Part shown: one piece after another, positions 1-32,207 of the stretch | Numbering within the stretch: position 1 is the stretch's first letter | How the letters are laid out: every line of letters starts with the position of its first letter | DNA from: a virus | UHGV virus genome: UHGV-1442421 | DNA length: 32,207 nt | Direction: 5' to 3' (one strand) | Program-made: the position numbers and the translations under genes | Notes under the pieces: model-generated | The model's database searches: none | The model's input: only the letters and a program-made list of their open reading frames with translations | Told to the model about the DNA's origin: nothing

Positions 1-650
1 TTATTATCCATTGCGCCAGCAGCTTTCTTTAACGTTGCTTTAGATGATTTACTACCCATCCCTACGGATGAGCGATAAATATCTCCGGCACTATTTTTAA
101 TTTTTCCTGCAATCTTCCCAAGCGCTGGACCAACAATCTCGGCTACAGGGCCAGCCACAGCGCCAATAGCAGCGCCGGAAGCAACATCGCTATTTGTTCC
201 ATTGGCTACAATAGCCCCTTCTCCAGCACCAAGACCTGCGGCGGCAGCCAGCCTTGCCGCCCCTTTCGGAACCTGAGAAATAATCCCACCACCACTAACA
301 AATGGTGCTGCTTGTCCAACAAACTCACCAACATCTTGTGCGGTTGATGGTTTTGCCGCTAACTTCTGCTGTAGAGACTGAATTGCGGCTTGCTCTTCTG
401 GTGTCATATCCTGAAACAGGCCAACACCTTTACCAACATCCATCAATCCACTGAGAACGCCATACATAAAACGGTCGAAACCGTTAGCATTATTAACAAC
501 ATTTTCCTGTCTGGAATTTTCCTCTGGTGAAACCAAAGGAGATTGCTGCTGTTCTGGTTGGGAATCAAGCACAAAGCCATCAGGAAGTTGTGAGTTATCA
601 GGCTGTTCATCCAGAACAAACCCCTCTGGTAAACCTACATTGGTTGCCAT
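1..650 (-). CDS. DNA ejection protein, P22 gp16-like, N-terminal ~216 codons only (C-terminus beyond window)
   Basis: ATG at 650..648 directly after the gp20-like stop; frame stays open to position 1; Gly/Ala-rich; position matches P22 order 7-20-16. Confidence 0.5.
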   Translation of the reverse strand, partial: MATNVGLPEGFVLDEQPDNSQLPDGFVLDSQPEQQQSPLVSPEENSRQENVVNNANGFDRFMYGVLSGLMDVGKGVGLFQDMTPEEQAAIQSLQQKLAAKPSTAQDVGEFVGQAAPFVSGGGIISQVPKGAARLAAAAGLGAGEGAIVANGTNSDVASGAAIGAVAGPVAEIVGPALGKIAGKIKNSAGDIYRSSVGMGSKSSKATLKKAAGAMDN

Positions 651-1981
651 TGTCCGTTCCTGTAAATAATTTTCTGACCAGTTTTAGGATTTTTCGCGGT
701 CATACCTTCTCGAAATGTTTGACCGCCAGATGTTGCTTGTTGTGTCTGTTGTTGCGCAGGCTGCTGAATATCTTCATACAGCTTGGCTTTTCTGGATTGC
801 AATTGCTTAGTTAGTCCGCTGGGGAGAGAATCTCCATAAGTTGAAAGATAATCATCCATTTGCTGATTAAACTTTTCGCCTTCAGTATTTGCCATCAGTT
901 TTGAGGTGTTGATTAAGTCTTGGACTTGCTCATTATTCAGCATCTTGCCGTTAGATAATTGGCTAACATAGTTACCAAGTGTGCCGAATATTCCATCAGT
1001 GCGTTTTACCTGCACTTGCTCACCTTCGCGTACCACAGATTGCGGATCCAGCGATTTCATATAGTTGAAAATCATTCCCAACTGCGCGGCTGGAGTGTTG
1101 CGCTTCCCAAGGGCTTGTAGGTTGTCAGCAGCACTGCGCATTGCAGAATAATTCTTTGAGAACCCATTAATATCACTATTCAGATCTCGAACAAGTTTTG
1201 GGTCAATCTTTCCGCTTTCCTGTTGTTTCATCCCTAATTCCTGCAACTTCAGGGCTACGTTATCATTATGCATTTGTGCCCGCTGAGCCCTGTCTAGTTG
1301 AGCGTTTTGGATATTTGCCCATCCTCTCGCGTTCTCCATGTCAGCCTGACGGATGCTTTCATCCAATCGCCCTTTCTCAAGTTGGCGACCAACCATCTTG
1401 TCCTGAACATTGAAGTAATCAATAGGACCAAGAGCAGCCATCCCAAGGTGATCAACAAACTCACCAAATCCTGAAGGATTCTGCTGATACATCTGAGCAA
1501 CGTTATTAGGGTCAACACCGACGCGAGTAAGTTCCTTGGCGTTGTTTTGCAGCCATGATTGCATTGCTTCTGGAGACGATGACGCAAGGCGTGCGCCAGC
1601 CGCTAAGGTGCCGATAGAATTGCGCTGGTCTTCGTCTGCCCACTTCATACCAGACTGAATCTTCTCTAATTGACCAGGATATTTGGTCATCAGATCTCGC
1701 ACCTGTTGCCGATCACCTGACTGGATGGCTGCCGCATATTCTTTTTGGAATGCAGCATCCGCTTCCTGTTGCTTTGCGGCTTGATATGTTTGAGCGACAC
1801 TACCAAGCCCCTGCAACGCCTGAAGGCCGATGTTATTGCGACCTGAGCGCTCCATTTCGTTGTTCTGGCGAATATAGGCCAACACCTCACTTACATCACT
1901 TGCCTTTGGCGCATTTGAGTTTTGCCCACCGATACCAGCAAGAAAACCGCCTGAGTTGATTCCTTGTTGCCAAGTAGCCAT
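635..1981 (-). CDS. DNA ejection protein, P22 gp20-like (448 aa)
   Basis: ORF track; SD AAGGTGG before ATG at 1981; size and position after the gp7-like gene. Confidence 0.7.
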   Translation of the reverse strand: MATWQQGINSGGFLAGIGGQNSNAPKASDVSEVLAYIRQNNEMERSGRNNIGLQALQGLGSVAQTYQAAKQQEADAAFQKEYAAAIQSGDRQQVRDLMTKYPGQLEKIQSGMKWADEDQRNSIGTLAAGARLASSSPEAMQSWLQNNAKELTRVGVDPNNVAQMYQQNPSGFGEFVDHLGMAALGPIDYFNVQDKMVGRQLEKGRLDESIRQADMENARGWANIQNAQLDRAQRAQMHNDNVALKLQELGMKQQESGKIDPKLVRDLNSDINGFSKNYSAMRSAADNLQALGKRNTPAAQLGMIFNYMKSLDPQSVVREGEQVQVKRTDGIFGTLGNYVSQLSNGKMLNNEQVQDLINTSKLMANTEGEKFNQQMDDYLSTYGDSLPSGLTKQLQSRKAKLYEDIQQPAQQQTQQATSGGQTFREGMTAKNPKTGQKIIYRNGQWQPM

Positions 1982-1990
1982 ATTCCCACC

Positions 1991-2665
1991 TTAAAACAAT
2001 GATCCAAGCCCACCGATAATGCCGCCACCAATAGCGCCAACAGCCGTACCTATTCCTGGCACCACAGAGCCAATCATCGCCCCTGATGCCGCACCGCTCA
2101 TGGCACCTCCCAAGGCTGATTGCAGTCCTGATGGTCGGTTAGCATTAGCCGCAGATGCTGCCGCCTGCTGTTGATACAATTGGCTGACGTTGTTAGCGTA
2201 GTTCTGTCCGGCATTTGCCTGACCTGTAAGAGCACCAAGGCCGATATTTGCCAGATTGTTGTAGTTGTTCATCTGACCTGACAGCCAGTTTTGACCGAGT
2301 GTAGGTGCGATTGCTGCTAACTGGTTTCCTGTTGCTGTAGAGCCTAATCCACCAGTTGCCTCTGCTGCTGCCAGACTCTGATAGCGCGCCTGCCCTGCAA
2401 GGTCTTTATACTGCTGAGAGTTGTAATACTGGTTAAGCGCCTTACCTTGCCCCTGAAGAGAGGAAAGATTTTGCAACTCTGATACGTACTGCTGAGCGAG
2501 TGGCGTAAACGGTGCAAGGTTCTGCATGTTCGTTTGCCACATTTCACGCTGCAGTTCGATGCCCTTTTCAGTGGCGCGTGCCTGGGCTTTTGAACCGCCA
2601 TCACCGCCACCTTTGCAGTAAACAGTTTTGCTGAGGTGCTTATTGGCAATCTGGAAAATTAACAT
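1991..2665 (-). CDS. DNA ejection protein, P22 gp7-like (224 aa)
   Basis: ORF track; SD GAGGAG before ATG; Gln/Ala/Gly-rich low-complexity protein typical of gp7; gene order. Confidence 0.7.
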   Translation of the reverse strand: MLIFQIANKHLSKTVYCKGGGDGGSKAQARATEKGIELQREMWQTNMQNLAPFTPLAQQYVSELQNLSSLQGQGKALNQYYNSQQYKDLAGQARYQSLAAAEATGGLGSTATGNQLAAIAPTLGQNWLSGQMNNYNNLANIGLGALTGQANAGQNYANNVSQLYQQQAAASAANANRPSGLQSALGGAMSGAASGAMIGSVVPGIGTAVGAIGGGIIGGLGSLF

Positions 2666-3119
2666 TCTTTAGCTCCTCGTATTTTGAGCGCGGTAACTGA
2701 TAAATCGTGATGCCTACAGGCTTTCCATTGCTGGTATAAGCATCATCAAGGTGACCAACACGGGTAGCGCCAAGCAAACGGATAATTGACCGTCCGTATT
2801 TCGTGGTGTCAGGAACCATAGTGATGCTGTTAAGGAATGGTGAGTTTTCGAGAAGCCATTTGCAGAATAATCGATGCCCTTGCAGTGCATATTCGCCACG
2901 GAATCCGGGGTCGTACACCGCATGGCATTCAACAACGCTATGCCAGAAGTTACGCACTTCATGCACTCCGACCAGCATCAGTCCTTCGTAGATGCCGAGG
3001 TATACCGCATCAGGCTTGATGTAGTATTTGTCTCCACTGTCTACGATATTTCCCGTGTTTGCCGGGTTGTTGAGGAATTCTGCAAGCTTCACCGGATTAT
3101 CGATGAGCTTTATTTCCAT
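2640..3119 (-). CDS. P22 gp14-like virion protein (159 aa)
   Basis: ATG at 3119 overlaps the needle stop as ATGA; position between needle and gp7 as in P22. Confidence 0.55.
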   Translation of the reverse strand: MEIKLIDNPVKLAEFLNNPANTGNIVDSGDKYYIKPDAVYLGIYEGLMLVGVHEVRNFWHSVVECHAVYDPGFRGEYALQGHRLFCKWLLENSPFLNSITMVPDTTKYGRSIIRLLGATRVGHLDDAYTSNGKPVGITIYQLPRSKYEELKNVNFPDCQ

Positions 3120-3967
3120 CACTGCTCCGCAATGATTTTGATGGTTGTGGCAGTAAACGCCGCCCCATTTGACTGAATGGTTAACGTGCTGCCATTTGTG
3201 GCAAGAAAGCCGTCTTTATCCACGCTGAAGAACGTAGCTAACAGGATGTTATCGGTTGTTGTCGCTGCATTACGACTGCTGACCAACGTGTCAGGAACAG
3301 AGCCGGAAAAGGTTAGCTGCATTGACCTGTTGGCGGTTCCGCTGGGCCACGTCCCGACGATCGACAGCTTGAAGAACAAGGTTTTGTTCTCGTTGAACAC
3401 AACCATCTTGTTGTTAACAGTGTCGAAGAATGGTGCCAACGAGCCGGATGACGGCGTGAGCGTTTTCAGCAGGCTAACAAGGTTGGTCGGCGCTGTCGGG
3501 ATGGTTACAGATACGCCAGAGTAAACAACCTCTGACTTCTTGCGAGTAGTGGCATACTCCAGAGCATCGATGCGCGTTTCATGGTCTGAAAGCGTGTTTT
3601 GAATGGCGATAACTTCATCAGTCAGATAATCAATATCGTTTTCTGCTGTCGTTAATCGTGAATCAAGGCCGACTATCGCCGCTTCTGCGTTAGTGATCCT
3701 TGTTTCGTGGTCCTGTATCTTCGCTTCAGCCGATGCCAGTCGAATTTCGTGATCGACCAGAATCACATCCTGCTCATCGTTCCTGACTTGTGCGTCATAA
3801 GCGCCCTGTCCGGCCTCGTTGGCCTTGTTCGCCACGTTACCAACATCAGTGCCCTGTGCGATAACGTAAAGCAGATACGACTGCGAGAAGATATTGCGTG
3901 GAAGAACTGATGTGTCGAGTCGTGTAGCTTGGATGATTACCGGCACATTGAGATTCGAATCCGCCAT
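3119..3967 (-). CDS. Tail needle protein (P22 gp26 / Sf6 gp9 type) with C-terminal knob extension (282 aa)
   Basis: N-terminal heptad coiled-coil region (repeated HETRI motifs), then a ~130 aa Ser/Thr-rich C-terminal domain; position between gp10 and gp14. Confidence 0.7.
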
Positions 3968-5385
3968 TACTCAATCCTTATCTGGCAGCCAGACAGAGTG
4001 ACAGGTGACTTCGTGATAACGCGCAATTTGAAGCCAACATTTTTCCTGATTCGCCCGACACGCTTCCACAAAACGCGTTTGTCGTAAACGAACGGTTCAT
4101 TCTGCTCAATCATCTGCTCACGCCCGTAATTGATGCCGTCAGTGGTTGCAGAGAGAAAAAGGCGGTCGGCGTACTGCGCAACTCCAGTTGACGACTCAAC
4201 CTCAAGGTCGAAAACTCTGGCGTTATCTGCTTTGAACAACGGAGTAAACAACAGGTGTTCCTGTTGCTTGTCGTACTGGCTGCTGATATCGAATTGCAAT
4301 TTCCCGGTCACGGACTCCAGCTTATCGCCGCACGTTATCTTATTGCCTTCGTAAATGAAGTCGATAGCGCGGTACACATCGTCATACAGGCCTGTTTTCA
4401 GCACACACCATTGCGGACCATTGGCGCTTGAAGATGCGTCGTACACGAGGACGTGGCGCGGCAGGTGGATAATCAGCAACTCATGAGCATCAAAGCGCAA
4501 CGATTCCATCACGCCATCAGCCAGTTCATCAGCAGTGTAGGAGCGGAGGATTTTCTCAATGCTCGCGCTGGCGATTGGTGACACCTGACCGGAGCCGATG
4601 ATGTATACAGACGGCGCACCTGTTGCCGGATTGCTGATGAACGCATAAGAATCAGCGAATGGCGTTTTGCAGTAAGTCCCGGCAATGCCTTTCTGCACCA
4701 TCAGTGATGGCTGTGCGACATACAAAGCAGCACCAACAGTTGTTGCGCCAGTCAGGGAGAAATATTCAATCGTCGATGAACCAAAGCAGACGATGAAGTC
4801 TCGCCATGTTCCGATGCCGATGATGCCGTCAGGCTGAGACTCAGCACGATATTGTGCGCTGTAGCGGTCAGGATGCGATTCGTCTTCAAGGTCAGTGATA
4901 AACCATGAATCAGTGCCGTCTTTTGACCACGCATAACGCCCACGTAAGCGCGTAATGTCACGGACCGAACCTAATTCATACTGCGTGAATCCGCTGTCTG
5001 TAGGCCAGTTTGAGACGGTTTTAACCGTGCCATCATAGCGATACTCGACCAGTTGACCATTAACGCCTACCGCCTGTGATGTTCGACCATGCGCCATTGA
5101 TACGCGACCACTTCCGGAAACATCACCGACTTCACTTTCTCCTTTGTAGAGCTTGCCACCACACACGCGATAAACAGCACTCTGCGCCATGTTGTACTCG
5201 ACTCCGCGCGATACACCGTTCACATCAGAACGTTTGGCAATGCCCGGGAATGAGCGAAGATATCCGCTGCTGCTCAGGATTTCTTTGGGTGTAGCCAACA
5301 TATTCACTGGCAGATAGTCTATATAGTCGGCGTTTCGAAAGTCTTTGCCGACACCTTTCATAAGCGGAAGTTGCTGAATCGGCAT
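3967..5385 (-). CDS. Tail accessory / head completion protein, P22 gp10-like (472 aa)
   Basis: ORF track; same length as P22 gp10; start overlaps gp4 stop; gene order. Confidence 0.8.
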
Positions 5386-5885
5386 TATTCGCTCCCGTTA
5401 TCGCAAGGTTCCTTTCGGTGGAAGTAATTCCAACCGTTCCACTTCGCCAACTTGTTACCGCTACCAACAGGCATACGGTTTGGATAACCGGACTTACATT
5501 TAGCGGCTTTTGCTCTGTCCATTGCAGACAGTTTGACGAGTCGCTCTTTCCCGTATCTGGCAGTGGTTATAAGTTTTGCAGACGCTTCCAGCGCATAATC
5601 CGGAGCAATGCGGCAGGCAAGGTTGAAAATGACGGCATTGATAGCGTTATTTGATAAACCGTGTTCATCGCCAGGATCTGGAGCGACATCTGCATCAGCG
5701 AAAATGTAGCCAACGTTGATACCAGGTGACGCATCACCGCCAAGCCATTCAGCCATCATCATTTCAAGGTCGTTGACGCCGTCTTCCATAGACTGCGGTT
5801 CGACATCGGTTAACGTGGCATTTGATGCCACACCGAGCTTACGTAATGCCGCAAGAACTAAATCACCCTTCGTTGTCAGGTTCAT
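5385..5885 (-). CDS. Tail accessory protein, P22 gp4-like (166 aa from ATG at 5885)
   Basis: ORF track frame 5385..5966; internal ATG at 5885 gives P22 gp4 length; the upstream extension runs into the hexamer repeat. Confidence 0.65.
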
Positions 5886-6105
5886 CTGCTGCCGCCTTAG
5901 GTTTTCTACCAGGCTTTTTACGCTGTTTTTCTTCTGGCTCTGGCTCTGGCTCTGGCTCTGCAACATCCTTCAGAAGATCATCAGGATGTGCAAACCAGCC
6001 AGCATCCAGATATTCCTGAAGCTCTTCGGCTTTCACGATTTCAAAGTCGTATCCAACGCCTTTCCATTTCTTCATGTCGCCATGACGAAAGATCATGTGT
6101 GTCAT
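5863..6105 (-). CDS. Small hypothetical protein (80 aa) with internal (Glu-Pro)n repeat and basic C-terminus
   Basis: ATG at 6105 with SD GGAGA; the longer ORF-track version (to 6285) overlaps the coat gene and is rejected. Confidence 0.45.
5933..5960. repeat. Tandem hexanucleotide repeat (TCTGGC) x about 4.7
   Basis: Read directly: tctggc tctggc tctggc tctggc tctg; encodes EPEPEPEP on the minus strand. Confidence 0.85.
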
Positions 6106-6148
6106 GCTTGTCTCCAGATAAAAAGGGAGCCGAAGCTCCCTCTGGTTA

Positions 6149-7444
6149 TCACGCGGTCTGATTAGGCAGACCAACACCAATTGCCTCTGGCCGTACAGCA
6201 CATGCTGAATACCACACAGCAATACGGCACTTACCAGACAGAGTGTTGATATCACCCTGCGTTGCGAAGATGCCGTTAACACCAATACCAGGAATGCTGA
6301 AGGAAGACGTTTTCATGCCAGCAAACAGTTCATGGGTTACCGGGATCGGCTGAGACAGCAGACGGATTGAGTCATCAGCCCAGAACACGTTAGCGGTGGT
6401 TGTTGCCACGTTCAGAACGTTTACCGGAGTGGTATCAGCAAGAGAGGTGTTTACGTTAGCGTAAGCCTTCTCTTCTTTTGTCAGTGAAGCGTCATCAAGC
6501 GCAATCGGCTTCGGCGTGATTTCGATGTGAGTACCATCGATCACACGGGTGATTGAGAAAGTCGCATCATCAGTCAGCACGTTCTTCGCCATCTGAGACA
6601 GGAATTTCACACCAGTGAAGCTGATTTTGTCGCCGCGCTTAAACCCGGTGGTGGAGGATACGGTCACCGTTGCAACACGGTTGTCGACGTTCTCTTTGTT
6701 ACCATCGGTATCAAGGGTGTATGCCTGCGGCTTAAACTTCTGCGCACCAGAAACAGTTACACCAGTAGCGGTTGACTTGGTAACTGCCGGAAGTTTCGGT
6801 GAGCGAAGAATTTCATCAAAGCCAGCAATCTGACGCTGAATAGTACCGTTGCGATACGCTTCTTCAGGAACGCGCCCGAAGATGTCACCATCTACCAGGT
6901 TGCGGCCTGCTTTGCGGTAATCGTCAGGGTTCAGGAAGTAACTGATGCCCATATCGCGGTTTAGCTCACGGGAGAACATCAGGCGCTCTGCATCAGACAC
7001 AAAATCCCAGCCAGACAGGCCAGTAGATGGACCAATTGCGCGGGTATCGTGAACAACAAGCGAGCCCATTTCAGTTGCCTGTTTGGCAATCGCTGACTCA
7101 ATGTTATTCGCCAGTTTTTTGGCGGATGCCTGGATGCGGCGACGGTAAGAACGCTCATCACGCAGGTCATCTGCACGAAGCTCGAAGAAATCGTTATCCG
7201 GATCGCCCATGTTGCATTTCACGGAGAGTTCCAGAATCCCGGTTGCATTGCCAGTTAAATCCCAGCCAGTCTGGGTTGGCGCTTCCTGCTCAACAGGCAT
7301 CCACACGGTGTTGCTTGAACGTTGCATGGATTCTGCCGGAGGGGTGTATTTTGTCACTTTGGACGCCATTGGCGTCAGGTTCTGGACGGTTTCGATGATT
7401 TCATCCAGAGCATACGTGACCAGTTGACCTTCATTTAATGCCAT
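6149..7444 (-). CDS. Major capsid (coat) protein, P22 gp5-like (431 aa)
   Basis: Translation recognised as P22 coat (e.g. [21 protein letters not shown]-terminal GVGLPNQTA); gene order. Confidence 0.9.
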
Positions 7445-8355
7445 TATCGAATTCCTTTATTCAGTTGCGCCTTGAGCTTGCGGTACGTCTCTACATCCCC
7501 TTTGTTTGCTGCCGCCTCCATCTGCTTTTCAATCGCAGAGATATTTGCAGCAACAGCGTGTCCCTGAATGGGTTCATCAGGTAACGGGGCTTCTGAAACA
7601 GGCTTGGCTCTAGGCTTGAGAGTTAAACGTTCTGACAGTCGAGTGAGTTCAATCAGCGCGGATTGCCCGTCCATCGCCAGCAACTGGCGTGTTTTCTCAG
7701 GATTAGCACCAAGGTGATACATGAGAGCGGCGGATTTCTCCGGGAAGAGGCGCATGATGTCGGCACCAACTGCTGGCGGCACCAGTTGCATGAATGCATC
7801 CTCTTTCTCCTGATAGTCAGGGATATTGAGCTTTTCCGCTGCATCGTAGTGCTTACGAGCAGCCTCGACGTATTGCGCTGATTGCTGGGTGAACTCCTGA
7901 GTTTTGCGACCCTGCTCGGCGACAGCCTGGCTTCGTGCGTCCATAGCCTTGATCTGCCATTCACTGTTTGCCTGCTGGAAGGCCGCCAGTGCGCGGCTCT
8001 GGTCATAGTCGTACTTAGCCAGTGCGTCTTCGGAAAGATAATCGTTAGGGTCTGGTTGTTTTGGTAACTCAGGGTTCACCCGCAGGTGCTCCGGCAATTC
8101 TCCACGCTTAACCGCTTCCATCTGCTGCTCAAGCTCACGCTGGCGTTTGCGTTCGATGCGGCGACGGGCAAATTCAGCATTAGTTGCCGGGTCTTGTTTT
8201 GGTTTCTCATCGTCTTTCAGGACAATCTCGAAGCCTTCTTCCTGACCTGCGTTGTCGTTGGCATTATCGACAACTAAGCCATCAGCAGATGCCGCTGCAT
8301 GATTGCCGGGCAGGGTTAATTCTTCAGAAGCCTGAATGTCGGTGGTTTGGTCCAT
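7444..8355 (-). CDS. Scaffolding protein, P22 gp8-like (303 aa)
   Basis: Acidic, helix-rich 303-aa protein between portal and coat; same length as P22 gp8. Confidence 0.85.
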
Positions 8356-8368
8356 GATTAACTCTCTC

Positions 8369-10534
8369 TTATTGAGGTGTCTCGGCTACTCCGCCGGAGG
8401 GGATTTGAACTTGACGCATAAGATTCGCGAAATCCATGCGCTGTGAATGAGTCTGGTCTGCATCTTTAAGAAGCAGCTCAGCGTTAGCACGAGCATCTTT
8501 GCTGCGCTGTTGCTGGAATTGACCTACAAGCTTGAGGTACTCACGCAGTTCTGCCTGCTTGTCGAGGTCCATATTGTTGAAGATTTCTGCAATCTTCGCG
8601 GCGTTGAGTTGGTTTTGGGCTTCAACCTTGGCAGCTTCAACCTGAATCTGCGCCTGTTGGTTCTCTGCCTTGAGCAATTCAGCCTGACCTTGCAGAAGGA
8701 TACCCTGCGCCTGAATTTGCTCTGCTGATGGCTGCTGCGGCTGCTGTTGAGCCTGCTGTACCATATCCATCTCTTCAGGTGTTTCTGGTTTCTTCAGCCC
8801 CATCATCACCAGTTGCTTGTTCGCGTACTCTCGCATCATCTCGACGCCTTTACCGTCAAGCAGCGTAAAGTATTGCAGCATCAGCATCTGGAACTCTGGA
8901 GTACCTTGCGGAACCTTGGTTAGCAACTCCTGAATCTCTGCGCGATTCTGTTCCTTCATGCTCTGGAAGGATGGTCCGACGTCTGTATAGCACTCATAGC
9001 GACCGCGAATATCGTTGAGTGTGACCACATTGCCGGACTGGTAATCGACAACTTGCGCGTAGAGTTGAACGTCTTTCTCGCTTCCATCTTCAAGTGTCAG
9101 CGTTACATGACGAGGAACGTCATAAATATCATTGACCATTGATGCATAAATCTCGCCATCACGTCGCATTGCGGTAGCCAGGTTATCCTGAAACACGTAT
9201 GTCTCAAGGTCTGCCCGCATGTTCAGTTGATTGACAGTATCGAAAGCGACCTGAGAGTTTGCTGCCTGCGCATCCACGCCAAGACTAGCCACCTCTTTCA
9301 CTGCGTTGGTGGCAGCCTCAAGCATGTAAGCGTTGGCCTGCGGTACTTCAGGGTTTTCCATGTAGGAGATTGGACCAATCGGCAGGTCGTTACCGTTTTC
9401 ATCGGTCTTGTTCTGCAGATAGTACGGATAGTCATCATTTCCACCGTACATGTATTCGTAGCCTTCGATTTGCTCAGGGAAGAAGGTCGGTTTCTTCTTC
9501 GGTGAACGAGCAACGATATCGGCGTTGAATGACATGATCATGTTACGAAGGCGCTGACCGTCTTTCGTCAGCCTTACCACGCCCTCGTAGCACTCCTTGT
9601 CACCAGCGAATGACCATTCGCCGTACACAGGAACGATTGGGATATGTTCTCCGGCTATCTTCTCGCGGTCTTTCAGGATCTGCGTGCAGGTGATGATCGA
9701 CTTATACACACGCCGACGCTTCACCTTGCGCTCTGCAACCTTAATGAATCCACGATTAGCCAGGTCGTCGATGACGTCTTTGATATCCTGCTGGTAATAG
9801 CTGACCGGCTCACCTGTCAGCGGGTCGCGGTAGATGAAGACTTTCTCTTTCTTCTCTTCGACCTCGTAATACTCAGCGACGTAGACGACATCATTCGATA
9901 CCCACGGAAACAGCCATGTGTCGTTAGGATTCTGGAAAGATGGCAGGGTGTCAGGATCAATACCGTAATCCTCTGCGAACTCTTTCCAGCCATTGCGCGA
10001 CAAGGCGTTAATCACCGTGCAGTGCTTAGCGTCGCTCTTATCCATCTGCTTGCTGTTGGCGTCCCATATGACGTGTGAGCAGGCTTCATGGATTGGAAGG
10101 CGTCGAATTACCTGATTGTTGCTTGTTGGATCGTTGTCTTCGTACTGCGTGACCAGACGCCATGCACCAACGCCAGACTCTATCTGCTCACGAACACCAA
10201 CGTTAACGGCAATCTTTGCCGTGTTATGGCGCATATCAGTACGATACATTCCCATCAACACATCGGCTGCATCAGGATTAGCGCCGTCTTTGGGTCGGAA
10301 GAGAACGTCGATAGGGTTCCGGCGCATCTCCGCGACCAGTTTCCTGACCACCGGGCGAACAACATCGAATTGTCCGCGATATTGCAGGGTGGTGTAGTTT
10401 GATAGCCAGTCATCCCATTGCGACACTCGGCTAAAATACAGGTCATTTGTCGCCTCGGTTCTGGCTTCATCGCTCGCCATCCAGTCTGCGTCAAACTTAC
10501 ACAGAATGGAATTGAGTCTGTTTTCGTCGGCCAT
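8369..10534 (-). CDS. Portal protein, P22 gp1-like (721 aa)
   Basis: Translation recognised as P22 portal along its length (e.g. [23 protein letters not shown], long C-terminal helix). Confidence 0.9.
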
Positions 10535-12034
10535 TTAAGTTCTCCGTGCGATGGGCCTGATTGGGGCTGGTATCTTTTTCTCTTTTGGTTTTTTGATGTC
10601 GCGCATCATTTTTGCGAAGCGGCGCATCATGTATGCATAGCGAACGGCTGAGAGAACGTCGTCGTTAAGCTTGACGATTTTCCCGTTTTCATCACGGTGA
10701 TAGAGGCGGAACTCCTCAAAGAATGGCTCACAGGTGTTGAATACTTTGAAGCGACCATCGAGCATCATGTCGCGCAATTCAGTGATGCCAGGCTCCACAG
10801 CATTACCGCCATCAGGCCATGTCGCATGCTCCTGCAACATCATAAATCCAGCGTCTGCATACTGCCCTTTGAGCTGCTCACCACCGCCCTTCTCATGCTG
10901 GTTTCCGTCATGAGGCCATGCGGTTGGCACTTTATGCGCCCATGATTTAACAGCTCCCCACGCCTGAACGGCTGTCTTTTCTTTCGCCTTCCACACGCGT
11001 GAAACGTAGATTGTGTCTGCGTCCTTATCCCACCAAAGCTGAACCTGAGCCTGTGGGTGATCCCATCCGAAATCCATCCCGCCAATCACGTAGAAGTGAT
11101 CAGGGCACTCGAACGGCTGACACTTAATAGTCTCTTCCGGTATCTGGAAGATTCGACCGCTACCCATCGTAGGAATACCGCGAGCACGCGCCTCTCTCTC
11201 ATGCTCTGGATAGGATGCGATGATTTGCTCTTTCTGCTCGTCGGTATAGTGCTCAGCGTCATAGATGGTCATGTTGACCACTTTCTGCGACTTGCTGGGA
11301 TTCTTCAGGAACTTGGTAACAACGTCAGACATCCCCATCAGCGGGGTAAACGTCAGAATTGAGAATTGCCCGTATTTGTTGGTACGGGTAAGCCCTTCGC
11401 CATAAATGCTGTATGGTGGCTCTTCGTCAAACCACACGCCATGGATTGTGTCACCCTGCCAGCGAGCGCGGCCTTGCGAGTATGGTTTGAAGTAGCAGAT
11501 TGAAATGCCATCTTCAACGCCATCAGCCGTGTGATGCTTAACCAGAAGATGATCAACAAGGTTCGGAAAGAAAGGAGACTTCTTCCAGCTAATGATGTCT
11601 TCTTTCGGTATGGAACCGTAGCCAGGCTCATCATTCTCTTCGATACGACCGCACAGGATGCGTTGAGTCGTTTTGGTTACCGTCTCGTTTGTCTCGCCGC
11701 CAATCCAGAAGACAACAGGCTCATAGAAACGCTTACCTTTCCACTCACCGCCATATTTACCATCAGCCGGATAGCCTTTTGTTCCCGGATAACGTCCGGT
11801 AAGGTGAAACGCGACTTCAGCAGCACCAGTAAATGACTTACCAAGCTGGTTACCAGCCATAAAACAGCGCTCTGGATAGTCATGCCCGGCGTCGATGAAC
11901 TCACGCTGTTTGCTGTATGGCGTAAATTCATATAGCAGGTGTGTGTTCCGGTAGTTCTCTTCTTCTTCGAGTAGCTCGAGCAATTCGATTTGCTCTTCGT
12001 CGCTCAGGTTATCAAGAATCGCGTCCAGTTCCAC
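10535..12034 (-). CDS. Terminase large subunit, P22 gp2-like (499 aa; GTG start)
   Basis: ORF track; GTG at 12034 with SD AAGGAG about 10 nt upstream; size and position; overlaps small-subunit end by 23 nt. Confidence 0.85.
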
Positions 12035-12500
12035 GGTTGAATAGCTCCTTGATACGAGAGCGCCGCTTATCGCGATCTCCCTTATCAGGTGTCACGTCTT
12101 CAACTTGCGACTGCTCTTTGAGGCCCAAATCACGGGCGATGATGTTAGCGTTGAGAAGGTCAGCGGCTGCGCCAGAGAATTTCTGGTCGTAGATGATGTC
12201 TTCCGCTCGTGATGTGACGTCAGAAAAACCTTCCATTGACCGGAAGGTTCCCCATGTTTGCCTGGTGATATCAAGGAAGGTACACAATCCTGAAATAGTC
12301 ATGGCTCGCATCTTAGGGACGTTAGCCTTAATTATTTCTCCCTGATATGAAAATACCTTACCCTCCCATAGCGGGTTATCATCAGCCCACTCAAAGTATT
12401 CACAACAAGCAGCCCACAGCGCCTCGGGCGATTCGAATTTAGGATTTCGCCCATGACTACTGCGGGCCTCCCAAAATCGGTTGCCCTTTGGTGCTGCCAT
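12012..12500 (-). CDS. Terminase small subunit, P22 gp3-like (162 aa)
   Basis: ORF track; same length as P22 gp3; position directly upstream of the large subunit. Confidence 0.8.
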
Positions 12501-12579
12501 ATTGATTATTTCCCTTCTGCTTGCTTATCCCATTCATCGCGGAATTTGGATGGGTTGTCGAAACCTTGAGTTGCCATGT

Positions 12580-12822
12580 TTATGCTCCGGTAGTGAACAG
12601 GTCTAACGCTTCCTTCGATTTACGCACCGCTTCGATAGTGCGAGATGTGAAGTCTGGATTTGCACCGCCATCGTTGTAGTGCAGCTTGAACAATTCCAGT
12701 TTCAACTGGTCAGCACCAATGAATGCAAAAGCTTCCTCTGCCGCTGAATTGTTCTTAGATAGCAGTCGGTAAATTTCTAACTTGAATTTCTGTTCTTCAG
12801 TCATGGGAATAATCTCTGCCAT
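12580..12822 (-). CDS. Hypothetical small protein (80 aa from ATG at 12822)
   Basis: ORF track frame; GGAG 5 nt upstream of the internal ATG at 12822; no recognised motif. Confidence 0.4.
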   Translation of the reverse strand: MAEIIPMTEEQKFKLEIYRLLSKNNSAAEEAFAFIGADQLKLELFKLHYNDGGANPDFTSRTIEAVRKSKEALDLFTTGA

Positions 12823-13269
12823 TGTTGGCTCCATTTATCCGTTAAAAGGGATATCAGTTAAGTTATCCCGTGTAGGGTATAAGCCATTGTCGAGACCACT
12901 CATTGAATGGTCTCTGCAATAACCGATGTCTTTCCATCAGTCCGCCACCACAAAGAATCTTTTTTGCCATAAGGCTGGAGGTTCATCTTTCAGTGGCTGC
13001 CAGTGTTATTTCCCCACTTACTGGCTTGGGTTTTTTCGCGGTACTGCCGTAACTGGTTGCCCAGAATAAATTCCGGTTTCATTATCAAGCCCACCCGTAG
13101 ATAGGCTTTGTAATGAACCGGCTCTTATCTCAACGCAGCCCCTTACCGCGCGCCATATGCTTAACTTCAAGCATCAGCAATGAGATGTTTAATCTGGATT
13201 CACTCCAGAAGTGATCACCACCCTGTCTACAGAGCCAGATGTGAAGGATGATGAGTAGAATTATCGCTA

Positions 13270-13728
13270 TCATCGAAGGCATTGCGTCCTGATGTATTCC
13301 TGCAGGTAGTTAACCTGCGCGGTTATCCTGTCGATTCCACTTCGGAGACGGTAATAATTGAGTTCAGCATCTGCTGTAAGTCTTGGGCTTTCTCCATCGC
13401 CCATGCTGCTGGCTCCGGTCGTTGACTTTGCACAGGTGGCGGCGACTTGCAGGCGCTTACGACCAGCAGAAACATCAGCACGGAGACTTTCGATAGTCGC
13501 GTTAGCATCAGCAAGCTCCTTTGTGTATCTGGCGTCAAGTTCTGCAACATCACGCTGACGCTGCTGCATGTCAGAGATGGTGGCGGTCGCCTGCTTCAGC
13601 TCACTGACTTTTTTATCACGCTGTTCTTTGTAGGCGATGGCATTATCACGGTAATGATTAACAGCCCATGACAGGCAAACGATGATGCAGATAACCAGAG
13701 CGGAGATAATCGCGGTTACTCTGCTCAT
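13270..13728 (-). CDS. Rz: Spanin inner-membrane subunit Rz (152 aa)
   Basis: N-terminal TM segment and coiled-coil; near-identical to lambda Rz as I recall it; start overlaps R stop. Confidence 0.85.
13323..13508 (-). CDS. Rz1: Spanin outer-membrane lipoprotein subunit Rz1, embedded in the Rz +1 frame (61 aa)
   Basis: Internal ATG at 13508 gives a signal peptide ending ...LLVVSAC, then a proline-rich region; embedded arrangement as in lambda. Confidence 0.65.
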
Positions 13729-14201
13729 ACCTCAATCTCTCTGACCGCTCCGCCAGCCTCTTTGAATTTTGCAATCAGGCTGTCAGCCTTATGCTCGAAC
13801 TGACCATAACCAGCGCCCGGCAGTGAAGCCCAGATATTGCTGCAACGGTCGATTGCCTGACGGATATCACCGCGATCAATCATCGGTAAAGCGCCACGCT
13901 CCTTAATCTGCTGCAATGCCACAGCGTCCTGGCTTTTCGGAGAGAAGTCTTTCAGGCCAAGTTGCTTACGGTAGGCATCCCACCAACGGGAAAGAAGCTG
14001 GTAACGTCCGGCTGCTGTTGATTTGAGTTTGGGGTTTAGCGTGACAAGTTTGCGAGGGTGATCGGAGTAATCAGTGAATAGCTCTCCCCCTACAATGACG
14101 TCATAACCATGATTTCTGGTTTTCTGCCGTCCGTTATCAGTTCCCTCTGACCACGCCAGCATATCAAGGAACGCCTTACGTTGATTATTGATTTCCACCA
14201 T
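13725..14201 (-). CDS. R: Endolysin (lambda R-type lytic transglycosylase, 158 aa)
   Basis: Translation recognised as lambda R ([24 protein letters not shown]...); same length. Confidence 0.9.
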
Positions 14202-14508
14202 CTTCTACTCCGGCTTTTTTAGCAGCGAAGCGTTTGATAAGCGAACCAATCGAGTCAGTACCGATGTAGCCGATAAACACGCTCGTTATATAAGCGAGAT
14301 TGCTACTTAGTCCGGCGAAGTCGAGAAGGTCACGAATGAACCAGGCGATAATGGCGCACATCGTTGCGTCGATTACTGTTTTTGTAAACGCACCGCCATT
14401 ATATCTGCCGCGAAGGTACGCCATTGCAAACGCAAGGATTGCCCCGATGCCTTGTTCCTTTGCCGCGAGAATGGCGGCTAACAGGTCATGTTTTTCTGGC
14501 ATCTTCAT
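14185..14508 (-). CDS. S: Holin (lambda S-type, 107 aa, dual-start MKM)
   Basis: Translation recognised as lambda S with the MKM dual-start motif and hydrophobic segments. Confidence 0.9.
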
Positions 14509-14754
14509 GTCTTACCCCCAATAAGGGGATTTGCTCTATTTAATTAGGAATAAGGTCGATTACTGATAGAACAAATCCAGGCTACTGTGTTTAGTAATCA
14601 GATTTGTTCGTGACCGATATGCACGGGCAAAAAGGCAGGAGGTTGTTAGCGCAACCTCTTGCCACCCGCTTTCACGAAGGTCATGTGTAGAAGGCCGCAG
14701 CGTAACTATCACCGATGAATTCATGATAGCCAGTGGCTACGGCTCAGTTTGGGT

Positions 14755-14880
14755 TGTGGCGGCCGGAATCGAACCGGCTTCCATCGGTGCGCTGCCGATT
14801 GCAGTACGCGCGGCGGGCAGCTACATGACTAGTATTTTCACTATCGCCTATCTGCTAGCTCGCCATTGAGCTTCACCACA
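14755..14880 (-). other. Degenerate tRNA-like element: canonical T-arm and 3' acceptor, candidate 5' acceptor and D-arm about 100 nt upstream, non-canonical anticodon loop
   Basis: Minus-strand GCCGG-TTCGATT-CCGGC (14762..14778) then CGCCACA; candidate partner TGTGGTG (14874..14880) and D-arm GCTC..GAGC; no encoded CCA. Confidence 0.3.
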
Positions 14881-14950
14881 ACGATAAGAGCACTCGGTGC
14901 ATTTAAGCCAAGCCCCATAAGGGAGAATGCTCTTACCTGTTGTGCAAACG

Positions 14951-14980
14951 CAAAAAGCCCCGAGCTATTAACTCAGGGCT
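14951..14980 (-). terminator. Intrinsic terminator, tR'-like, ending the short PR' leader transcript
   Basis: Minus-strand hairpin AGCCCTGAG / CTCGGGGCT (one G-U pair) followed by TTTTTG. Confidence 0.6.
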
Positions 14981-15015
14981 TTATTTAACGAGTGCATTTA
15001 TCCATCGTTGAGTCA

Positions 15016-15044
15016 AATTTACCCAACTTTATTCAAAAAGTCAA
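15016..15044 (-). promoter_or_regulatory. Late promoter PR' (-35 TTGACT, 17-bp spacer, -10 TAAATT) with overlapping Q-utilisation region
   Basis: Read on minus strand just downstream of Q; matches the lambda PR' motif as I recall it. Confidence 0.6.
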
Positions 15045-15086
15045 TATCATGCCGTTAATATGTTGCCATCCGTGGCAATCATGCTG

Positions 15087-15710
15087 CTAACGTGTGACCG
15101 CATTCAAAATATTGTCTGCGATTGACTCTTCCTTGTGGCATTGCACCACCAGAGCGTCATACAGCGGCTTAACAGTGCGTGACCAGGTGGGTTGGGTAAG
15201 GTTTGGGATTAGCATCGTTACAGCGCGATATGCGGCGCTTGCTGGCATTCTTGAATAGCCGACACCTTTGCATCTTCCGCACTCTTTCTCAACAACTCTC
15301 CCCCACTGCTCTGTTTTTGCTATATCAACCGCACGACCTGTACCGTGGCAATCTCTGCATCTTGCGCCTGGCGTCGCGGCACTACGGCAATAATCCGCAT
15401 AAGCGAATATTGCGAGCACTTGCAGTACCTTTGCCTTAGTATTTCCTTCGAGCTTTGCCACACCACGGTATTTCCCCGATACCTTGTGTGCAAATTGCAT
15501 CAGATAGTTGATAGCCTTTTGTTTGTCGTTCTGGCTGAGTTCATGCTTGCCGCAGAATGCAGCCATTCCGAATCCGGCTTGTGATTGCGCCATCCCCATA
15601 GCAGCCATCACATCAGTACCGGAAAGAGAGTCAGAAGCCGTAGCCCGTGGTGAGTCGCTCATCATCGGGCTTTTTGGCGAATGAAATTTAGCTACGCTTT
15701 CGAGTCTCAT
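15087..15710 (-). CDS. Q: Late antiterminator Q (lambda type, 207 aa)
   Basis: Translation recognised as lambda Q throughout (MRLESVAKFHSPKSPMMSDSPRATASD...). Confidence 0.9.
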   Translation of the reverse strand: MRLESVAKFHSPKSPMMSDSPRATASDSLSGTDVMAAMGMAQSQAGFGMAAFCGKHELSQNDKQKAINYLMQFAHKVSGKYRGVAKLEGNTKAKVLQVLAIFAYADYCRSAATPGARCRDCHGTGRAVDIAKTEQWGRVVEKECGRCKGVGYSRMPASAAYRAVTMLIPNLTQPTWSRTVKPLYDALVVQCHKEESIADNILNAVTR

Positions 15711-15895
15711 GGCCTTCCCCTTTTGCCCTGTTTGACCATCAGGACGCCGTTAACTATTACGTGACGCTCGCCTTTGCTGTCTCGGTTGTACTTGAGCACT
15801 GTTCCTCTTGCGCAGGAAAGCATCCTCGCCACTTCGGTCTGATTGCCTCGTGTCTGAATAAGAAGCTCTGGTATCGTTTGAATTGTGGCGTTCAT
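15707..15895 (-). CDS. ninH: NinH-like small protein (62 aa)
   Basis: Motif GNQTEVAR and position immediately upstream of Q; ATGA overlap with Q start. Confidence 0.65.
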   Translation of the reverse strand: MNATIQTIPELLIQTRGNQTEVARMLSCARGTVLKYNRDSKGERHVIVNGVLMVKQGKRGRP

Positions 15896-16254
15896 GCGTT
15901 CTCCAGTTCGGTGATTTTTATTCCAAGCCTTCCACCTGGTACTTTCACGCCACGAATTACGCGAATGTCATCGAATTGCTCGTCGTCTTCCGCAAATCCG
16001 GCGTGGATAAGGGAGTCGAGTAAACCTTTCAGGATGTTGTCGAGGTCGCGGCGGCGGGAGTCTGGAACGTCTGCGATGACTTTGATACGGAGTCGTGATT
16101 TGGTGAAAATGTCTAACTTGAGTTGGCGAATGATTTGCTGAACGTCTTTTCGGTATTTCTGGCCTTTATCGCTGATGTAGTATTGGCTTCCCCGTCTTCG
16201 CCAGTAGGTATTCACCGACGGCGGGTATGGAAGCACAAACTGATATTCGTTCAT
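15892..16254 (-). CDS. rusA: Holliday junction resolvase RusA (120 aa)
   Basis: RusA-like motifs (PPSVNTYW, RRRDLDN, C-terminal GGRL..I..E); typical nin-region gene. Confidence 0.85.
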   Translation of the reverse strand: MNEYQFVLPYPPSVNTYWRRRGSQYYISDKGQKYRKDVQQIIRQLKLDIFTKSRLRIKVIADVPDSRRRDLDNILKGLLDSLIHAGFAEDDEQFDDIRVIRGVKVPGGRLGIKITELENA

Positions 16255-16541
16255 GGCTTAATCTTCCCCTCCTTCAGCAGTATCGCCTGCGTCCTGATCA
16301 CGCCTTCGAGGTGGTAAAGTCTGGCGTCTTTGTTGTCGAGATTATGGGTGCGTCGGTCGATTTCATCGTGACACGCGCTACAAGCCCATGCGCCGATCAG
16401 GTCGTCAGGCTTCATTCCCGTTCCGCAAATTCCAGCCATCCGGTAATGTGCCAGAACTGTAGTTTCAGGATTACCATTGCATACGCCGTAAATACGTACC
16501 TGGCATTCTCTGCCGCGTGCTTCTTTGCGTAGATTAGCCAT
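16251..16541 (-). CDS. YbcO-like (DUF1364) putative nuclease, Cys-rich (96 aa)
   Basis: Recognised as resembling DLP12 YbcO; several conserved Cys/His; ATGA overlap with rusA. Confidence 0.6.
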   Translation of the reverse strand: MANLRKEARGRECQVRIYGVCNGNPETTVLAHYRMAGICGTGMKPDDLIGAWACSACHDEIDRRTHNLDNKDARLYHLEGVIRTQAILLKEGKIKP

Positions 16542-17263
16542 TAAGCAGCCTCCCCTGTTACTTTCAGCATTCCATTATCGAGCAGCTTTCTGGTCAGCCA
16601 CTGTTGACCACGCCCGGTGATTTTTGTGGTGAACGATATCTGTATTCCGTGATTTGTGTTGACCGCTGTTTCTTTCACTGTGAAATAGCCGCGATCCATA
16701 TATTCCTGCATTGGCACATTGCGCCGGGAACCTGAAGCAATAAGGATTTTGTGATCGCGCATCCACGCAAACAGTTTGTTTGGACCAATTCCAACAACCT
16801 TTGCAAAGTTTCCAATCAAAATTCCGCTGGCCTCGCCAACGCGATCGGCAAACTCAACTTTAGGTGCGGCAATTGCGAGCTGGTTTTCCAGTTGCATTTT
16901 CTGCTCAGCAAGATCAGCAGCAAGGCGCAACGCTTCTGGTAGCGTTTTGGGGATATTAACCGCAGCTTCTTCAAGCTCTCGCCAACGGTCAACAAGACGA
17001 GCGGTGAATTCCGGCGACAACTGGGCGACGACAATAATGCTGTCTCGCTTACCTTGTTCGCCCTCAAAAACGTAAGCCTCTACGCCACGAAGTAATCCTA
17101 AGTTATTGATTTTTTCGAAAACCACCATTGGGGGATTTCGGATCACACCTCGAGCCGCCAGTCGTTCAATAGATTGTTTCACCTTGTCATGACGACTTCC
17201 CACCAACTCAGCGATTTCAATGCTTGTCATTTTGATGGCATTGCCATTTATTAACTCATTCAT
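16541..17263 (-). CDS. Phage antirepressor-like protein (Rha/AntA-type N-terminal domain, KilAC-type C-terminal domain; 240 aa)
   Basis: N-terminal HTH-like region and C-terminal KilAC-like region (domain names recalled, not searched). Confidence 0.65.
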   Translation of the reverse strand: MNELINGNAIKMTSIEIAELVGSRHDKVKQSIERLAARGVIRNPPMVVFEKINNLGLLRGVEAYVFEGEQGKRDSIIVVAQLSPEFTARLVDRWRELEEAAVNIPKTLPEALRLAADLAEQKMQLENQLAIAAPKVEFADRVGEASGILIGNFAKVVGIGPNKLFAWMRDHKILIASGSRRNVPMQEYMDRGYFTVKETAVNTNHGIQISFTTKITGRGQQWLTRKLLDNGMLKVTGEAA

Positions 17264-17432
17264 CGTCTTCTTCCTCGTACATTGAGCTATTCGGATCGCT
17301 CATCAGTTCTGCGCAGCAGTGCTCACACACGTGAACTTCCAGCACATGCAGCTTCTGACCGCAGTTAGCGCACGTTAAAGCCCGCTCGACGCTTTCTTTC
17401 TGGTATTGAATGGATTGGGATGGGCTAAGCAT
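17256..17432 (-). CDS. ninF: NinF-like small Cys-rich protein (58 aa; below the ORF-track size cutoff)
   Basis: Hand-translated to MLSPSQSIQYQKESVERALTCANCGQKLHVLEVHVCEHCCAELMSDPNSSMYEEEDDE; overlaps antirepressor start. Confidence 0.6.
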   Translation of the reverse strand: MLSPSQSIQYQKESVERALTCANCGQKLHVLEVHVCEHCCAELMSDPNSSMYEEEDDE

Positions 17433-17787
17433 TATTAGCGACCTGCATCATTAGAAATACAATCATGGCTGCGCGGAGAGGCGATTCACCGCAGAAGCAG
17501 TAGTCAGGACCCCAACAACCTTCCTCTAAATCACCTCCTGACCATGCGCACCATTCTTTTTCCGCTGTCATCCACATGGTGCTAATTTTGTTTTCAGTGA
17601 TGATCGGATATGCGTCAGCGGCCATATTACATGGGTCGAAATATCCGCAAGGCAAAAACTCACCACCATCAATTCCAGCCAAGTAAACTTCTTTCTTTTC
17701 TGGATCCCAGTCGTAATTGTTTTTTCCTAGCACGATATGCGCGACTTTTAAGTTAATTTCAAAATCACTTAACTGTGAATAATCCAT
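17425..17787 (-). CDS. Hypothetical nin-region protein (120 aa from ATG at 17787)
   Basis: ORF track frame; internal ATG with GAGGAA 7 nt upstream; several Cys and Trp. Confidence 0.5.
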   Translation of the reverse strand: MDYSQLSDFEINLKVAHIVLGKNNYDWDPEKKEVYLAGIDGGEFLPCGYFDPCNMAADAYPIITENKISTMWMTAEKEWCAWSGGDLEEGCWGPDYCFCGESPLRAAMIVFLMMQVANNA

Positions 17788-17789
17788 AG

Positions 17790-17972
17790 TCATTTCCTCG
17801 CACGATGTCTTAGCCACCGGATATCCCACAGGTGAGCCGTGTAGTTGAAGGTTTTTACGTCAGATTCTTTTGGGATTGGCTTGCGTTTATTTCTGGAGCG
17901 TTTCGTTGGAAGGTATTTGCAGTTTTCGCAGATGATGTCGGTGAAACTTCGTCGCTTGCTCTGCTGGTTCAA
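17790..17972 (-). CDS. ninE: NinE-like protein (60 aa; only a TTG start available)
   Basis: Translation resembles NinE as I recall it; no in-frame ATG and no SD; overlapped by the upstream ORF. Confidence 0.45.
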
Positions 17973-18156
17973 TGGAAATAACCAGGTCTTTGTCGCCTAA
18001 CTGCCAGATAATTCCCTGCTCTTCTTCGTCCCCTGTCATTGCCTCCACATAAGCCATAAGGTAATTCATCATGATGTTTATGCCGTCGACTCCTTCGCTT
18101 TCTGCATCTTCCATGAGGTCAGAGAAACGCTCGATGTAGTCTTCTTCTTCGCTCAT
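17887..18156 (-). CDS. NinD-like acidic small protein (89 aa from ATG at 18156); 3' end overlaps NinE by 85 nt
   Basis: ATG at 18156 with GAGGAA 6 nt upstream; acidic N-terminus [11 protein letters not shown]. Confidence 0.4.
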
Positions 18157-18166
18157 AGCTATTTCC

Positions 18167-19003
18167 TCAGGTTGAACATTCGCAAGGTAATGCGTCGTCA
18201 TCGGCAAACATGTCTATTTGCAGAGCTCGCTCAGCAACTGCTTGCTTAGCAATACTCCAGAATTTTCCAGATGGGACGTGTTCATTTGGCTGAATTCCAA
18301 GTCTTTCCATTTCGGCAAATAACCCCTCCCTTTCCTCCAAATAAACTGCGCCAGCTTCATCCTTGTGAATTGCATATCCGATTTCCTCTTCCGCAGCTTT
18401 CGCCTCATTCCAGATGTCTTTACGAAGCACATAAACGCAGTACCAGTGTTGCCATCCTGCCTTTAAACAGCCAATGCAATTTGCGTGCTTAAATCTCGAA
18501 TAAGCCATTGGGCGGTTAATGCCAATTTCTTCCGTAGAGTGGATTGTTCTTTGCGGCCATAGGGCAATCGGATAGTCAGTTTTATAACCTCGTTCAGCCA
18601 TAACACCCACGCGGCGCTGAACTCGATGCATTTCATTTCTGTCAAATCCGTAGTAGTAGATATTTTCCTTTTGGCTATCATTACGCTCCAGCCACAGATC
18701 AAACGGTCCTGTCTTAAGCCTGTTGGTGCATAGAATTTGACCTGATCCAACTTTCCATGCCCTCGCGTCAAGGCAAACAGATATTGGAGTAGCGTCTTTC
18801 CACCTTTCATGGTTGGCATACGTAACATCTATCCCTAAATAACTTGATATCTCATCCTTAAATCTCTTGATGTCCTCGTCTTCTACTGTGCTACTGATGT
18901 CGTGGTTAAGCAGGATGACATTTTCTCTTCCATATTTTCTGACCACCTCTATCGCGACAATTGCCGAGGAGTGGCCTCCGCTATACAAAACTACGTGCTT
19001 CAT
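18167..19003 (-). CDS. PAPS reductase-like / PP-loop ATP pyrophosphatase family protein (278 aa)
   Basis: N-terminal PP-loop-like motif VVLYSGGHSS; ATG at 19003 with GAGGG 7 nt upstream; occupies the ninC position. Confidence 0.7.
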   Translation of the reverse strand: MKHVVLYSGGHSSAIVAIEVVRKYGRENVILLNHDISSTVEDEDIKRFKDEISSYLGIDVTYANHERWKDATPISVCLDARAWKVGSGQILCTNRLKTGPFDLWLERNDSQKENIYYYGFDRNEMHRVQRRVGVMAERGYKTDYPIALWPQRTIHSTEEIGINRPMAYSRFKHANCIGCLKAGWQHWYCVYVLRKDIWNEAKAAEEEIGYAIHKDEAGAVYLEEREGLFAEMERLGIQPNEHVPSGKFWSIAKQAVAERALQIDMFADDDALPCECST

Positions 19004-19200
19004 GCCCATACCCTCTGTTGATACTTACTCCTACCCTTTGGCTCGCTGGCGTATTCTGGAAGCAACGCGGAAACCACCCATAACCGAGGGTCTGCGCTTA
19101 GCGTTCGTTGAGTTTTTACGTTGCGGGATTGGTAGGCGGTGATTAACTGAGTTGCTTCTTCGTTGGTGAGGTCGTGATGGTGAAACCATGTGAGCTTCAA
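19000..19200 (-). CDS. Doubtful small ORF (66 aa, TTG start only) filling the 195-bp gap between ninB and the PAPS-reductase-like gene
   Basis: ORF track only; no ATG start and no SD identified. Confidence 0.2.
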   Translation of the reverse strand: MKLTWFHHHDLTNEEATQLITAYQSRNVKTQRTLSADPRLWVVSALLPEYASEPKGRSKYQQRVWA

Positions 19201-19607
19201 TCGTACCTCCTGTCAGTGAACCTGACGCTCTGACCGATAGCCCAGGCAGTCGTATACTCTATGAGGCTTGCCATGCGCTTCACACTCATCTGTGCGCTGC
19301 TCTCCCGAATGTTGACGAATTCGCCTTCAAGGCCGCGCAAAACATCAGCTTCCTGCTTTGTTGCCACTGCATGACCGCTAATCAACAAAACCTTCCATTG
19401 TTCTGGTTTTAACCATTTGCCGCACCATTGAACCTGACGAGCGATATCCGCCAGCATCGCGTGAAATTTTGCGTTCTGGTCAAGGTTGCGCTTGTAGTCA
19501 GTAATGCGGATGGTGACTGGCTTGTCTTTATCGAGAGGAGTTGCGAGGATGGCGTTGATTGCGGCTTGCTGTTGTTGCTTAGTTCGGAGGAATATTGTTT
19601 GCTTCAT
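19197..19607 (-). CDS. ninB: NinB / Orf recombination mediator (136 aa)
   Basis: Similar to lambda NinB as I recall it (LDQN, W.GKWL..E.WK motifs); first gene of the nin region after tR2. Confidence 0.75.
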   Translation of the reverse strand: MKQTIFLRTKQQQQAAINAILATPLDKDKPVTIRITDYKRNLDQNAKFHAMLADIARQVQWCGKWLKPEQWKVLLISGHAVATKQEADVLRGLEGEFVNIRESSAQMSVKRMASLIEYTTAWAIGQSVRFTDRRYD

Positions 19608-19941
19608 CGAAATTCTTCTCTTTAATTCCAGCGGCTCTGATAGCTTTCATTACTGCAATTACCGTTTTGTCACGCCCATCCTCATAACCCATCGCATAAG
19701 CACCTTCTTCACCATCTTTCCAAAAGTCGTCATTCGATTCTGGCCAGTCAATATCCAGTTCAATAGCTGCTCGCGATGCCTGCCACGTTTGCCAGTGGCT
19801 TTGAACATCGTCCATCACGTATTGACCACCAATATTACCGCTGCCAATTTCATGGTGATTTTCAGGGTAACGGATAAGGTCTGAAGATTCGCCTCCACGT
19901 CGCAACCAACTTTCTTCAAACTGCTTTCTTGATTCGTCCAT
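19579..19941 (-). CDS. Hypothetical acidic, Trp-rich protein (120 aa)
   Basis: ORF track; GAGGG about 10 nt upstream of ATG at 19941; 3' end overlaps ninB start by 29 nt. Confidence 0.45.
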   Translation of the reverse strand: MDESRKQFEESWLRRGGESSDLIRYPENHHEIGSGNIGGQYVMDDVQSHWQTWQASRAAIELDIDWPESNDDFWKDGEEGAYAMGYEDGRDKTVIAVMKAIRAAGIKEKNFDEANNIPPN

Positions 19942-19958
19942 CGATACTTACCCTCAGT

Positions 19959-20165
19959 TCAACTCACAAAACGCCACGCCATTTTTGCTACAGCGACAGG
20001 CATAACACCGATAATCACCCACAGGAAAATGCTACCGAAAAGCACACCCACCAGGTCTTTACCTTCGCCTACCAACCGGACAAAACTGCTGGCAACAACA
20101 ATGAACGTCGCCACCATCCACATAGCACCGAGAATCCTCAATGCAGAGAAAATTAACTCAGCCAC
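19959..20165 (-). CDS. Small membrane protein with two predicted TM helices (68 aa; GTG start)
   Basis: GTG at 20165 with GGAG 8 nt upstream, directly downstream of the terminator; two hydrophobic stretches. Confidence 0.4.
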   Translation of the reverse strand: MAELIFSALRILGAMWMVATFIVVASSFVRLVGEGKDLVGVLFGSIFLWVIIGVMPVAVAKMAWRFVS

Positions 20166-20180
20166 GATTTACTCTCCCCC

Positions 20181-20212
20181 AAATAAAAAGGCCTGCGATT
20201 ACCAGCAGGCCT
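20181..20212 (-). terminator. Intrinsic terminator, tR2-like, between the replication genes and the nin region
   Basis: Minus-strand hairpin AGGCCTGC-(8 nt loop)-GCAGGCCT followed by TTTTTATTT. Confidence 0.55.
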
Positions 20213-20237
20213 GTTACAAGCTCAGTGATGTAGATGG

Positions 20238-21614
20238 TCATACGTCAGCCCCTTGTGCATATCGTCTGCCACGCGCAGCAGGTGCATTTGATGCTGTGCA
20301 AATCTGTCTGGCTTCATCCTGGTCACATGCAACAAAGTGTCCGTTGCAGAACCGCTGGTAAACCGTACCAAGCGAGCCAAAACGGTTTTTCGTCACGATG
20401 ATTTCAGCAAATGGCGCGGCGCTACTGTTCTCGTCATATACCGCTTCCCGATAGAGCATGATGATTGAGTCTGCGTCCTGTTCAATGCTTCCAGAATCAC
20501 GCAAATCTGCGTTTGTCGGGCGTTTGTTTGGTCGCTTCTCAACATCGCGCGAAAGCTGACTCAGGGAGATAACAGGCGTTTTCAGGTCTTTCGCCATCGC
20601 CTTCAGGCTTCCGGAGATGTGAGCAATTGCGAGGTCGTTGCGGTCTGCTTTCGGCTTCTCAATCAGGCCAAGATAATCCGCCATGATGAGTGACAGGTTT
20701 GGATTTTCCTGTTTGTGCCGTTCTGCGATTGAGCGTATTTCTTCGACCGATAACCGCGAGGCATCGACTACCCATACATCCAAATCTGCAAGCTGACTCA
20801 TGCCGTTAGCAACACGCGCCCAGCCTTCGTCATCCATCGATGCAGGATTTCGCAGCACGCTAACCGACATCCTCCCGGCGTTGGCGATGCTTCGCTCTGC
20901 AATCTGCAATGCGCTCATTTCCATCGAGAAAATCAACACTCCGCGCCGAACGTCAGAACCAGGGATAACGCGGCTTGCAACGCCTTCGGCAATCTTCAGC
21001 GCCAGCTCGGTTTTCCCCATACCAGGACGAGCGGCGATAATCACCAGGTCTTCCGCGTTCATCCCCCCGGTGATAGCGTCAAGTTCTTCGATTCCGGTCT
21101 TCAGGGTATCGGACTCTTCTCCGTTCCTCAGACGCCTGTCAAGCGTGTCAGTGTAGTCAGTAATGATTTCCCCTAACCGTACAGGTTTAACCTCGTCACG
21201 GGGCTTTCTGATGGCTGAAAGACGCTTTACAAGCTCATCCATCGCCTGACTCGATGCGTCGATGGTTCCGCTCTGAATTGGTTCACGCATTTCATCCATG
21301 ATTTCCAGCACCAGACGGCGGTGATAGTTATCCGCGACCATTCTGGCATATCCCTTCAGGTTTGCGGCGCTCGGGCAGTTTTTGCTGGTCATCAGGATTG
21401 ACGTGAAATGCTCCTCTCCGCACGCCTCGGCAACCATCAGCGCGTCGATTAGGTTTCTGTTTCTCGCCTGCTTACGGATAACTTCGAAGGCTTTCCTGTA
21501 GAGCGGAATTGAAAACGCTTCCGGCTCCAGCGTTGCCAGAACGTCACTGGCGGTTGGTGTTAATCCACCAATCAGCAGACCACCGATAACGCTCGCTTCG
21601 ATATCCTGTTTCAT
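20238..21614 (-). CDS. Replicative DNA helicase, DnaB family (P22 gp12-like, 458 aa)
   Basis: Walker [10 protein letters not shown] and DnaB-like C-terminal motifs; ATGA overlap with the O-like gene. Confidence 0.9.
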
Positions 21615-22441
21615 GCAATCCCCCTGTCTGCAAACTTCCCTTCCCGTACTCCCGTTAACGAATCTTCCCTCAGCAGGTAATCAAAATCAGCTGTCCAGCC
21701 CGTGTCGTTGTCTCCGAAGTAAAACGGCTTGGCCTGATGCACAAACGCCCTGACATACGCTCTGAAACCGTCCACGTTTGGCGTTTTCAGTTGCGGGATG
21801 ATTTTCTTCAGGCGACGTTTGCGTTTCTCGTTGACCGCAACAGCGTGCGGCAGTCTGTCGCCGACTTCGGTGTTGTAGGCGTTCAGGAAAGATTCGTAGT
21901 CGATGCGTTCTGCCTTGCGACGTTCAGGTTTAACCTGCCCATCGTCGCCCCCGTTAGGGGGTAAGGGGGTATTTGTATTTATTGTCTTTTGTATATTGTC
22001 TTTTGTGTTTGACTGATTCGGTAAATTGCTTTTTACCGATTTGGTGAAGGTTTGTTTTACCGAATTGGTAAATGTTTTACCGAATCCGTTAACTTTCGTT
22101 TTCCACTCGGAAATGTTTGTATTCATACCAACTTGACGCCCCACCTGAATGAGAACTCCCATTCTGATAAGCTCGTTTTTGGCGGTAGAGCATTTGGTTG
22201 GTGCCATGCCAGTGAGTTCAGCGAACTGTTCGTTTCCGATCCAATCTATTTTTTTGTTGTAACCGTATGTCTTGCGCCACACAGCCATAACAATCAGTAA
22301 CTGATGTAGAGTAAGTCCAGAAAGCATGGCGGCTTCTAACAGTGTGTTTGCAGTCCGAGTGTAGCCATCTTCGAGTTCTGCCACGCGATGCTCCACGACC
22401 TCCAGTTGAGGCCTGTAATCAGCTAACTTAACGACGCCCAT
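21611..22441 (-). CDS. Replication initiator, lambda O N-terminal-domain type (P22 gene 18-like, 276 aa)
   Basis: N-terminus resembles lambda O (LEDGYTR..N.LLEA); central low-complexity region encoded by the iterons; SD AGGAG. Confidence 0.8.
21947..22090. other. Probable origin of replication inside the initiator gene: AT-rich tract plus four iteron copies
   Basis: AT-rich 21969..22010; TTTTACCGAAT-like repeats at 22030, 22054, 22074 and inverted at 22015; palindrome CCCCCGTTAGGGGG at 21947. Confidence 0.55.
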
Positions 22442-22589
22442 GTTTCACTCCTGCTTTGGCTAGTCTGTAAACACCAACAAGGCGCTCTGCGAACGCCCTG
22501 TTATTTGCTGCGGCTACCACTAATCCCTCAGGTGAATCAGGGTGTCGAATCTCTTCTTTTTCCTGGTATTTCTTACGACGTTTTGTCAT
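22428..22589 (-). CDS. Small basic hypothetical protein (53 aa from ATG at 22589)
   Basis: AGGAG 6 nt upstream of the internal ATG; lies between cII and the initiator; overlaps initiator start. Confidence 0.35.
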   Translation of the reverse strand: MTKRRKKYQEKEEIRHPDSPEGLVVAAANNRAFAERLVGVYRLAKAGVKHGRR

Positions 22590-22623
22590 AATTACTCCTG
22601 TGGATTGATCCAGTCTTTCTACA

Positions 22624-22902
22624 TCAGGCCTCAAAACTGTTGCCGCAGTCTTGAGGCTTTTCTTTTGTCAGCACCATGGCTACTTTCTTTGCCAGCTCCG
22701 CTAATTCCTCGTCTTCAACACCCCACTCCAGCACAGCCAGAAGCATGGCCATCTTTGGGATAAAGCTGTCTTTCCATCGCGAAATTTGCGATTCATTAAT
22801 CCCTAATGCATCAGCAACCTTTCGCTGACCACGTACAGCAATTCGATTCAGGATGTTGCTTGTAATTGCATTCGCTTTCTTGCTAGTACTTGTAAGTTGC
22901 AT
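22624..22902 (-). CDS. cII: Lysogeny transcriptional activator CII (92 aa from ATG at 22902)
   Basis: HTH and C-terminal region resemble lambda CII (NESQISRWK, LAVLEWGV); upstream TAAGGAAATACTTACATATG as in lambda. Confidence 0.8.
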   Translation of the reverse strand: MQLTSTSKKANAITSNILNRIAVRGQRKVADALGINESQISRWKDSFIPKMAMLLAVLEWGVEDEELAELAKKVAMVLTKEKPQDCGNSFEA

Positions 22903-22981
22903 ATGTAAGTATTTCCTTAGATAACAATTGATTGAATGTATGCAAATAAATGCATACACCATAGATGTGGTTTAATTTGAT

Positions 22982-23013
22982 GCCCTTTTTCAGGGCTGGG
23001 ATGTGTAAGAGCG
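22982..23013 (-). promoter_or_regulatory. nutR (boxA CGCTCTTACAC, boxB GCCCTGAAAAAGGGC)
   Basis: Read on minus strand between cro stop and cII. Confidence 0.65.
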
Positions 23014-23021
23014 GGAATGTC

Positions 23022-24374
<1,353 letters not shown>

Positions 24375-24423
24375 TCCCCACCTCAATCTCGATAACCAAA
24401 AACAAACTATTTTTCATTTAAAA

Positions 24424-24496
24424 ACAATGGAGTTTGTTTTTCACGCCCCTTTTTACAATATTTCTTGTTTACAACATACAATCTTTCTTGTAATTT
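24424..24496 (+). promoter_or_regulatory. Left operator OL3-OL2-OL1 (434-type) with PL (-35 TTTACA, -10 TAATTT)
   Basis: ACAATGGAGTTTGT (24424..24437), ACAATATTTCTTGT (24455..24468), ACAATCTTTCTTGT (24478..24491); 17-bp promoter spacing. Confidence 0.65.
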
Positions 24497-24535
24497 TAAG
24501 CCATCAGCAGGACGCACTGACCACCATGAAGGTGA

Positions 24536-24566
24536 TGCTCTTAAAAATTAAGCCCTGAAGAAGGGC
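24536..24566 (+). promoter_or_regulatory. nutL (boxA TGCTCTTAA, boxB GCCCTGAAGAAGGGC)
   Basis: Read directly upstream of N; boxB is a perfect stem with GAAGA loop. Confidence 0.7.
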
Positions 24567-24676
24567 AGCATTCAAAGCAGAAGGCTTTGAGTAGCGCGAA
24601 ATGCAGCTGCAAGACAGCAACCGTGGAGATAAGCATCACGGCGCGTTACTCAAAGCTAACTGACAGGAGAATCCAG

Positions 24677-25009
24677 ATGGATGCACAAACACGCCGCCGC
24701 GAACGTCGCGCAGAGAAACAGGCTCAATGGAAAGCAGCAAATCCCCTGTTGGTTGGGGTAAGCGCAAAACCAGTTAACCGCCCTATTCTCTCGCTGAATC
24801 GCAAACCGAAATCACGAGTAGAAAGCGCACTGAATCCGATAGACCTTACAGTGCTGGCTGAATACCACGAACAGATTGAAAGCAACCTGCAACGTATTGA
24901 ACGCAAGAATCAGCGCACATGGTACAGCAAGCCACGCAGTGAAATGGGTGTGACATGCTCAGGCCGCCAGAAGCGACGCGGAAAATCAATTCCAGCTTAT
25001 TACGATTGA
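24677..25009 (+). CDS. N: Antiterminator N, lambda type (110 aa from ATG at 24677)
   Basis: Arg-rich N-terminus MDAQTRRRERRAEKQAQWKAANPLLVGV recognised as lambda N; SD AGGAGA; ORF-track upstream extension rejected. Confidence 0.9.
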   Translation: MDAQTRRRERRAEKQAQWKAANPLLVGVSAKPVNRPILSLNRKPKSRVESALNPIDLTVLAEYHEQIESNLQRIERKNQRTWYSKPRSEMGVTCSGRQKRRGKSIPAYYD

Positions 25010-25017
25010 GGTGAGCC

Positions 25018-25182
25018 ATGCTCAAGAAAGTCAAACGCCGACTTTACAAAGAAGGTAGATATTCATGCCAATTGCCAAAATGCGACACAACAAAATGGAG
25101 TGTCGATGATTGGTGTAACTGGATAGATAGATACGGAACTTGGTGGGAACGTATTTATTTTCGCGGCAAACCACTTATTTGA
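25018..25182 (+). CDS. Hypothetical small basic Cys/Trp-rich protein (54 aa; below ORF-track cutoff)
   Basis: Hand-translated MLKKVKRRLYKEGRYSCQLPKCDTTKWSVDDWCNWIDRYGTWWERIYFRGKPLI; SD GAGGTGA. Confidence 0.4.
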   Translation: MLKKVKRRLYKEGRYSCQLPKCDTTKWSVDDWCNWIDRYGTWWERIYFRGKPLI

Positions 25183-25190
25183 GGTGAGAT

Positions 25191-25442
25191 ATGGAATTTC
25201 ATGAAAGTGCGATTTGTGATTTTCGCGCTAACGCAAATTCAGTAAAACCACAGCCAATTGCAGTTCTTTTTAAAACAATGGGTGCGTGTGCTGTTTTATG
25301 CTTCGCCGCTGATGACACTGACGCAAGAATGGCAATAGGCCAAGAGATGGAGATGGACCCGACAAACGATGAATTCATAGTTTATGGCGCTCCATCTAAT
25401 TACTTACTTGATACCTGCAACATTTACAACAAGGCTGCCTGA
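25191..25442 (+). CDS. Hypothetical protein (83 aa)
   Basis: ORF track; SD GAGGTGAG 3 nt upstream. Confidence 0.5.
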   Translation: MEFHESAICDFRANANSVKPQPIAVLFKTMGACAVLCFAADDTDARMAIGQEMEMDPTNDEFIVYGAPSNYLLDTCNIYNKAA

Positions 25443-25481
25443 TGGTGGCCTTTATTTTTGGCATAAACAACAGAGGCTAAC

Positions 25482-25778
25482 ATGGAATTTAAAGGTACTG
25501 AAGGTAAGTGGGAAATAATGATGGATGGCGATGAGATTAAAATCATCCAGGCAGACTCTCTTGAAAATGGCACTGGCTGGCGTTCGTATATTGCAATCTG
25601 TGAGGAAGTTCAATGCATTGAAGATGCCAATCTAATAGCGGCAGCGCCTGACCTTCTCGAAGCACTTCAGTTATTACTTAAGCAAACCAAAAATAGAACA
25701 ACGACAACATATCCAGAATGGTATGGAGCTGTTAATAAAGGTATCGCAGCAATCAGAAAAGCTCTTGGGGATAAGTAA
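25482..25778 (+). CDS. Hypothetical protein (98 aa)
   Basis: ORF track; SD AGAGG 5 nt upstream. Confidence 0.5.
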   Translation: MEFKGTEGKWEIMMDGDEIKIIQADSLENGTGWRSYIAICEEVQCIEDANLIAAAPDLLEALQLLLKQTKNRTTTTYPEWYGAVNKGIAAIRKALGDK

Positions 25779-25966
25779 TGAAAGTAAAAATAACTGCTTC
25801 TAATACCAGTTTTGTTAGTGTTGGTGATATTACAGAAGTAATAACAAACCATGATGGAACACAAGTTATGTGGTCTGATTTTTGTAAAAGATATGAGCGA
25901 GTCACTTGGTGTAAACTCGTATGGGGAGTCGAATACGAAGAATTACCTGAAATGCATGACGAATAA
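25778..25966 (+). CDS. Hypothetical protein (62 aa)
   Basis: ORF track; start overlaps the previous stop (TAATG). Confidence 0.45.
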   Translation: MKVKITASNTSFVSVGDITEVITNHDGTQVMWSDFCKRYERVTWCKLVWGVEYEELPEMHDE

Positions 25967-26061
25967 GCACTGTGTATTCATTCCAACGAGTGAATACACG
26001 GAGCAATGTTGCTCGTAACTAAACAGGAGCCGACTTGTTCTGATTATTGGAAATCTTCTTT

Positions 26062-26087
26062 GCCCTCCAGTGTGAGGGCTTTTTTAT
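26062..26087 (+). terminator. Intrinsic terminator downstream of the post-N cassette
   Basis: GCCCTC-CAGTGT-GAGGGC followed by TTTTTTAT. Confidence 0.55.
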
Positions 26088-26151
26088 ATGCATACCAATA
26101 ACGCTTCACTCGAGGCGTTTTCGTTATGCAATCAAATATAAGGAGTTACCC

Positions 26152-26286
26152 ATGATGCACTTTCAGCTCGCGGGTAGCGGCGTCATGTCCGCTTTCTACC
26201 CGCACGAATCTGAATTATCACGCCGAGTTAAACAATTAATCAGAGCAGCAAAGAAACAACTGGAGGCGTTATGCGCAATGAAATAG
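26152..26286 (+). CDS. cIII: CIII-like protease inhibitor (44 aa from ATG at 26152)
   Basis: SD AGGAG; amphipathic core ESELSRRVKQLIRAAKKQL resembles lambda/HK022 CIII; ORF-track upstream extension rejected. Confidence 0.55.
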   Translation: MMHFQLAGSGVMSAFYPHESELSRRVKQLIRAAKKQLEALCAMK

Positions 26287-26423
26287 CCATTAATCACCAG
26301 ATGCTTCGTGCTGCACAGAACAAAGCAGTAATAGCCAGATTTATTGGTGATTCAAAAATGTGGCTTGAAGCAAATAAAGCGATGAAATCAGCTATCAACC
26401 TTCCGTGGTATCGCAGGAAATGA
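26271..26423 (+). CDS. Kil-like small protein (50 aa; below ORF-track cutoff)
   Basis: SD GGAGG; motif IARFIGDSKMW similar to lambda Kil as I recall it; overlaps cIII stop. Confidence 0.4.
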   Translation: MRNEIAINHQMLRAAQNKAVIARFIGDSKMWLEANKAMKSAINLPWYRRK

Positions 26424-26590
26424 GTTTTACAGATAACTGGTCAGACGAAGAATTCATTCGTCAGATGAAAGAATTAATCGGTAACGAAGGAGATATTCAT
26501 GTCACTTGCAACCACAGTGAAGGAGAGCAAGTTACAGAGACGCATGTACACGCAGCAGGCGTTAATGTATCGCCAGAAGGGAGATCGTGA
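26420..26590 (+). CDS. Hypothetical small acidic protein (56 aa from ATG at 26420)
   Basis: ATG overlaps kil-like stop (ATGA); ORF-track frame. Confidence 0.35.
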   Translation: MSFTDNWSDEEFIRQMKELIGNEGDIHVTCNHSEGEQVTETHVHAAGVNVSPEGRS

Positions 26591-26679
26591 AGGTGTTCGC
26601 GTATTTTTAAATGCGGCAAAGACTGAAGTATTAAATCAGCGTTATTTCCTTGGGCCATGTCCATTCTGAGAACAATCAT

Positions 26680-27285
26680 ATGAGCAAAGAATTTTACGCA
26701 AGACTGGCAGCTATTCAGGAGAATCTGAACGCGCCAAAGAATCAATACAACTCATTCGGCAAATATAAATACAGAAGCTGCGAAGACATTCTTGAGGGTG
26801 TTAAGCCGTTACTGAATGGCCTGTTTTTATCAATCAGCGATGAAGTTGTGTTGATTGGTGATCGGTATTACGTGAAAGCCACGGCAACTATTACCGATGG
26901 CGAAAACAGCCATACGGCAACCGCTCTTGCACGAGAGGAAGAAAGCAAGAAAGGAATGGATTCTGCACAAGTTACGGGAGCTACAAGCTCTTATGCACGC
27001 AAGTATTGCCTCAATGGTTTGTTCGGCATTGATGATGCGAAAGATGCAGATACAGACGAGCATAAACATCAGCAGAACGCAGCAGCAAAGCAATCAAAAC
27101 CATCACCTACACCTGAACAGGTTCTAAAAGCATTCACTGACGCAGCAATGCAGAAAAACACCGTAGAAGAGCTTAAACAGGCGTTCGCCAAAGCGTGGAA
27201 GATGCTCGAAGGCACACCGGAGCAGCACAAAGCGCAGGACGTTTACAACATCAGACGAGACGAATTAGAAGGAGCTGCTGCTTAA
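26680..27285 (+). CDS. erf: Single-strand annealing recombinase, ERF family (201 aa from ATG at 26680)
   Basis: N-terminus MSKEFYARL...YNSFGKYKYRSCEDILEGVKPLL recognised as P22 Erf-like; ORF-track TTG extension rejected. Confidence 0.75.
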   Translation: MSKEFYARLAAIQENLNAPKNQYNSFGKYKYRSCEDILEGVKPLLNGLFLSISDEVVLIGDRYYVKATATITDGENSHTATALAREEESKKGMDSAQVTGATSSYARKYCLNGLFGIDDAKDADTDEHKHQQNAAAKQSKPSPTPEQVLKAFTDAAMQKNTVEELKQAFAKAWKMLEGTPEQHKAQDVYNIRRDELEGAAA

Positions 27286-27668
27286 TGGCACATTCGATTA
27301 CTGTAAGACTAAACAAGCCCGCAAGAGAGTTTCAGGCCGGGGAAAATATCGGATTCAACATCCGTGCTGGCGTTCAGTATTACGATCGCCAGACAAAAAA
27401 GAAAGAATGGACAAACTACAGCGCCGTTGTATTTGCCAAGCCGGGAGCGCAAGCGGATTACTACCGTAGTGTTCTTGTTGAAGGTGGCATTGTGGAAATT
27501 ACCGGAGAAAACATCAGGGTTGATGTTTATCAGGGGCAAAATGGTCAATCAATCACTCTTGAATTACTGAATGCAAAGATTGGATTTGCAGCTTCAGGAA
27601 ATGGCCCGCAGCAGCAAAGTAGTAACCAGCAGAACACTCCTGTATACGACGATTCCATCCCATTCTGA
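27285..27668 (+). CDS. ssb: Phage single-stranded DNA-binding protein with acidic C-terminal tail ending DDSIPF (127 aa)
   Basis: Start overlaps erf stop (TAATG); C-terminus matches the SSB D-D-D-I-P-F interaction tail. Confidence 0.65.
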   Translation: MAHSITVRLNKPAREFQAGENIGFNIRAGVQYYDRQTKKKEWTNYSAVVFAKPGAQADYYRSVLVEGGIVEITGENIRVDVYQGQNGQSITLELLNAKIGFAASGNGPQQQSSNQQNTPVYDDSIPF

Positions 27669-27691
27669 TTTAGAAAAATAAGGATTTAATT

Positions 27692-27988
27692 ATGCCAGCG
27701 CCTCTGTATGGTGCGGATGACGCGCGCCGCTGTTCCGGCAATTCCGTATCGGAGGTGCTGGAAAATATCAAGAATAATCTCGACGCGTTTCTTGCTCTGC
27801 CACCAGAAACAAAAGCAGAACGGAAGTACCGACGCGATATACAACTCGCAGAAAAACAGGAAAAAGACCGAATAAACGAAACATCAATCCGACCATTCCG
27901 CAAAGCCACATATACCCACTTCCCTGAATATATCGACCCGCGCCTGCGTAATTACCGCTCACGCTATGGCGCTATCAGTAATGACTGA
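27692..27988 (+). CDS. Hypothetical protein (98 aa)
   Basis: ORF track; SD AAGGA 7 nt upstream. Confidence 0.5.
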
Positions 27989-27998
27989 GGAATTTACC

Positions 27999-28166
27999 AT
28001 GAGAGGACTTGCATACAATCCCGGCATTCTTCCGGCAGAAATGATTATTCGCCAACGCGTAAAGCCAATGCCATCGAGAGAGGAATTGCTTAAGAGAAAT
28101 TCTTTTCCATCAGTAAATCAAAACAAATATCTGAATGCGATGTGGCGTAAAGGAGGCAACCAGTGA
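27999..28166 (+). CDS. Hypothetical small protein (55 aa from ATG at 27999)
   Basis: ORF-track frame 27966..28166; internal ATG preferred because of SD GAGG. Confidence 0.35.
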
Positions 28167-28807
28167 ATAACCGCTTTTACATGATGTGCTTGCGTGAAAC
28201 TGTGGGTAATAACGCCTCATTCCATTGCCATAACGGCAATGGTTACAGTTCTGATATCGATCGCGCTCATGTTTACACGCTGGAAGAAGCCCAAAAAGCC
28301 TGGAATTGTGGACGAGATATCGATCAGCCTGTTTGCGCTGATAGCGTGGATGCAATGGCTGTGTGGCACGTTGATTGCCAGTACATCCCCACAGAAAGCC
28401 TGATTGAGTCAGATTGCACTGCGTATGTGGCCTACAAAAAAGGTAGCTGGAACGGCAACGATGTTTACTGGCTTCAACACGGTGGATTGCCAACAGATGA
28501 CTTCAGTAAAGCGACCATCTTTAGCGTCGCCAACAAAAACGAACCAGGAATAGTTTGGTTGCCATTTTCCATTGCTGATGCAGCAAAGCGCCGGACGTTC
28601 AATATCAATAACTTTAACCGCAGAACAATGGTTCAGGGCGCAGGTTTGGTCATGCCTGACTGGTTGAAAGAGCAGAACAGAAGAAAGAAGTCGCGAAGCG
28701 GGAAGGTGCGTTGGAATTGTCCGCATTGCGGAAAAATCACCTGGCAGTACAGCCCATATGATTTTGAAGGCTGTAGTGATTACAACTGTGAGGGATGGCG
28801 AGTATGA
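28163..28807 (+). CDS. Hypothetical Cys-rich protein with C-terminal zinc-ribbon-like motif (214 aa; GTG start)
   Basis: GTG at 28163 with AGGAGG 6 nt upstream; C-terminal CPHCG...CSDYNC. Confidence 0.55.
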
Positions 28808-29178
28808 CAATTGACTATCAGGCACTACGTGAGGCGGCGGAACGTGCAATTCCAGCAATGGAACGCCTATTAATGTTGCCAGCTGATGATGATTTGTTAA
28901 GTGAACAGGAACTTAAAGATTACGGTGTGGATATTGATGCGCTCAACGCCTTCAAATTTCTTGCCGGACCAGAAACCGTGCTGGCACTACTGGGTGAACT
29001 GGAAGCTCAAAGCAAACGCATTGCAGAACTGGAGGAGCGGGAAATACTGCTCCCGGAACGTAACAGCATGCTTCATCGAACAGATTTTCACGAGGATTAC
29101 CAAACGGTAATGGCATACAAAGTTTCTGAAGTCATCGCTGCAATCCGCGCTGCTGGTATTCGCATCAAAGGAGAGTGA
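28804..29178 (+). CDS. Hypothetical protein with central coiled-coil (124 aa from ATG at 28804)
   Basis: ATGA overlap with previous stop; heptad-like segment LLGELEAQSKRIAELEEREILL. Confidence 0.45.
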   Translation: MTIDYQALREAAERAIPAMERLLMLPADDDLLSEQELKDYGVDIDALNAFKFLAGPETVLALLGELEAQSKRIAELEEREILLPERNSMLHRTDFHEDYQTVMAYKVSEVIAAIRAAGIRIKGE

Positions 29179-29179
29179 T

Positions 29180-29833
29180 ATGAGCGCTATAACCAAAGAG
29201 CGACTGCAATGGCTGGCTAACATTTCTGGCCGCGATGACATTGACGATATAGACGGCGGTGAAATTCGTGAACTGGCACGGATTGCTCTGGCATCGCTGG
29301 AAGCAAAACCAATAGGTGCATTCCACATTGCAGAACAGCAAGTTGACGGCACAAGTGACTATCTCAAGGATGGAGAATGGCCTATTGATAATGGGATTAT
29401 TGAAGTCTACGCCGCTCCGCCAGTACTGGTAGTACCTGCCGCATTACCTGAGAACGACGATGAGGACGGGCATGACATTGATTATCTTGAGCCATCTGAA
29501 GTTTACGCGCTTGGGCGAACAGCTGGCTGGAACGCCTGCCGCGCCGCCATGCTTCATGATAAATCCGAACAACCACAAAACGCACAACAAAATATTCCGG
29601 AAAATATTCCCGGTGGCAACTCTCCGGTAACTCCGGATGGTTGGATCTCCCGCTTCGAAGAAATGCCGGATCCGTCTAGCGAAAGGCGCGTGTGTGCGTT
29701 CACACCTACCAACCATGAAGATATGCGCTACCGCTTCGTGCCCGCCTCGCTCTTTAAGACAGTTTGCAGAGACGCGACCCACTGGTTTTATATGCTTCCG
29801 CCAGTAGGGCGGGAGGAGGTTGCAGGTGGCTGA
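29180..29833 (+). CDS. Hypothetical acidic protein (217 aa)
   Basis: ORF track; SD AAAGGAGAG 4-5 nt upstream. Confidence 0.55.
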   Translation: MSAITKERLQWLANISGRDDIDDIDGGEIRELARIALASLEAKPIGAFHIAEQQVDGTSDYLKDGEWPIDNGIIEVYAAPPVLVVPAALPENDDEDGHDIDYLEPSEVYALGRTAGWNACRAAMLHDKSEQPQNAQQNIPENIPGGNSPVTPDGWISRFEEMPDPSSERRVCAFTPTNHEDMRYRFVPASLFKTVCRDATHWFYMLPPVGREEVAGG

Positions 29834-30110
29834 TCTACAGTTGGCCGTTAATGGCGAATACTTTGACGCGATGAAGCGCGGCGAGAAAACCGAGGAGTAT
29901 CGCTTGTGTAATGACTACTGGAATAAGCGAATTATGTTCCGGGAGTATGACCGCCTGATTATCACAAAGGGATATCCGAAGCGCGACGATTCCAGCCGCA
30001 GAATTGACGTCCCGTATGACGGATATGAAATCAAGACAATCACACATCCACACTTTGGCGATAAACTGGTAAAGGTGTTCGCGATAAAGGTAAATATCGA
30101 CAATGAATAA
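29826..30110 (+). CDS. Hypothetical protein, possibly ASCH/PUA-like fold (94 aa from GTG at 29826)
   Basis: GTG with GGGAGGAGG 6 nt upstream; fold assignment is a weak recollection from the N-terminal motif. Confidence 0.4.
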   Translation: MADLQLAVNGEYFDAMKRGEKTEEYRLCNDYWNKRIMFREYDRLIITKGYPKRDDSSRRIDVPYDGYEIKTITHPHFGDKLVKVFAIKVNIDNE

Positions 30111-30182
30111 CAATCCTCGCACTCGCGGGGATTTCTTTTATCTGAACTCGCTACGGCGAGTTTTGTTTTATGGAGATGATAA

Positions 30183-30350
30183 ATGCACTTCCGAGTCACA
30201 GGTGAATGGAATGGAGAGCCATTCGACAGGGTTATCGAAGCAGAGGACATCAACGACTGCTATGACCACTGGATGCTATGGGCGCAGATAGCACATGCAG
30301 ACGTAACCAATATTCGAATTGAAGAACTGAAAGAACACCAAGCCGCCTGA
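30183..30350 (+). CDS. Hypothetical small protein (55 aa; below ORF-track cutoff)
   Basis: Hand-translated MHFRVTGEWNGEPFDRVIEAEDINDCYDHWMLWAQIAHADVTNIRIEELKEHQAA; SD GGAGATGA; ends in terminator. Confidence 0.45.
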   Translation: MHFRVTGEWNGEPFDRVIEAEDINDCYDHWMLWAQIAHADVTNIRIEELKEHQAA

Positions 30351-30364
30351 TGGCGGTTTTTTCT
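30341..30364 (+). terminator. Intrinsic terminator upstream of xis
   Basis: GCCGCC-TGAT-GGCGGT followed by TTTTTT. Confidence 0.5.
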
Positions 30365-30389
30365 TGCGTGTAATTGCGGAGACTTTGCG

Positions 30390-30608
30390 ATGTACTTGAC
30401 ACTTCAGGAGTGGAACGCTCGCCAGCGACGCCCAAGAAGCCTTGAAACAGTTCGTCGATGGGTGCGCGAATGCAGGATATTCCCTCCTCCGGTTAAGGAT
30501 GGAAGAGAGTATCTGTTCCACGAATCAGCGGTAAAGGTTGACTTAAATCGACCAGTAACAGGTAGCCTTTTGAAGAGGATCAGAAATGGGAAGAAGGCGA
30601 AGTCATGA
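30390..30608 (+). CDS. xis: Excisionase Xis, lambda/HK022 type (72 aa)
   Basis: Translation recognised as lambda Xis (MYLTLQEWNARQRRPRSLETVRRWVRECRIFPPPVKDGREY...). Confidence 0.9.
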   Translation: MYLTLQEWNARQRRPRSLETVRRWVRECRIFPPPVKDGREYLFHESAVKVDLNRPVTGSLLKRIRNGKKAKS

Positions 30609-31659
30609 GCGCCGGGATTTACCCCCTAACCTTTATATAAGAAACAATGGATATTACTGCTACAGGGACCCAAGGACGGGTAAAGAGTTCGGATTAGGCA
30701 GAGACAGAAGGATAGCAGTTTCAGAGGCTATTCAGGCCAATATTGAGTTACTATCCGAGAACAGGCGTGAGTCACTGATAGACAGAATTAAAGGCGCTGA
30801 CGTAATCACTCTTCATGCGTGGCTTGACCGATATGAAACAATCCTCAGCGAGAGGGGTATCAGGCCGAAAACTCTACTCGACTACGCCAGCAAAATCAGG
30901 GCAATCCGAAGAAAATTGCCGGACAAACCGCTCGCTGACATATCAACGAAAGAGGTGGCAGCAATGCTAAACACCTACGTAGCAGAAGGTAAAGCGGCTT
31001 CCGCAAAATTAATCAGGTCAACCCTTGTTGACGTTTTTCGTGAGGCAATAGCCGAGGGGCATGTGGCAACGAATCCGGTAACAGCAACCCGCACAGCAAA
31101 GTCAGAAGTAAGGCGCTCAAGGCTGACAGCTAATGAGTATGTCGCGATTTACCATGCAGCCGAACCTCTCCCAATCTGGCTGAGGCTGGCAATGGATTTG
31201 GCTGTCGTTACAGGGCAGAGAGTGGGCGATTTGTGCAGAATGAAATGGTCAGACATAAACGACAACCATCTTCACATTGAACAGAGTAAAACAGGGGCTA
31301 AGCTCGCCATTCCGCTGACGCTAACGATTGACGCGCTCAATATCTCATTGGCTGATACACTACAGAAATGCAGGGAGACCAGCAGCAGTGAAACAATAAT
31401 TGCATCAACGCATCACGAACCACTTTCCCCGAAAACAGTATCGAAGTATTTTACAAAAGCGAGAAATGCATCTGGACTCTCATTTGATGGAGACCCGCCA
31501 ACATTCCATGAACTGCGTAGCCTGTCGGCGAGGCTATACCTGAACCAGATTGGCGATAAGTTTGCTCAACGTCTTCTCGGGCATAAATCAGATTCAATGG
31601 CGGCGCGGTATAGGGACAGCACAGGCGAGATCTGGGACAAAATTGAAATCAACAAATGA
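30586..31659 (+). CDS. int: Tyrosine integrase, lambda Int family (357 aa)
   Basis: N-terminal arm-binding region as in lambda Int; catalytic motifs HELRSL...LLGH...Y; overlaps xis end. Confidence 0.9.
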   Translation: MGRRRSHERRDLPPNLYIRNNGYYCYRDPRTGKEFGLGRDRRIAVSEAIQANIELLSENRRESLIDRIKGADVITLHAWLDRYETILSERGIRPKTLLDYASKIRAIRRKLPDKPLADISTKEVAAMLNTYVAEGKAASAKLIRSTLVDVFREAIAEGHVATNPVTATRTAKSEVRRSRLTANEYVAIYHAAEPLPIWLRLAMDLAVVTGQRVGDLCRMKWSDINDNHLHIEQSKTGAKLAIPLTLTIDALNISLADTLQKCRETSSSETIIASTHHEPLSPKTVSKYFTKARNASGLSFDGDPPTFHELRSLSARLYLNQIGDKFAQRLLGHKSDSMAARYRDSTGEIWDKIEINK

Positions 31660-32002
31660 CTTTATTTTGACCAACAATGACCTGCTCATGGTAATTTATT
31701 GATAATTAAAGGAATTTTAAATATGAAACTTACCTTATTTAAGGCCCCTTCCTCGGGAGGGGCTTTCCCGTTTCAGCATCCGGCTGAAATCTGCGGCTTA
31801 CCTCCTTTCGCCCTGTATGCAGTCTATCGCTAACGCGTAGATAAAATAGTTTCCTGTGTTATTACTGGATGCGTGCTCGCAAATGTGCCCGCCATTCAGA
31901 CGATTCCCGATAGTGTTTCATAATTCCTCCATTTTTCTCCCTTATTGGCTGGCTACACTAGTATCATTCCGCGAAACGTTTCAGGAAGAGAAACTCTTAA
32001 CG

Positions 32003-32207
32003 ATGAAAGGCAGTTATAAATCCCGTTGGGTAATCGTAATCGTGGTGGTTATCGCCGCCATCGCCGCATTCTGGTTCTGGCAAGGCCGCAATGACTCCCA
32101 GAGTGCAGCCCCAGGGGCGACGAAACAAGCGCAGCAATCGCCAGCGGGTGGTCGCCGTGGTATGCGTTCCGGCCCATTAGCCCCGGTTCAGGCGGCGACC
32201 GCCGTAG
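32003..32207 (+). CDS. mdtA: Host gene, 5' part: MdtA-like RND efflux membrane-fusion protein (first 68 codons; continues beyond window)
   Basis: N-terminal signal-anchor MKGSYKSRWVIVIVVVIAAIAAFWFWQ recognised from memory as E. coli MdtA. Confidence 0.55.
   Translation, partial: MKGSYKSRWVIVIVVVIAAIAAFWFWQGRNDSQSAAPGATKQAQQSPAGGRRGMRSGPLAPVQAATAV

Follow-up and report, generated by a model that had tools for sequence, protein, structure and literature searches.

The hexamer array in a small late gene of the prophage described here is very probably a genuine, fast-evolving in-frame tandem repeat: slippage or unequal recombination would add and remove whole units, altering the length of a spacer within the encoded protein, and the resulting variation would be mostly neutral. 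The array lies in a window of 32,207 nucleotides (the whole stretch of DNA that was analysed, UHGV virus genome UHGV-1442421), which is a P22-like (Lederbergvirus-type) prophage. The isolated phages nearest to the window are HZ41, IME10, APC_JM3.2, and Kapi1, at approximately 95% identity over half to two thirds of the query. All virion genes of the window are encoded on the minus strand, and the features discussed below are collected in Table 1.

Table 1. Features at and around the hexamer array, in window coordinates.
Feature	Position	Strand	Basis
gp10	3967-5385		PF11134
gp4 (head-tail adaptor / P22_Tail-4), 166 aa	5385-5885	-	PF11650 E 7e-59, phrog_637
Small late gene, P22 orf69 family (phrog_1175), 80 aa + stop	5863-6105	-	PHROG match, substitution pattern, RefSeq calls in relatives
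C-terminal tail of the small protein, residues 58-80	5866-5934	-	Alignments
Open gp4-frame stretch 5' of the real start, judged non-coding in the gp4 frame	5886-5966	-	Homologue comparison
Perfect hexanucleotide array	5933-5960	-	TRF, sequence, translation, shuffle control
Predicted N-terminal folded domain of the small protein, residues 1-46 (~45 aa)	5968-6105	-	AlphaFold2, hhalign
Shine-Dalgarno GGAG, 6 nt 5' of the small-ORF ATG	6112-6115	-	Sequence
Hairpin GGGAGC-UUCG-GCUCCC then U5, directly 3' of the coat stop codon	6120-6140	-	RNA fold
P22-type coat protein gene, upstream of the small ORF	6149-7444	-	PF11651 E 2.8e-166

For the array, TRF reports a unit of TCTGGC with a period of 6, 4.7 copies, 100% matches, no indels, and a score of 56; as read in the window the sequence is ...ttcTTCTGGCTCTGGCTCTGGCTCTGGCTCTGcaac..., and on the coding minus strand positions 5935-5958 comprise (GAGCCA)4. 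These units are translated as EPEPEPEP, a (Glu-Pro)4 segment at residues 50-57 of the 80-aa ORF. The longest self-match at lag 6 in the window is 22 bases, compared with a maximum of 11 among 200 shuffles, and the array is thus beyond chance. The GAGCCA unit is free of stop codons in all frames. An earlier note had described a TCTGGC motif present about 4.7 times and encoding EPEPEPEP in an 80-aa ORF between coat and gp4; TRF and the direct sequence agree with the former statement, and the translation and the Pfam assignments of the neighboring genes agree with the latter.

The final 23 bases of the small ORF overlap the start of gp4. The hairpin that separates the small ORF from the coat gene has a predicted folding energy of -18.9 kcal/mol (z -3.2) and is kept, with compensatory stem changes (GGGAGC/GCUCCC vs GGGGC/GCCCC), in P22, L, CUS-3, SI8, and the Proteus and Enterobacter relatives. 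The phage L record labels the hairpin a terminator and that of P22 a stem_loop, and it looks like an intrinsic terminator or an mRNA-stabilising stem-loop. A scan for consensus promoters and terminators found no promoter-like sites around the small ORF, and did not report this hairpin either. Other repeats occur elsewhere in the window. TRF also lists two-copy tandem repeats at 18827-18871 and 10601-10642 (periods 23 and 21, 80-82% identity). A cluster of short tandem and direct repeats with 8-, 14-, 7-, and 24-nt periods and TTTTACCGAATTGGTAAA-like units is found at 21956-22077, within an ORF at 21611-22441(-) that matches Phage_rep_O (PF04492) and adjoins a DnaB-like helicase gene; this cluster is probably an iteron-type replication origin, as in the O gene of lambdoid phages.

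The earlier note had also suggested that the in-frame repeat can expand or contract, so that copy number may differ between isolates, and had proposed a comparison across related prophages. Such a comparison bears this out, with arrays of 1-33 units that differ in whole 6-base steps even where the flanks are identical. Among the window and six aligned phages, whose flanks are 92-96% identical and gap-free except for a 1-nt difference in a T-run, there are two units in Bas106, four in the window, five in Louie and HZ41, six in Dewey, and eight in APC_JM3.2 and IME10 (the three records of which represent one genome). Two scans of IMG/VR contigs yielded arrays of 2-14 units, all of them common, and these contigs, taken together with those from phage records and with three long alleles of E. 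coli, provide 110 distinct sequence contexts. Matches were found in 217 of 5,426 complete E. coli genomes, 173 of them full-length. The 88 listed full-length E. coli records fall into at least 23 length classes, equivalent to 1-33 units with a mode of 4, where copy numbers other than 1, 24, 29, and 33 are inferred from match length. Those four were read directly: a single unit in E. coli 0H24, (GAGCCA)24 in GPEC1446 (with flanks 100% identical to those of the window), (GAGCCA)29 in ECONIH6, and (GAGCCA)33 in 98195, where the protein reaches 138 aa. The arrays of 24, 29, and 33 units are perfect and uninterrupted. Copy-number changes are always multiples of 6 bases; 79 of the 88 lengths are 0 modulo 6, and the remainder reflect a T-run in the tail of the intergenic hairpin that differs by 1 nt. 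In all alleles examined both the small ORF and gp4 stay in frame. A phase-variable contingency locus, in which frameshifts switch a gene on and off, was considered as a separate possibility and is out, as the 6-nt unit is divisible by 3 and the frames are kept.

Copy number also varies on otherwise identical backgrounds. Of 82 flank haplotypes (150 nt identical per side), 15 have more than one copy number, with examples including 5/8/11/13/24 and 2/7/9/12 units. Among six pairs whose flanks are identical over 2.8 kb (1.4 kb per side), two differ in copy number, and a pair with one flank difference has six vs three units. Change in the array is therefore no rarer than change at any base in approximately 3 kb. 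Sets of clonal isolates are equal in length (EC556/571/581; AHM8C212RI/160RI; E50/E67/E57/E20), which indicates that the locus is stable on outbreak timescales, on the scale of weeks. Taken together, every property by which a coding tandem repeat of variable copy number can be recognized in sequence is found here. Two further observations concern individual E. coli genomes. Strain 0H24 has this P22-like locus both on the chromosome (NZ_CP081774.1) and on a circular record, L195 (NZ_CP081778.1, 'plasmid unnamed4', 39,448 bp), which resembles a phage genome, excised or episomal, that was assembled as a plasmid; both copies are apparently one-unit alleles, with match lengths of 383 and 384 bases. 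Two additional length variants of the small protein, P0145 (93 aa) and P0174 (96 aa), are also encoded in E. coli; one of this pair has a 13-aa internal duplication (DAGWFSHPDDLLK twice) and the other an ES-interrupted array, (EP)5 ES (EP)3 ES (EP)2.

Family alignments reveal a three-part plan comprising an N-terminal domain, a variable linker, and a basic Lys/Arg/Pro stretch with a short acidic end. The N-terminal domain follows the pattern M..M[IVL][FY][RK].G...W.G......V...E....L..GW..HP.D. AlphaFold2, run with a 21-sequence alignment, predicts strands at residues 2-8 and 19-25 and a helix at 26-34 (block pLDDT 82/60/88/86), while pLDDT lies below 55 from residue 48 onward, with no confident structure to the end of the protein. 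In this model (EP)n is most likely a disordered acidic spacer between the folded N-terminal domain and the Lys/Pro-rich tail. The tail consists of a Lys/Arg/Pro-rich, AT-hook-like segment followed by the acidic end, whose coding sequence also carries the start and ribosome-binding site of gp4. This acidic end (..D.NEG and the stop) is the other-frame reading of the conserved gp4 start M..TKGD, and is probably constrained by gp4 and not by the small protein.

P22, CUS-3/Sf101, and some Proteus phages have either no linker or a non-repetitive one. Members of the group from Escherichia, Klebsiella, and Enterobacter carry (EP)n here, and Proteus/Providencia orthologues carry (PE)1-5, where the DNA is the same hexamer, (CCAGAG)n, again in varying number. 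Thus the same hexamer occupies the same place in Escherichia, Enterobacter, and Proteus/Providencia members whose N-terminal domains are only about 40% identical. A long form of the gene also exists, in which a WDGH domain (PF25311, E 1.5e-39) is inserted after the N-terminal module to give a protein of 186-203 aa. Long-form loci include L090 (E. coli SJC33, NZ_CP080255.1, 790-1410), L191 (SI8), and L194 (phage L orf186). The E. coli long form ends with the same (EP)n array and tail as the short form, and the lengths of its matches range from 746 to 770 in steps of 6, indicating that the array varies there too. RefSeq flags some long-form copies as partial pseudogenes, although L090 has an intact ORF. 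The short and long E. coli forms become homologous at TTGCA, immediately ahead of the array, which thus also marks where mosaic segments meet.

Searches with the 80-aa protein returned no matches in Pfam (E <= 0.01) or NCBIfam, and in PHROGs only families without an assigned function. An HMMER scan of 1.84 billion representatives gave 24 matches, comprising family members and repeat-containing GIY-YIG-type proteins. Residues ~12-45 match a module repeated four to six times in the C-terminal parts of GIY-YIG/NUMOD3 proteins (phmmer, E 5e-7 to 9e-4), with GIY-YIG and NUMOD3 confirmed in P0130. The module common to both, ...V..(D/E)ELQ.YLD.GW..., aligns in hhalign with 96.3% probability (E 1.6e-9) over 19 columns. 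An HMM of this module had no matches among PDB sequences, and Foldseek found nothing with E below 2 in the PDB and only uncharacterised small phage proteins among viral models. The tail of the window protein, KKPGRKPK, lacks the R-G-R-P core and has no Pfam match; a distant homologue, P0133, carries KRRGRPPK, which matches Pfam AT_hook at E 0.047 and 14 bits, below the 17.4-bit cutoff. From the fixed gene position beside the head-completion genes, the motif common to homing-endonuclease-like repeats, and the AT-hook-like tail, one might tentatively guess that the small protein contacts nucleic acid and assists, dispensably, in packaging of DNA or completion of the head; the profile match behind this guess spans 19 columns, and the AT-hook resemblance is below threshold. 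Of 22 proteins detected by mass spectrometry in phage L virions, 13 are named in the paper. Literature searches covering the gene, phage EP repeats, the DNA repeat, and E. coli MLVA loci turned up no account of the locus or its function.

Slippage or unequal recombination is the most likely mechanism of array change, as judged from the pattern of the alleles. Unit number would shift through slipped-strand mispairing during replication, through unequal recombination, or both. With a unit of 6 bases the small ORF is never broken and the gp4 start is never shifted, and the sole effect of a change in unit number would be to lengthen or shorten a disordered spacer, acidic and stiffened by proline, that separates the protein's two ends. 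That anything from 1 to 33 units is tolerated speaks for a spacer and against a structured element, and most of the length variation is probably neutral or nearly so. The signature of slippage is evident in several respects: only whole units are gained or lost, the longest arrays are perfectly pure, and variant units have spread along arrays, as in (GAACCA)10 of L078, (GAGTCA)4(GAGCCA)2 of L060, and the alternating GAGCCA/GAGCAA of L081. In one Providencia-type orthologue the array has been homogenised to (CAAGAG)5, encoding QE.

The persistence of the hexamer across genera is not obviously what a purely neutral repeat would show, and the repeat state itself may be selected. A stronger proposal, that length variation is adaptive and that (EP)n is kept as an evolvable 'ruler' or contingency-type locus with different lengths, or different quantities of acidic rod, favoured according to host or defence, is unlikely, although likelier than the other alternatives. 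It would fit the presence of a GAGCCA/CCAGAG array at the same position across Escherichia, Enterobacter, and Proteus/Providencia despite roughly 40% N-terminal identity and a different tail, the retention of the array where the WDGH domain is inserted upstream, and the very wide allele spectrum with its pure long arrays. However, members without the repeat (P22, CUS-3/Sf101, and some Proteus phages) indicate that the family can do without it, frequent slippage by itself accounts for both purity and breadth, and no selective agent can be named. Somewhat more doubtful still is the specific version in which (Glu-Pro)n is a selected, rapidly tunable element of a small late protein, acting as a packaging tether or as a poly-acidic nucleic-acid mimic. 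If true, the protein might be a capsid/neck-DNA tether of adjustable length in packaging or head completion, or present an acidic rod against host factors, and changes in copy number would serve as a device for evolvability, encoded by the phage and kept throughout the enterobacterial P22-like group.

By homology and substitution pattern the 80-aa ORF is a real gene, belonging to the P22 orf69 family (phrog_1175). Residues 1-78 align with profile positions 1-72 of 72 at E 2.7e-37, P22 orf69 (NP_059631) matches the same profile at E 4.5e-31, and the two proteins are 35% identical (BLASTP E 3e-10). Over the first 147 nt of 42 distinct alleles, synonymous and non-synonymous changes number 22:11 in the ORF frame, compared with 3:31 and 5:25 in the other frames, and 22 of 32 variable sites fall at codon position 3 in the small-ORF frame only. 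The order coat, small ORF, gp4 is constant down to 35-43% identity in every relative examined, namely P22, CUS-3, Sf101, Salmonella SI8 and L, Proteus V3, Enterobacter, Providencia-type contigs, and two metagenomic contigs at 43-53% identity; the stem-loop after the coat stop precedes the small gene in each of them. GGAG or GAGG stands 5-7 nt before the ATG in most divergent relatives, including CUS-3, SI8, Proteus, Enterobacter, and P22, with GGGGG at this position in L198. RefSeq annotation calls the small gene in E. coli genomes. The earlier note would have given way before a single copy number everywhere and an ORF showing no signs of expression; what was found is varying copy number together with purifying selection, a Shine-Dalgarno sequence, and a conserved position.

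It is very improbable that the ORF is instead a leader or coupling ORF that feeds ribosomes to gp4 past the coat terminator, with no functional protein product and the repeat as neutral filler. Its stop codon does lie 11-23 nt inside gp4 in every member, overlapping the gp4 start as coupling would have it, and variation in the tail region (two synonymous and six non-synonymous changes) does not clearly favour any frame. Against this, the N-terminal domain is under purifying selection and conserved from P22 to Proteus phages, folds confidently in the model, and accepts an inserted WDGH domain, and conservation of the peptide is unexpected from a mere coupling ORF.

The repeat can also be read in the gp4 frame, which is open through the array, GAGCCA being stop-free in every frame, back to an ATG at 5966. 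The earlier note had read SQSQSQSQ here in an N-terminal extension of gp4. The open frame stands, while the extension does not, its start not being conserved; by comparison with homologues the SQSQ reading is an accident of the repeat. That gp4 truly starts at this ATG, and that the array belongs to it as an N-terminal (Ser-Gln)n extension, is a proposal with barely any standing. GAGTCA variant units are synonymous in the SQ frame, and the GenBank/RefSeq records of Louie, Dewey, and IME10 (L001, L003, L005) annotate a long gp4 of 195-201 aa beginning MLQSQSQ..., with the small gene omitted or swapped for an unrelated short ORF overlapping the coat 3' end. However, Pfam P22_Tail-4 (PF11650) aligns from residue 2 of the short form, which RefSeq annotation calls and whose start is also used in P22, CUS-3, L, SI8, and Proteus V3. 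P22 gp4 has no in-frame upstream start, and an in-frame upstream ATG is likewise absent in seven loci: CUS-3, SI8, L, Proteus V3, the two metagenomic relatives (L196, L198), and the WDGH-type E. coli locus L090, which nonetheless has the same array. In five close relatives (L017, L020, L057, L058, L076) a GAT->GAC substitution, synonymous for the small ORF, removes this ATG. AAGG precedes the short start by 9 nt, whereas at the long start AAGGA abuts the ATG with a spacer of 0. The long gp4 in the Louie, Dewey, and IME10 records thus appears to be an annotation error caused by a repeat that is open in all frames. Least credible of all is that errors of sequencing or assembly at a low-complexity site account for the differences in copy number: repeats can be collapsed or wrongly sized in short-read assemblies, and IMG/VR, mostly drafts, reaches 14 copies vs 33 in complete genomes, but arrays of 2-14 units (12-84 nt) are well within read length, the differences are exact multiples of 6 with intact flanks and distinct internal variant units per allele, and independent clonal isolates are equal in length while individually sequenced isolated phages vary.

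The locus is of use in several ways. It provides a simple, highly polymorphic marker (at least 23 length alleles) for P22-like prophages, which are represented in ~4% of complete E. coli genomes, and it corrects a recurrent annotation error in which an SQ-extended gp4 swallows the small gene. It also places a constraint on the orf69-family protein, which would consist of two functional ends and, between them, a spacer of largely unimportant length. Should length prove important, this would be a rare tunable repeat in a protein of the phage morphogenesis region.

Among known systems the closest is P22 orf69, which resembles the window gene in family, in its position between gene 5 and gene 4, and in its stem-loop, N-terminal domain, basic tail, and overlap with gene 4, but its linker, SKLLPVEADDV, is short and non-repetitive at the place taken by (EP)4 in the window. 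The orf186 of phages L and ST64T (phrog_3769), listed for phage L as 'function unknown' (PMC8022706), shares the locus, N-terminal module, and basic tail of the window gene. Unlike the window gene it has a WDGH domain of ~100 aa (PF25311) between the N-terminal module and the linker, and these Salmonella WDGH-form genes lack the EP repeat, in contrast to the E. coli versions with a variable (GAGCCA)n.

Alternating Glu-Pro is found in other proteins as well. The proline-rich spacer of TonB consists of (Glu-Pro)n followed by (Lys-Pro)m, and is extended, fairly rigid, and can be altered in length. The window protein likewise has alternating Glu-Pro and then a Lys/Pro-rich basic stretch, a likeness of physical behaviour only; unlike TonB it lacks a membrane anchor, a hydrophobic segment, and the TonB C-terminal domain, and is predicted to be cytoplasmic at 80 aa. 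With neither anchor nor C-terminal domain, and no Pfam match at E <= 0.01, it does not belong to the TonB family. The EP procyclins of Trypanosoma brucei (Pfam Trypan_PARP) also contain variable-length (Glu-Pro)n and give a weak match (E 0.05, far below the cutoff), but these are eukaryotic surface glycoproteins unrelated to the phage protein, and the similarity is compositional only.

As a class, coding VNTRs share with this locus a short in-frame unit, differences between near-identical genomes, and a slippage-type pattern, and 6-bp repeats are included among the MLVA typing loci of E. coli and Salmonella. To our knowledge the window locus has not been described before as a VNTR, and the GenBank record of APC_JM3.2 alone marks a repeat_region at this array. 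A precedent among P22-like phages is provided by orf232, in which phages L and ST64T differ by a 15-bp repeat (PMC8022706); this VNTR and the window array are both in-frame differences in repeat number. The locus is thus of an already known sort, a coding VNTR, and what goes beyond the routine is the range of its alleles, from 1 to 33 units, and the recurrence of the same hexamer across genera.

Follow-up and report, generated by a model that had tools for sequence, protein, structure and literature searches.

We found that the gap between the lysis cassette and the packaging genes of the virus genome UHGV-1442421, a P22-like prophage, is best read, from its sequence, as the near-empty form of a widespread conserved linker in which related phages swap accessory genes. 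With a probability of roughly 60%, this gap would be a near-empty allele of a conserved late-operon linker, with hairpins that are selected as RNA and with short patches that serve crossovers. We observed conservation, diversity of architectures, clustering of breakpoints, covariation and strand asymmetry, together with an absence of bor and cos, of promoters and terminators, and of Rfam matches. All coordinates refer to the window, which is the whole 32,207-nt stretch of DNA that was analysed. Every gene around the gap lies on the minus strand, and the gene order is as follows:

15087-15710, minus strand: lambda-Q-like antiterminator (ORF list)
14185-14508, minus strand: holin, S (ORF list)
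13725-14201, minus strand: endolysin, R (ORF list)
13270-13728, minus strand: Rz i-spanin, the upstream border of the gap (ORF list; RefSeq and Sf6 annotation, loci 97-99% identical)
13323-13553, minus strand: Rz1, embedded in Rz
12580-12834, minus strand: DUF2560 gene (P22 ORF80, Sf6 gene 67, HK620 hkbM), the downstream border of the gap
12012-12500, minus strand: P22-gp3-type small terminase, 162 aa
10535-12034, minus strand: large terminase

The original prediction had placed the gap at 12835-13269, which is correct, as the end of Rz maps to 13270 and the start of the longest DUF2560 ORF to 12834, and no ORF on either strand spans this interval. The product of the DUF2560 gene matches Pfam PF10834 at 6.5e-37 and also phrog_571. 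Upon closer examination, the ATG at 12834 exists through a C to T change that is specific to the window, with ACG found in relatives, and the true start of DUF2560 is likely 12822, which is preceded by GGAG (12829-12832) and is the same RefSeq start as in L001; the untranslated stretch would therefore reach 12823. The linker would sit in the Q-dependent late operon of lambdoid phages, leading from the lysis cassette to the DUF2560-terminase genes, and, judging from gene order and strand, it would be transcribed by read-through within the late mRNA, on the minus strand. Its proposed parts are a short ORF coupled to Rz, which is probably non-functional or weakly constrained, followed by hairpin a, a spacer, and hairpin c with the leader:

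13130-13282, minus strand: ORF of the Sf6 gp65 / phrog_11822 type, 50 aa (47 aa from the ATG at 13273)
13073-13121, minus strand: hairpin a, core 13080-13114 (fold; covariance model 58.1 bits, E = 1e-9)
12921-13072, minus strand: conserved spacer, core 12926-13030 (94-99% identity in 85 loci)
12881-12924, minus strand: hairpin c, core 12885-12920 (covariance model 54.4 bits, E = 6e-9)
12823-12884, minus strand: DUF2560 leader (98-100% identical across loci)

We observe that the gap is 95-99% identical across 210 phage records and that, together with both flanks, it is collinear at 95-99% with Sf6, HK620, CUS-3, Kapi1, epsilon34 and many prophages. Parts of it are present in 2607 of 5426 complete E. 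coli genomes, with the junction of spacer, hairpin c and leader occurring in 742 genomes and that of ORF, hairpin a and spacer in 138. The distal 280 bp (12835-13115) are also found in the HK97-like cos phages HK97, HK022, mEp234 and HK140, in which they lie unannotated between gp73 and the HNH protein gp74, and their presence in cos phages makes a role as packaging signal unlikely. The spacer core of ~105 nt (12926-13030) is near-invariant across phages of E. coli, Shigella, Salmonella and Klebsiella, both P22-like and HK97-like, in an alignment that took in P22, ST64T, SPN9CC, HK97 and Emek. Identity is 98-100% in the leader (12835-12884) and 94-99% in the spacer (12921-13050), whereas in the adjoining DUF2560 coding sequence it falls to 80-82%. 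The leader carries a GGGAUA...UAUCCC hairpin (12848-12869), and its GGAG is a Shine-Dalgarno sequence. The conserved elements of the gap are common to E. coli, Shigella, Salmonella and Klebsiella phages and are maintained.

Next, we investigated what related phages carry at this position, using 80 IMG/VR loci found through the DUF2560 protein and 15 related phage or prophage stretches taken from annotated records, with the right end of lambda as comparator. Across the 93 related loci compared, those with both anchors (51) displayed at least 43 architectures of differing length, from 232 to 1911 bp, and the window allele of 445 bp is near the minimum of this range. Pfam searches on the cargo returned Rha, two kinds of KilA-N protein, Phage_gp49_66 (Sf6 gene 66), a T5orf172/GIY-YIG-like protein and DUF551, with several further cargo genes being ORFans, and in phage Huey anti-CRISPRs are annotated in the slot. 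In P22 and BTP1 the slot holds rha and, on the opposite strand, pid, a moron equipped with a promoter and a terminator of its own (PMC3573128; Wolput et al. 2022, PMC8835761). This rha-pid region occupies the same interval between Rz/Rz1 and ORF80 (DUF2560) and shares the spacer and hairpin c with the window at ~93% identity, whereas the window has no rha, pid, pid promoter or pid terminator and thus represents the unoccupied state. Morons therefore occur in this slot in relatives, as pid and as terminator-preceded Rha and KilA genes, whereas the window itself has no promoter-like or terminator-like site and its sole ORF is without coding signature. Certain relatives have an annotated intrinsic terminator directly after Rz and before the cargo, which the window does not have. 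The annotated terminator of epsilon34 was considered as a signal of the gap and rejected, as it sits in inserted cargo that is missing from the window.

When examining where homology between loci stops, we find that 295 of 300 homology ends fall within seven narrow zones, namely 13277/13269 (the end of Rz), 13107-13117, 13063-13067, 13050-13057, 12920-12925, 12900-12902 and 12832, and about half of all ends (152/300) coincide with the 5' edge of one hairpin or the other. In two chimeras, the Stx2 phage WGPS8 and locus L070, hairpin a is fused straight to the leader through the common ...GAUAAUG flank, the leader being the one that normally comes after hairpin b or c, and these sequences show crossovers that would have taken place inside the hairpin. 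The short conserved pieces would act as homology patches for the exchange, insertion and deletion of cargo, presumably by homologous recombination, and their use as crossover points would explain why breakpoints recur at the same few positions. PMC3029335 describes conserved boundary sequences at lambdoid module junctions with which breakpoints coincide, and proposes their use in homologous recombination; the concept goes back to the Susskind-Botstein modular theory and to Clark et al. 2001 on HK620, as cited there. Recurrent breakpoints and hairpin chimeras are what this classical model of lambdoid mosaicism predicts. As in the model, short stretches are kept between divergent modules, with leader and spacer conserved beside differing DUF2560 alleles and many cargo genes, and the mosaic breakpoints fall on this conserved sequence. 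The linker departs from the model in its hairpins, which covary, are strand-specific and share an internal loop that does not vary, and this implies that more than homology is under selection. In the Sf6 record, a boundary sequence (bsq7) is annotated inside Rz and none in the gap.

The hairpins share a common design, in which an outer 4-bp stem AUUR/YAAU is followed by a CA/GA 2x2 internal loop, an inner stem of 9-10 bp and a loop of 3-6 nt. The bases of the CA/GA internal loop are invariant and the sequence of the inner stem differs between types, of which a and c occur in the window and two more (b and d) in relatives, with compensatory differences between types b and c. The core of hairpin a reads AUUA-CA-AAGCCUAUC-(UACG)-GGUGGGCUU-GA-UAAU with a loop of the C(UACG)G type, and an outer stem CCGGUUC/GAAACCGG, an allele-specific extension, lengthens it to ~20 bp. 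The core of hairpin c reads AUUG-CA-GAGACCAUUC-(AAU)-GAGUGGUCUC-GA-CAAU, with GGUU/GGCU lengthening the lower stem to 8 bp. Approximately 80% of type-a loops are C(UACG)G or C(UGCG)G; UNCG-type loops are unusually stable in RNA. The strongest GC-corrected fold among 639 overlapping 300-nt segments of the minus strand is found at 12851-13150, and for the 301-nt interval 12835-13135 the MFE z-score is −7.9 on the minus strand and −5.3 on the plus strand, the strong value of −7.9 being due to the long hairpins.

Among the distinct hairpins (19, then 32 sequences), 96-99% of cells are paired compared to 33-55% in slid controls, changes on both sides are seen in 7 of 14 hairpin pairs, and the covariation score is 0.41-0.43 compared to 0.23 in column shuffles and at most 0.16 with slid partners; with just 3-4 hairpin types this covariation reflects few independent events, and the first sequence set was collected by a flank-fixing pattern. 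Because 54 cells are G-U, the two strands differ in pairing (96.4% sense, 85.7% antisense), and the sense strand is the more stable in 28 of 32 variants. Compensatory changes and one-strand pairing, the marks of a structured RNA element, are thus both found, from few independent types. Together they point to a structure at the RNA level, or at least in single strands of the sense sequence, and since the stems covary and pair better on the sense strand, we infer that the hairpins are selected as RNA structures. The original prediction had proposed leftover signals in the gap; conserved signals there are, in the form of two covarying hairpins and a near-invariant spacer and leader, and these are maintained elements instead of leftovers.

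Upon scanning the 32-kb window with the covariance model, we detect the two copies in the gap only. In relatives the model yields 133 matches, spread over 82 loci; each match is on the sense strand and falls between Rz and DUF2560, and among 89 other loci every match below E = 0.1 sits in the Rz-DUF2560 junction. In nearly every locus, the DUF2560 start is preceded at a distance of ~50 nt by the end of a family hairpin (c, b, a or d), and in relatives a hairpin starts 2 nt past the stop codon of cargo genes, as seen for the gp66 and HK97 gp73b families and for the Rha of phiKp_30. Two known classes were considered for these hairpins and rejected. Intrinsic terminators do not fit, as the sequence 3' of the hairpins is GAUAAUG... 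or GACAAUGG... and no U-tract comes after either stem, and REP-like repeats do not fit, as the model finds no copies in the 32 kb beyond the two in the gap. We found no description of these hairpins in the literature, with the epsilon34, BTP1 and pid papers covering the neighbourhood only.

Regarding their function, a role as RNA stabiliser or processing site appears most likely by analogy. Intercistronic hairpins are known from polycistronic mRNAs, including the C(UUCG)G hairpins of T4, the RNase III sites of T7 and the REP elements that stabilise bacterial mRNAs. The gap hairpins share with these an intercistronic position directly past stop codons, here with no U-tract following, and stable helices of 14-20 bp with an internal loop, with UNCG-type tetraloops in type a; they differ in having no sequence similarity to them and in being confined to one junction. 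Their geometry, 18-20 bp with a 2x2 internal loop, is compatible with an RNase III site or a 3' stabiliser. As elements of cistron ends or untranslated regions, they could block 3'-exonucleolytic decay or act as processing sites, and they would insulate neighbouring cistrons from the adjoining cargo.

The same conservation could stem from descent and recent spread, such that the linker is young DNA that recombination has carried among lambdoid phages, its palindromes are incidental and the slot is merely a tolerated place for insertions. We consider this unlikely, although it agrees with the 94-99% identity of most copies, with the neutral evolution of the small ORF described below, and with the boundary-sequence idea, which requires homology alone (PMC3029335). 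The spacer also fits it, since it shows neither covariation nor significant folding (MFE z = −1.7, with an alifold consensus that is not significant), and its variable sites are not enriched at unpaired positions (p = 0.27-0.43). The near-invariance of the spacer is not covered by the linker model, unless this is young DNA spread by recombination. However, multiple compensatory changes separate hairpin types b, c and d, with the CA/GA loop and the AUUR/YAAU pairs being kept, pairing is strand-asymmetric, a family hairpin stands ~50 nt upstream of DUF2560 in nearly all loci whatever the cargo, and the linker is better conserved than the adjoining coding DNA.

Decidedly unlikely is that the hairpins are a dedicated new cis element of a lambdoid accessory-cassette array, recognised by a factor, with the spacer core as a second recognition site. 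One hairpin would close each cassette, with the final one just upstream of the packaging genes. The recognising factor could come from the host, as an RNase, or from the phage, with DUF2560 and the small terminase as examples, and it would act either in processing of the late mRNA or in controlling how the packaging genes are expressed.

We also examined whether the gap encodes real small proteins, either a membrane peptide of 47/50 aa of the gp65 type, ORFs of 28-35 aa in the spacer, or both, which we regard as very doubtful. The original prediction had held that the gap contains no convincing ORF, and this is defensible in that the inner ORF shows no coding pattern, although an ORF of 47/50 aa (13130-13273/13282, minus strand) does lie inside the gap. 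Its 47-aa start overlaps the Rz stop as ATGA, its N-terminus is hydrophobic, an intact copy is present in 46 of the 48 loci (an internal stop occurs in one allele), and it is annotated as a CDS family, as RefSeq WP_015953503.1, Sf6 gene 65 and epsilon34 gp67; it may be translated through coupling to Rz. The gp65 segment is an exchangeable module, missing where homology stops at 13277 or 13269. Homology detection does return a gene-like match, full-length to phrog_11822 (E = 3.2e-37), but the substitution pattern is not of the coding type. Variable sites by codon position are 9:8:11 (8 synonymous, 21 non-synonymous), in comparison with 17:13:87 in endolysin R, 4:3:27 in holin S, 10:10:29 in 5' Rz and 26:10:56 in DUF2560, all of which show a strong third-position bias, indicating that the ORF does not evolve like a protein under selection. 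A search for distant homologues among 5.8 billion proteins returned only close ones (at least 73% identity), which include frameshifted or truncated variants, and the coding status of this ORF is therefore doubtful on sequence grounds. For the spacer ORFs of either strand, PHROG and Pfam searches gave no matches, codon periodicity and Shine-Dalgarno sequences are absent, start codons are polymorphic, and in phage Emek a change in the length of an A-run shifts the frame.

An independent small RNA gene, or a stable processed RNA acting in trans, could be formed from the spacer and the hairpins, and the near-invariant ~105-nt core at 12926-13030, the strongest minus-strand folding signal of the window and hairpins able to protect RNA ends would suit it. 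It is nevertheless highly improbable. Neither strand of the gap gave a sigma-70-like promoter or an intrinsic terminator, a scan of 12500-13800 for GC-rich stem-loops with a U-tract was empty, no Rfam family matched the gap at E <= 1, and no tRNA or tmRNA lies within it. The dRNA-seq annotation of the P22-like prophage BTP1, in which a spacer homologue is present as it is in P22, places none of its eight novel ncRNAs between Rz and the terminase genes. Furthermore, complementarity between the gap and the rest of the window is limited to chance matches of 12-13 nt, with no extended antisense target, and the spacer alone is not significantly structured. The small RNA that the original prediction had allowed for is consequently not borne out, nor did the promoter and terminator prediction it called for turn up either type of site; a processed fragment of the late mRNA may still derive from the gap.

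It is a very long shot that the hairpins are DNA-level, single-strand sites for dedicated cassette exchange or homing, similar to integron attC or REP/RAYT. Cargo genes end 2 nt before a hairpin, breakpoints occur at hairpin edges, flanks are conserved as stems vary, strand asymmetry suits single-stranded DNA equally well, and nuclease-type cargo (GIY-YIG/T5orf172) is sometimes present in the slot. Against this, the cargo is heterogeneous and, in the cargo examined, no recombinase or transposase is consistently linked to the slot; there are two copies per genome and none elsewhere; breakpoints also fall off the hairpins, at 13277, 13050-13057 and 13065-13067; and most type-a loops are of the UNCG type that is specially stable in RNA. 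Integron core sites are lacking as well, the flanks being AUUR-CA / GA-YAAU and not GTTRRRY/RYYYAAC, so that attC sites were rejected, as judged by eye with no dedicated attC model. No IHF or Chi consensus was seen by eye in the hairpin and spacer sequence.

Finally, an inert scar at which a lambda-type lysis cassette was joined with a head block of the P22 type, perhaps retaining degraded remnants of bor and cos, is already contradicted by the sequence and scarcely credible. Homology to lambda ends inside Rz, similarity to bor and cos is nil, and the gap is widely conserved and, along with both flanks, collinear across dozens of P22-like phages. In its favour, S, R and 5' Rz of the window are 94% lambda-like, and lambda carries bor and cos at the corresponding position. 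The comparison with the right end of lambda (45000-48502, with bor at 46459-46752) gave 94% identity over 14600-13459, after which the match stops, and the joint between lambda and non-lambda sequence thus lies inside Rz. The lambda-like part of the window consists of S, R and the first ~270 nt of Rz, and the description of Rz as lambda-type therefore applies to these ~270 nt and fails for the remainder. As to the bor and cos that the original prediction had noted in lambda, our examination of the lambda right end agrees, and the search it proposed against them (blastn with word size 7, and tblastn with Bor) returned zero matches in the gap. The lambda Rz-bor-cos region holds a matching place, with the lysis cassette before it and the terminase genes after it, whereas the window has no bor, no cos and no similarity past nt ~270 of Rz, and the lambda segment from S to cos (45000-48502) contains no hairpin of the gap's family by the covariance model. 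A seam between lambda lysis and P22 head genes at the gap is hence ruled out by a joint inside Rz and by the collinearity of holin, Rz, gap and DUF2560, at 95-99%, with many P22-like phages and prophages. What survives of the proposed recombination scar is a recombination-prone mosaic joint, with at least 43 architectures and recurrent breakpoints, and not a lambda/P22 scar.

Overall, the finding is mostly ordinary. That the region is a moron locus was known beforehand, as was the concept of boundary sequences, and the modestly new points are the family of hairpins and the near-invariant core of the spacer. The annotation is corrected in that the gap represents the unoccupied state of a highly variable slot of P22-like and HK97-like phages and not a lambda/P22 seam, the same slot holding rha, pid, KilA-N genes, gp49/66 and annotated anti-CRISPRs in relatives. 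The conserved patches provide fixed anchors for locating cargo genes in thousands of enterobacterial prophages, and the database ORF WP_015953503 / phrog_11822 can be flagged as one whose evolution looks non-coding. If the hairpins are indeed signals of RNA processing or stability, they would constitute a simple portable insulator, which would allow cargo to be swapped without disturbing the expression of the lysis and packaging genes.

We found that the 94% identity to phage lambda, which covers the holin gene S, the endolysin gene R and the 5' part of Rz, stops sharply at window position 13459, within Rz (13270-13728, minus strand). Because the identity ends there, the true lambda/non-lambda mosaic joint, as read from the sequence comparison, is intragenic, at a point where Rz1 is embedded in the Rz coding sequence. 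Within the adjoining gap, the annotated small ORF at 13130-13282 (minus strand; WP_015953503.1, Sf6 gp65, phrog_11822), a database hypothetical protein, displays a substitution pattern that looks non-coding, and it is possibly an over-annotation spread via RefSeq.

In Stx2 phage WGPS8 (L090, 2002-2086), a DUF2560-type leader is joined straight to hairpin a (13073-13121 in the window, minus strand), with neither the spacer nor the DUF2560 gene, and the fusion is followed by unrelated sequence; it is a natural recombinant in the 3' flank of the hairpin. In Sf6 and about 20 IMG/VR loci, a 58-nt insertion (CATCCCTCACAATCCAGG...) directly follows hairpin a, between the equivalents of window positions 13067 and 13065, and is absent from the window.

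When examining the old P22 GenBank record, we observe 833 bp without annotation between ORF201 (rha) and ORF80, which hold homologues of the spacer and of hairpin c, the second hairpin of the family, followed by the pid moron on the opposite strand, whose description in the literature postdates that record. The corresponding intervals are:

P22 locus (L087), 1301-2135: unannotated stretch
BTP1, 388963-389793: counterpart of the P22 stretch

Separately, the intergenic region between the antiterminator gene Q and the holin gene (14509-15086) contains a tRNA-like 3' fragment at 14751-14809 (minus strand), comprising T-arm and acceptor. A tmRNA model matches it partially (E = 2e-5), and ARAGORN called no tRNA there. 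The equivalent position is occupied by intact tRNA genes in Sf6 and BTP1, and the fragment therefore looks like the remnant of a tRNA. In folding strength, 14551-15150 ranks second in the window, on both strands.

The longest DUF2560 ORF (minus strand) opens with an ATG at 12834 created by a C-to-T change from the ACG of the relatives, whereas the start codon that is conserved, also an ATG, lies at 12822 behind a GGAG. Beyond this gene lies a further small frame:

12506-12577, minus strand: 23-aa ORF between the DUF2560 and small terminase genes

Its sequence is the same in 18 related loci and differs by one residue in 1 more, and in Salmonella phage Emek a diverged copy (L093, 1733-1801; MSAEGFNNPSKFRDEWDSSVKSK; 15/23 identical) lies in the cargo slot, where relatives carry accessory genes. 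This ORF may be a genuine mobile micro-gene.

Follow-up and report, generated by a model that had tools for sequence, protein, structure and literature searches.

The window (the whole 32,207-nucleotide stretch of the virus genome UHGV-1442421 that was analysed) carries on its minus strand the antiterminator gene Q, a pR'-like promoter, the intrinsic terminator tR' and the holin gene S (Table 1), the promoter and terminator being recognized also by alignment with the lambda late leader. Between tR' and S, in the late leader, lies a 130-nt element that the initial annotation had placed at exactly this position and described as a degenerate tRNA-like element. The parts named there are all present on the minus strand: the T arm GCCGG-TTCGATT-CCGGC, the D-arm-like GCTC-loop-GAGC, the 3' acceptor CGCCACA (14761-14755), the 5' acceptor TGTGGTG (14880-14874), which belongs to an outer stem that is actually longer (9 bp), and the CAGCGCA loop, which has A in place of U33. 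No promoter of the element's own was predicted in the window.

Table 1. Features of the late leader and of the tRNA-shaped module in the window
Feature	Position	Strand	Remarks
Q gene (PF03589)	15710-15087	minus	
pR'-like promoter	15044-15016	minus	upstream of module
tR' intrinsic terminator	14982-14954	minus	upstream of module
P0 hairpin domain	14886-14944	minus	upstream of core, part of mobile unit
P0, CACAAC	14944-14939	minus	followed by AGGT
P0, 5' arm AAGAGCATT	14934-14926	minus	followed by variable tip
P0, 3' arm AGTGCTCTT	14894-14886	minus	followed by 3-nt linker ATC into core
Covariance-model match at core	14749-14885	minus	cmsearch
Core module	14753-14882	minus	130 nt, outer stem 5' strand through its 3' strand
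Outer stem (P1, acceptor-like), 5' strand GTTGTGGTG	14874-14882	minus	pairs with 14753-14761, 9 bp
AA	14873-14872	minus	at the place of U8-N9 of tRNA
D arm GCTC / AATGGC / GAGC	14858-14871	minus	loop GG invariant
Extra long arm	14801-14855	minus	anticodon-arm position, ~56 nt, between D arm and V hairpin
Stem Px, GCAG / CTGC	14855-14852 / 14804-14801	minus	covarying
Conserved internal loop of extra arm, ATA / GCGCGTA	14851-14849 / 14811-14805	minus	
Helix H1 of extra arm	14848-14840 / 14821-14812	minus	6 pairs with double changes
H1 apical loop	14839-14822	minus	18 nt
Hexamer ACTAGT in H1 apical loop	14828-14833	minus	self-complementary, candidate kissing-loop dimerisation site
V hairpin ATCGG-CAGCGCA-CCGAT	14783-14799	minus	5 bp, 7-nt loop; initially a candidate anticodon loop
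GGAA	14782-14779	minus	between V hairpin and T arm
T arm GCCGG-TTCGATT-CCGGC	14762-14778	minus	canonical T loop
Outer stem, 3' strand CGCCACAAC	14753-14761	minus	
CCA	14752-14750	minus	directly after outer stem
Holin gene S (PF05106)	14508-14185	minus	

A covariance model made from relatives of the module matches the site over its full length with 152.9 bits (cmsearch, E = 1.6e-37), which is far more than chance would give; genuine tRNAs reach just 25-31 bits with the same model, and it found nothing else significant in the window, so there is no second copy there, for example in the N leader. The tRNA and Rfam searches that had been proposed for this locus gave 0 tRNA and 0 tmRNA genes over the window with ARAGORN and 0 matches in the window to Rfam 15 at gathering thresholds. 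In a permissive Rfam 15 search (E <= 10, positions 14400-15300) the top match was a sub-threshold one to tmRNA (RF00023; 20.2 bits against a threshold of 47), which covers the T arm and stem only and skips 316 model positions; the tRNA model (RF00005, threshold 29) must score below 20.2 bits, because only the tmRNA match was kept in the tRNA clan. Permissive matches to isrJ, MicC, NsiR1 and rimP around tR' were set aside as terminator-driven noise, YrlA had no match at E <= 10 in 14400-15300, STnc100, PasA/C/D, AgvB and AsxR had none in the window even at E <= 10, and Esr41 had none there. Searches of the literature outside the supplementary files of a viral structured-RNA catalogue (PMC10690425), made also with exact sequence strings, gave no description of the module.

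We gathered 198 copies, representing 85 distinct sequences. Their sources are lambdoid prophages, virulent phages of Salmonella, one Pantoea phage, a small number of plasmids, and metagenomes from gut or food; among E. coli complete genomes 175 of 5426 (~3%) carry the module. A D-arm pattern scan of genome contigs was too generic, matching real tRNAs of many phyla, and yielded true members at 5 loci. All copies can adopt one fold, consisting of a 9-bp outer stem, D and T arms, a 5-bp/7-nt hairpin and a long arm, and the order of these elements in our model R1 (9-bp stem, D arm, Px/H1 arm with its palindromic loop, V hairpin with a CGCA loop, T arm) is complete in the window. Comparison of the copies demonstrates that this predicted fold is maintained by compensatory substitutions: the predicted pairs are kept in ~94.5% of cells, as against 31-47% when the partners are slid, and 17 pairs have changed on both sides. 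Shuffles give a covariation score of 0.141 and the real alignment one of 0.320, which none of 500 shuffles reached. In a 69-sequence alignment 94.6% of cells are paired, with compensations in the V stem as well, and an independent RNAalifold prediction agrees with the comparative structure. Part of the covariation signal comes from a few lineages rather than from many independent events, since the members are all from a narrow host range and have model scores of 132-162 bits. Of the two findings that the initial annotation regarded as speaking against such an element, the lack of a tRNA or covariance-model match is what the existing models gave, whereas the pairing is plainly conserved in relatives. 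Coding by the module is excluded on either strand because 1-nt indels separate close relatives.

The individual helices bear this out. The 9 pairs of the outer stem are formed in 97.7% of cells, 4 of them have changed on both sides, and its strands occur in 25 distinct combinations. Stem Px varies as GCAG/CUGC, GGG/CCC, GAG/CUC, GUGU/ACAC and GCGA/UCGC. The V stem shows the compensations AUCAG/CUGAU, AUAGG/CCUAU and AUUGG/CCAAU around a loop with the consensus N-A-N-C-G-C-A, and the T stem covaries (CC/GG, CU/AG, CA/UG, UA/UA, AU/AU, UU/AA; GCAUG/CAUGC) around a loop that is invariant among copies except for Y59. A candidate pseudoknot between the V-loop CGCA and GCGCG has variants without compensating changes. 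Two minimum-free-energy folds were rejected: that of the core as a single sequence is a cloverleaf in which GCAG is paired with a nearer CUGC, which is wrong according to the comparative data, and that of the core with its upstream region has a CACAAC-GUUGUG pairing that abolishes the outer stem. The latter was rejected as the main fold because the ATTGTGATG group makes up for its change at -2 in the 3' strand and not in the upstream CACAAC; the pairing might still form as an alternative or transient fold.

How much of a tRNA is this? All copies have the canonical T arm (5-bp stem, UUCRANY loop) and the D-loop G18 and G19, and neither the elbow nucleotides (D-loop GG and T-loop UUCGAYU) nor the G53-C61 pair varies. 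No copy has U8, A21, U33, R37 or a free NCCA on a 7-bp stem; position 8 is A, the D loop is 6 nt long, and the V loop has A33 and C37. The module is 130 nt rather than the 73-93 nt of tRNAs on account of the ~56-nt arm between D arm and V hairpin, and in place of a 7-bp acceptor with free discriminator and CCA it has a 9-bp stem in which pairs -1:73 and -2:74 covary, so that the usual RNase P cut site sits within the helix. The acceptor/T stack and elbow, which are RNase P substrate features, are present and conserved. CCA abuts the stem in the window, is offset by one A in the N-leader copies and is absent in Skate-like copies; it lies within 4 nt of the stem end in 57 of the 85 variants. Judged from its sequence, the RNA demonstrably lacks features that a decoding tRNA needs and would be unable to decode. 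It is probably a tRNA-mimicking noncoding RNA that host nucleases of tRNA/rRNA processing release from phage transcripts.

The hexamer in the H1 apical loop occurs as 7 sequence variants across the 85 distinct copies, every one of them self-complementary (one via G-U), and this constancy of self-complementarity under sequence change suggests loop-loop dimerisation. A loop-loop contact of 6 bp is weak alone.

The core does not stand by itself. The upstream P0 domain is conserved along with it in lambdoid, Skate-like and Pantoea phages, and the P0 arms also covary (AAUGGCA/UGCCAUU, GAGAGUA/UACUCUC, AAAUCAA/UUGGUUU and AUCGCUUUG/CAAAGCGAU). A core of ~140 nt, 74-99% identical, is found in at least six genomic contexts: in the late leader after tR' (this window and HK75); between nutL and N in the pL-N leader, at the site that the N-leader hairpin takes in lambda; downstream of N; between Q/HNH and STnc100/holin; on the opposite strand between the portal and terminase genes; and in Skate- and Akira-like virulent phages as a unit of its own, from promoter to tRNA, beside real tRNAs. 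The pL-operon copies stand on a helix of 20-22 bp that is homologous to the basal part of the lambda N-leader hairpin, and one copy has STnc100 directly downstream, adjoining and not overlapping it. Lambdoid and Skate-like cores are 93-94% identical although their flanks are unrelated. These distributions demonstrate that the predicted module travels whole among unrelated phages and from one context to another. Conversely, identical flanks hold exchanged interiors: the outer stem and P0 scaffold also carry unrelated interiors, and in other prophages a genuine tRNA-Arg sits in the same P0 scaffold at the same site. The lambda late leader matches the module model in its outer stem alone (12.9 bits), and the lambda N leader does not match it. 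Homology between the lambda interior and the core was considered and dropped, the small shared islands GCGTAC and TA(A/G)GCGA not being significant on their own.

Two of the three interpretations offered in the initial annotation take the element to be a remnant of a tRNA, and neither holds up. A tRNA gene that has decayed to a pseudogene, or one that an insertion or intron interrupts, would account for the tRNA-like T arm, D arm and stem and would suit a locus at which other lambdoid phages carry real tRNAs, as had been pointed out (PMC8022706; see also the tRNA-Arg above), and a phage tRNA may well be the ancestor of the module family. What departs from tRNA rules is nevertheless conserved in essentially all of the 85 variants, the helices, that of the extra arm included, are kept by compensation, the core has stayed nearly the same between lambdoid and Skate-like phages, and both ARAGORN and Rfam reject it, so that we consider decay extremely improbable. 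One GenBank record does name the 3' 58 nt of its copy 'tRNA-Ser', other phage records label the module 'polyubiquitin-A' or as hypothetical proteins, and RefSeq PGAP leaves the region of one E. coli copy empty; these labels are misannotations. A relic of a tRNA-borne attachment site has a precedent in phage att sites, which often include the 3' portion of a tRNA gene (as in the P22/L attP; PMC8022706), but the module is a complete 5'-to-3' cloverleaf rather than a 3' fragment, its place is the Q-S leader and not the vicinity of int, and its other copies stand in virulent phages, N leaders and structural-gene regions, far from integrases; the chance of this origin is negligible. The third interpretation, a structured RNA, alone survives, with a conserved and compensated fold.

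The inverted 9-mers (GTTGTGGTG...CACCACAAC) and CACAAC repeats might instead act as DNA, either as recombination or cassette boundaries or as homing-endonuclease-associated DNA, the fold being incidental. CACAAC direct repeats do flank the unit, tandem units occur, several copies have HNH or homing-endonuclease genes no more than ~1 kb away, and the interiors are swapped between identical flanks. The frequent G-U pairs in the stems (U-G at pair 11:128 in 28 of 69 sequences, G-U at the first T-stem pair in 9 of 69) are, however, meaningful only in RNA, and the internal helices Px, H1, V and T covary too; a role as DNA could account for the module's movement but not for its fold, and we find it very unlikely. 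A real, if minor, possibility is that the module is purely a cis-acting leader structure with no role as a free RNA, serving as a processing or insulation point, as a stabiliser at the 5' or 3' side or, within N leaders, to draw nutL toward the ribosome-binding site of N in the manner of the N-leader hairpin of lambda. The position of the window's copy between tR' and S with no predicted promoter of its own agrees with this, as do the many copies exactly at the site of the lambda N-leader hairpin, whose basal stem and flanks they share, and the ability of the outer stem and P0 scaffold to hold unrelated interiors. On the other hand, cores with their own promoters stand beside tRNAs in virulent phages, copies occur downstream of N and on the opposite strand in the structural-gene region, the copies have no downstream gene in common, and a processing or spacing device would need neither the invariant loops CGCA, GCGCGUA and AUA nor a maintained palindrome.

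The explanation that we favor, and to which taken as a whole we give about an even chance, is that the window's element is intact and belongs to a family, so far undescribed, of tRNA-shaped noncoding RNA modules in Enterobacterales phages, and that it is excised by nucleases and persists as a stable mimic. The window's module would be transcribed only within the Q-antiterminated late transcript. RNase P, 3'-trimming exonucleases and possibly the CCA-adding enzyme would recognise the acceptor/T stack and elbow and cut the module out, and on the stem-mounted pL-operon copies RNase III would act too. The excised RNA would then accumulate as a stable tRNA mimic, never used in decoding, that displays its extra arm, and two such RNAs would probably pair by their palindromic loops. 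As to function, binding or titration of a host or phage factor that recognises tRNA shape is the most plausible class; as a side effect, excision would sever the promoter-proximal leader from the downstream message.

A broader version of this explanation, speculative and as a joint claim unlikely, is that lambdoid phages carry a system of unrecognised tRNA-shaped RNA cassettes with a constant scaffold (CACAAC, the P0 hairpin and the GUUGUGGUG...CACCACAAC stem) and interchangeable interiors. The window's module would then be the most tRNA-like interior, excised by host tRNA-processing enzymes; its RNA would dimerise with itself through kissing loops and serve in trans as the decoy or sponge of a factor that recognises tRNAs, such as a defence nuclease (OLD, PARIS or retron type) that targets them. 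In lambda, the N-leader hairpin and the late-leader segment would derive from such cassettes, with the scaffold retained and the tRNA-like interior lost or replaced.

Lambdoid phages are among the best-studied genetic systems, yet the module is absent from Rfam 15 and uncalled by ARAGORN, and it is carried by virulent Salmonella phages of a kind considered for biocontrol. If it is a stable tRNA mimic, it would be a new player where phage tRNAs counter tRNA-targeting defences, and a natural precedent for tRNA-scaffolded RNA expression. Its presence on the stem of lambda's N-leader hairpin provides a link, open to testing, from tRNA-type processing to the control of antiterminator N, and the palindromic loop makes a simple, falsifiable prediction of RNA dimerisation.

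Among known systems the tRNA genes that some lambdoid and P22-like phages carry at the start of the late operon are closest in place (phage L, Sf6; PMC8022706). They and a prophage tRNA-Arg(UCU) share with the module the locus between Q/pR' and the lysis genes, the D arm, T arm and elbow nucleotides and, in some prophages, the P0 scaffold, whereas the module is 130 nt long with an extra arm and a 9-bp stem, is without U8, A21, U33 and R37, and is not detected by ARAGORN. The tRNA-like domain of tmRNA (RF00023) is likewise a tRNA mimic with the anticodon arm replaced, but the module has no tag reading frame, no pseudoknots, a full D stem and no G3-U70 pair, its score falls short of the 47 bits of tmRNA membership, and the ARAGORN tmRNA search was negative. 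Bacterial tRNA-Sec has an 8/5 stack, a 6-bp D stem with a 4-nt loop, a UCA anticodon and a long variable arm, as against the 9/5 stack, the 4-bp D stem with a 6-nt loop and the absence of a UCA loop in the module, for which ARAGORN was negative here also. YrlA and the module are both non-decoding RNAs of ~100-140 nt that mimic D and T arms and are present in phages too. In YrlA it is the Ro-binding stem that the 5' and 3' ends build, the tRNA-like part lies internally and rsr is next to the gene, whereas the ends of the module form an acceptor-like stem and its neighbours are Q and the lysis genes. YrlA is a bacterial Y RNA-like RNA with a tRNA-mimicking module (PMC4201824). The Q-holin region is also home to the prophage sRNAs STnc100, PasA/C/D, AgvB and AsxR (bioRxiv 10.64898/2026.05.13.724894). 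They and the module occupy one hot spot for noncoding RNA genes, but these sRNAs are of the Hfq-type, base-pairing kind and the module is tRNA-shaped.

The HIV-1 dimerisation initiation site has a palindrome of 6 nt within a purine-flanked hairpin loop, and this palindrome stays self-complementary even as its sequence varies; the loop palindrome of the module is alike, with the RNA and its biology unrelated and the module's dimerisation predicted from sequence. The lambda N-leader hairpin between nutL and N is an RNase III target, and the stem-mounted copies share its exact position, its flanks and its basal helix (GCUUUGG-GGUGUG... / ...CACACC-A-CCAAAGC), although its interior is unrelated to the module and not tRNA-like; the window's copy differs in lying in the late leader and in being without the leader/trailer helix. 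Ponchon and Dardel reportedly engineered a 'tRNA scaffold' for recombinant RNA expression. Such a scaffold holds its cargo in the position of the anticodon arm, can be excised by host tRNA-processing enzymes and is nuclease-resistant, and the module, with its 9-bp stem, an additional conserved hairpin and putative processing, would be its natural counterpart.

The window comes from a lambda-like phage or prophage. Its genes around the tRNA-shaped element (the core) are on the minus strand, and the element itself lies between the tR' terminator and the holin gene. The initial annotation had described here a T arm, an acceptor pairing, a D arm and a candidate anticodon hairpin (V below) whose loop lacks U33, and all four are present, the loop carrying A33. 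ARAGORN, run on the whole window, found no tRNA or tmRNA, and Rfam 15 gave no family at threshold in the window (both checks had been suggested in the initial annotation); the best permissive Rfam match over the core was tmRNA at 20.2 bits (threshold 47), in which only the T arm and stem aligned. A protein-coding reading of the region was rejected.

Features of the window from the Q gene to the lysis genes, in order of transcription
Feature	Position	Strand	Sequence or remark
Q antiterminator	15710-15087	minus	PF03589
pR'-like promoter	15044-15016	minus	TTGACT-17-TAAATT
Intrinsic terminator (tR')	14982-14954	minus	
P0 hairpin, whole	14886-14944	minus	starts CACAAC-AGGU
P0, CACAAC	14944-14939	minus	
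P0, 5' arm	14934-14926	minus	AAGAGCAUU, then variable tip
P0, 3' arm	14894-14886	minus	AGUGCUCUU, then 3-nt linker into core
Acceptor, 5' strand	14880-14874	minus	TGTGGTG
D arm	14871-14858	minus	GCTC-AATGGC-GAGC
H1 loop hexamer	14833-14828	minus	ACUAGU
V hairpin	14799-14783	minus	ATCGG-CAGCGCA-CCGAT
T arm	14778-14762	minus	GCCGG-TTCGATT-CCGGC
Acceptor, 3' strand	14761-14755	minus	CGCCACA
CCA	14752-14750	minus	directly 3' of stem
Terminator-like hairpin	14639-14658	minus	GAGGTTGCGCTAACAACCTC and T-rich tail
Holin S	14508-14185	minus	PF05106
ORF in endolysin position	13728-14201	minus	158 aa
Rz		minus	PF03245; after the endolysin-sized ORF

Three further observations concern the surroundings as follows: the pR'-like promoter and the terminator are only ~60 nt apart in the window (roughly 200 nt with the same promoter motif in lambda); the terminator-like hairpin, ~130 nt upstream of the holin start, has a counterpart in the lambda late leader; and for the endolysin-position ORF Pfam gave nothing at E <= 0.001, and a "glycoside hydrolase family 24 protein" is among the RefSeq genes under the matching E. 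coli region.

A blastn search with the region found a ~142-nt core with sharp boundaries, in unrelated settings, in 92 of 50,697 phage records. It lies between tR' and holin in HK75 and other lambda-like phages (97-99% identity) and is 92-96% identical in the virulent Salmonella siphophages Skate, seszw, Akira, vB_CECAV_048 and their relatives, whose flanks are otherwise unrelated. In the Skate-type phages a genuine tRNA follows ~100 nt downstream on the same strand, and the neighbouring structural genes are on the opposite strand; Skate has two sigma-70-like promoters 55-100 nt before the start of the unit. More distant copies are found in Salmonella phage gmqsjt-1 (81%), Pantoea phage PdC23 (78%) and the P22-like BIS08P22 (74%, just upstream of the N gene). 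The core is also present in 175 of 5,426 complete E. coli genomes and 3 of 72,556 plasmids. Together with the hits of pattern scans in IMG/VR, metagenomes and the representative genomes of GTDB, kept after a covariance-model filter, the collection reaches 198 copies with 85 distinct sequences; hosts given by GTDB are Klebsiella, Enterobacter, Superficieibacter and an Enterobacteriaceae isolate.

No published description was found in the open-access literature, exact sequence strings included. The RefSeq PGAP annotation of E. coli ETEC1720 has no feature in the Q-holin gap where the model places a copy; elsewhere the 3' 58 nt of one copy (L001:2586-2643) are misannotated as "tRNA-Ser" in the public record, and other matches underlie a "polyubiquitin-A" CDS or opposite-strand hypothetical proteins (records including ON470589.1, match H71, and L007:2062-2223). 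A 156-bit copy of the window type in a "Cellvibrionaceae" MAG (L143, JAUVQU010000080.1) is probably on an enterobacterial phage contig misbinned into it. In phages unrelated to one another, HNH or homing-endonuclease genes lie ~1-1.5 kb or less from several copies (annotated at L006:2590-3090, L003:2904-3395 and L005:3464-4003) and may contribute to the spread of the core; at locus L016 a 161-aa ORF ~600 nt upstream of the core is a candidate gene of this kind.

A fold derived by hand from 49 distinct cores (alignment A2) agrees with an independent RNAalifold prediction. From the 5' end it consists of a 9-bp outer stem (positions -2 to 7 with 66 to 74); AA and a D arm with a 4-bp stem and 6-nt loop; UA and the 4-bp stem Px; an asymmetric internal loop with AUA facing GCGCGUA; H1, an irregular stem of ~10 bp with an 18-nt loop; one nucleotide and V, a 5-bp hairpin with a 7-nt loop; and GGAA, the T arm and the outer stem 3' strand. 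Standard pairs occupy 94.5% of cells, versus 31-47% after the 3' partners are shifted 1-3 columns out of register, and the covariation score of 0.320 (0.141 in column shuffles) was reached by 0 of 500 shuffles. Changes on both sides are present in 17 of 40 pairs; all members come from Enterobacterales phages and their cores are 74-100% identical, so counts of covarying cells overstate independent events, while the number of distinct pair types is unaffected by kinship. These types include U-A, G-C and A-U at outer-stem pair -1:73; GCAG/CUGC, GGG/CCC, GAG/CUC, GUGU/ACAC and GCGA/UCGC in Px; and CC/GG, CU/AG, CA/UG, UA/UA, AU/AU and UU/AA in the T stem. V at first appeared invariant because it was part of the first search pattern; rescanning with a pattern anchored in the 5' half gave the compensations AUCAG/CUGAU, AUAGG/CCUAU and AUUGG/CCAAU. 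G-U pairs are frequent (for example U-G at pair 11:128 in 28 of 69 sequences), and the constraint therefore acts on RNA. The single-sequence minimum-free-energy pairing of GCAG with a wrong CUGC was corrected by the comparative data.

Is this a tRNA in decay? All copies retain the D-loop GG, the T-loop UUCGAYU and the G53-C61 pair, which make the tRNA elbow, and a continuous stack of outer stem and T stem. All copies also have A in place of U8, a D loop without A21, a stem of 9 bp rather than 7, ~56 nt (Px and H1) between the D arm and V, and a 7-nt V loop N-A-N-C-G-C-A (A33, C37). The features that shape-reading enzymes use are therefore kept, and the requirements for decoding are not. CCA occurs within four nucleotides of the stem in 57 of the 85 variants; in pL-operon copies it follows one bulged A, and Skate-like copies lack it. 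The covariance model R1, built from relatives, scores members at 132-162 bits versus 25-31 bits for genuine tRNAs. Conserved and mobile as a unit, the core is no wreck, and its non-tRNA features are common to all copies. We reject the decayed tRNA gene offered as one option in the initial annotation. The former tRNA-borne att site is also rejected; the third option of that annotation, a structured RNA, is borne out by a fold kept by compensatory change across distinct copies. What the data show is an RNA module with the shape of a tRNA that does not decode, is conserved and structured, and moves horizontally.

The H1 loop contains, at columns 55-60, a hexamer that over the 85 distinct cores is ACUAGU (42, the window variant), UCUAGA (19), UCGCGA (15), GCUAGC (3), UCUGGA (3), UCCGGA (2) or ACCGGU (1). 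All seven variants are self-complementary, one via G-U, and their interconversion requires at least five double substitutions, each restoring the palindrome; a random hexamer is palindromic with a chance of 1/64. One hexamer cannot pair with itself inside a single molecule, and the simplest reading of the sequences is that it would make a loop-loop contact between two RNA copies, similar to that of the HIV-1 dimerisation site.

How might such an RNA be made and act? No further promoter is predicted in the window, so it would be produced there only when Q lets RNA polymerase pass tR'. Excision would then fall to RNase P and 3'-end trimming, with RNase III also cutting stem-mounted copies, and the freed RNA would remain as a stable mimic of tRNA, the H1 arm exposed and serving for dimerisation. 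Its possible role might be to act as a sponge or decoy for some factor that recognises tRNAs, an attractive idea given that phage tRNAs counter tRNA-targeting defences, P2 Old among them. The main rival, a purely cis-acting leader structure, fits N-leader copies well but neither those that have promoters and neighbour tRNAs in lytic phages nor those on the opposite strand, and it leaves the invariant loops and the palindrome unexplained; we regard it as rather unlikely.

The core is one of several interiors of a constant scaffold, P0 plus the stem GUUGUGGUG...CACCACAAC. Scanning IMG/VR with the P0 5' arm gave at least 120 loci, and the interiors among those listed (including L228-L329) are the tRNA-shaped core, lambda's 65-nt interior, a genuine tRNA-Arg(UCU) and many singletons; a further large class, GAAUGCGCAGGCUGAUGCGC ... 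GCCGGAGAUCAGCACCGGC, has two mutually complementary hairpin loops. Scaffold units can be tandem, CACAAC direct repeats mark their borders, and real tRNAs can follow the core within 5 nt. Beside the core, a second unannotated RNA class in the scaffold (L247, L250, L263, L213:4330-4465 on the reverse strand, L279 and ~35 other loci) has a 5' hairpin GCGCA-GGCUGA-UGCGC with a covarying stem, a variable middle and a 3' hairpin GCCGG-AGAUCAGCA-CCGGC, and no Rfam family reached threshold over it in the loci scanned. An elbow formed by loop-loop pairing is suggested by the complementarity of its two loops (GCUGA/UCAGC; GUCGA/UCGAC in L279). The Q-holin interval is a known hot spot for tRNA genes (PMC8022706) and for the sRNA genes STnc100, Pas and AgvB (bioRxiv 10.64898/2026.05.13.724894). 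STnc100 (RF02076, 55.7 bits) lies at L016:7060-7262, minus strand, directly downstream of a core copy and its terminator and upstream of the lysis genes.

The core is mounted in two ways. In pL operons it lies between nutL and an N-like arginine-rich protein gene, or just after N, and its 5' leader and 3' trailer form an extra 7-13-bp helix below the outer stem, past one bulged A; the resulting helix is 20-22 bp and its distal part covaries. At the remaining sites, among them late leaders (as in the window) and lytic phages, this helix is absent and P0 is part of the unit, its arms differing in sequence between lineages with complementarity kept. Both mountings have counterparts in lambda. The late leader of lambda shares P0 and has the outer stem GUUGUGCUG...CAGCACAAC around a 65-nt interior that is not tRNA-like. 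The lambda N-leader hairpin is a target of RNase III and modulates the translation of N. L009, one of the pL-operon loci, matches lambda identically in nutL, the helix base and the N start region, and the core occupies the place of the unrelated top of that hairpin, so that between L127:455-665 (lambda, minus strand) and L009:7835-8075 the flanks and basal helix are common and only the interior differs.

Follow-up and report, generated by a model that had tools for sequence, protein, structure and literature searches.

The segment at positions 14951..15044 (minus strand) of the virus genome UHGV-1442421 is very probably an ordinary late-gene switch of the P22/HK97/HK022 form, carried by a P22-like prophage. 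Here, the window denotes the whole 32,207-nt stretch of DNA that was analysed. The P22/HK97-type PR'-tR' leader is already known as a textbook Q-dependent late switch. Public records have carried annotations of this form since the early 2000s, and the present locus adds little to it. An initial annotation of the segment, made from the sequence alone, had pictured an unusual lambda derivative; instead, the segment is the standard leader of phages P22, HK97, HK022, HK544, and mEp235. The one unusual local feature is a recombination joint, at which a downstream leader of the lambda/HK75 type follows a P22-type terminator.

Relative to the lambda map, the window runs in the opposite direction, and the order from Q to Rz is read on its minus strand. 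A gene encoding a 207-aa antiterminator of the Q-lambda family (15087..15710, minus strand; Pfam PF03589, 189.6 bits) lies directly upstream of PR', with a distance of 42 nt from the Q stop codon to the -35 hexamer. The encoded protein is identical to lambda Q at 205 of 207 residues (99%) and to P22 gp23 at 201 of 207 (97%). The first late genes downstream of the switch are S, R, and Rz (13270..14508, minus strand), which were recognized as ORFs with lambda-type matches and annotations: the S holin at 14508..14185, the R endolysin at 14201..13725, and Rz at 13728..13270. Beyond Rz, the same strand carries P22-like terminase, portal, scaffold, and coat genes, and the nearest complete phages are the P22-like coliphages HZ41, IME10, and APC_JM3.2. 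Inside Q, on the opposite strand, there is also a CII/C1-type site TTGC-N6-TTGC (15410..15423, plus strand), followed about 230 nt later by a terminator-like hairpin (15647..15665, plus strand) that runs antisense to the 5' portion of Q. Together, the two match the P a23 / t a23 antisense unit (lambda paQ) annotated in P22-pbi.

The late promoter PR' (Plate; 15016..15044, minus strand) is identical at all 29 positions to the P22-pbi feature 'P late or P R''. It consists of a -35 hexamer TTGACT (15044..15039), a 17-nt spacer containing the predicted Q-binding element, and a -10 hexamer TAAATT (15021..15016), which is the organization of a sigma-70 PR' to which Q would bind between the two hexamers. 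The bare TTGACT/TAAATT consensus is found at chance level (three sites vs. 3.0 expected in 3 kb), whereas the 43-nt PR'-qut-pause sequence, from the -35 hexamer through AACGATGG, occurs once in the window with 0 occurrences expected. From -45 to -1, the window is identical to HK544 at 45/45 positions and to lambda at 43/45; the spacer TTTTGAATAAAGTTGGG differs from that of lambda at two positions and is identical in P22 and HK544. The qut site as delimited in P22-pbi (-16..+14; P22 37871..37900) corresponds through the alignment to 14996..15025 (minus strand). A -10-like putative sigma-dependent pause element, AACGAT, occupies +1..+6 of the initial transcribed region (15009..15004, minus strand) and is identical to its lambda and P22 counterparts, as is the whole of AACGATGG.

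Position +1 was set at the first A of AACGATGG, that is, at window position 15009, which corresponds to the nucleotide annotated in P22-pbi as '5'-nucleotide of P late RNA' (37887). By the same rule, the lambda start falls at 44587. Between +1 and +23, the window and lambda agree at 19 of 23 positions and differ at +9, +11, +15, and +17, so the pause may differ from that of lambda at +16/+17. The start, the pause, and the 3' end of the transcript are predicted here by transfer from homologous phages.

The intrinsic terminator tR' (t late; 14954..14982, minus strand) was identified from the fold and from the P22 annotation, and has 13 predicted pairs. Its core stem is formed by GCCCTGAG (14979..14972) and CTCGGGGC (14964..14957), with an AAA/UUU extension and a U-run at 14956..14952, giving the layout of an A-tract, a GC stem, and a U-run; the latter contains only five U and is followed by GCG. 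The terminator (14982..14954 plus T5) lies past the pause site and ahead of the first late gene. The leader folds with -23.3 kcal/mol, compared with a mean of -11.8 for shuffled sequences (z = -4.27), and none of 200 shuffles was as stable. Among the IMG/VR matches listed, 64 copies of this leader have a variable loop and an essentially fixed stem, with one variant turning a U.G pair into U-A. No covariation was obtained for the hairpin from these 64 copies, which differ mostly in the loop and show single-sided changes in the stem. They are too alike for compensatory changes, and support for the hairpin thus comes from thermodynamics and the P22 annotation rather than from covariation.

Counting from +1 at 15009, the 5' arm of the hairpin starts at +27, the last base of the stem is +53, and the U-run covers +54..+58, so the predicted terminated leader RNA is about 58 nt long (14952..15009, minus strand), with its 3' end placed by the fold. 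This is close to the original estimate of a terminator about 55 nt after the start. Applied to lambda, the same +1 rule places the U-run at +188..+193, in agreement with termination at +193 as published (PMC4914094) and with a 6S RNA of ~194 nt (bioRxiv 10.1101/2024.10.31.621285). The initial annotation was therefore right in describing a leader far shorter than lambda 6S RNA (about 58 vs. 193–194 nt), as well as in recognizing PR' with TTGACT/TAAATT and a close hairpin terminator, all of which are present on the minus strand.

A focused BLAST search revealed that HK544 and mEp235 are 100% identical to the window over 105 nt, from the promoter to GCGTTT. Over the PR'-terminator segment, the identity is 99.1% for HK97, 98.1% for HK022, and 97.2% for P22. 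Together, BLAST and a four-way alignment also detected the segment in mEpX1/2 and in many Salmonella P22-like phages, and +1..+64 and the terminator stem are common to P22, HK97, and HK022. P22 (AF527608) shares with the window the Q family, the promoter, the qut site, the stem, the U-run, and the distance from start to terminator; within the leader, only the bases of the hairpin loop differ (TTAATAG in the window, TTTAACCG in P22). At the homologous bases, the P22-pbi record (AF527608) annotates Plate/PR', a 'qut site (gene 23 protein utilization site)', and the 5' nucleotide of the RNA, and it describes the terminator as 'antiterminated by gene 23 protein action... t late or t R''. For HK544 and mEp235, the records list the promoter together with a 'lambda Qut site with 2 bp mismatch', and phage Emek carries annotations of a qut site and a rho-independent terminator at the same place. 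It has been reported that lambda and P22 Q are interchangeable 'type 1' antiterminators (PMC8022706), and that P22, lambda, 21, 82, and phi80 produce a short late-promoter RNA regulated by antitermination (PMC7547250, citing Roberts et al. 1976).

The promoter, the qut site, AACGAT, and the terminator are all present; the Q antitermination arrangement has been kept, as initially proposed, and Q dependence in this prophage would be expected from homology. The mechanism established for Q-lambda involves a sigma-dependent pause, binding of Q to the Q-binding element, NusA-aided loading, and a nozzle at the RNA exit channel (PMC9388147, PMC4914094). By this scheme, sigma-70 RNA polymerase would initiate constitutively at PR' (window 15009) and would pause a few nucleotides later, when sigma rebinds the -10-like AACGAT at +1..+6. 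If Q is absent, the hairpin and its U-run would end transcription after ~58 nt, the short RNA would be freed, and the lysis and head genes would stay silent. Once accumulated, Q would bind its element in the promoter spacer and load onto the paused polymerase together with NusA. The loaded Q would then act as a nozzle on the RNA exit channel and block formation of the terminator hairpin, so that the antiterminated polymerase could read past tR' and transcribe S, R, and Rz as well as the morphogenesis genes. In the Q-lambda complex, RNA threads the Q torus at 12–16 nt (PMC9388147). The 5' arm of the hairpin begins only at +27, and a 58-nt leader would thus be fully compatible with this mechanism.

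It had also been suggested that the short leader arose by an internal deletion or replacement, and the comparison with lambda supports the latter only. The flanks are indeed lambda-like: besides the matches at -45..-1 and +1..+23 given above, the sequence after the T-run, GCACAACAGGTAAGAGCATT (14945..14926, minus strand), is identical at 20/20 positions to lambda +200..+219, as the initial annotation had noticed, and begins at +65 in the window and at +200 in lambda. These flanks, together with the 205/207 identity of the Q proteins, would suit a lambda 6S region shortened by ~135 nt through internal deletion, with the hairpin as a remnant of lambda tR'. However, the leader body is unrelated: the local alignment of window +24..+58 with lambda +24..+193 scores 14, compared with 12.6 +/- 2.0 for shuffles, 28% of which score as well, and the best lambda match is only a generic TCGGG..TTTTT terminator shoulder. 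Furthermore, P22, HK97, HK022, and HK544 carry the identical segment as a discrete allele, followed there by another downstream flank. The features of the lambda 6S region (a ~194-nt body, the lambda tR' hairpin, and the start of orf-64, which in lambda lies inside this region) were not found in the window, and orf-64 is absent. The shuffle-controlled local alignment thus refutes an origin by deletion from lambda, and the hairpin is almost certainly not a remnant of lambda tR'; the dissimilarity of +24..+58 to the lambda leader points to replacement. In summary, lambda resembles the window in its near-identical Q, in PR' (two changes in the spacer), in AACGAT, in the 20 nt after the terminator, and in S/R/Rz, but differs in its 193–194-nt leader with an unrelated body, in a tR' hairpin that is distinct and more complex, and in orf-64.

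Two further readings concern where the RNA ends and what it does. A second terminator-like hairpin with a T-run (GAGGTTGCGCTAACAACCTC then CTGCCTTTTT; 14659..14637, minus strand) is conserved in lambda, HK75, and HK544. If this were the real stop, the leader would be about 370 nt and the hairpin at 14982..14954 would not be controlled by Q. The lambda counterpart (45035..45056), however, lies past the mapped tR' at +193, indicating that the downstream hairpin is not tR' in lambda. In addition, the proximal hairpin is the stronger one, and it is this hairpin that the P22 record labels t late and the Emek record labels a terminator. A true terminator farther downstream is therefore very unlikely. 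The same downstream hairpin lies ~130 nt upstream of S. A Hfq-bound lambda RNA of ~63 nt, LPR2, has been described as 'close to 6S in the late operon', with coordinates not given (bioRxiv 10.1101/2024.10.31.621285); the hairpin at 14637..14659 may represent its 3' end. The other reading, which is compatible with the late switch, is that the ~58-nt terminated RNA also serves as a trans-acting, Hfq-binding sRNA in lysogens, similar to StxS. PR' is active constitutively, and lysogens of other lambdoid phages accumulate the terminated RNA. StxS arises at the same place and controls rpoS and stx1 (PMC7547250), and lambda 6S RNA is bound by Hfq with few targets (bioRxiv 10.1101/2024.10.31.621285). 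The window RNA itself has an A/U-rich stretch (UAAAUAAA) adjoining a terminator hairpin with a U tail. On the other hand, its first 23 nt are held by the qut/pause function and the rest is almost all terminator, leaving little free sequence for a seed, and a 2026 survey of P22 small RNAs reported ten species, none of them at this position (PMC13397905). Like the window RNA, StxS is short and terminated just past a constitutive, Q-controlled late promoter (PMC7547250), but it has demonstrated trans targets; no sequence kinship is claimed. A role as an sRNA is thus considered unlikely. By analogy, action in trans on host or prophage mRNAs via Hfq might make P22- and lambda-type leaders alternative regulatory RNAs that are swapped as cassettes, which seems quite unlikely as well.

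The P22-type late switch remains the preferred reading, and its short leader is widespread. Among the 119 IMG/VR matches listed that carry a lambda-type qut/pause sequence, 64 contigs have the short (P22-type) and 55 the long (lambda-type) leader, and no leader of intermediate length was detected in this sample. GenBank phage records include 77 short and 30 long leaders, and the 5,426 complete E. coli genomes contain at least 275 short versus 413 long ones. The two forms are about equally common. Short leaders are the rule in other Q types also: in phage L, the first tRNA gene starts 46 bp past the late start (PMC8022706); StxS of Shiga-toxin phages is 74 nt (PMC7547250); and in HK75, the annotated pR' and Tr' are separated by about 10–50 nt and fall within a stretch of about 80 nt. 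The 194 nt of lambda represent a long outlier.

A scan of assembled genome contigs for the qut pattern gave 23 additional matches (L126..L148), which were left out of this census as probable contamination. The lambda-type leader was found in 22 of them; many are low-coverage contigs and several are ~48.4 kb in size. They are labelled as Pseudomonas, Shewanella, Oceanobacillus, Bradyrhizobium, Kitasatospora, and others, and the lambda qut matches in these unrelated genera probably reflect contamination of the assemblies with lambda DNA.

The window departs from its closest relatives at the 3' edge of tR'. Alignments and a census of junctions placed a mosaic joint at 14926..14951 (minus strand), where P22-type sequence ending in GCGTTT passes into a module of the lambda/HK75 type beginning with GCACAACAGGTAAGAGCATT. 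HK544, mEp235, HK97, and HK022 all part from the window right after GCGTTT. In P22, the terminator is followed by TAAGCACG..., whereas the window has the lambda/HK75-type GCACAACAGG...; this flank, in which the window lacks the P22/HK97-type sequence, is outside the switch proper. The combination of a short leader and a lambda-type flank is absent from the phage record collection, and the joint of the window, a minority form, was found in three further IMG/VR loci (among the matches listed) and in 38 complete E. coli genomes. A prophage in E. coli E21845/O/A (L006; NZ_CP076272, 2964..3933) has the same PR'-leader-terminator-GCACAACAGG joint with 131/131 identical positions; its Q-S spacer is 969 nt vs. 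579 nt in the window, and the content of its downstream leader differs again.

Leader type and downstream module assort fairly freely. Among the IMG/VR matches listed, the short leader is joined to a P22-type flank in 49 loci, to a lambda-type flank in four (including the window), and to two other flank types in four and two loci, respectively. The long leader is followed by variants of the lambda-type flank in about 40 of these loci, by a tRNA-containing module in 12, and by a P22-type flank in one. HK75, compared at 1133..1213 with 14926..14960 of the window, is homologous to the window over the whole downstream module from the T-run onward. It differs from the window in having an unrelated Q of the Q21 family (PF06530), its own promoter, a phage-L-type Q-binding element (AATTATCCATTTAGCC), and its own short leader and hairpin. 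Late cassettes of the phage L/21 type (Q21 family) are known to be distinct from the Q-lambda type (PMC8022706). That a Q21 cassette is joined to the same downstream module indicates that the 3' edge of tR' is a recurrent mosaic boundary, and the joint represents ordinary lambdoid mosaicism.

About 70 nt past the terminator, within the antiterminated late leader, the window contains a tRNA-derived RNA element of ~133 nt (14750..14882, minus strand). Its structure was predicted by RNAalifold from 18 nonredundant copies. A 9-bp acceptor stem (14882..14874 with 14761..14753) is followed by CCA (14752..14750) and encloses a cloverleaf with a D-arm that has GG in its loop (14872..14857), a long arm of three helices where the anticodon arm would be (14855..14802), an extra hairpin ATCGG-CAGCGCA-CCGAT at the position of the variable arm (14799..14783), and a T-arm with UUCGAYU (14778..14762). 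Covariation is strong: in the 18 copies, 97.4% of cells pair, vs. 31–47% when the partners are slid, and 13 pairs are changed on both sides, a number reached in none of 500 shuffles; both figures come from the same alignment from which the structure was derived. A second scan was anchored on the D-arm rather than on the central block, which removed the ascertainment bias, and it revealed compensatory changes in the extra hairpin (ATCGG/CCGAT, ATCAG/CTGAT, ATTGG/CCAAT, and ATAGG/CCTAT).

The element was detected in 92 phage records and in 164 E. coli genomes, for the most part within leaders of operons subject to antitermination. Most copies have a Q gene with its tR' on one side and a holin gene on the other. 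In nine cases, the element stands 20 nt upstream of an N-like gene and follows a gene for a CI-like repressor; in sixteen, it comes after an HNH-endonuclease-like ORF; and one copy is in the tail region of a Skatevirus. The same slot is occupied by true tRNA genes in Kapi1, Sf6, and L. Lambda (44858..44940; L001/L290) has in this slot an 83-nt segment with a different interior, whose closing stem covaries with the acceptor stem of the window (TTGTGCTG/CAGCACAA in lambda vs. TTGTGGTG/CGCCACAA in the window), and the same C-CCA-AAC follows both.

With default settings, ARAGORN reported no tRNA or tmRNA in the window; with lowered thresholds, it reported a 132-nt 'tRNA with 38-nt intron'. The copy from a Pantoea phage matched Rfam RF00005 with 37.4 bits (gathering threshold 29), fitting the model as a class II tRNA whose anticodon loop carries a 45-nt insertion. 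The element does not have the 5-bp anticodon stem and 7-nt loop of a canonical tRNA, but the acceptor, D, T, and extra arms are present and covary. Identity as a tmRNA was rejected, as the Rfam score was 20.2 bits against a gathering threshold of 47 and only the T-arm and the 3' half of the acceptor stem matched. The Pas sRNA, described in a preprint, was also considered and proved unrelated to the tRNA-like element. No description of the element was found in Rfam 15 or in the literature searched on tRNA-like elements in lambdoid phage leaders, and it is apparently undescribed.

The apex of the long arm carries the hexamer ACTAGT (14833..14828, minus strand). At this single alignment column, each of the 64 distinct copies has a self-complementary hexamer, and seven versions of it occur (ACTAGT, TCTAGA, TCGCGA, GCTAGC, ACCGGT, TCCGGA, and, with G.U pairs, TCTGGA), and no other unforced palindromic column was observed among these 64 copies. 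Such a hexamer cannot pair with itself inside one molecule, and the sequence pattern therefore suggests that two molecules pair loop to loop (kissing). Less likely, the hexamer could be a DNA palindrome recognized by a dimeric protein.

The tRNA-derived element is more interesting than the leader, and the verdict on PR'-tR' is unaffected by it. The 194-nt leader of lambda is not the norm for phages with a lambda-type Q; the 58-nt form occurs no less often, and neither annotation pipelines nor readers should call it aberrant. Q cassettes as unrelated as Q-lambda and Q21 attach to interchangeable downstream leaders at the 3' edge of tR'.

Follow-up and report, generated by a model that had tools for sequence, protein, structure and literature searches.

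An 86-nt overlap between an acidic open reading frame (ORF) and ninE in a P22-like temperate phage is very probably the scar of an exchange of nin-region modules, which has probably left ninE weak or silent. The overlap is real and circulates naturally; it is a case of ordinary phage mosaicism and involves no sequencing error. It lies in the window, by which we mean the whole 32,207-nt stretch of viral DNA that was analyzed (UHGV-1442421). The window represents a P22-like temperate phage or prophage of Escherichia coli with phages HZ41 and IME10 as its closest relatives, and its genes include those for Erf, Abc2, a Q antiterminator, and an integrase. In the region considered here every gene lies on the minus strand, in the order ninB, a 66-amino-acid (aa) ORF, a 280-aa gene in the ninC position, the acidic ORF, ninE, ninX, ninF, a Rha/KilAC gene, and a YbcO/DUF1364 gene. 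The features used in the analysis are listed here.

19607..19197 (minus strand): ninB, the homologous left flank common to both parental arrangements; stop codon at 19199..19197
19200..19000 (minus strand): 66-aa ORF opening the cassette; starts with a TTG that shares bases with the ninB stop (TTGA)
19009..18167 (minus strand): 280-aa gene in the ninC position, a member of the cassette, annotated as PAPS reductase in phage Huey
18156..17887 (minus strand): acidic ORF, 89 aa, from ATG 18156 to TAA 17889..17887
17999..17997 (minus strand): TAG closing the ninE frame upstream, which leaves no room for an upstream start
17972..17790 (minus strand): ninE frame, TTG 17972 followed through 60 codons to TGA 17792..17790
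17956..17941 (minus strand): crossover patch AGCGACGAAGTTTCAC, 16 nt, native acidic 3′ end versus ninE codons 5 to 10
17940..17938 (minus strand): CGA in place of the native TGA of the acidic gene, within CAC-CGA at 17943..17938
17940..17887 (minus strand): accidental C-terminal extension of the acidic ORF, in the −1 register of ninE, read to the chance TAA 17889..17887
17787..17425 (minus strand): ninX, from ATG 17787; PF10765 at 9e-14
26650..27285: Erf; PF04404 at 2.4e-44

The acidic ORF and the crossover patch

The first-pass annotation described an acidic ORF at 18156..17887 overlapping a NinE-like frame at 17972..17790, and this was confirmed on the minus strand. The overlap stands, but its length is 86 nt (17887..17972; 83 nt without the stop codon) rather than the 85 nt first given. 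The ninE frame is the +1 frame of the acidic frame. That an alternative frame stays open for 28 codons is not remarkable in itself, the chance of this being ∼0.26 by our own calculation, (61/64)^28.

Residues 1 to 72 of the acidic ORF correspond to a phrog_38761 protein, and residues 73 to 89 are ninE read out of frame. The phrog_38761 profile matched aa 2 to 70 of the ORF (E = 3e-25; profile positions 3 to 71 of 75) and thus ends at residue 70. A protein search gave about 25 relatives in Enterobacter, Salmonella, and E. coli. In about 20 homologues, with identities down to 60%, the native protein is 72 to 75 aa long and ends in AR[LF]H; its C terminus ...SIEPAEQ[T/A]AR[L/F]H holds even at 60 to 75% identity, and the last 17 residues of the window ORF have no counterpart in the 72-aa homologues. 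The ATG at 18156 is preceded by GAGGAAA, and the predicted product has a pI of 4.28. Its AlphaFold2 model, with two helices and a beta-hairpin, reached a pLDDT of only 67, too weak for a fold search. The label "NinD-like" that had been attached to this ORF is, from profile comparison, true only of its position. The acidic ORF gave no match to PF17466 at E ≤ 0.01, whereas lambda NinD matched the same profile at 1.8e-41, and the two proteins fall into different PHROGs (38761 versus 8091).

The native acidic gene stops with TGA directly after CAC. In E. coli RM8082 it ends in ...GAGCAAGCGGCGAGGTTTCAC-TGA-TG, so that the stop codon overlaps the ATG of ninF, and CAC TGA TG is found at the end of the acidic gene both in RM8082 and in the Enterobacter loci. 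The canonical ninE 5′ end, as represented by Sf101, phi80-like phages, and lambda, reads GGAGG-N4-8-ATG/GTG-(A/G)(G/C)G-CGA-CAG-CGA-CGA-AGT-TTC-ACC-GAC. Without any gap, the window is 98 to 99% identical to the native acidic gene of RM8082 down to 17941 and, again without a gap, 98 to 99% identical to canonical ninE (Sf101, phi80-like, lambda) from 17956. The breaks in the megablast alignments agree with these limits: genomes with ninE only are aligned from query position 345 (17956), and genomes with the native acidic gene are aligned to query position 360 (17941). The homology to canonical ninE spans 17956..17790.

The two similarities meet in a 16-nt patch with the consensus AGCG[G/A]CGA[G/A]GTTTCAC, in which 14 of 16 positions are identical between the acidic gene and ninE. 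In the acidic gene the patch takes in the final five codons, and it is offset by one base between the two reading frames; as a result, CGA replaces TGA, and translation continues to the next stop codon. The loss of a stop codon that had been proposed earlier is therefore correct as a description (CAC-TGA to CAC-CGA) but not as a point loss, the cause being a recombination junction. The alternative proposal of a frameshift fusion or an indel does not agree with the gap-free alignments to the native acidic gene and to canonical ninE.

Within the patch, two crossover positions can be distinguished. The window is of the acidic type through 17957 and of the ninE type from 17952 (17952, 17948, and 17940), which places its crossover within AGCG, 17956..17953. 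In the sister junction, here called Huey type after the phage in which it is found, the crossover lies within GTTTCAC, 17947..17941. In 46 of 60 shuffles, two segments of 1.2 kb contained by chance a similarity as good as the 14/16 patch. Since the patch is thus no better than chance, the case for guidance by homology rests on the two crossover variants and not on the strength of the patch; their occurrence within the same patch suggests that the similarity may actually have been used. The patch would be an opportunistic crossover site rather than a dedicated linker. The two variants could represent independent events, or a single event that was later modified by heteroduplex or by patch conversion from canonical ninE.

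We also considered the 3′ end of the acidic gene as a relic of ninE. This found no support: the resemblance does not exceed chance, and homologues with as little as 60% identity retain the AR[LF]H end.

Parental arrangements and the proposed exchange

The acidic gene has two native contexts. In one, the order is ninB, 66-aa ORF, PAPS-reductase-like gene, acidic gene, and ninF, with no ninE nearby. In the other, found in Enterobacter prophages, it is ninB, a complete ninE, acidic gene, and ninF. Both parents of the window arrangement exist, each flank of the junction is nearly identical to a different one of them, and there is no indel at the join. In both gene orders, a very acidic (−16) protein and the very basic (+12) NinE adjoin.

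The left edge of the cassette falls exactly at the ATGA where ninE begins in phages with ninB directly followed by ninE (GACAGGAGGTACGA|ATGA versus |TTGA in the cassette). The GGAGG that serves ninE in those phages is the Shine-Dalgarno (SD) sequence of the 66-aa ORF in the window (−11.6 kcal/mol). The 5′ flank of the acidic gene, GAGGAAATAGCT (18168..18157), is identical to the ninE 3′ end of Enterobacter prophages (positions 2487..2500 of locus L008). No Pfam match was found for the 280-aa gene at E ≤ 0.01. In E. coli A35 this gene is split into pieces of 148 and 87 aa.

How would such a junction have formed? We propose that a three-gene cassette consisting of the 66-aa ORF, the 280-aa PAPS-reductase-like gene, and a 72-aa acidic gene, which elsewhere lies directly upstream of ninF, was joined to a phage carrying ninE-ninX-ninF. 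This would have occurred by a double exchange between two lambdoid lineages, with the left crossover in the long shared ninB and the right crossover in the 16-nt patch. By the right crossover, the acidic gene would have lost its TGA, replaced by a CGA of ninE, and would have run 17 codons into ninE as far as a chance TAA; in the same crossover, ninE would have lost its GGAGG, its ATG or GTG, and its first codons. Homologous recombination of low fidelity may have made the exchange, and the annealing protein Erf that the phage itself encodes is a candidate for the recombinase. Recombinases of the Rad52-like group, Erf among them, have been shown to act on sequences that are short and diverged and to be a driving force of lambdoid mosaicism (PMC3945230).

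The ninE frame and the spread of the junction

The body of ninE is well preserved. Its frame matched Pfam PF05322 with E = 1.8e-41 and 140 bits (gathering cutoff, 25), residues 6 to 60 aligning to positions 4 to 58 of 58, with positions 1 to 3 replaced. As the first-pass annotation had stated, TTG is the only start of the frame, and no SD accompanies it. TTG 17972 is the sole ATG, GTG, or TTG codon in the frame (there is no ATG and no GTG), and the 22 nt 5′ of it pair with the anti-SD at −2.2 kcal/mol, compared to −5.9 to −12.2 kcal/mol for most of the neighboring nin genes. Every canonical ninE checked (lambda, Sf101, phi80-like, and Enterobacter) has GGAGG and an ATG or GTG. The window ninE is without its own SD, its start codon, and its first ∼4 to 5 codons, and so it is no full gene, which would bring a start codon and a ribosome-binding site of its own. 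The RNA around the TTG folds less than shuffled sequences (z = +1.6) and is U-rich upstream, and the fold revealed no regulatory hairpin. Between 17400 and 18400, there was no known RNA element (Rfam), promoter, or terminator. On these sequence features, ninE is probably poorly translated or silent in the window.

The downstream gene ninX has its own SD, GAGGAAA at 17798..17792, inside the ninE 3′ end (duplex, −5.9 kcal/mol), and is therefore independent of ninE translation. A 134-aa ORF called mechanically from a GTG (17829..17425, minus strand) is ninX artificially lengthened upstream over the 3′ end of ninE, and the true start codon of ninX is ATG 17787.

Annotation pipelines differ in their treatment of the junction. 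In E. coli strain S10, PGAP annotates a NinE that starts at TTG and has the same 86-nt overlap, whereas Pharokka calls no NinE in phage Huey and extends the acidic ORF. In a separate case, protein P0047 (73 aa; 16 contigs) has the N terminus ...EVRTRRQRRS, and its sequence suggests a change of ATG to ACG as another route to loss of the ninE start, the gene callers extending the frame into the 3′ end of ninB.

The Huey-type junction was found in the isolated phage Huey, in 3 of 5,426 complete E. coli genomes (S10, A35, and QA-1986 630), and, by an exact-pattern scan, in two IMG/VR contigs. Its 89-aa product was present in 321 index blocks of an assembly collection, corresponding to hundreds of assemblies. 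The window's own type is rarer. The exact window allele was found on two independent metagenome contigs from ENA assemblies (L021 and L022), with the same neighboring genes and at a coverage of ∼2.5×. A third contig of the window type (L013) has ninE followed directly by ninF; there (2501..2797), the TAA of the tail is changed to CAA, which is synonymous in ninE, and the acidic ORF reads 98 aa. The junction was seen with at least four different downstream neighbors. The junction was absent from GTDB species representatives and JGI metagenomes when these were scanned for the exact pattern. The junction is thus present in public records, but we found no discussion of it in the literature. Another protein entering ninE in the same alternative frame, with the same tail end, is P0025 (98 aa; PF05869, Dam), a Dam methylase variant that apparently runs on into ninE through a frameshift near the Dam stop codon.

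Which of the two frames is conserved in the overlap? We compared 21 junction loci, which represent six ninE alleles. The ninE frame was intact in all 21, with 60 or 62 codons. Downstream of the crossover, the overlap contains four polymorphic sites (positions 39, 69, 72, and 84). In the ninE frame all four are third-position and synonymous; in the frame of the tail all are nonsynonymous (H/N, E/K, and T/A), one of them removing the tail stop. The tail is therefore accidental and no conserved coding sequence, and a 17-residue basic tail on an acidic protein has no evident significance. All junction alleles of ninE share 98% identity or more with canonical ninE. The single nonsynonymous ninE variant that was checked, P34Q, is likewise carried by canonical ninE genes with normal starts, which makes a search for ninE decay in the junction lineages uninformative. 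Variation in ninE was most likely imported by homologous recombination, judging from these shared variants, and the synonymous bias in ninE does not prove continued selection on the junction ninE.

Alternative explanations and known systems

The distribution and base-level structure of the junction bear on several other ways in which the overlap might have arisen. That a sequencing or assembly error, either a 1-nt indel or a miscalled stop codon, joined two normally separate genes has a practically negligible probability. It would account for the odd appearance of the locus, and the two contigs with the identical allele do have a coverage of only ∼2.5×. However, the window has no gaps against either parent, the identical allele is present in independent assemblies (L021 and L022), and the sister junction is present in three finished E. 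coli genomes and in isolated phage Huey; the sequencing-level indel suggested in the first-pass annotation is thus excluded. A programmed +1 frameshift, for example at UUU-C (17946..17943), would yield a fusion of the acidic protein with NinE. The relation of the two frames is the right one, tRNA-Phe could re-pair from UUU to UUC, and the acidic (−16) and basic (+12) proteins adjoin in Enterobacter prophages as well, although in the opposite order. Nevertheless, the A-site holds neither a rare codon nor a stop codon, and the sequence lacks an SD-like stimulator upstream, an Rfam element, and a stable structure, which leaves a bare UUU-C. That site is a by-product of the crossover, and in the native gene a stop follows two codons further on; the acidic gene is also known from loci without a nearby ninE, and the native gene has no ninE frame downstream of it. 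We consider such a frameshift highly improbable. Finally, an intragenomic deletion between short direct repeats could have fused the genes in an ancestor that had the acidic gene, its stop codon, and a complete ninE in that order, and the 14/16 repeat could well have served for such a deletion. This route seems quite unlikely, however, for no such ancestor was found, scanning GTDB genomes and JGI metagenomes brought no further cases, and in every native context it is ninF that lies 3′ of the acidic gene, with ninE, where present, upstream of it.

A different question is whether ninE still works. With the same recombination origin, translation could begin at TTG 17972 and give a 60-aa NinE with a basic N-terminal motif. 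Several observations are in keeping with this: none of the 21 junction loci, which comprise six alleles in at least four downstream contexts, has a disrupted frame; a length of 60 aa is that of lambda NinE, and KRRSFTD mimics RQRRSFTD; the TTG lies in the weakly folded stretch with U-rich sequence upstream; and PGAP annotates the TTG-started NinE. On the other hand, the TTG has essentially no SD (−2.2 kcal/mol) and lies inside a translated ORF, whereas all canonical ninE genes have GGAGG, and Pharokka calls no NinE in Huey. The intact frame may itself reflect recency and the import of alleles rather than selection, given the identity of at least 98% and the presence of P34Q in canonical ninE. 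A working ninE is therefore possible but somewhat doubtful. Going further, the acidic protein and NinE might be functional partners made together, through an SD-independent TTG start or a +1 fusion, so that the overlap would be useful. We think this very unlikely; if it were true, the junction would have spread by its usefulness and not merely because it is tolerated. Whether weak, silent, or functional, ninE in this state would be tolerable, since NinE has no known function and the nin region is deletable: the whole region can be removed, and plaques still form (PMC10695390).

With a module exchange as our preferred explanation, the locus can be compared with known systems. The lambda nin region has the same operon position and the same tight packing of overlapping small genes, and the genes of the nin locus are famously interlinked (PMC8022706). 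In lambda, ninD and ninE overlap by 34 nt and ninE begins with a non-ATG codon (GTG), and thus an overlap and a non-ATG start are normal at this locus. In contrast to the window, lambda has GGAGG four bases 5′ of the ninE start, the overlap is in the other register, and the upstream gene encodes the Cys-rich, 57-aa NinD (PF17466), which is unrelated to the acidic protein. As for whether intact reference genes share the overlap, a point raised in the first-pass annotation, the lambda overlap thus reaches only 34 nt, while the 86-nt overlap is kept in many genomes.

A closer parallel is offered by the lambdoid mosaic boundaries attributed to Red-beta, RecT, and Erf (De Paepe et al. 2014, PMC3945230). 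As in those cases, the partners are related temperate phages, synteny is preserved, a long homologous flank (ninB) is combined with a short diverged patch, and the window has an Erf gene. The present case differs in that the patch is of 16 nt and lies inside two genes read in different frames, so that the event damaged both, and in that the recombinase is only presumed. The locus also resembles 5′-truncated prophage pseudogenes, in which a dispensable gene has lost its initiation signals and kept its body intact. It differs from them in that an isolated phage, Huey, also carries the junction, which has reached many backgrounds, and in that the inactivity of ninE is putative.

The feature belongs to a familiar class of events, in which lambdoid mosaicism damages genes as a side effect, and the junction opens no new biological question. 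It explains the inconsistent annotation of this locus by PGAP and Pharokka, and it is a caution against taking such an overlap for a sequencing error or for dual coding. It provides an example, at base resolution, that a lambdoid mosaic boundary can fall within genes and that an imperfect 16-nt patch may be enough for a crossover site. It also indicates that a read-through tail and a headless neighboring gene can be retained and become widespread when they lie in a dispensable part of the phage genome.

Follow-up and report, generated by a model that had tools for sequence, protein, structure and literature searches.

A PptA-like PAPS-reductase-fold protein in the ninC position of a lambdoid phage and its candidate role in sulfur transfer

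What does a phage do with a PAPS-reductase-like protein that is encoded beside its replication genes? Such genes carry one of the commonest 'auxiliary metabolic' labels in phages and are routinely read as serving sulfate assimilation, and their role is still called puzzling in a 2026 preprint. The example described here, referred to as the target, lies in a 32,207-nucleotide stretch (the window), UHGV virus genome UHGV-1442421. Phage 'PAPS reductases', including NinC of lambda, were known before as a kind; the target is a member of this kind that is invisible to Pfam. With the results presented below, the vague label gives way to a concrete and inexpensive experimental question, namely whether the protein binds the cysteine desulfurase IscS and whether it places sulfur onto DNA or onto RNA.

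The gene and its slot in the nin region

An earlier note on this DNA had described a 278-aa protein at positions 18167–19003 and had given no strand. The corresponding ORF is found on the minus strand, whose plus-strand counterpart, once translated, is riddled with stops. The gene and the neighbour that defines its slot are as follows.

18167..19003, minus strand: coding sequence of the PptA-like PAPS-reductase-fold protein (the target), 278 aa plus stop, from the ORF list, the translation and the homologs
19197..19607, minus strand: ninB (PF05772, E = 2.9e-54), which defines the 'ninC slot'

The longest reading in the ORF list, 18167..19009 on the minus strand, gives a protein of 280 aa from the first ATG. 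The 278-aa reading with a start at 19003 is the better one, because its ATG shares the sequence ATGA with the stop of an upstream 62-aa ORF, a GAGGG Shine-Dalgarno sequence is positioned 7 nt upstream of it, the resulting MKH... is the start of most target homologs, and an identical CDS in Escherichia phage Huey carries the same annotated start. In this reading, the protein has the N-terminus M1-KHVVLYSGGHSS, which contains the motif SGGHSS, and the C-terminus ...LPCECST, and it is acidic, with a pI of 5.8. Judged by its more than 2,000 homologs and a best E value of 1e-190, the gene is certainly real and not a chance ORF.

The target gene is located immediately downstream of ninB. Upstream of ninB are DnaB-type and O-type replication genes, and the target is followed, in order, by an acidic 104-aa ORF without assignment, NinX, NinF, a KilAC antirepressor, YbcO, RusA and Q. 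The locus in the window is a lambdoid nin region, with the target in the position of lambda ninC. The earlier note had placed the gene between ninB and ninD/ninE-like genes; the ninB assignment stands (PF05772), and the genes on the other side are in reality NinX and NinF. Its term 'ninC position' is similarly right for the slot, directly after ninB, and does not extend to orthology with NinC, with which the target shares 22% identity (pairwise E = 5e-5).

Lambda NinC matches PF01507 at 7e-9, whereas the target lacks PF01507, and lambda is not retrieved at E below 1e-5 when 50,697 phage records are searched with the target by tblastn. Based on the low identity, the differing Pfam profiles and this tblastn miss, the target was rejected as an ortholog of lambda NinC. 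A profile alignment (hhalign) joins the two proteins over the N-terminal ~190 residues with an E value of 1.5e-9, and by sequence comparison the target is a distant superfamily relative of NinC that occupies the same slot. In addition to the slot, lambda NinC (Orf290) shares with the target its membership of PHROG 424 and a Cys signature that includes the C-terminal CSESC. In contrast to the target, NinC also weakly matches BrxP and DndC and has no PptA match in the PDB search, and the C-terminal halves of the two proteins are unaligned. NinC is non-essential, its function is not known and it has been described as 'poorly understood' (PMC10695390; PMC3224144). After ninB, HK97 has a Dam-type DNA methyltransferase and lambda has NinC; because these genes alternate there with the PAPS-like gene of the target, the slot acts as an exchange site for cargo of the DNA-modification type.

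Family, fold and conserved residues

A Pfam scan of the target gives no significant match, PF01507 (PAPS_reduct) included, and an NCBIfam scan gives noise only. When 30 family members were compared with Pfam and NCBIfam, CysH, DndC, QueC and all other models remained below cutoff, and the weak N-terminal PP-loop matches were to NAD synthase, LarE, MnmA and QueC. The HMM search that the earlier note had proposed for telling the subfamilies apart thus has a clear and negative outcome for each of CysH, DndC (by its curated models) and QueC. In a large protein database, 2,178 homologs of the target were found, none with a Pfam domain and nearly all unnamed. Clustering at 50% yields 70 clusters for the homologs at E ≤ 1e-30 and 997 for those at E ≤ 0.001, almost all of them single-domain proteins of about 250–290 aa. 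Members of the family are found on ~40-kb viral contigs and as prophage genes in Proteobacteria, Clostridia, Bacteroidota and others, with ~50% identity across phyla. The gene itself is present in 6 of 5,426 complete E. coli genomes, in all six of which RefSeq annotates it as 'hypothetical protein'. Among the 50,697 phage records searched by tblastn, Escherichia phage Huey is the only sequenced phage with an identical gene, and the next-closest phage relatives are Vibrio phages at ~54% identity. Domain fusions that might hint at a substrate were sought among the best 150 representatives, nearly all of which are single-domain. Long ORFs in the target loci, considered as candidate fusions, proved to be ORF-caller artefacts or internal insertions. 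Full-text literature searches found no publication on the target clade or on PptA, the relative described below. PHROG 424 ('PAPS reductase') matches the target at 9e-28 and also takes in NinC (1e-89), a mycobacteriophage 'PAPS reductase-like' protein (2e-68) and PptA (1e-45). PHROG 424 is a broad phage superfamily, with the target clade as its most divergent part.

The AlphaFold2 model of the target has a mean pLDDT of 87.7, which falls to 68 and then to 50 over the last 20 residues. The predicted structure has the PAPS-reductase-type alpha/beta fold and is nearest, overall, to the PAPS/APS reductases, with TtuA as a nearly equally good structural match. A Foldseek search of the PDB returned weak matches (E about 0.01) to generic PP-loop enzymes, and a search of a viral structure library, in which QueC proteins stand low in the fold list, added nothing. 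No extra zinc-finger or RNA-binding domain is present in the model. The description 'PAPS-reductase-like' in the earlier note is borne out for the fold class, and it does not carry over to a genuine PAPS reductase, given that PF01507 and the CysH models are unmatched. Four sequence features stand out in the protein.

18965..18982, minus strand: PP-loop-like motif SGGHSS, residues 8–13, in which the Asp of the canonical SGGxDS is Ser, and S, G and S are invariant
18713..18730, minus strand: C92-T-N-R-L-K97, the first Cys of a putative Fe-S triad with the Arg/Lys of the nucleotide/phosphate-binding loop; invariant
18467..18481, minus strand: N175-C176-I-G-C179, the CxxC pair of a putative [4Fe-4S] site; invariant across four phage subfamilies
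18176..18184, minus strand: C274-E-C276 in the flexible tail, a candidate persulfide acceptor or fourth cluster ligand

The PP-loop-like motif quoted in the earlier note is present at 18965–18982 as SGGHSS, directly after strand E5-8 of the AlphaFold2 model, and is found in 73 of 107 dereplicated family members. In the alignment, its S, G and S are invariant in the target family and in PptA, NinC and the mycobacteriophage homolog, and the Asp of SGGxDS is replaced by Ser family-wide. In the PP-loop, on whose presence the earlier note had made its reading depend, the Ser and Gly positions are invariant and the Asp is altered. Because the canonical Asp is lacking throughout the family, ATP pyrophosphatase activity of a protein with SGGHSS instead of SGGxDS is plausible but not assured.

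To compare the phage subfamilies, the target, PptA, mycobacteriophage gp70 and lambda NinC were aligned. Although identity across the four subfamilies is ~25%, the residues S8, G10, S13, E41, R47, F48, C92, L96, K97, G119, E124, R127, N175, C176 and C179 are invariant. These residues fall in the common motifs S-x-G-x-x-S, E…RF, C92-[TS]-x-x-L-K97, G119…E124…R127 and N175-C176-x-x-C179, which are also invariant inside the target's own family. The stretch C92-T-N-R-L-K97 is placed by hhalign opposite the 'INKVEP' of CysH. The NCxGC motif occurs in 103 of the 107 dereplicated members, and 95 of the 107 have a Cys pair within the last 25 residues. The form of this pair varies by subfamily: CEC in the target, CSLVC in PptA, CGC in mycobacteriophage gp70 and CSESC in NinC. 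The retention of catalytic-type residues at ~25% identity favours an enzyme over a mere binder. In their order and similar spacing, C92, C176 and C179 of the target correspond, at the sequence level only, to the described cluster ligands of DndC and APS reductase. In both of these enzymes, according to Fu et al. 2025 (PMC12193691, citing Pu et al. 2020), one Cys plus a CxxC act as [4Fe-4S] ligands. The same paper names Cys280/Cys283 of DndC and the CxxC of APS reductase as cluster ligands, with a further cluster Cys near the C92-equivalent region, and implicates a mobile fourth Cys of DndC in sulfur uptake from IscS/DndA. The target holds a C…CxxC set that could be used for a [4Fe-4S] cluster, and this set is considered a putative site.

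PptA, IscS and the search for partners

Only one solved structure, that of PptA (PDB 21fy chain C), has significant sequence similarity to the target (phmmer E = 9.3e-14; family profile 4.2e-19; hhalign 2.6e-18 over 214 columns). A gene at 18758–19510 of Vibrio phage vB_VhaP_VH-5 encodes a protein with 100% identity to the PptA sequence rebuilt from the alignments; this gene is stand-alone and directly follows the gene of the phage RNA polymerase. Since the position of PptA as chain C hinted at a complex, and a cysteine desulfurase is the partner to be expected for a sulfur enzyme, E. coli IscS was searched for in the PDB. Its native 404-aa sequence is found in exactly two entries, 1p3w and 21fy, with four chains in total; therefore, 21fy consists of two IscS chains and two PptA chains. 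The numbering of the PptA chain in 21fy is offset by 20 residues (a tag), whereas IscS is untagged. This difference suggests that PptA co-purified with IscS from E. coli. Because a PptA–IscS structure exists, others are already characterising this family, and categorical novelty is not claimed.

Like the target, PptA is a stand-alone phage protein of about 250–280 aa. The two proteins have in common the motifs C-[TS]-x-x-L-K and N-C-x-G-C, a C-terminal Cys pair and SspD as the best HMM match, and both loci show early or replication gene surroundings and no partner. In contrast, identity between the two is ~26%, the PP-loop of PptA is more degenerate (SCGAPS versus SGGHSS), and its tail motif CSLVC is ~10 residues from the end, whereas the CEC of the target is 2 residues from the end. 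The phages differ as well: VH-5 is a lytic T7-like podovirus and the target comes from a temperate lambdoid/P22-like phage.

Among the defence models, SspD is the best match for the target (7e-8), for PptA (1.5e-11) and for NinC (1.8e-14). In PADLOC, applied without a curated cutoff, SspD aligns with residues 4–210 of the target over profile positions 1–202 of 277 at E = 6.9e-8; the target has no match among the DndC models of PADLOC and NCBIfam. The C…CxxC set of the target is arranged as in DndC and APS reductase. DndC partners with IscS/DndA, and the target homolog PptA is found in a PDB entry with IscS. IscS has been reported to form complexes with DndC, DndD and DndE (PMC8569181). In contrast, DndC and SspD have DndD/DndE or SspB/SspC partners and linked restriction genes, none of which is present near the target homologs; furthermore, DndC has 540 aa, of which the target is about half, and the PP-loop of the target is without Asp. 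Of the options that the earlier note had listed, sulfur modification is strongly reinforced by the occurrence of PptA with IscS in the PDB and by the Fe-S cysteine set seen in DndC and APS reductase. The fold and the sulfur link of the target are well supported.

For a survey of the genomic context, ORFs were called and clustered in 157 loci, 114 of which remain after dereplication. No conserved partner gene emerged, as each neighbour cluster is confined to 23 or fewer of the 157 loci. Genes that recur nearby encode a T7-type primase-helicase, DNA polymerase A, a 5'-3' exonuclease, SSB, endonuclease I, NinB, NinG and a metallophosphatase. The same result was obtained when 207 genes that flank the target homologs in the 114 dereplicated loci were scanned with Pfam: among them were neither cysteine desulfurases nor DndD/E, SspB/C, ParB or genes for deazaguanine, and DNA methylases are present in about five cases. 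The inspection of neighbours for modification partners that the earlier note had called for therefore yielded none that is conserved in the 157 loci. Two of its options find no backing in the same survey: 7-deazaguanine modification, for which no QueD, QueE, FolE or DpdA is conserved, and nucleotide metabolism, for which there is no conserved partner. The small ORFs that overlap the ends of the target gene (62 aa upstream; 104 aa, acidic, downstream) were rejected as partners, as they are found in only 2–3 close relatives; neither has a match in Pfam or the PDB. No tRNA genes are present in the window, and the target family never adjoins tRNA genes. In the absence of a conserved partner gene, it follows that the target acts by itself or together with host factors, in agreement with an IscS partnership.

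Two precedents place phage PAPS-reductase-like genes in counter-defence. A vibriophage PAPS-domain::Dam fusion has anti-Dnd activity in combination with the gene next to it (Piel et al., preprint 10.1101/2021.05.05.442762), and PAPS-reductase-like genes occur in Aca-regulated anti-defence operons (PMC13551039). Compared by description only, the fusion is similar to the target in being a phage PAPS-reductase-like domain, one that is tied by experiment to escape from phosphorothioate defence, and in that a Dam-type methylase and a PAPS-like gene alternate in the lambdoid slot. It differs in its length of 479 aa, in a PAPS domain that Pfam recognises and in the requirement for a second gene. The Le Roux-lab vibriophage homologs retrieved here are stand-alone genes and not the PAPS::Dam fusion. 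JSS1_004, a known anti-Dnd protein, was also considered as a relative and was rejected, as it is a kinase that is unrelated to the target.

Proposed role and its alternatives

We tentatively propose, at somewhat less than an even chance, that the target is a stand-alone, IscS-dependent, DndC/SspD-like sulfurtransferase that phosphorothioates phage DNA as a means of counter-defence. The enzyme-and-sulfur part of this explanation is likely; if that part is granted, DNA as the substrate is, at best, a toss-up. For the target itself, we infer IscS binding, Fe-S cluster binding, catalytic activity and, above all, the DNA substrate. In the proposed mechanism, the target would dock on the host cysteine desulfurase IscS, and persulfide sulfur from IscS would be passed either to the flexible C-terminal Cys pair or to a [4Fe-4S] cluster at C92/C176/C179. 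At the PP-loop-type nucleotide site, a phosphate or carbonyl of a nucleic acid would be activated and would then receive the sulfur. The most likely acceptor would be phage DNA during replication, modified in its backbone (phosphorothioation, in the manner of SspD/DndC); this acceptor is favoured because of the affinity to SspD, the replication-module context and the anti-Dnd precedent of the PAPS::Dam fusion. This modification would counter Dnd/Ssp-type or other nuclease-based immunity. Several observations weigh against the proposal. The target is ~26% identical to PptA, and the IscS link is known from PptA alone. DndC and SspD need DndD/E and SspB/C, respectively, and none of these is encoded nearby in any locus. 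The PP-loop is without the Mg-binding Asp, and the SCGAPS of PptA is more degenerate still. Finally, the curated DndC models are unmatched, and the acidic pI of 5.8 is unlike that of a typical DNA binder. We know of no report of phosphorothioate in lambdoid phage DNA.

The sulfur could instead be destined for RNA. As a tRNA thiolase, the target would resemble TtcA, TtuA or MnmA, PP-loop enzymes that depend on IscS, and would act on host or phage tRNA, for example so that translation is tuned or anticodon nucleases are evaded; such a role would be in line with the nearly equally good structural match to TtuA and with the supply of sulfur for tRNA thiolation by IscS. This role is nevertheless unlikely: in profile searches the DNA enzyme SspD scores best, with an alignment of about 200 residues, whereas the matches to TtcA/TtuA/MnmA are confined to the PP-loop; the model is without an extra zinc-finger or RNA-binding domain; and the gene is always in a DNA replication/recombination module and never beside tRNA genes.

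Rather improbable, too, is a pseudoenzyme that acts as a sponge for, or inhibitor of, IscS and so deprives host PT modification, Fe-S assembly or tRNA thiolation of sulfur. A PptA–IscS complex that is stable enough for structure determination, the loss of the PP-loop Asp in the target along with the degenerate loop of PptA, and the lack of partner genes to complete a Dnd- or Ssp-like machine would all be accommodated by this role. However, the catalytic-type residues and cysteines are invariant at ~25% identity among the subfamilies and at ~50% within the family across phyla, which is unexpected for a simple binder. Moreover, blocked PT synthesis would presumably leave the existing host PT in place within one infection cycle and would give unmodified phage DNA no protection from DndFGH.

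A genuine PAPS/APS reductase, that is, an auxiliary metabolic gene that raises sulfate assimilation, is very improbable, even though Huey and PHROG 424 bear the label 'phosphoadenosine phosphosulfate reductase' and the overall fold is closest to the PAPS/APS reductases. CysH is characterised by PF01507, an ECGLH motif and a thioredoxin partner. None of the 30 family members matches PF01507 or the NCBIfam CysH models, an hhalign comparison of the target family with E. coli CysH gives a probability of 2% and an E value of 0.02 (not significant), and the C-terminal ECGLH motif was sought in the target and is absent, the tail being Cys-bearing instead. The partner of PAPS reductase is thioredoxin (PDB 2o8v) and not IscS, with which the solved relative PptA pairs. 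In addition, all six E. coli carriers have the RefSeq annotation 'hypothetical protein', cysH is already present in E. coli, and the target gene is in a replication module. Every sequence test for a genuine PAPS reductase comes out negative for the target clade. The least probable role is that of a QueC-like enzyme in a pathway for 7-deazaguanine modification of DNA: QueC proteins do appear, low, in the viral fold list, but the very weak PP-loop matches to QueC/QatC (E about 0.04–0.13) miss the cutoff widely and no preQ0/DpdA pathway genes are present in the flanks.

If phage DNA is phosphorothioated by the target, as proposed above, phages would have a new and widespread way to modify their own DNA and to counter defence, and many 'AMG' readings of viromes would have to be corrected. 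A broader version of this proposal, in which the target family, NinC and all of PHROG 424 would be single-polypeptide DNA-phosphorothioation enzymes that need only host IscS and do without DndD/E or SspB/C, is doubtful. If it is true, backbone-sulfur-modified genomes would be common in temperate and lytic phages across bacterial phyla, and ninC, a 40-year-old orphan gene, would gain a function. New here are the IscS link, the Fe-S/tail-Cys signature that reaches lambda NinC and the result that there is no partner gene; together, these make the question of ninC function directly testable. As a minor observation, the mycobacteriophage-like clade includes a 443-aa protein with a C-terminal extension that has no PDB match and is HNH-like in appearance.

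Exchange of genes after ninB

The position immediately 3′ of ninB is a swap site, which is occupied by NinC in lambda, by a Dam-like methyltransferase in HK97 and by the PptA-like gene in the window (lambda and HK97 coordinates are internal to their loci):

Window 18167-19607, minus strand: ninB and the slot after it, with the PptA-like gene
Lambda locus (L002) 3082-3954: NinC, PF01507-type, in the slot after ninB
HK97 locus (L164) 3453-3980: Dam-like DNA methyltransferase (phrog_111, 8.5e-88), in the slot after ninB

This alternation of PAPS-type and Dam-like genes recalls the published vibriophage PAPS::Dam fusion, which confers anti-Dnd activity. An identical copy of the PptA-like gene is shared by the window and only one phage, Huey. 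At the downstream position where Huey carries NinG, NinH and NinI, the window carries:

15892-16254, minus strand: RusA
16251-16541, minus strand: YbcO, a putative nuclease (PF07102)

The lambda nin region likewise differs, with NinG/Rap at the place of YbcO and RusA. Since the downstream genes of the window and Huey differ despite the identical PptA-like gene, this gene travels independently of its downstream neighbors. Across window positions 17200-19200, which include NinX, an acidic ORF and the PptA-like gene, the GC content drops to 0.43-0.47; the value is 0.45 for the PptA-like gene, relative to a window mean of 0.484 and to ~0.50-0.52 for the flanking NinB and Q. A mosaic insertion from a foreign source would fit this dip; the closest phage relatives occur in Vibrio.

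Small overlapping ORFs

The PptA-like gene overlaps a small ORF at each end:

19000-19188, minus strand: 62-aa protein, phrog_1212 (unknown function), 4-nt overlap
17887-18201, minus strand: 104-aa, very acidic protein, phrog_38761 (unknown function), 35-nt overlap

Pfam and PDB searches returned no match for either. Both are limited to 2-3 loci of close relatives and are thus not conserved partners of the PptA-like gene. The acidic protein could be a DNA mimic or an anti-restriction candidate.

Family conservation and relatives

Among 157 loci (L004-L160), family members from Proteobacteria, Clostridia, Bacteroidota and other phyla share ~50% identity. When the family is clustered at 50% identity, no more than 70 clusters lie at E <= 1e-30. 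This conservation is unusually high for a phage accessory gene. Of the 150 best representatives, only P0233, a 443-aa protein of the mycobacteriophage-like clade, looks like a fusion. Its C-terminal extension of ~150 aa looks HNH-like from its residue pattern (CWxW…H…C…C…PxHW), and a search of this extension against the PDB gave no match. In Mycobacterium phage Donkeykong, the family homolog adjoins an HNH endonuclease and an SSAP.

The nearest solved relative, PptA (PDB 21fy), is encoded in the T7-like podovirus VH-5, directly after the phage RNA polymerase gene:

Vibrio phage VH-5 locus (L003) 5974-6726: PptA, 'hypothetical protein' in GenBank

The PDB chain exceeds the gene product by 20 residues (tag), whereas its companion IscS in 21fy has the native, untagged E. 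coli sequence.

Gap between Q and the holin gene

A ~580-bp gap separates Q from the holin gene (14509-15086). No convincing ORF, tRNA or Rfam match was found within it, and the gap presumably corresponds to the late promoter/terminator (pR'-tR') region.

Follow-up and report, generated by a model that had tools for sequence, protein, structure and literature searches.

A lambda-type tR2 terminator, the ninA frame that spans it and a predicted two-helix membrane protein gene at the probable replication/nin joint of a lambdoid prophage

The tR2 terminator of phage lambda, which lies between ren and ninB and is removed by the nin5 deletion, is among the most-used model terminators, and the dependence of its override on N is established lambda genetics. 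In vivo it has an efficiency of about 0.8–0.9 when the upstream stop codon is at least 18–30 bp away, and it is strongly repressed by ribosomes close behind the polymerase when that stop is a few bp away; terminators that lie within 100 bp of the start of an ORF are not subject to repression by ribosomes (Li et al., 2015, PMC4824070). The same study describes the start of the lambda NinA frame as ‘not weak’ and active in vivo, and reports that it halves the output of an upstream reporter via non-stop translation, while NinA translation lowers tR2 efficiency by only about 10%. Lambda ribosome profiling (Liu et al., 2013), to the extent that it is cited in PMC4824070, backs the translation of NinA.

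The locus described here is part of the UHGV virus genome UHGV-1442421; the whole stretch of DNA that was analysed, 32,207 nt, is called the window below. All genes of the locus are on the minus strand. The upstream gene (20238..21614, minus strand) encodes a DnaB-type replicative helicase, the counterpart of P22 gene 12 (Pfam DnaB_C, 9.2e-78; DnaB, 7e-14; phrog_19), and a homologue is named ‘replicative DNA helicase’ in RefSeq. Its TGA stop overlaps the ATG of ninA in an ATGA at 20241..20238. The gene order is cII, O, helicase, tR2, nin genes and Q, and very probably this is the standard joint of replication genes and nin region of a lambdoid prophage, with tR2, ninA and the first nin gene on the early-right transcript. 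A locus with tR2, ninA and the catalogued 68-aa gene is already known and ordinary. For annotation, the site can be cleanly assigned to lambda tR2 and ninA, with a catalogued accessory gene behind them; the prophage combines the N/nut specificity of lambda with a helicase of the P22/HK620 type. A search of the whole window against Rfam at the gathering threshold gave no match, and NinA, the 68-aa protein and the next ORF gave no match in Pfam, NCBIfam or PADLOC.

Terminator scan, folding and conservation all point to the tR2 stem-loop AGGCCTGC/TGGTAATC/GCAGGCCT at 20212..20189 (minus strand). The stem has eight pairs, six of them G-C, and encloses a loop of 8; it is followed by the U-tract TTTTATTT (20188..20181, minus strand; terminator scan and conservation), where release of the RNA is expected. 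The 36-nt tR2 segment folds with -15.7 kcal/mol (z = -4.07) and none of 200 shuffles folded as well. In the window, the 32 nt of hairpin and tail are found a single time, with 0 occurrences expected. The terminator scan of the window lists this site first. As a whole, the scan was not enriched (7 sites vs 4.9 expected); the support for tR2 therefore comes from the site itself and its conservation and not from the scan count. The sequence-only reading had placed a strong, tR2-like intrinsic terminator 26 nt after the helicase stop. The strength is borne out, and the likeness turned out to be orthology (see below). The position just after the helicase stop also stands, with the correction that 25 nt lie between stop and stem and that 26 is the first stem base.

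The tR2 segment is present in 421 phage records. In an alignment of the window with lambda, P22, 21, HK620, HK022, Nil2, SPN9CC and Stx2-86, a 41-nt tR2 core is invariant, and the match to several lambda records, approximately 96% over 70 nt, lies directly after ren. The same site is annotated as tR2 in the records of HK620 and Nil2. The only stem variants seen were G-U wobbles that preserve pairing or changes of the terminal pair. By sequence, the terminator is thus orthologous to lambda tR2, and hairpin, T-run and G-run are identical in the two. At the same place inside ninA, other phages have hairpins with T-runs that are unrelated to it (-11.5 and -13.1 kcal/mol). Loci of the HK022 type have lost the 5' part of ninA but retain hairpin, T-run, ribosome-binding site and GTG.

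Further upstream on the same transcript, nutR (22982..23013, minus strand) is the loading site for N. This segment corresponds to lambda nutR; its boxA CGCTCTTA (23013..23006) was identified by reading the sequence and its boxB GCCCTGAAAAAGGGC (22996..22982) is an exact match, with 0 expected in the window by chance. A lambda-type nutL boxB is also present. The gene at 24677..25009 (plus strand) encodes a lambda-type N antiterminator (MDAQTRRRERRAEKQAQW..., phrog_271, 5.8e-27, and translation), and its product has the arginine-rich motif of lambda N. Since the window has lambda N together with lambda-type nutL and nutR, N-dependent read-through of tR2 is the control to be expected, and it is plausible at this locus.

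The terminator is spanned by ninA, an ORF of 27 codons (20158..20241, minus strand; phrog_5907, 1.1e-18) whose product is identical in 27/27 residues to HK620 NinA (AAK28874). A Shine-Dalgarno-like site, AAGGGG, lies within the 3' end of the helicase gene (20249..20254, minus strand; predicted pairing energy with the anti-Shine-Dalgarno sequence -6.8 kcal/mol), and ninA ends at a TGA (20160..20158) that lies 5 nt beyond the next gene's GTG. PGAP did not call ninA, which is annotated in HK620, HK630, SPN9CC, P22, 21 and Nil2. The overlap of start and stop holds in most loci sampled. Comparison of these loci gave three indications of translation. Seven of seven unrelated upstream gene ends supply a Shine-Dalgarno site for ninA with -5.9 kcal/mol or stronger, against 10.6% for random ATGs in the same loci, a joint chance of about 1.5e-7. 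Minor codon alleles in the ninA frame were synonymous and non-synonymous in a ratio of 17:14, compared to 27% synonymous expected and to 8:22 and 3:25 in the other frames; part of this excess, at codons 5 and 6, stems from the search pattern used, and without codons 1–7 the ratio is 12:13, again vs about 27% synonymous expected. Thirdly, in most of the sampled contexts of downstream genes, only a few nt separate the ninA stop from the start that follows, and every one of the three types of the 68-aa gene has this stop at -5 although the bases differ (GTGGCTGA vs ATGGTTAA). The upstream Shine-Dalgarno sites and the synonymous excess suggest that ninA is translated, which is a modest new point.

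The next gene (19959..20165, minus strand) encodes a predicted membrane protein of 68 aa that belongs to PHROG 1165 (phrog_1165, 3.5e-37, residues 1-68/68). Its GTG start (20165..20163) is preceded, with 6 nt in between, by the ribosome-binding site GGGGGAGAG (20172..20180, minus strand), which is invariant in the nine-phage alignment and has a predicted pairing energy with the anti-Shine-Dalgarno sequence of -8.8 kcal/mol. Any gene that occupies the first place of the nin region shares this site, and the mosaic breakpoint is right after it. A hairpin that would mask the ribosome-binding site (GGGAGAG paired with UUUUCUCU in a 121-nt fold), and that would have made the GTG dependent on ninA translation, was rejected: its z of -0.2 to -1.3 is not better than shuffles, and it is not conserved in HK620-type, SPN9CC-type and lambda contexts.

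The 68-aa protein is identical to HK75 ADO67670 and homologous to HK022 gp58, SPN9CC_0027 and Stx2-86 gp69. The exact protein sequence was found on 291 contigs, and there are 205 homologues, nearly all of 68 aa among the 120 matches listed. RefSeq labels are “hypothetical” or “membrane protein”, and the gene is called by PGAP. Three sequence types occur, with 44–56% identity, all of 68 aa and with the same start position. Values of dN/dS are 0.36, 0.26 and 0.67, and in the two most divergent comparisons pS is approximately twice pN for this frame alone of the three, the third comparison being less clean. Conservation of the ORF in relatives, the lack of which would have refuted the sequence-only reading by its own test, is thus found in PHROG 1165, in the homologues and in dN/dS, and these comparisons identify the ORF as a genuine coding gene. 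Selection on the protein appears only moderate, with dN/dS up to 0.67. The gene is the first one after tR2 in approximately 20% of 112 related viral contigs sampled. As a member of a narrow family from lambdoid phages of enterobacteria, it is an accessory gene that a phage may have or lack. In several other contigs of this sample the slot after tR2 is taken by different small proteins whose N-terminus has a hydrophobic stretch.

Hydropathy, AlphaFold2 and the alignment place a predicted transmembrane helix 1 at about residues 11–29 (20079..20135, minus strand), after the conserved R/K10, and a predicted transmembrane helix 2 at about residues 41–60 (19986..20045, minus strand), followed by a conserved AK(M)AW(R)F tail. 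AlphaFold2 models the protein as a helical hairpin with helices 2–33 and 38–67 (pLDDT 91). Residues K/R10, W16, G35, D37, W49, G53, P56-V57, K61 and W64 are conserved down to 30% identity, and the loop between the helices has the conserved residues G35, D37 and P38. The product is predicted to be a helical-hairpin protein of the inner membrane, N-in/C-in as judged from the charge distribution only, with a predicted short acidic periplasmic loop that contains the conserved G-K-D-P. During lytic growth, its most likely role would be to act on the inner membrane of the host. An HMMER scan of 1.84 billion representatives yielded only 17 distant homologues. One distant relative belongs to a phage-like row of overlapping small genes and gives no functional clue.

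The following mechanism is proposed for the joint. Unmodified RNA polymerase would be stopped by tR2 shortly after the helicase stop, while polymerase modified by N at nutR would pass it, as in lambda and in agreement with the lambda N and nut sites of the window. On the read-through RNA, ribosomes translating ninA would cross and melt the hairpin and terminate at the TGA just past the GTG, and this crossing would keep translation continuous from the helicase gene to the nin genes. The RNA that ends at tR2 would carry ninA without a stop codon, ribosomes would stall on it and the RNA would pass to rescue and decay; such stalling and decay was shown for the lambda sequence and would here follow by analogy. 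The 68-aa gene, as the first gene of the nin region, would start at the GTG behind GGGGGAGAG and the U-tract, and since this start is past tR2 its product is expected to be delayed-early and N-dependent. With its own strong ribosome-binding site, this GTG may initiate independently of ninA termination. The sequence-only reading had already noticed that the T-run leads via a Shine-Dalgarno site to the GTG of a 68-aa protein with two hydrophobic helices, and that the hairpin lies inside a 27-aa ATG frame with coupling to the helicase stop; both are confirmed, by GGGGGAGAG, the GTG and hydropathy and by the identity of the shorter frame as the annotated gene ninA. It further regarded the two frames as competitors, with read-through by N perhaps deciding which product is made. 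Read-through is plausible given lambda N and the boxB of nutL and nutR, but no choice between products is involved: since ninA ends 5 nt beyond the GTG and neither frame is complete on RNA without read-through, they are arranged in series and do not compete.

A further step would be to regard ninA as a selected ‘relay’ micro-ORF, which carries ribosomes across tR2 to whichever next gene has been recombined in on N-antiterminated RNA and which gives stop-less tR2-ended messages that are cleared by tmRNA. NinA itself and the small membrane proteins that recur in the first nin slot might in addition act jointly at the inner membrane. We offer this only tentatively and consider it rather doubtful as a whole; if true, it would make the N-dependent switch from early to delayed-early expression sharper. 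That ninA is instead non-functional, its frame persisting through the conserved terminator and ribosome-binding site beneath it, with independent initiation of the 68-aa gene and an incidental ATGA overlap, is likewise possible without being probable. It would fit with the omission of ninA by PGAP, with the small effect of NinA translation on lambda tR2 (Li et al., 2015) and with the loss of the part upstream of the hairpin in HK022-type loci. In some loci the frame is broken by +1/+2 shifts in the G-run (L092, L015) or by a stop at codon 21 (L197), so the full peptide is not indispensable. The hydrophobicity of NinA could also be a by-product of the GC stem and T-run, which would encode such a composition, but an HK022 variant without the hairpin still encodes a hydrophobic 34-mer. 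A non-functional frame is also hard to reconcile with Shine-Dalgarno sites at all seven unrelated upstream gene ends, with a synonymous excess in the ninA frame only, with the stop/start overlap retained across different downstream genes and with the in vivo activity of the lambda NinA start (Li et al., 2015). Alternatively, ninA could be an attenuator of the leader-peptide type, in which termination at tR2 depends on where the ribosome is on ninA, and translation and not N sets the flow into the nin region. The position of the ORF over the terminator agrees with this, as does the strong repression of tR2 by ribosomes near the polymerase when the stop is a few bp upstream, but in lambda tR2 efficiency shifted by only about 10% when the NinA start was silenced, and such repression does not reach terminators within 100 bp of the start of an ORF (Li et al., 2015). 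Folding of the locus gave the terminator hairpin only and no alternative antiterminator pairing, flanking structures being no better than shuffles and not conserved; NinA has no run of regulatory codons, and the window has a complete lambda N/nut system. The attenuator reading, against which the missing antiterminator pairing and the small effect in lambda both speak, was rejected as highly improbable.

Two further explanations concern the 68-aa gene. Translation could start at an internal ATG (Met15 or Met17, with a product of 52 aa), or the ORF could be non-coding. The short form is annotated in the HK630 record and GTG starts are less common, but the GTG, which is ATG in Salmonella phages, is conserved directly after the invariant ribosome-binding site, residues 1–14 including K/R10 are conserved across the types, and a start at the internal ATG would cut transmembrane helix 1. 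The length of 68 aa, shared by almost every one of the 120 homologues listed out of 205, also argues against the short form, and the pS/pN ratio in the two most divergent comparisons against a non-coding ORF, so that we regard this explanation as extremely improbable. It is improbable, to a lesser degree, that the protein is holin- or antiholin-like or serves superinfection exclusion, with expression from the prophage. Its size and two-helix layout are similar to those of class II holins and of small exclusion proteins, but the protein had no match to holin families in Pfam and PHROG profiles and none to PADLOC models at E ≤ 1, and Foldseek against BFVD returned only generic helical hairpins (best E = 0.7). 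A role as the lysis holin was rejected since the window has a separate lysis cassette after Q at 13270..14508, with holin (14185..14508), endolysin (13725..14201) and Rz (13270..13728). The gene is moreover inside the repressed early-right operon, downstream of tR2. We know of no separate promoter close to it, and therefore expression from a repressed prophage, which exclusion would require, is not expected. The sequence-only reading saw small membrane peptides at this position as candidates for host-toxic or exclusion functions; the Pfam, NCBIfam, PADLOC and fold searches gave no support for such a role.

Compared to known systems, the locus resembles the leader-peptide attenuators pyrBI and trp in having a short ORF over an intrinsic terminator, where a ribosome could affect the hairpin, but it lacks an antiterminator structure and regulatory codons and its control would be by N. 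Pinholin S21-68 and other class II holins are alike in size and architecture (68 aa and two transmembrane helices for S21-68), but there is no sequence or profile relation to the window protein, whose gene is outside the lysis cassette. Members of PHROG 1165 (HK75 ADO67670, HK022 gp58, SPN9CC_0027, Stx2-86 gp69 and mEp213 gp58) occupy the same place directly after tR2, with no notable difference from the window protein; neither Pfam nor NCBIfam has a model for this family. The NinA frames of P22, HK620, 21, L and epsilon34 (PHROG 5907) have the same ATGA start overlap and span tR2. The ninA genes of lambda, 21 and P22 have 26 codons and end in an ATGA with ninB, whereas ninA of the window has 27 codons and ends in GTGGCTGA, with an overlap of 8 nt with the 68-aa gene. 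The rarely annotated ninA frame looks like a conserved translational bridge over a terminator at a mosaic joint. Lambda tR2 itself is identical in the 32-nt hairpin with U-tract and in GGGGGAGAG, and alike in position: it follows the replication genes, heads the nin region and is downstream of a lambda-type nutR. The differences are in the flanks: upstream, lambda has P and ren and the window a DnaB-type helicase as in P22, HK620 and HK97, and downstream, lambda continues with ninB and the window with the 68-aa membrane protein gene.

The hairpin just past the helicase stop has the properties of a strong terminator, as had been proposed from the sequence-only reading. The gene for a DnaB-like helicase (20238..21614, minus strand; Pfam DnaB_C, 9e-78) is followed after 25 nt by a stem-loop, AGGCCTGC-TGGTAATC-GCAGGCCT (20212..20189, minus strand), of 8 pairs, 6 of them G-C, with the tail TTTTATTT (20188..20181, minus strand) directly 3' of the stem. 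The segment folds at -15.7 kcal/mol (z -4.07), and none of 200 shuffled versions was as stable. The site was the first entry in a terminator scan of the window, which overall returned 7 sites against 4.9 expected; since this count is not enriched, the case for a terminator rests on the site itself and on its conservation.

A 91-nt query spanning the hairpin matched 421 phage records, including lambda (~96% over 70 nt, immediately 3' of ren), 21, P22, ES18, HK620, HK022, Nil2, VT2-Sakai and many Stx phages. Alignment of nine sequences (the window, lambda, P22, 21, Nil2, HK620, SPN9CC, HK022 and Stx2-86) showed 41 consecutive invariant bases (AGGCCTGCTGGTAATCGCAGGCCTTTTTATTTGGGGGAGAG), and 'terminator tR2' is annotated at exactly this hairpin in the HK620 and Nil2 records. 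What had been called tR2-like is on these sequence grounds orthologous to lambda tR2, an intrinsic terminator in standard use as a model (e.g., PMC4824070). Among 88 different forms of the segment, stem changes were confined to G-U wobbles that preserve pairing (GGTCTGC, GCGGGCC, GCAGGCT) or to the terminal pair. Some phages that keep the 5' end of ninA, the short frame across the hairpin, carry an unrelated hairpin and T-run at the same position (GGGGCTATTTACACAGTAGCCC, -11.5 kcal/mol; GGGGCCACTTACACAGTGGCC, -13.1 kcal/mol). In HK022-type loci a ~0.66 kb insertion interrupts ninA where the hairpin begins, and the 68-aa gene is still preceded by hairpin, U-tract, ribosome-binding site and GTG as one unbroken block. 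The conserved stem pairing, the substitute hairpins and this retention lend support to selection for termination here.

Five viral contigs (L211, L140, L172, L180 and L168) retain ~31 nt from the 5' end of ninA with tR2 swapped out; in these, the terminator function has been replaced and the sequence not retained. The HK022-type insertion lies in the region 1753..2470 of L004/L090 (HK022), is also found in the loci L056, L216 and L185, and contains the C-terminus of a NinA variant and a 203-aa gene. Another viral contig, L074, has a 16-nt tandem duplication within the tR2 hairpin (…GGCCTGCTGGTAATCGCAGGCCTGCTGGTAATCGCAGGCC…), by which NinA is lengthened to 33 aa.

The 27-aa ATG-initiated frame (20158..20241, minus strand) does overlap the helicase stop in a common ATGA and spans the hairpin, as described earlier, and its TGA falls 5 nt past the GTG of the 68-aa gene. 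It matches phrog_5907 (1e-18) and is identical to HK620 NinA in 27 of 27 residues. ninA is annotated in the HK620, HK630, SPN9CC, P22, 21 and Nil2 records and absent from the PGAP gene calls; in the literature NinA is one of the nin genes listed for P22 and lambda.

Such a frame could be a mere shadow of the conserved terminator, or it could be translated. The same ninA ATG is preceded by seven or more gene ends that are unrelated to each other, including lambda ren, two helicase types and the Stx2-86 89-aa ORF, and all seven examined supply a Shine-Dalgarno, with predicted anti-Shine-Dalgarno pairing of -5.9 to -11.6 kcal/mol. Such scores are reached by only 10.6% of random ATGs from these loci, giving a joint chance of ~1.5e-7. 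In the ninA frame, 17 minor codon alleles are synonymous and 14 non-synonymous, against an expected synonymous share of 27%, and the ratios in the remaining frames are 8:22 and 3:25; codons 5 and 6 are inflated by the search pattern, and with codons 1-7 excluded the ninA ratio becomes 12:13. In most downstream contexts sampled, the ninA stop and the start that follows are only a few nt apart: the stop forms ATGA with the ninB start in lambda, 21 and P22, and sits at -5 in all three 68-aa gene types despite differing bases (GTGGCTGA vs ATGGTTAA). In lambda the NinA start is 'not weak', and translation of stop-less NinA on tR2-ended RNA halves upstream reporter output, which is restored by mutation of the NinA ribosome-binding site or AUG; NinA translation cuts tR2 efficiency by only ~10% (Li et al., 2015; PMC4824070). 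The ribosome-binding sites, synonymous variation, stop/start geometry and lambda experiment favour translation of ninA over a terminator shadow. A few loci have a G-run frameshift in ninA or a stop at codon 21, which would speak against a strict function of the NinA peptide, and the HK022 NinA variant, with no hairpin beneath, is still a hydrophobic 34-mer. In our reading, ninA is translated and serves as a bridge over the terminator.

The U-tract leads into the ribosome-binding site GGGGGAGAG (20180..20172, minus strand), and six nt past it, at 20165, the GTG opens a 68-codon ORF (19959..20165, minus strand) with two hydrophobic segments, in agreement with the earlier description. The product is covered from end to end by its match to phrog_1165 (3.5e-37), has an identical counterpart in HK75 and occurs as the exact sequence on 291 contigs. 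The gene is annotated in HK022 (gp58), SPN9CC, mEp213, Stx2-86 and others, and PGAP labels it 'hypothetical protein' or 'membrane protein'. The family is narrow: a set of 5.8 billion sequences contained 205 homologues, nearly all of the 120 listed being exactly 68 aa; a separate search at 50% clustering gave 17 representatives, and the family was found in 107 of 50,697 phage records and ~20% of 112 viral contigs sampled via the ninA 5' end. Conservation of the ORF in relatives was borne out, as length and start position (GTG or ATG, right after the invariant ribosome-binding site) are the same in three sequence types, that of the window, the HK620 type (56% identity) and a Salmonella type (44% identity). 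Comparisons gave dN/dS of 0.36, 0.26 and 0.67; in the two most divergent, pS is about two-fold above pN in the coding frame and in neither of the others, and the third is less clean. K/R10, W16, G35, D37, W49, G53, P56-V57, K61 and W64 are conserved in relatives down to 30% identity. A 52-aa form annotated in HK630 is unlikely, as it would truncate the first helix and disregards the conserved N-terminus.

AlphaFold2 models the protein as a helical hairpin (helices 2-33 and 38-67, pLDDT 91), and the charge distribution suggests an N-in/C-in topology with a short acidic loop outside. Searches of Pfam, NCBIfam and PADLOC gave no match, and the best hit of a fold search had E = 0.7. A lysis holin was rejected, the holin gene being elsewhere in the window. 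Since the gene lies within the repressed early-right operon, 3' of tR2, expression in the lysogen is not expected, and our guess is that the protein most likely acts on the host inner membrane in the lytic phase.

Variable sequence bounds the conserved segment on both sides, with upstream gene ends diverging right before the ATGA and downstream genes right after GGGGGAGAG, which is the usual lambdoid pattern of a common linker between exchangeable modules. Depending on the phage, the downstream gene is ninB, a phrog_343-type ORF, the gene of the 68-aa protein, that of a 105-aa or 90-aa protein whose N-terminus has a hydrophobic stretch, or another. In other loci (e.g., L193, L201, L126, L141) the slot after tR2 is often taken up by small proteins with such a stretch (MADWQIPIIILAGASLVAGFILL..., 105 aa; MKDLLVTLNVGLSLLGYAYIMF..., 90 aa), and small membrane proteins may be favoured there. 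L008, L010 and L011 (genome_contigs), from metagenome bins labelled Cellvibrionaceae, Bacillota and Collinsella, have this module of enterobacterial phages with 85-97% identity at the protein level, most likely through binning contamination and not true host range.

Unmodified polymerase would stop at tR2, and a ribosome halting at the helicase stop 25 nt upstream would scarcely repress it; at such a stop distance tR2 efficiency is ~0.8-0.9 in the lambda natural-sequence series (PMC4824070). Polymerase modified by N would transcribe past tR2, and ribosomes from the ninA start would then traverse the hairpin and end 5 nt beyond the GTG, the 68-aa gene starting via its strong ribosome-binding site (predicted pairing -8.8 kcal/mol) by re-initiation or independently. 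The two frames thus lie in series, both requiring read-through, and are not in competition as had been suggested. We also tested and rejected the idea that a further hairpin might hide the ribosome-binding site of the 68-aa gene and so enforce coupling. The original observation is confirmed and its interpretation partly supported; tR2, ninA and the catalogued small membrane protein were all annotated before.

The window is a lambdoid prophage. Its minus strand encodes in order cII (22624..22962), an O-like gene, the helicase, ninA/tR2, the 68-aa gene, a phrog_343 ORF, NinB, a NinC-like PAPS-reductase homologue, an Ant/Roi-like gene, HNH, RusA and Q (15087..15710), after which come holin, endolysin and Rz genes. 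Repeats within the O-like gene (22009..22102), three direct copies at ~20-24 nt spacing (TTTTACCGA...) with matching inverted copies, are most likely origin iterons. The 120-aa phrog_343 ORF (19579..19941, minus strand) has a 29-nt overlap with the start of NinB; the C-terminal two-thirds match Nil2 ORF29-type proteins, which elsewhere lie directly 3' of tR2, and the N-terminus is different, so that the gene is itself mosaic. The PAPS-reductase-like protein of the nin region (280 aa, phrog_424; 18167..19009, minus strand) is the counterpart of lambda NinC; the lambda nin genes are dispensable. On the plus strand are a 210-aa cI-like repressor, the N gene (24677..25009; product MDAQTRRRERRAEKQAQW...) and the nutL boxB GCCCTGAAGAAGGGC (24552..24566), and nutR follows cro on the minus strand (23013..22982; boxA CGCTCTTA, boxB GCCCTGAAAAAGGGC). 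N, with its arginine-rich motif, and nutR we take to be those of lambda, as recognised from the known lambda sequence. Since N, nutL and nutR are present, tR2 is expected, by homology, to be controlled as it is in lambda, through N-dependent read-through. N, the nutL boxB and the nutR boxA and boxB, all lambda-type, are combined with a different, 210-aa repressor and a helicase of P22/HK620 type; the prophage is a mosaic in which antitermination has the specificity of lambda and the immunity and replication modules do not come from lambda.

Follow-up and report, generated by a model that had tools for sequence, protein, structure and literature searches.

Within a gene for an O-like replication initiator of the virus genome UHGV-1442421, a set of short repeats lies next to an AT-rich tract, and the question raised by this locus is whether these elements form a replication origin embedded in the coding sequence and, if so, of which type. 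An earlier note on this DNA had proposed an iteron-type origin at 21947-22090, similar in arrangement to lambda ori inside O, however with iterons of a different sequence. The term "window" is used throughout for the whole stretch of 32,207 nucleotides that was analysed, and all coordinates refer to it. The initiator gene, its domains and its downstream neighbour were located as follows.

21611..22441, minus strand: O-like replication initiator gene, 276 aa (open reading frame with a match to Pfam Phage_rep_O), with the candidate origin inside
22103..22387, minus strand: coding region of the N-terminal domain (Phage_rep_O, aa 19-113, from Pfam), predicted to bind the origin, P22 gp18 type
21611..21947, minus strand: region encoding the HK97-type C-terminal half of the initiator (99% identity to HK97 O)
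20238..21614, minus strand: gene for a DnaB-type replicative helicase, a 458-aa open reading frame (Pfam DnaB_C, E = 9e-78, plus the DnaB N-domain)

Phage_rep_O was the sole Pfam match of the 276-aa protein (aa 19-113, E = 4e-36). The helicase gene is found directly downstream on the same strand, the two genes sharing the 4 nt where the initiator gene ends and the helicase gene starts, and both reading frames are intact. Comparing the encoded proteins with those of known phages, the N part of the initiator showed 87% identity to P22 gp18 and 43% to HK97 O, while its C part showed 99% identity to HK97 O, 96% to BTP1 and 61% to P22 gp18. The helicase was 99% identical to HK97 gp55 and 89% identical to P22 gp12. 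The N-domain bears the motif PTK-CSTAKN, which defines its class, and the 17-residue segment around this motif is identical in P22 gp18. In phage lambda, the C-terminal part of O works with protein P, which loads the host DnaB; by analogy with lambda O, the C-terminal half of the initiator is presumed to be its helicase-recruiting part. Two further open reading frames touch the gene. One of 68 aa (22428-22634, minus strand) overlaps the start of the initiator gene and occupies the position of P22 orf48 / HK97 gp53, without a Pfam match. The other, of 82 aa, runs antisense within the initiator gene (22052-22300, plus strand).

Using a repeat finder, the true repeat unit was identified as a 17-bp dyad-symmetric iteron, TTTACC-N5-GGTAAA, of which four copies are found within 84 bp. 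They are listed in gene order.

22076..22092, minus strand: iteron 1, TTAACGGATTCGGTAAA, starting at gene nt 350, codon position 2
22056..22072, minus strand: iteron 2, TTTACCAATTCGGTAAA, the best match to the consensus, starting at gene nt 370, codon position 1
22032..22048, minus strand: iteron 3, TTCACCAAATCGGTAAA, starting at gene nt 394, codon position 1
22009..22025, minus strand: iteron 4, TTTACCGAATCAGTCAA, adjoining the AT-rich tract, starting at gene nt 417, codon position 3

The iterons follow each other at distances of 20, 24 and 23 bp, corresponding to approximately two helical turns, and the first is located around aa 117, at the junction of the coding regions for the N- and C-domains. 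With a cutoff of two mismatches, the consensus was found six times in the whole window compared to 0.79 matches expected, and none of 100 shuffled sequences reached six. The repeat had originally been described as a motif, TTTACCGAAT, with three direct copies and one inverted copy. These copies do exist: allowing one mismatch, they were found at 22016-25 (minus strand), 22032-41, 22056-65 and 22076-85 (all plus strand), with seven matches in the whole window (2.05 expected; 0 of 100 shuffles with seven). Nevertheless, they are better read as half-sites of the four palindromic iterons, the "inverted" copy being the better-conserved half of the fourth. As the 11-mers are half-sites of 17-bp iterons, the feature, about right as drawn at 21947-22090, properly ends at 22092 and not at 22090.

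The repeats are part of a coding sequence, situated after the Pfam domain and before the C-terminal half of the protein, and two of the four encode a repeated hexapeptide. They might accordingly be a by-product of a low-complexity linker peptide (FTNSVK / FTKSVK) without any role as DNA. The peptide repeat, which the earlier note had matched to the iterons, is present in the translation; however, it derives from the two middle iterons alone, both of them read in one frame and encoding FTxSVK. The outer two yield the unrelated VNGFGK and LPNQSN; with starts at codon positions 2, 1, 1 and 3, the four iterons occupy three codon phases. Furthermore, each repeat is palindromic, a property unneeded for a repeated peptide, and spacing and register equal those of the annotated iterons of lambda. 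The variation among relatives pointed in the same direction. Third-codon-position diversity, calculated as mean pairwise difference for 19 distinct P22-class sequences from 31 loci, was 0.10 in the iteron arms, 0.39 in the inter-iteron spacers and 0.47 in the N-domain coding region, so that these positions are approximately 4-5 times more conserved in the arms than in the adjacent domain. Essentially no variation was seen in the arms and in the first 15 nt of the AT-rich tract, in contrast to the spacers and to part of the centres of the iterons, and no insertions or deletions were observed between the N-domain and the AT-rich core in the 31 P22-class loci. In 15 distinct P22-class origins iteron 4 was near-invariant, with variation at two central positions only. 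The use of three codon phases, combined with a third-position conservation far stronger than in the flanking coding sequence, indicates that the repeat is selected as DNA, and an origin of the repeats from the linker peptide is considered highly improbable.

Next to iteron 4, two further elements were found.

21969..22008, minus strand: AT-rich, strand-asymmetric tract, sense strand ACACAAAAGACAATATACAAAAGACAATAAATACAAATAC, 21% GC
21948..21969, no strand assigned: G/C hairpin CCCCC-GTTA-GGGGG with a further GGGGG, encoding PLPPNGG, at the distal end of the P22 origin annotation

The AT-rich tract, as first noticed at 21969-22010, was confirmed: its GC content of 21% contrasts with 48% for the window as a whole, and among all 42-nt windows just 0.16% are equally AT-rich. 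On the plus strand 28 of its 42 nucleotides are T, corresponding to 28 of 42 A on the sense strand, and the tract contains a 14-nt tandem unit. The tract at 21969-22008 is presumed to be the DNA-unwinding element. Its core, ACAAAAGACA, is common to the window, P22, HK97, SEN34, PhiR70_1, a Providencia phage and lambda, and it is found at the same position in all of them. Anchoring these seven phages on ACAAAAGACA also aligns their iterons, the last of which ends 1-3 nt before the core. Among the window, P22 and HK97 the AT-rich segment is 100% identical, and it coincides with a mosaic junction. In one relative that is otherwise identical to P22 (L024), the tandem repeat is shorter by one 14-bp unit, ACAAAAGACAATAT; the unwinding element can thus vary in length.

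The palindrome CCCCCGTTAGGGGG, which had been reported to flank the repeats, is present at 21948-21961, and it is one of five perfect 5-bp all-G/C stems with loops of 3-6 nt in the 32 kb. The resulting hairpin is absent from several relatives (L015, L029, L032) and from lambda, for which reason its role in origin function is doubtful. An essential part for it in the origin is not supported, although it lies inside the P22 annotation.

Comparison with the P22 origin, as suggested in the earlier note, revealed near-identity, and the iterons are of the P22 type. The segment 21948-22092 maps base for base onto the rep_origin feature of the P22 record OQ031658, with 140 of 145 positions identical. 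Two of the five substitutions fall into spacers between iterons, two others change the centre of iteron 2 (AGATC in P22), and the fifth lies in the loop of the hairpin; none affects an iteron arm, so that both arms of iteron 2 are identical to those of P22 as well. Over the N-terminal half of the gene and the repeats, the identity to gene 18 of Salmonella phage P22 is 93.7%. The four iterons, the AT-rich tract and the G/C hairpin are common to both phages, as is the position within the gene. They differ in the first approximately ten codons of the initiator, HK97-like in the window, and in the neighbouring immunity region, of the 434 type here and of the P22 type in P22. The form of the iterons, the near-identity to the annotated rep_origin and the gp18-type N-domain assign the locus to the P22 type of origin specificity. 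A complete P22 replication module (genes 18 and 12) was considered and rejected, as the C part of the initiator and the helicase are of the HK97 type.

Four repeats in the P22 origin were noted before (PMC8022706), and the original sequence analysis of P22 is that of Backhaus and Petri (1984), as cited in PMC13397905. We are aware of the fact that the P22 annotation may itself be based largely on analogy, since the label in OQ031658 reads "bi-directional replication origin similar to phage lambda". No footprint of a P22-type initiator on these repeats was found in the literature searched. With 140 of 145 positions identical to the annotated P22 origin, the origin of the window is an ordinary one. 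Judged by sequence, it is an already known origin, a near-identical copy of the annotated P22 type in a mosaic lambdoid phage.

The proposed likeness to lambda ori was supported by the Phage_rep_O match, the register, the spacing and the AT-rich core, all consistent with a putative lambda-type origin inside the initiator gene. The annotated iterons of lambda (ITN1-4) start at nt 349, 369, 393 and 416 of the O gene, compared to 350, 370, 394 and 417 in the window. In both phages the candidate or annotated origin lies in a Phage_rep_O gene at the domain junction, contains four dyad-symmetric iterons with 20/24/23-bp spacing and an AT-rich tract beginning with the ACAAAAGACA core, and follows cro and cII in the rightward operon, which is a predicted one in the window. 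Clear differences were also visible. As had been claimed, the iterons are not those of lambda (TTTACC-N5-GGTAAA here versus TCCCTC...GAGGGA in lambda). The N-domain of lambda O shows 40% identity to that of the window, its C-domain uses protein P to engage the host DnaB while the window phage encodes its own DnaB-type helicase, and the CCCCC/GGGGG hairpin is absent from lambda. Placement inside the initiator gene, 17-bp palindromic iterons, AT-rich tract and co-inheritance of iterons and N-domain together are those of a lambdoid origin.

An iteron origin of the plasmid type (Rep_3 / RepA-pi-RepE) was rejected: Phage_rep_O was the only Pfam family found, the iterons are palindromic, and DnaA boxes are absent from the vicinity. 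With one mismatch allowed, 11 DnaA-box matches were found in the whole window compared to 6.5 expected; none was located within 4 kb of the origin, that is, none between 17782 and 25766, and DnaA boxes as a part of the origin were rejected.

The initiator gene was compared with those of related phages in blocks of 40 nt. The gene is a mosaic of three parts, with approximately 70 nt at the 5' end corresponding to HK97, the N-domain and iterons to P22/BTP1 (85-98% per block), and the 3' half to HK97/BTP1 (92-100%). The mosaic junctions, at 21945-22010 and 22372-22414, fall in stretches identical across all parents. The AT-rich tract together with the G/C hairpin may serve as a recombination joint for swapping modules of origin specificity.

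The O gene of HK97 (gp54) is 92-100% identical to the window over the first approximately 70 nt and from the AT-rich tract, including the G/C hairpin, to the stop codon, and it has the same number and spacing of iterons. However, over the N-domain and the iterons the nucleotide identity drops to 45-68%. With an N-domain only 43% identical and with iterons of the form TTAGC-N7-GCTAA, the origin specificity of HK97 differs from that of the window. As the N-domain and the iterons differ jointly, the DNA-binding domain and its presumed sites are exchanged together. The combination seen in the window is also that of the o/p genes of Salmonella phage BTP1, where N-domain and iterons are of the P22 type and C-domain and helicase of the HK97 type; over 96% of its length, the initiator gene shows 94% identity. 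BTP1 differs in the first approximately 30 nt of the gene, P22-like there and HK97-like in the window, and in its immunity region. A full-length P22-N/HK97-C combination was found in 34 of 5426 complete E. coli genomes, with a best identity of 99.0%, and the combination with an identical N-domain in six IMG/VR contigs.

Upstream of the initiator gene, cII-like, Cro-like and repressor genes were found. A promoter-like site at 23293-23265 is followed on one strand by cro, cII, O and the helicase gene, an order that would suit an early rightward operon in which transcription from pR passes through the origin (transcriptional activation). Two of these genes identify the immunity type.

23341-23973, plus strand: repressor of the phage 434 type, matching the solved 434 repressor (E = 9e-38)
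23022-23237, minus strand: Cro of the phage 434 type, 71 aa, matching the solved 434 Cro (E = 1e-42)

Given the 434-type repressor and Cro, the phage joins immunity of the 434 type to an origin of P22 specificity and a helicase module of the HK97 type. An oop-like antisense RNA (22603-22665, plus strand) was observed in the interval that separates cII from the initiator gene, with a -10-like CATAAT at approximately 22586-22591; the 68-aa open reading frame lies between this region and the initiator gene. It is identical in 62 of 63 nt to the P22 oop RNA known from RNA-seq (PMC13397905), and the conserved promoter/5'-end block given in PMC3349717 is found in its region as well. Its calculated fold is a strong terminator hairpin with a U tract behind it (-26.4 kcal/mol, z = -3.8). 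An Rfam search of the whole window, the oop-like region included, yielded nothing above the gathering threshold.

Operators of phages are typically 17-bp dyad-symmetric sites, and this raises the question whether the 17-mers are bound by a host factor or by another regulator such as a repressor/Cro-like protein, or whether they form a hairpin or terminator on the opposite strand; a consensus scan indeed yielded a terminator-like hairpin at 22032-22072 on the plus strand. However, the repeats travel with the N-domain of the initiator and are independent of immunity, the same iterons being found beside P22-type immunity in P22 and 434-type immunity here, and DnaA boxes are absent near the region. 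The hairpin at 22032-22072 corresponds to the pairing of two adjacent palindromic iterons, with only 4 G-C pairs out of 18, and the number of such matches in the region equals the shuffle expectation; as a terminator it was rejected as an artefact of neighbouring palindromes. We attach very little weight to either of these functions and instead regard the repeats, on the basis of the comparisons above, as the putative origin sites bound by the initiator.

The earlier note had named a lack of conservation in related initiator genes as an argument against its reading. The repeats were found to be conserved in such genes, and they co-vary with the DNA-binding domain of the initiator. For this comparison 80 related IMG/VR loci were classed by the residues preceding the conserved Cys-Ser-x-Ala-Lys segment. 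The N-domain class predicted the iteron type in all 74 loci with iterons at the standard position, and no cross-occurrence was observed: class xTK was found with TTACC-N5-GGTAA (29 of 29 loci), class HTH with TTAGC-N7-GCTAA (11 of 11) and class PHK with TTACC-N7-GGTAA (34 of 34). One further xTK locus, which ends before the origin, stands outside the 74, and the five loci of a fourth class (xTR) among the 80 showed no iterons at the standard position.

Several side observations were made in these relatives. The PHK class has the half-sites TTACC and GGTAA as well, separated by 7 bp and not by 5 bp, and mostly five iteron copies where the P22 type has four. This sister class, with the motif PHK-CSAAK, comprises L006 (PhiR70_1), L047 and L051-L088, and PhiR70_1 has a lambda-type C-domain and a protein P. 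In five loci (L060, L061, L063, L064, L082) a T5orf172 domain (PF10544, E = 3e-8) is found between the Phage_rep_O domain and the origin. An example is the initiator at 1465-2568 of L061, with a different repeat, GGTTGAAAACATTTCAACCG, twice at approximately 2100-2140, followed by the ACAAAAGACA core.

Conceivably, the three residues before the Cys-Ser/Asn-x-Ala-Lys helix form a recognition code for the half-site and the spacing of the iterons, with xTK read as TTACC-N5-GGTAA, PHK as TTACC-N7-GGTAA, HTH as TTAGC-N7-GCTAA and VKR, found in lambda, as TCCCTC...GAGGGA. We propose such a code tentatively and consider it rather unlikely. As the classes are separate lineages, the correlation over 74 loci may reflect shared descent and not these particular residues.

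Taken by analogy with lambda (Tsurimoto and Matsubara 1981, as cited in PMC8022706), initiation at this locus would proceed as follows. Rightward early transcription, on the minus strand here, would start at the 434-type pR, traverse cro and cII and give rise to the O-like protein. Dimers of its N-terminal Phage_rep_O domain would bind the four 17-bp dyad-symmetric iterons, and the resulting nucleoprotein complex would stress and open the adjoining 40-bp tract of 21% GC. The C-terminal half of the initiator would then recruit the phage-encoded DnaB-type helicase from the adjacent downstream gene; recruitment of the phage's own helicase would replace the lambda route, in which protein P loads the host DnaB. 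A sequence search of known structures gave no solved relative of the initiator (best E = 0.29, unrelated receptors), and the single-sequence AlphaFold2 model was unusable (mean pLDDT 40, pTM 0.23). The dimer-on-palindrome binding mode is for this reason one that we infer, and binding, unwinding, helicase recruitment and firing are all predicted from the lambda system.

An origin by descent does not have to be an active one. The element may be a prophage with a replication module that has ceased to fire, either as a fossil in a defective prophage or because the mosaic P22-N/HK97-C initiator does not work. The window mosaic matches known phages only piecewise, and an identical record was absent from the collections searched (with 99.0% identity as the best match in E. 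coli). On the other hand, the reading frames of initiator and helicase are intact and the iteron arms are those of P22. The same combination of N- and C-domain is used by BTP1, whose record gives culture supernatant as source, and it occurs at full length in the 34 complete E. coli genomes and with an identical N-domain in the six IMG/VR contigs. An inactive origin is considered unlikely here. The segment 21948-22092 is very probably a bidirectional (theta) replication origin of P22 specificity, located inside its own initiator gene in a lambdoid phage or prophage.

The feature is useful mainly for annotation, as it marks the origin of the phage; the arrangement is a textbook one and of little discovery value. 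Nevertheless, it provides a clean example of a DNA element under selection within a coding sequence. If the proposed recognition code were true, the origin specificity of lambdoid phages would be predictable from sequence and could be re-engineered, and the shared AT-rich tract would be a natural splice point for swaps of specificity modules. The comparison shows that origin recognition, by N-domain and iterons, and helicase recruitment, by C-domain and helicase, are exchanged as separate modules.

Follow-up and report, generated by a model that had tools for sequence, protein, structure and literature searches.

Four small, independently assorting genes in the variable N-to-cIII interval of a lambda/P22-like pL operon

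The closest described counterpart of the locus considered here is the N-cIII interval of phage lambda, which holds sieB, orf28, ral, tL2a and ea10. Ral, a PF11058 protein found in lambda, P22 and Sf6, acts on type I restriction-modification, and SieB is an inner-membrane protein of ~190 aa. The edges of exchangeable segments in such phages carry short 'boundary sequences' (bsq in the annotation of Sf6). Silas et al. (2023; bioRxiv 10.1101/2023.04.06.535777) described this slot as the 'Ral' accessory region, the second-highest scoring in their study, and placed orf184 (AFM76385.1), the trigger of the gop-beta-cII abortive system and of cell death, in the accessory region that it has in common with ral.

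We analysed a viral DNA of 32,207 nt, referred to below as the window, and drew a mosaic map of it against lambda, Sf6, SfI and HK633. The window has the same anchors as lambda (pL/nutL/N on one side, cIII/kil on the other), the same strand and the same combinatorial content, and two lambda boundaries (the hairpin-bearing 3' end of ral, and the tL2a segment) recur in it at 94-97% identity. In contrast, it has none of lambda's own ral, orf28, sieB and ea10; four other ORFs (ORF1-ORF4) stand in their place and together make up a rare combination. The slot thus shows what defines an accessory region, with conserved N/cIII anchors, variable content and the counter-defence gene ral among the alternatives. 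In our reading, which we consider probable, this is the variable part of a lambda/P22-like prophage pL operon, filled by four independent single-gene accessory modules and not by one system. The features, all on the + strand, are as follows:

24424..24491, +, OL/pL control region with three 434-type operators (ACAA-N6-TTGT, found by regular expression) at 24424, 24455 and 24478
24552..24566, +, nutL boxB hairpin (GCCCTGAAGAAGGGC), by similarity to the lambda nutL segment
24677..25009, +, antiterminator N, 110 aa (Pfam N36, 1.3e-26; 92% DNA identity to lambda N)
25006..25015, +, stop-plus-SD junction TTGAGGTGAG, copy 1 (N/ORF1), an exact 10-mer present only here and at 25179
25018..25182, +, ORF1, 54 aa, basic (pI 9.7), 6.8 kDa, DUF5484 (Pfam PF17583, 3e-12; phrog_1871, 1.7e-22)
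25179..25188, +, stop-plus-SD junction TTGAGGTGAG, copy 2 (ORF1/ORF2), exact 10-mer, a piece of a relic N 3' end
25191..25442, +, ORF2, 83 aa, acidic (pI 4.2), phrog_2471, in the orf28-ral position
25426..25474, +, boundary segment common to lambda (34055-34103, ral's last 17 nt and downstream), 94% identity
25482..25778, +, ORF3, 98 aa, acidic, phrog_1273/PF27050, with motifs EFKGTxGxW, LIAAAPDLLEAL and AISKALG
25778..25966, +, ORF4, 62 aa, acidic, phrog_10407, start overlapping the ORF3 stop (TAATG)
25967..26090, +, lambdoid boundary sequence (Sf6 'bsq4') ending in a tL2a-homologous intrinsic terminator
26100..26119, +, third terminator-like hairpin, in the cIII leader common to lambda (-9.9 kcal/mol)
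26152..26286, +, cIII, 44 aa, downstream anchor of the variable slot (Pfam cIII, 2e-30)
26271-26423, same strand as the four ORFs, kil

The four ORFs (54, 83, 98 and 62 aa) span 25018-25966 on the + strand between N and cIII, exactly as an earlier note on this DNA described them; that note took them for an AT-rich cassette in the ral/sieB slot of lambda and a candidate for an unrecognised anti-restriction or host-takeover module. The base composition agrees (40.3% GC for the four-ORF region against 48.4% for the whole window), and an SD-like sequence lies 5' of each ATG (GAGGTGA for ORF1 and ORF2, AGAGG for ORF3, GGGGA for ORF4). The overlapping start and stop signals it described are real at the ORF3/ORF4 border only, the remaining gaps being 8 nt (N-ORF1), 8 nt (ORF1-ORF2) and 39 nt (ORF2-ORF3). 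Its assignment to the lambda slot holds, with anchors and boundary sequences shared between the two. Positions 24400-24589 match a segment that Sf6 labels OL/PL at 99.5% identity, and positions 24502-24589 are 98.9% identical to lambda 35496-35583, the home of the annotated nutL.

The terminator that the note placed at the end of the set is present at 26062-26087 (GCCCTC-CAGTGT-GAGGGC followed by T6; -11.1 kcal/mol). It ends a 124-nt segment (25967-26090) whose identity is 96.8% with lambda 33920-34045 and 97.5% with Sf6, where the tL2a-homologous segment is labelled 'tL2A', and judged by this alignment the hairpin is the homologue of lambda tL2a. The set is thus closed by a terminator, as the note said, but two further terminator-like hairpins were overlooked. 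One, equally strong, lies mid-set after ORF2 (25431-25452; -13.9 kcal/mol), overlaps the ORF2 stop codon and is followed by a T-tract, and mEp234 has an annotated terminator at its position; the other, at 26100-26119, lies in a stretch (26090-26128) with 97.5% identity to lambda 33483-33522. An Rfam scan of 24300-26500 (E<=1) gave no match to a phage sRNA, AgvB, AsxR or the cIII thermometer, and we therefore dropped the possibility that a known sRNA lies in the conserved tL2a boundary segment. The module edges are short conserved junctions that also occur in lambda, Sf6 and numerous prophages. They comprise TTGAGGTGAG, the 3' end of ral together with its hairpin, an ALG(D/G)(K/E)-stop-ATG junction, and bsq4 plus tL2a. 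All coincide with the boundary sequences of lambdoid annotation and represent the same phenomenon, without any difference.

By analogy with lambda, we expect the four genes to be silent in an uninduced lysogen through cI repression of pL, whereas after induction or infection N-modified RNA polymerase would pass the hairpins and yield delayed-early proteins. These would be dispensable small soluble products, one basic (6.8 kDa) and three acidic (7-11 kDa). It is unlikely that the genes are instead expressed from the prophage as moron-like defence or superinfection-exclusion genes that protect the lysogen, as sieB is. Lambda does have sieB in this interval, defence genes are frequent in the variable slots of prophages, and ORF2 and the pair ORF3-ORF4 have terminator-like hairpins at their flanks, as would be expected of autonomous morons; but a consensus scan of 24222-26426, itself weak evidence, gave no sigma-70-like promoter on the + strand, with promoter-like counts overall at chance level, and starts are coupled to the stop codon of the gene upstream. 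The proteins also have no PADLOC match and, unlike SieB, are small, mostly acidic and devoid of clear membrane segments, with a borderline case in ORF2 only. Finally, homologues of ORF1 and ORF4 are carried by strictly virulent phages of the T4 type, which fits portable accessory genes.

ORF1 belongs to DUF5484, scoring 46.5 bits against PF17583 (gathering cut-off 27) over profile positions 3-41 of 43. Its residues 1-43 are ~96% identical to Sf6 gp36 (DUF5484, phrog_1871) and ~50% identical to T-even gp55.4 of RB69 and RB51, the motif PKxDTTKWSVxDW being invariant and present in ORF1, and in Sf6 and SfI the DUF5484 gene likewise directly follows N. ORF1 differs from these relatives by an 11-residue C-terminal tail (residues 44-54), the product of a 19-nt deletion that took out the ancestral stop codon and left the conserved core (residues 1-43) unaffected. 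The gene forms an insertion after N, bordered by a duplicated N 3' end with the stop-plus-SD element. The earlier note had suggested metal binding for this first product, yet the three cysteines C17, C22 and C33 are replaced by L, G and I in gp55.4 of RB69 and RB51, and the family has no invariant Cys or His, which makes a metal site unlikely. A word-indexed homologue search returned only six near-identical clusters, too shallow for structure prediction. RefSeq leaves the gene without annotation at its E. coli genome matches, and our literature search on DUF5484, gp55.4, ydaF, XkdD and the protein accessions found no functional data. YdaF of the Rac prophage is presumably another DUF5484 member.

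Because each of the four ORFs matches a PHROG family (1.7e-22 to 2.6e-59) and dN/dS against homologues is low (0.09 for ORF1, 0.39 for ORF2, 0.18 for ORF3 and 0.23 for ORF4), we judge all of them to be real genes under purifying selection. The same values, together with intact reading frames whose length does not vary between genera, make it quite unlikely that at least one ORF is non-functional filler, a decaying or chance frame caught between conserved recombination junctions. Such a view could draw on the lost ORF1 stop codon, past which the frame runs into relic sequence, on the missing RefSeq annotation of ORF1, on the absence of any reported phenotype for screened homologues, and on ORF2, whose copy in the window has a cysteine (C33) at the position of the family's near-invariant W. 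Against it, the ORF1 core is intact and the long variant also occurs in CurroJimenez_Bas106, an isolated and viable phage.

ORF2 matches phrog_2471 over its full length (2.6e-59; 1-83 of 83) and, judging from its placement, is the positional alternative of orf28-ral. Of the 74 loci that contain ORF3 and extend far enough upstream, 16 have ORF2, 17 have ral and none has the two together (P=0.0086); both genes stop at an identical offset, 42 nt before ORF3. They also have an NKAA end and the downstream hairpin in common. This might suggest a divergent Ral, a possibility that we rejected: the NKAA ends agree because the recombination junction lies within the last codons, and the two proteins lack sequence similarity, with no alignment to lambda Ral by BLASTP at E<=100. 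ORF2 is acidic and without the Cys-rich N-terminus of Ral. The statement that none of the four products resembles Ral or SieB therefore stands, as Pfam, NCBIfam and PADLOC gave nothing for either; a Pfam scan at E<=1 did not find PF11058 in the four ORFs, and SieB has no Pfam, PHROG or PADLOC match among them, all being <=98 aa. A hydrophobic stretch in ORF2 is borderline (Kyte-Doolittle 19-residue mean of 1.86, residues 22-40), and a membrane role may be considered for this protein.

ORF3 matches phrog_1273 over its full length (4.8e-31) and has 163 homologue clusters, with nearly all of the 120 listed carrying a PF27050.1 match; its membership of PF27050 is taken from these precomputed matches of homologues and not from direct scoring. 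Certain RefSeq members of PF27050/phrog_1273 are named 'XkdD/Y8K6 family phage-associated protein'. An AlphaFold2 model of ORF3 (pLDDT 73) has three strands and a helical hairpin. The family profile found nothing below E 0.5 among PDB sequences, and a Foldseek search with the model gave a best PDB E-value of 0.68 and BFVD matches to uncharacterised phage proteins throughout, the best at 1.2e-4. ORF4 matches phrog_10407 (1.5e-45; 1-62 of 62, full length), a small family with 14 representatives in an exhaustive HMMER search, three of them low-complexity or repeat false positives, and no informative relatives. In 55 loci with ORF4, the gene before it is a member of the ORF3 family in 39 cases and an unrelated ORF of 44 aa in 13. 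Aligned with lambda, ORF3 and ORF4 together form an insertion into the ral-tL2a spacer.

Comparison of the slot across 135 related loci, the swapping comparison that the earlier note had proposed, revealed that single genes are exchanged independently: each of the four is present, absent or replaced in relatives irrespective of the others, and they do not form a four-gene cassette. An unbroken run of all four was seen in just 2 of 5426 E. coli genomes and in 2 of 80 IMG/VR loci. ORF4 comes after ORF3 in 27 of 78 loci, 12 of 74 have ORF1, and the 35 complete N-to-cIII intervals have 29 different gene orders. Every on/off combination of the four genes occurs except ORF1 plus ORF2 without ORF4; ORF3 frequently comes after ral, whether or not ORF4 is present too, and ORF4 is also found without ORF3. 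Other occupants of the slot are Ral, orf184 (cluster C9) and an Nmad5 protein, and none of the 80 related loci gave a match in a tblastn search with lambda SieB. The orf184 product, an alternative occupant between N and ORF3, is small and acidic like ORF2-ORF4, but its sequence is unrelated to the four ORFs and the gop-beta-cII trigger phenotype belongs to orf184. That one co-adapted anti-restriction or host-takeover cassette has replaced ral and sieB as a unit is very improbable, for although the genes follow closely on one another on a single strand, have coupled starts, lie in the ral slot with ORF2 excluding ral, and include an ORF2-ORF3-ORF4 trio that recurs in several E. coli prophages, the independent assortment largely refutes it, a terminator-like hairpin and lambda-type boundary sequence divide the set after ORF2, and an EcoKI screen whose library held an ORF2 homologue and ORF3 relatives noted only other genes.

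We thus return to four single-gene modules, whose products by analogy would most likely each bind a component of the host or of a defence system, like other genes known from this position; anti-defence or host takeover, as the earlier note proposed, is a reasonable class of function for such a slot. Profile and structure-based searches placed all four in families but gave no function from sequence, profile or, for ORF3, fold: in sequence and profile searches of Pfam, NCBIfam, PADLOC and the PDB, only ORF1 was assigned, to the uncharacterised DUF5484. Nor are the genes unrecognised. They are members of catalogued, uncharacterised phage families (PHROG/Pfam) in a known, published variable region and are not new, and some relatives have been screened already. 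The 200-gene library of Silas et al. held UDP0060, a homologue 98% identical to ORF2, as well as the ORF3 relatives UDP0110 and UDP0123, none of which is named as a hit among the accessory genes, and the notes on the pooled MG1655/lambda (EcoKI) screen give ardA, ral and ocr as the sole hits (bioRxiv 10.1101/2023.04.06.535777). Ral and the ORF2 homologue UDP0060 thus differ in that only the former is listed as a hit in that screen, and EcoKI is disfavoured as a counter-defence target of ORF2.

Tentatively, one or more of the four proteins may represent a new factor for counter-defence or host takeover, directed at something other than EcoKI. ORF2, which replaces orf28-ral base for base, would be the best candidate for a counter-defence role, followed by ORF1 and ORF4, which occur in temperate lambdoids as well as in virulent phages of the T4 type. 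Under this reading, the N-to-cIII slot would amount to an existing catalogue of factors of this kind, with ORF2 as an alternative to Ral against a different defence system; should ORF2 or another of the four inhibit a defence system, this would add one more entry to the anti-defence catalogue and no new principle. As it stands, the locus is of little import beyond textbook lambdoid mosaicism at an accessory hotspot already recognised. Its practical value lies in a precise map of module edges, junction sequences and alternative occupants at each position, in which DUF5484 (gp55.4) and phrog_10407 stand out as uncharacterised families outside the screening carried out so far.

The four small ORFs between N and cIII (ORF1 to ORF4) are best read as four separate accessory genes of the pL operon, each dispensable and delayed-early. 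They lie in a P22/lambda-like prophage with its early-left operon on the + strand:

23341-23973: LexA-family repressor gene
23970-24374, +: small ORF coupled to the repressor gene, 134 aa, Sf6 gp38 homologue (phrog_2651, 5.6e-58, unknown function)
24424, 24455 and 24478: three 434-type operators
24552-24566: boxB, in a segment that follows the operators and matches the lambda pL start and nutL at 98.9% identity
24677-25009, +: N (Pfam N36, 1.3e-26)
25018-25182, +: ORF1, 54 aa
25191-25442, +: ORF2, 83 aa
25431-25452: terminator-like hairpin across the ORF2 stop codon (-13.9 kcal/mol)
25482-25778, +: ORF3, 98 aa
25778-25966, +: ORF4, 62 aa
26062-26087: tL2a homologue, a clean hairpin with T6 (-11.1 kcal/mol)
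26100-26119: further terminator-like hairpin (-9.9 kcal/mol)
26152-26286: cIII, downstream of ORF4
26271-26423: kil, after cIII

The earlier note had the positions and sizes of the four ORFs right, each preceded by a Shine-Dalgarno-like sequence, as well as the AT-rich composition (40.3% GC against 48.4% for the window) and the terminator at 26062-26087, to which the other two hairpins are now added.

When the window was compared by BLASTN with lambda, Sf6, SfI, HK633 and others, the genes were found to be set between short lambda-like segments of 94-99% identity:

upstream of ORF1: pL/nutL and N
25426-25474: 49-nt piece, the last 17 nt of lambda ral and the hairpin after ral
25967-26090: 124-nt piece, the lambda ral-ea10 spacer, annotated in Sf6 as boundary sequence bsq4 and terminator tL2A
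26090-26128: cIII leader

Because the 49-nt and 124-nt pieces adjoin in lambda, ORF3 and ORF4 are an insertion into the ral-ea10 spacer.

The earlier note had proposed a four-gene cassette, which is not supported. A single co-adapted unit is less likely than separate genes, since ORF1 to ORF4 assort independently in related loci; the region is a mosaic of independently assorting modules. In each of 80 IMG/VR loci with an ORF3 homologue, that gene lies on the operon strand between N and cIII; ORF4 follows it in 27 of 78. Enough upstream sequence was available in 74 loci. ORF1 follows N in 12 of these. Just upstream of ORF3, 16 have ORF2, 17 have ral, none has both and 41 have something else (hypergeometric probability of zero overlap, 0.0086); both ORF2 and ral end 42 nt short of ORF3. 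Seven of the eight possible on/off combinations of ORF1, ORF2 and ORF4 occur, the missing one being ORF1 and ORF2 without ORF4. The suggested check for cassette swapping found single genes varying separately, with 29 gene orders among 35 complete N-to-cIII intervals. The full arrangement is present in 2 of 5426 E. coli genomes, one of which has extra genes before cIII, and in no isolated phage. The slot, the variable N-to-cIII interval, is a set of alleles, position by position. Other occupants of the ORF2/ral position (IMG/VR loci L029 3339, L064 308, L041 3483 and others) include a 207-aa Nmad5 protein (Pfam 4e-70), the 107-aa orf184, a 156-aa protein, a DUF7446 protein and a 140-aa hydrophobic protein.

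Expression of the four as exclusion genes from the prophage is also less likely, since the promoter scan found no + strand promoter-like sites inside the region. Given this, and the near-identity to lambda in pL, nutL, N and tL2a, we infer N-dependent transcription after induction: ORF1 to ORF4 would be silenced by repression in the lysogen, and N would then carry RNA polymerase through the three hairpins.

That the ORFs are decaying filler is less likely in view of dN/dS values, against homologous DNA of related loci, of 0.09 (ORF1), 0.39 (ORF2), 0.18 (ORF3) and 0.23 (ORF4). Values of 0.12-0.14 apply to ORF3 relatives whose amino-acid identity is about 70%. The four ORFs are genes. Each matches over its full length a PHROG family annotated "unknown function": phrog_1871 (ORF1, 1.7e-22), phrog_2471 (ORF2, 2.6e-59), phrog_1273 (ORF3, 4.8e-31) and phrog_10407 (ORF4, 1.5e-45). 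ORF1 also matches Pfam DUF5484 above threshold and ORF3 homologues bear the newer Pfam family PF27050; searches of NCBIfam and PADLOC returned no match for any of the four. Near-identical DNA was counted in 145 (ORF1), 403 (ORF2), 160 (ORF3) and 94 (ORF4) of the 5426 complete E. coli genomes. Among the matches listed, E. coli RefSeq genomes have no feature annotated under the ORF1 DNA (25018-25182; compare locus L003 2860-3059), so that a conserved small phage protein, the gp55.4-like DUF5484, is missed there.

ORF1 is flanked by exact copies of TTGAGGTGAG, a stop codon plus Shine-Dalgarno sequence, at 25006 and 25179, the only two in the window, and the DNA 3' of it is a relic of an N 3' end: before the stop codon, N of the related locus L022 reads GSKPLI, lambda N KSIPLI and ORF1 RGKPLI. 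Relative to Sf6 and SfI gp36, a 19-nt deletion removed the native stop codon and fused the frame to the relic, giving a new 11-residue tail, ERIYFRGKPLI (25146-25182). This long variant is carried by the isolated phage CurroJimenez_Bas106 and, at a query coverage of at least 80%, by 16 of the 5426 E. coli genomes. The product is basic (pI 9.7); the metal-binding role suggested for it is unsupported, since RB69 and RB51 gp55.4 have L, G and I at the positions of its three cysteines, while K6, R7, L9, K11, G13, Y15 and the motif PKxDTTKWSVxDW are invariant. In virulent T4-type phages, the homologue of ORF1 is gp55.4 (RB69 43003-43137), which lies within the 55-nrdH accessory block.

ORF2 starts at the orf28 start codon of lambda-type phages and ends at the ral stop codon, hence the C-terminal NKAA common to ORF2 and Ral. 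Codon 33 (25287-25289) encodes Cys here and Trp in at least 90% of family members, and the function of this copy may be weakened. From the end of ORF2 across the hairpin to the start of ORF3 runs a 44-aa ORF in a different frame (25384-25518, +); it recurs in related loci (protein cluster C6) and is unlikely to be a gene, only tracking the conserved boundary.

ORF3 (pI 4.7) has a variable middle; its conserved parts are EFKGTxGxW at the N-terminus, LIAAAPDLLEAL in the centre and AISKALG at the C-terminus. In the ORF3-family alignment A1, the same LIAAAPDLLEAL and AISKALG are joined to many different middle segments and to three or more mutually unrelated N-terminal beta-regions, which indicates recombination inside the gene. 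An AlphaFold2 model (pLDDT 73) predicts three strands and a helical hairpin; it had no significant match among PDB structures, and its BFVD matches were all uncharacterised phage proteins. With ORF4 as query, 39 of 55 loci have an ORF3-family member as the gene before ORF4, and 13 have an unrelated 44-aa ORF there instead (MNAVEFTKWMAEQDIT...ANALGGE; for example L092, L099, L102, 2367-2501). This ORF shares with ORF3 only the ALG(G/D)(E/K)-stop-ATG junction, which suggests that the conserved C-terminus of ORF3 serves in part as a recombination and ribosome-binding-site element. The very small ORF4 family (pI 4.8 for ORF4) also forms the C-terminal part of a 144-aa protein and occurs, as a domain match at 55-59% identity, in virulent RB49-like T4-type phages (Krischvirus genomes); isolated phages in the searched collection held no homologue above 60% identity.

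Nor is the idea of an "unrecognised" module supported: beyond the PHROG families, the slot is already the "Ral" region, second by score in Supplementary File 2 among the phage accessory regions defined computationally by Silas et al. (bioRxiv 10.1101/2023.04.06.535777). Their 200-gene library includes UDP0060, 98% identical to ORF2; UDP0110 and UDP0123, ORF3 relatives (34% identity full-length, 50% in the C-terminal half); and UDP0184 (orf184; our protein cluster C9), one of the alternatives at the ORF2/ral position, which triggers the gop-beta-cII abortive system. The library gave no match to the ORF1 or ORF4 motifs, and orf60, orf110 and orf123 go unmentioned among the hits in both the preprint and its follow-up (PMC12373910). 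An EcoKI anti-restriction role is disfavoured for ORF2 and for the ORF3 family; the MG1655/lambda screen notes record only ardA, ral and ocr as hits (bioRxiv 10.1101/2023.04.06.535777). The window combines known, uncharacterised accessory gene families in a new way, within a slot already known to be hypervariable, and the overall interest of this is low. By analogy with the alternates Ral, orf184 and Nmad5, and given small size, charge and temperate-virulent portability, the proteins most likely work by binding host or defence components, and there is a modest chance that a new anti-defence factor is among them.

Two neighbouring ORFs deserve mention. A 31-aa ORF (26006-26101, +) runs across the tL2a hairpin, and its counterpart in phage Dewey is annotated as a CDS, Dewey_CDS0041; this call inside conserved boundary sequence is probably spurious. 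The Sf6 gp38 homologue, with a signal-peptide-like N-terminus, starts on the repressor stop codon (ATGA overlap) and takes the position of lambda rexAB; it is therefore probably co-expressed with the repressor in the lysogen and so a candidate for a secreted factor of exclusion or conversion.
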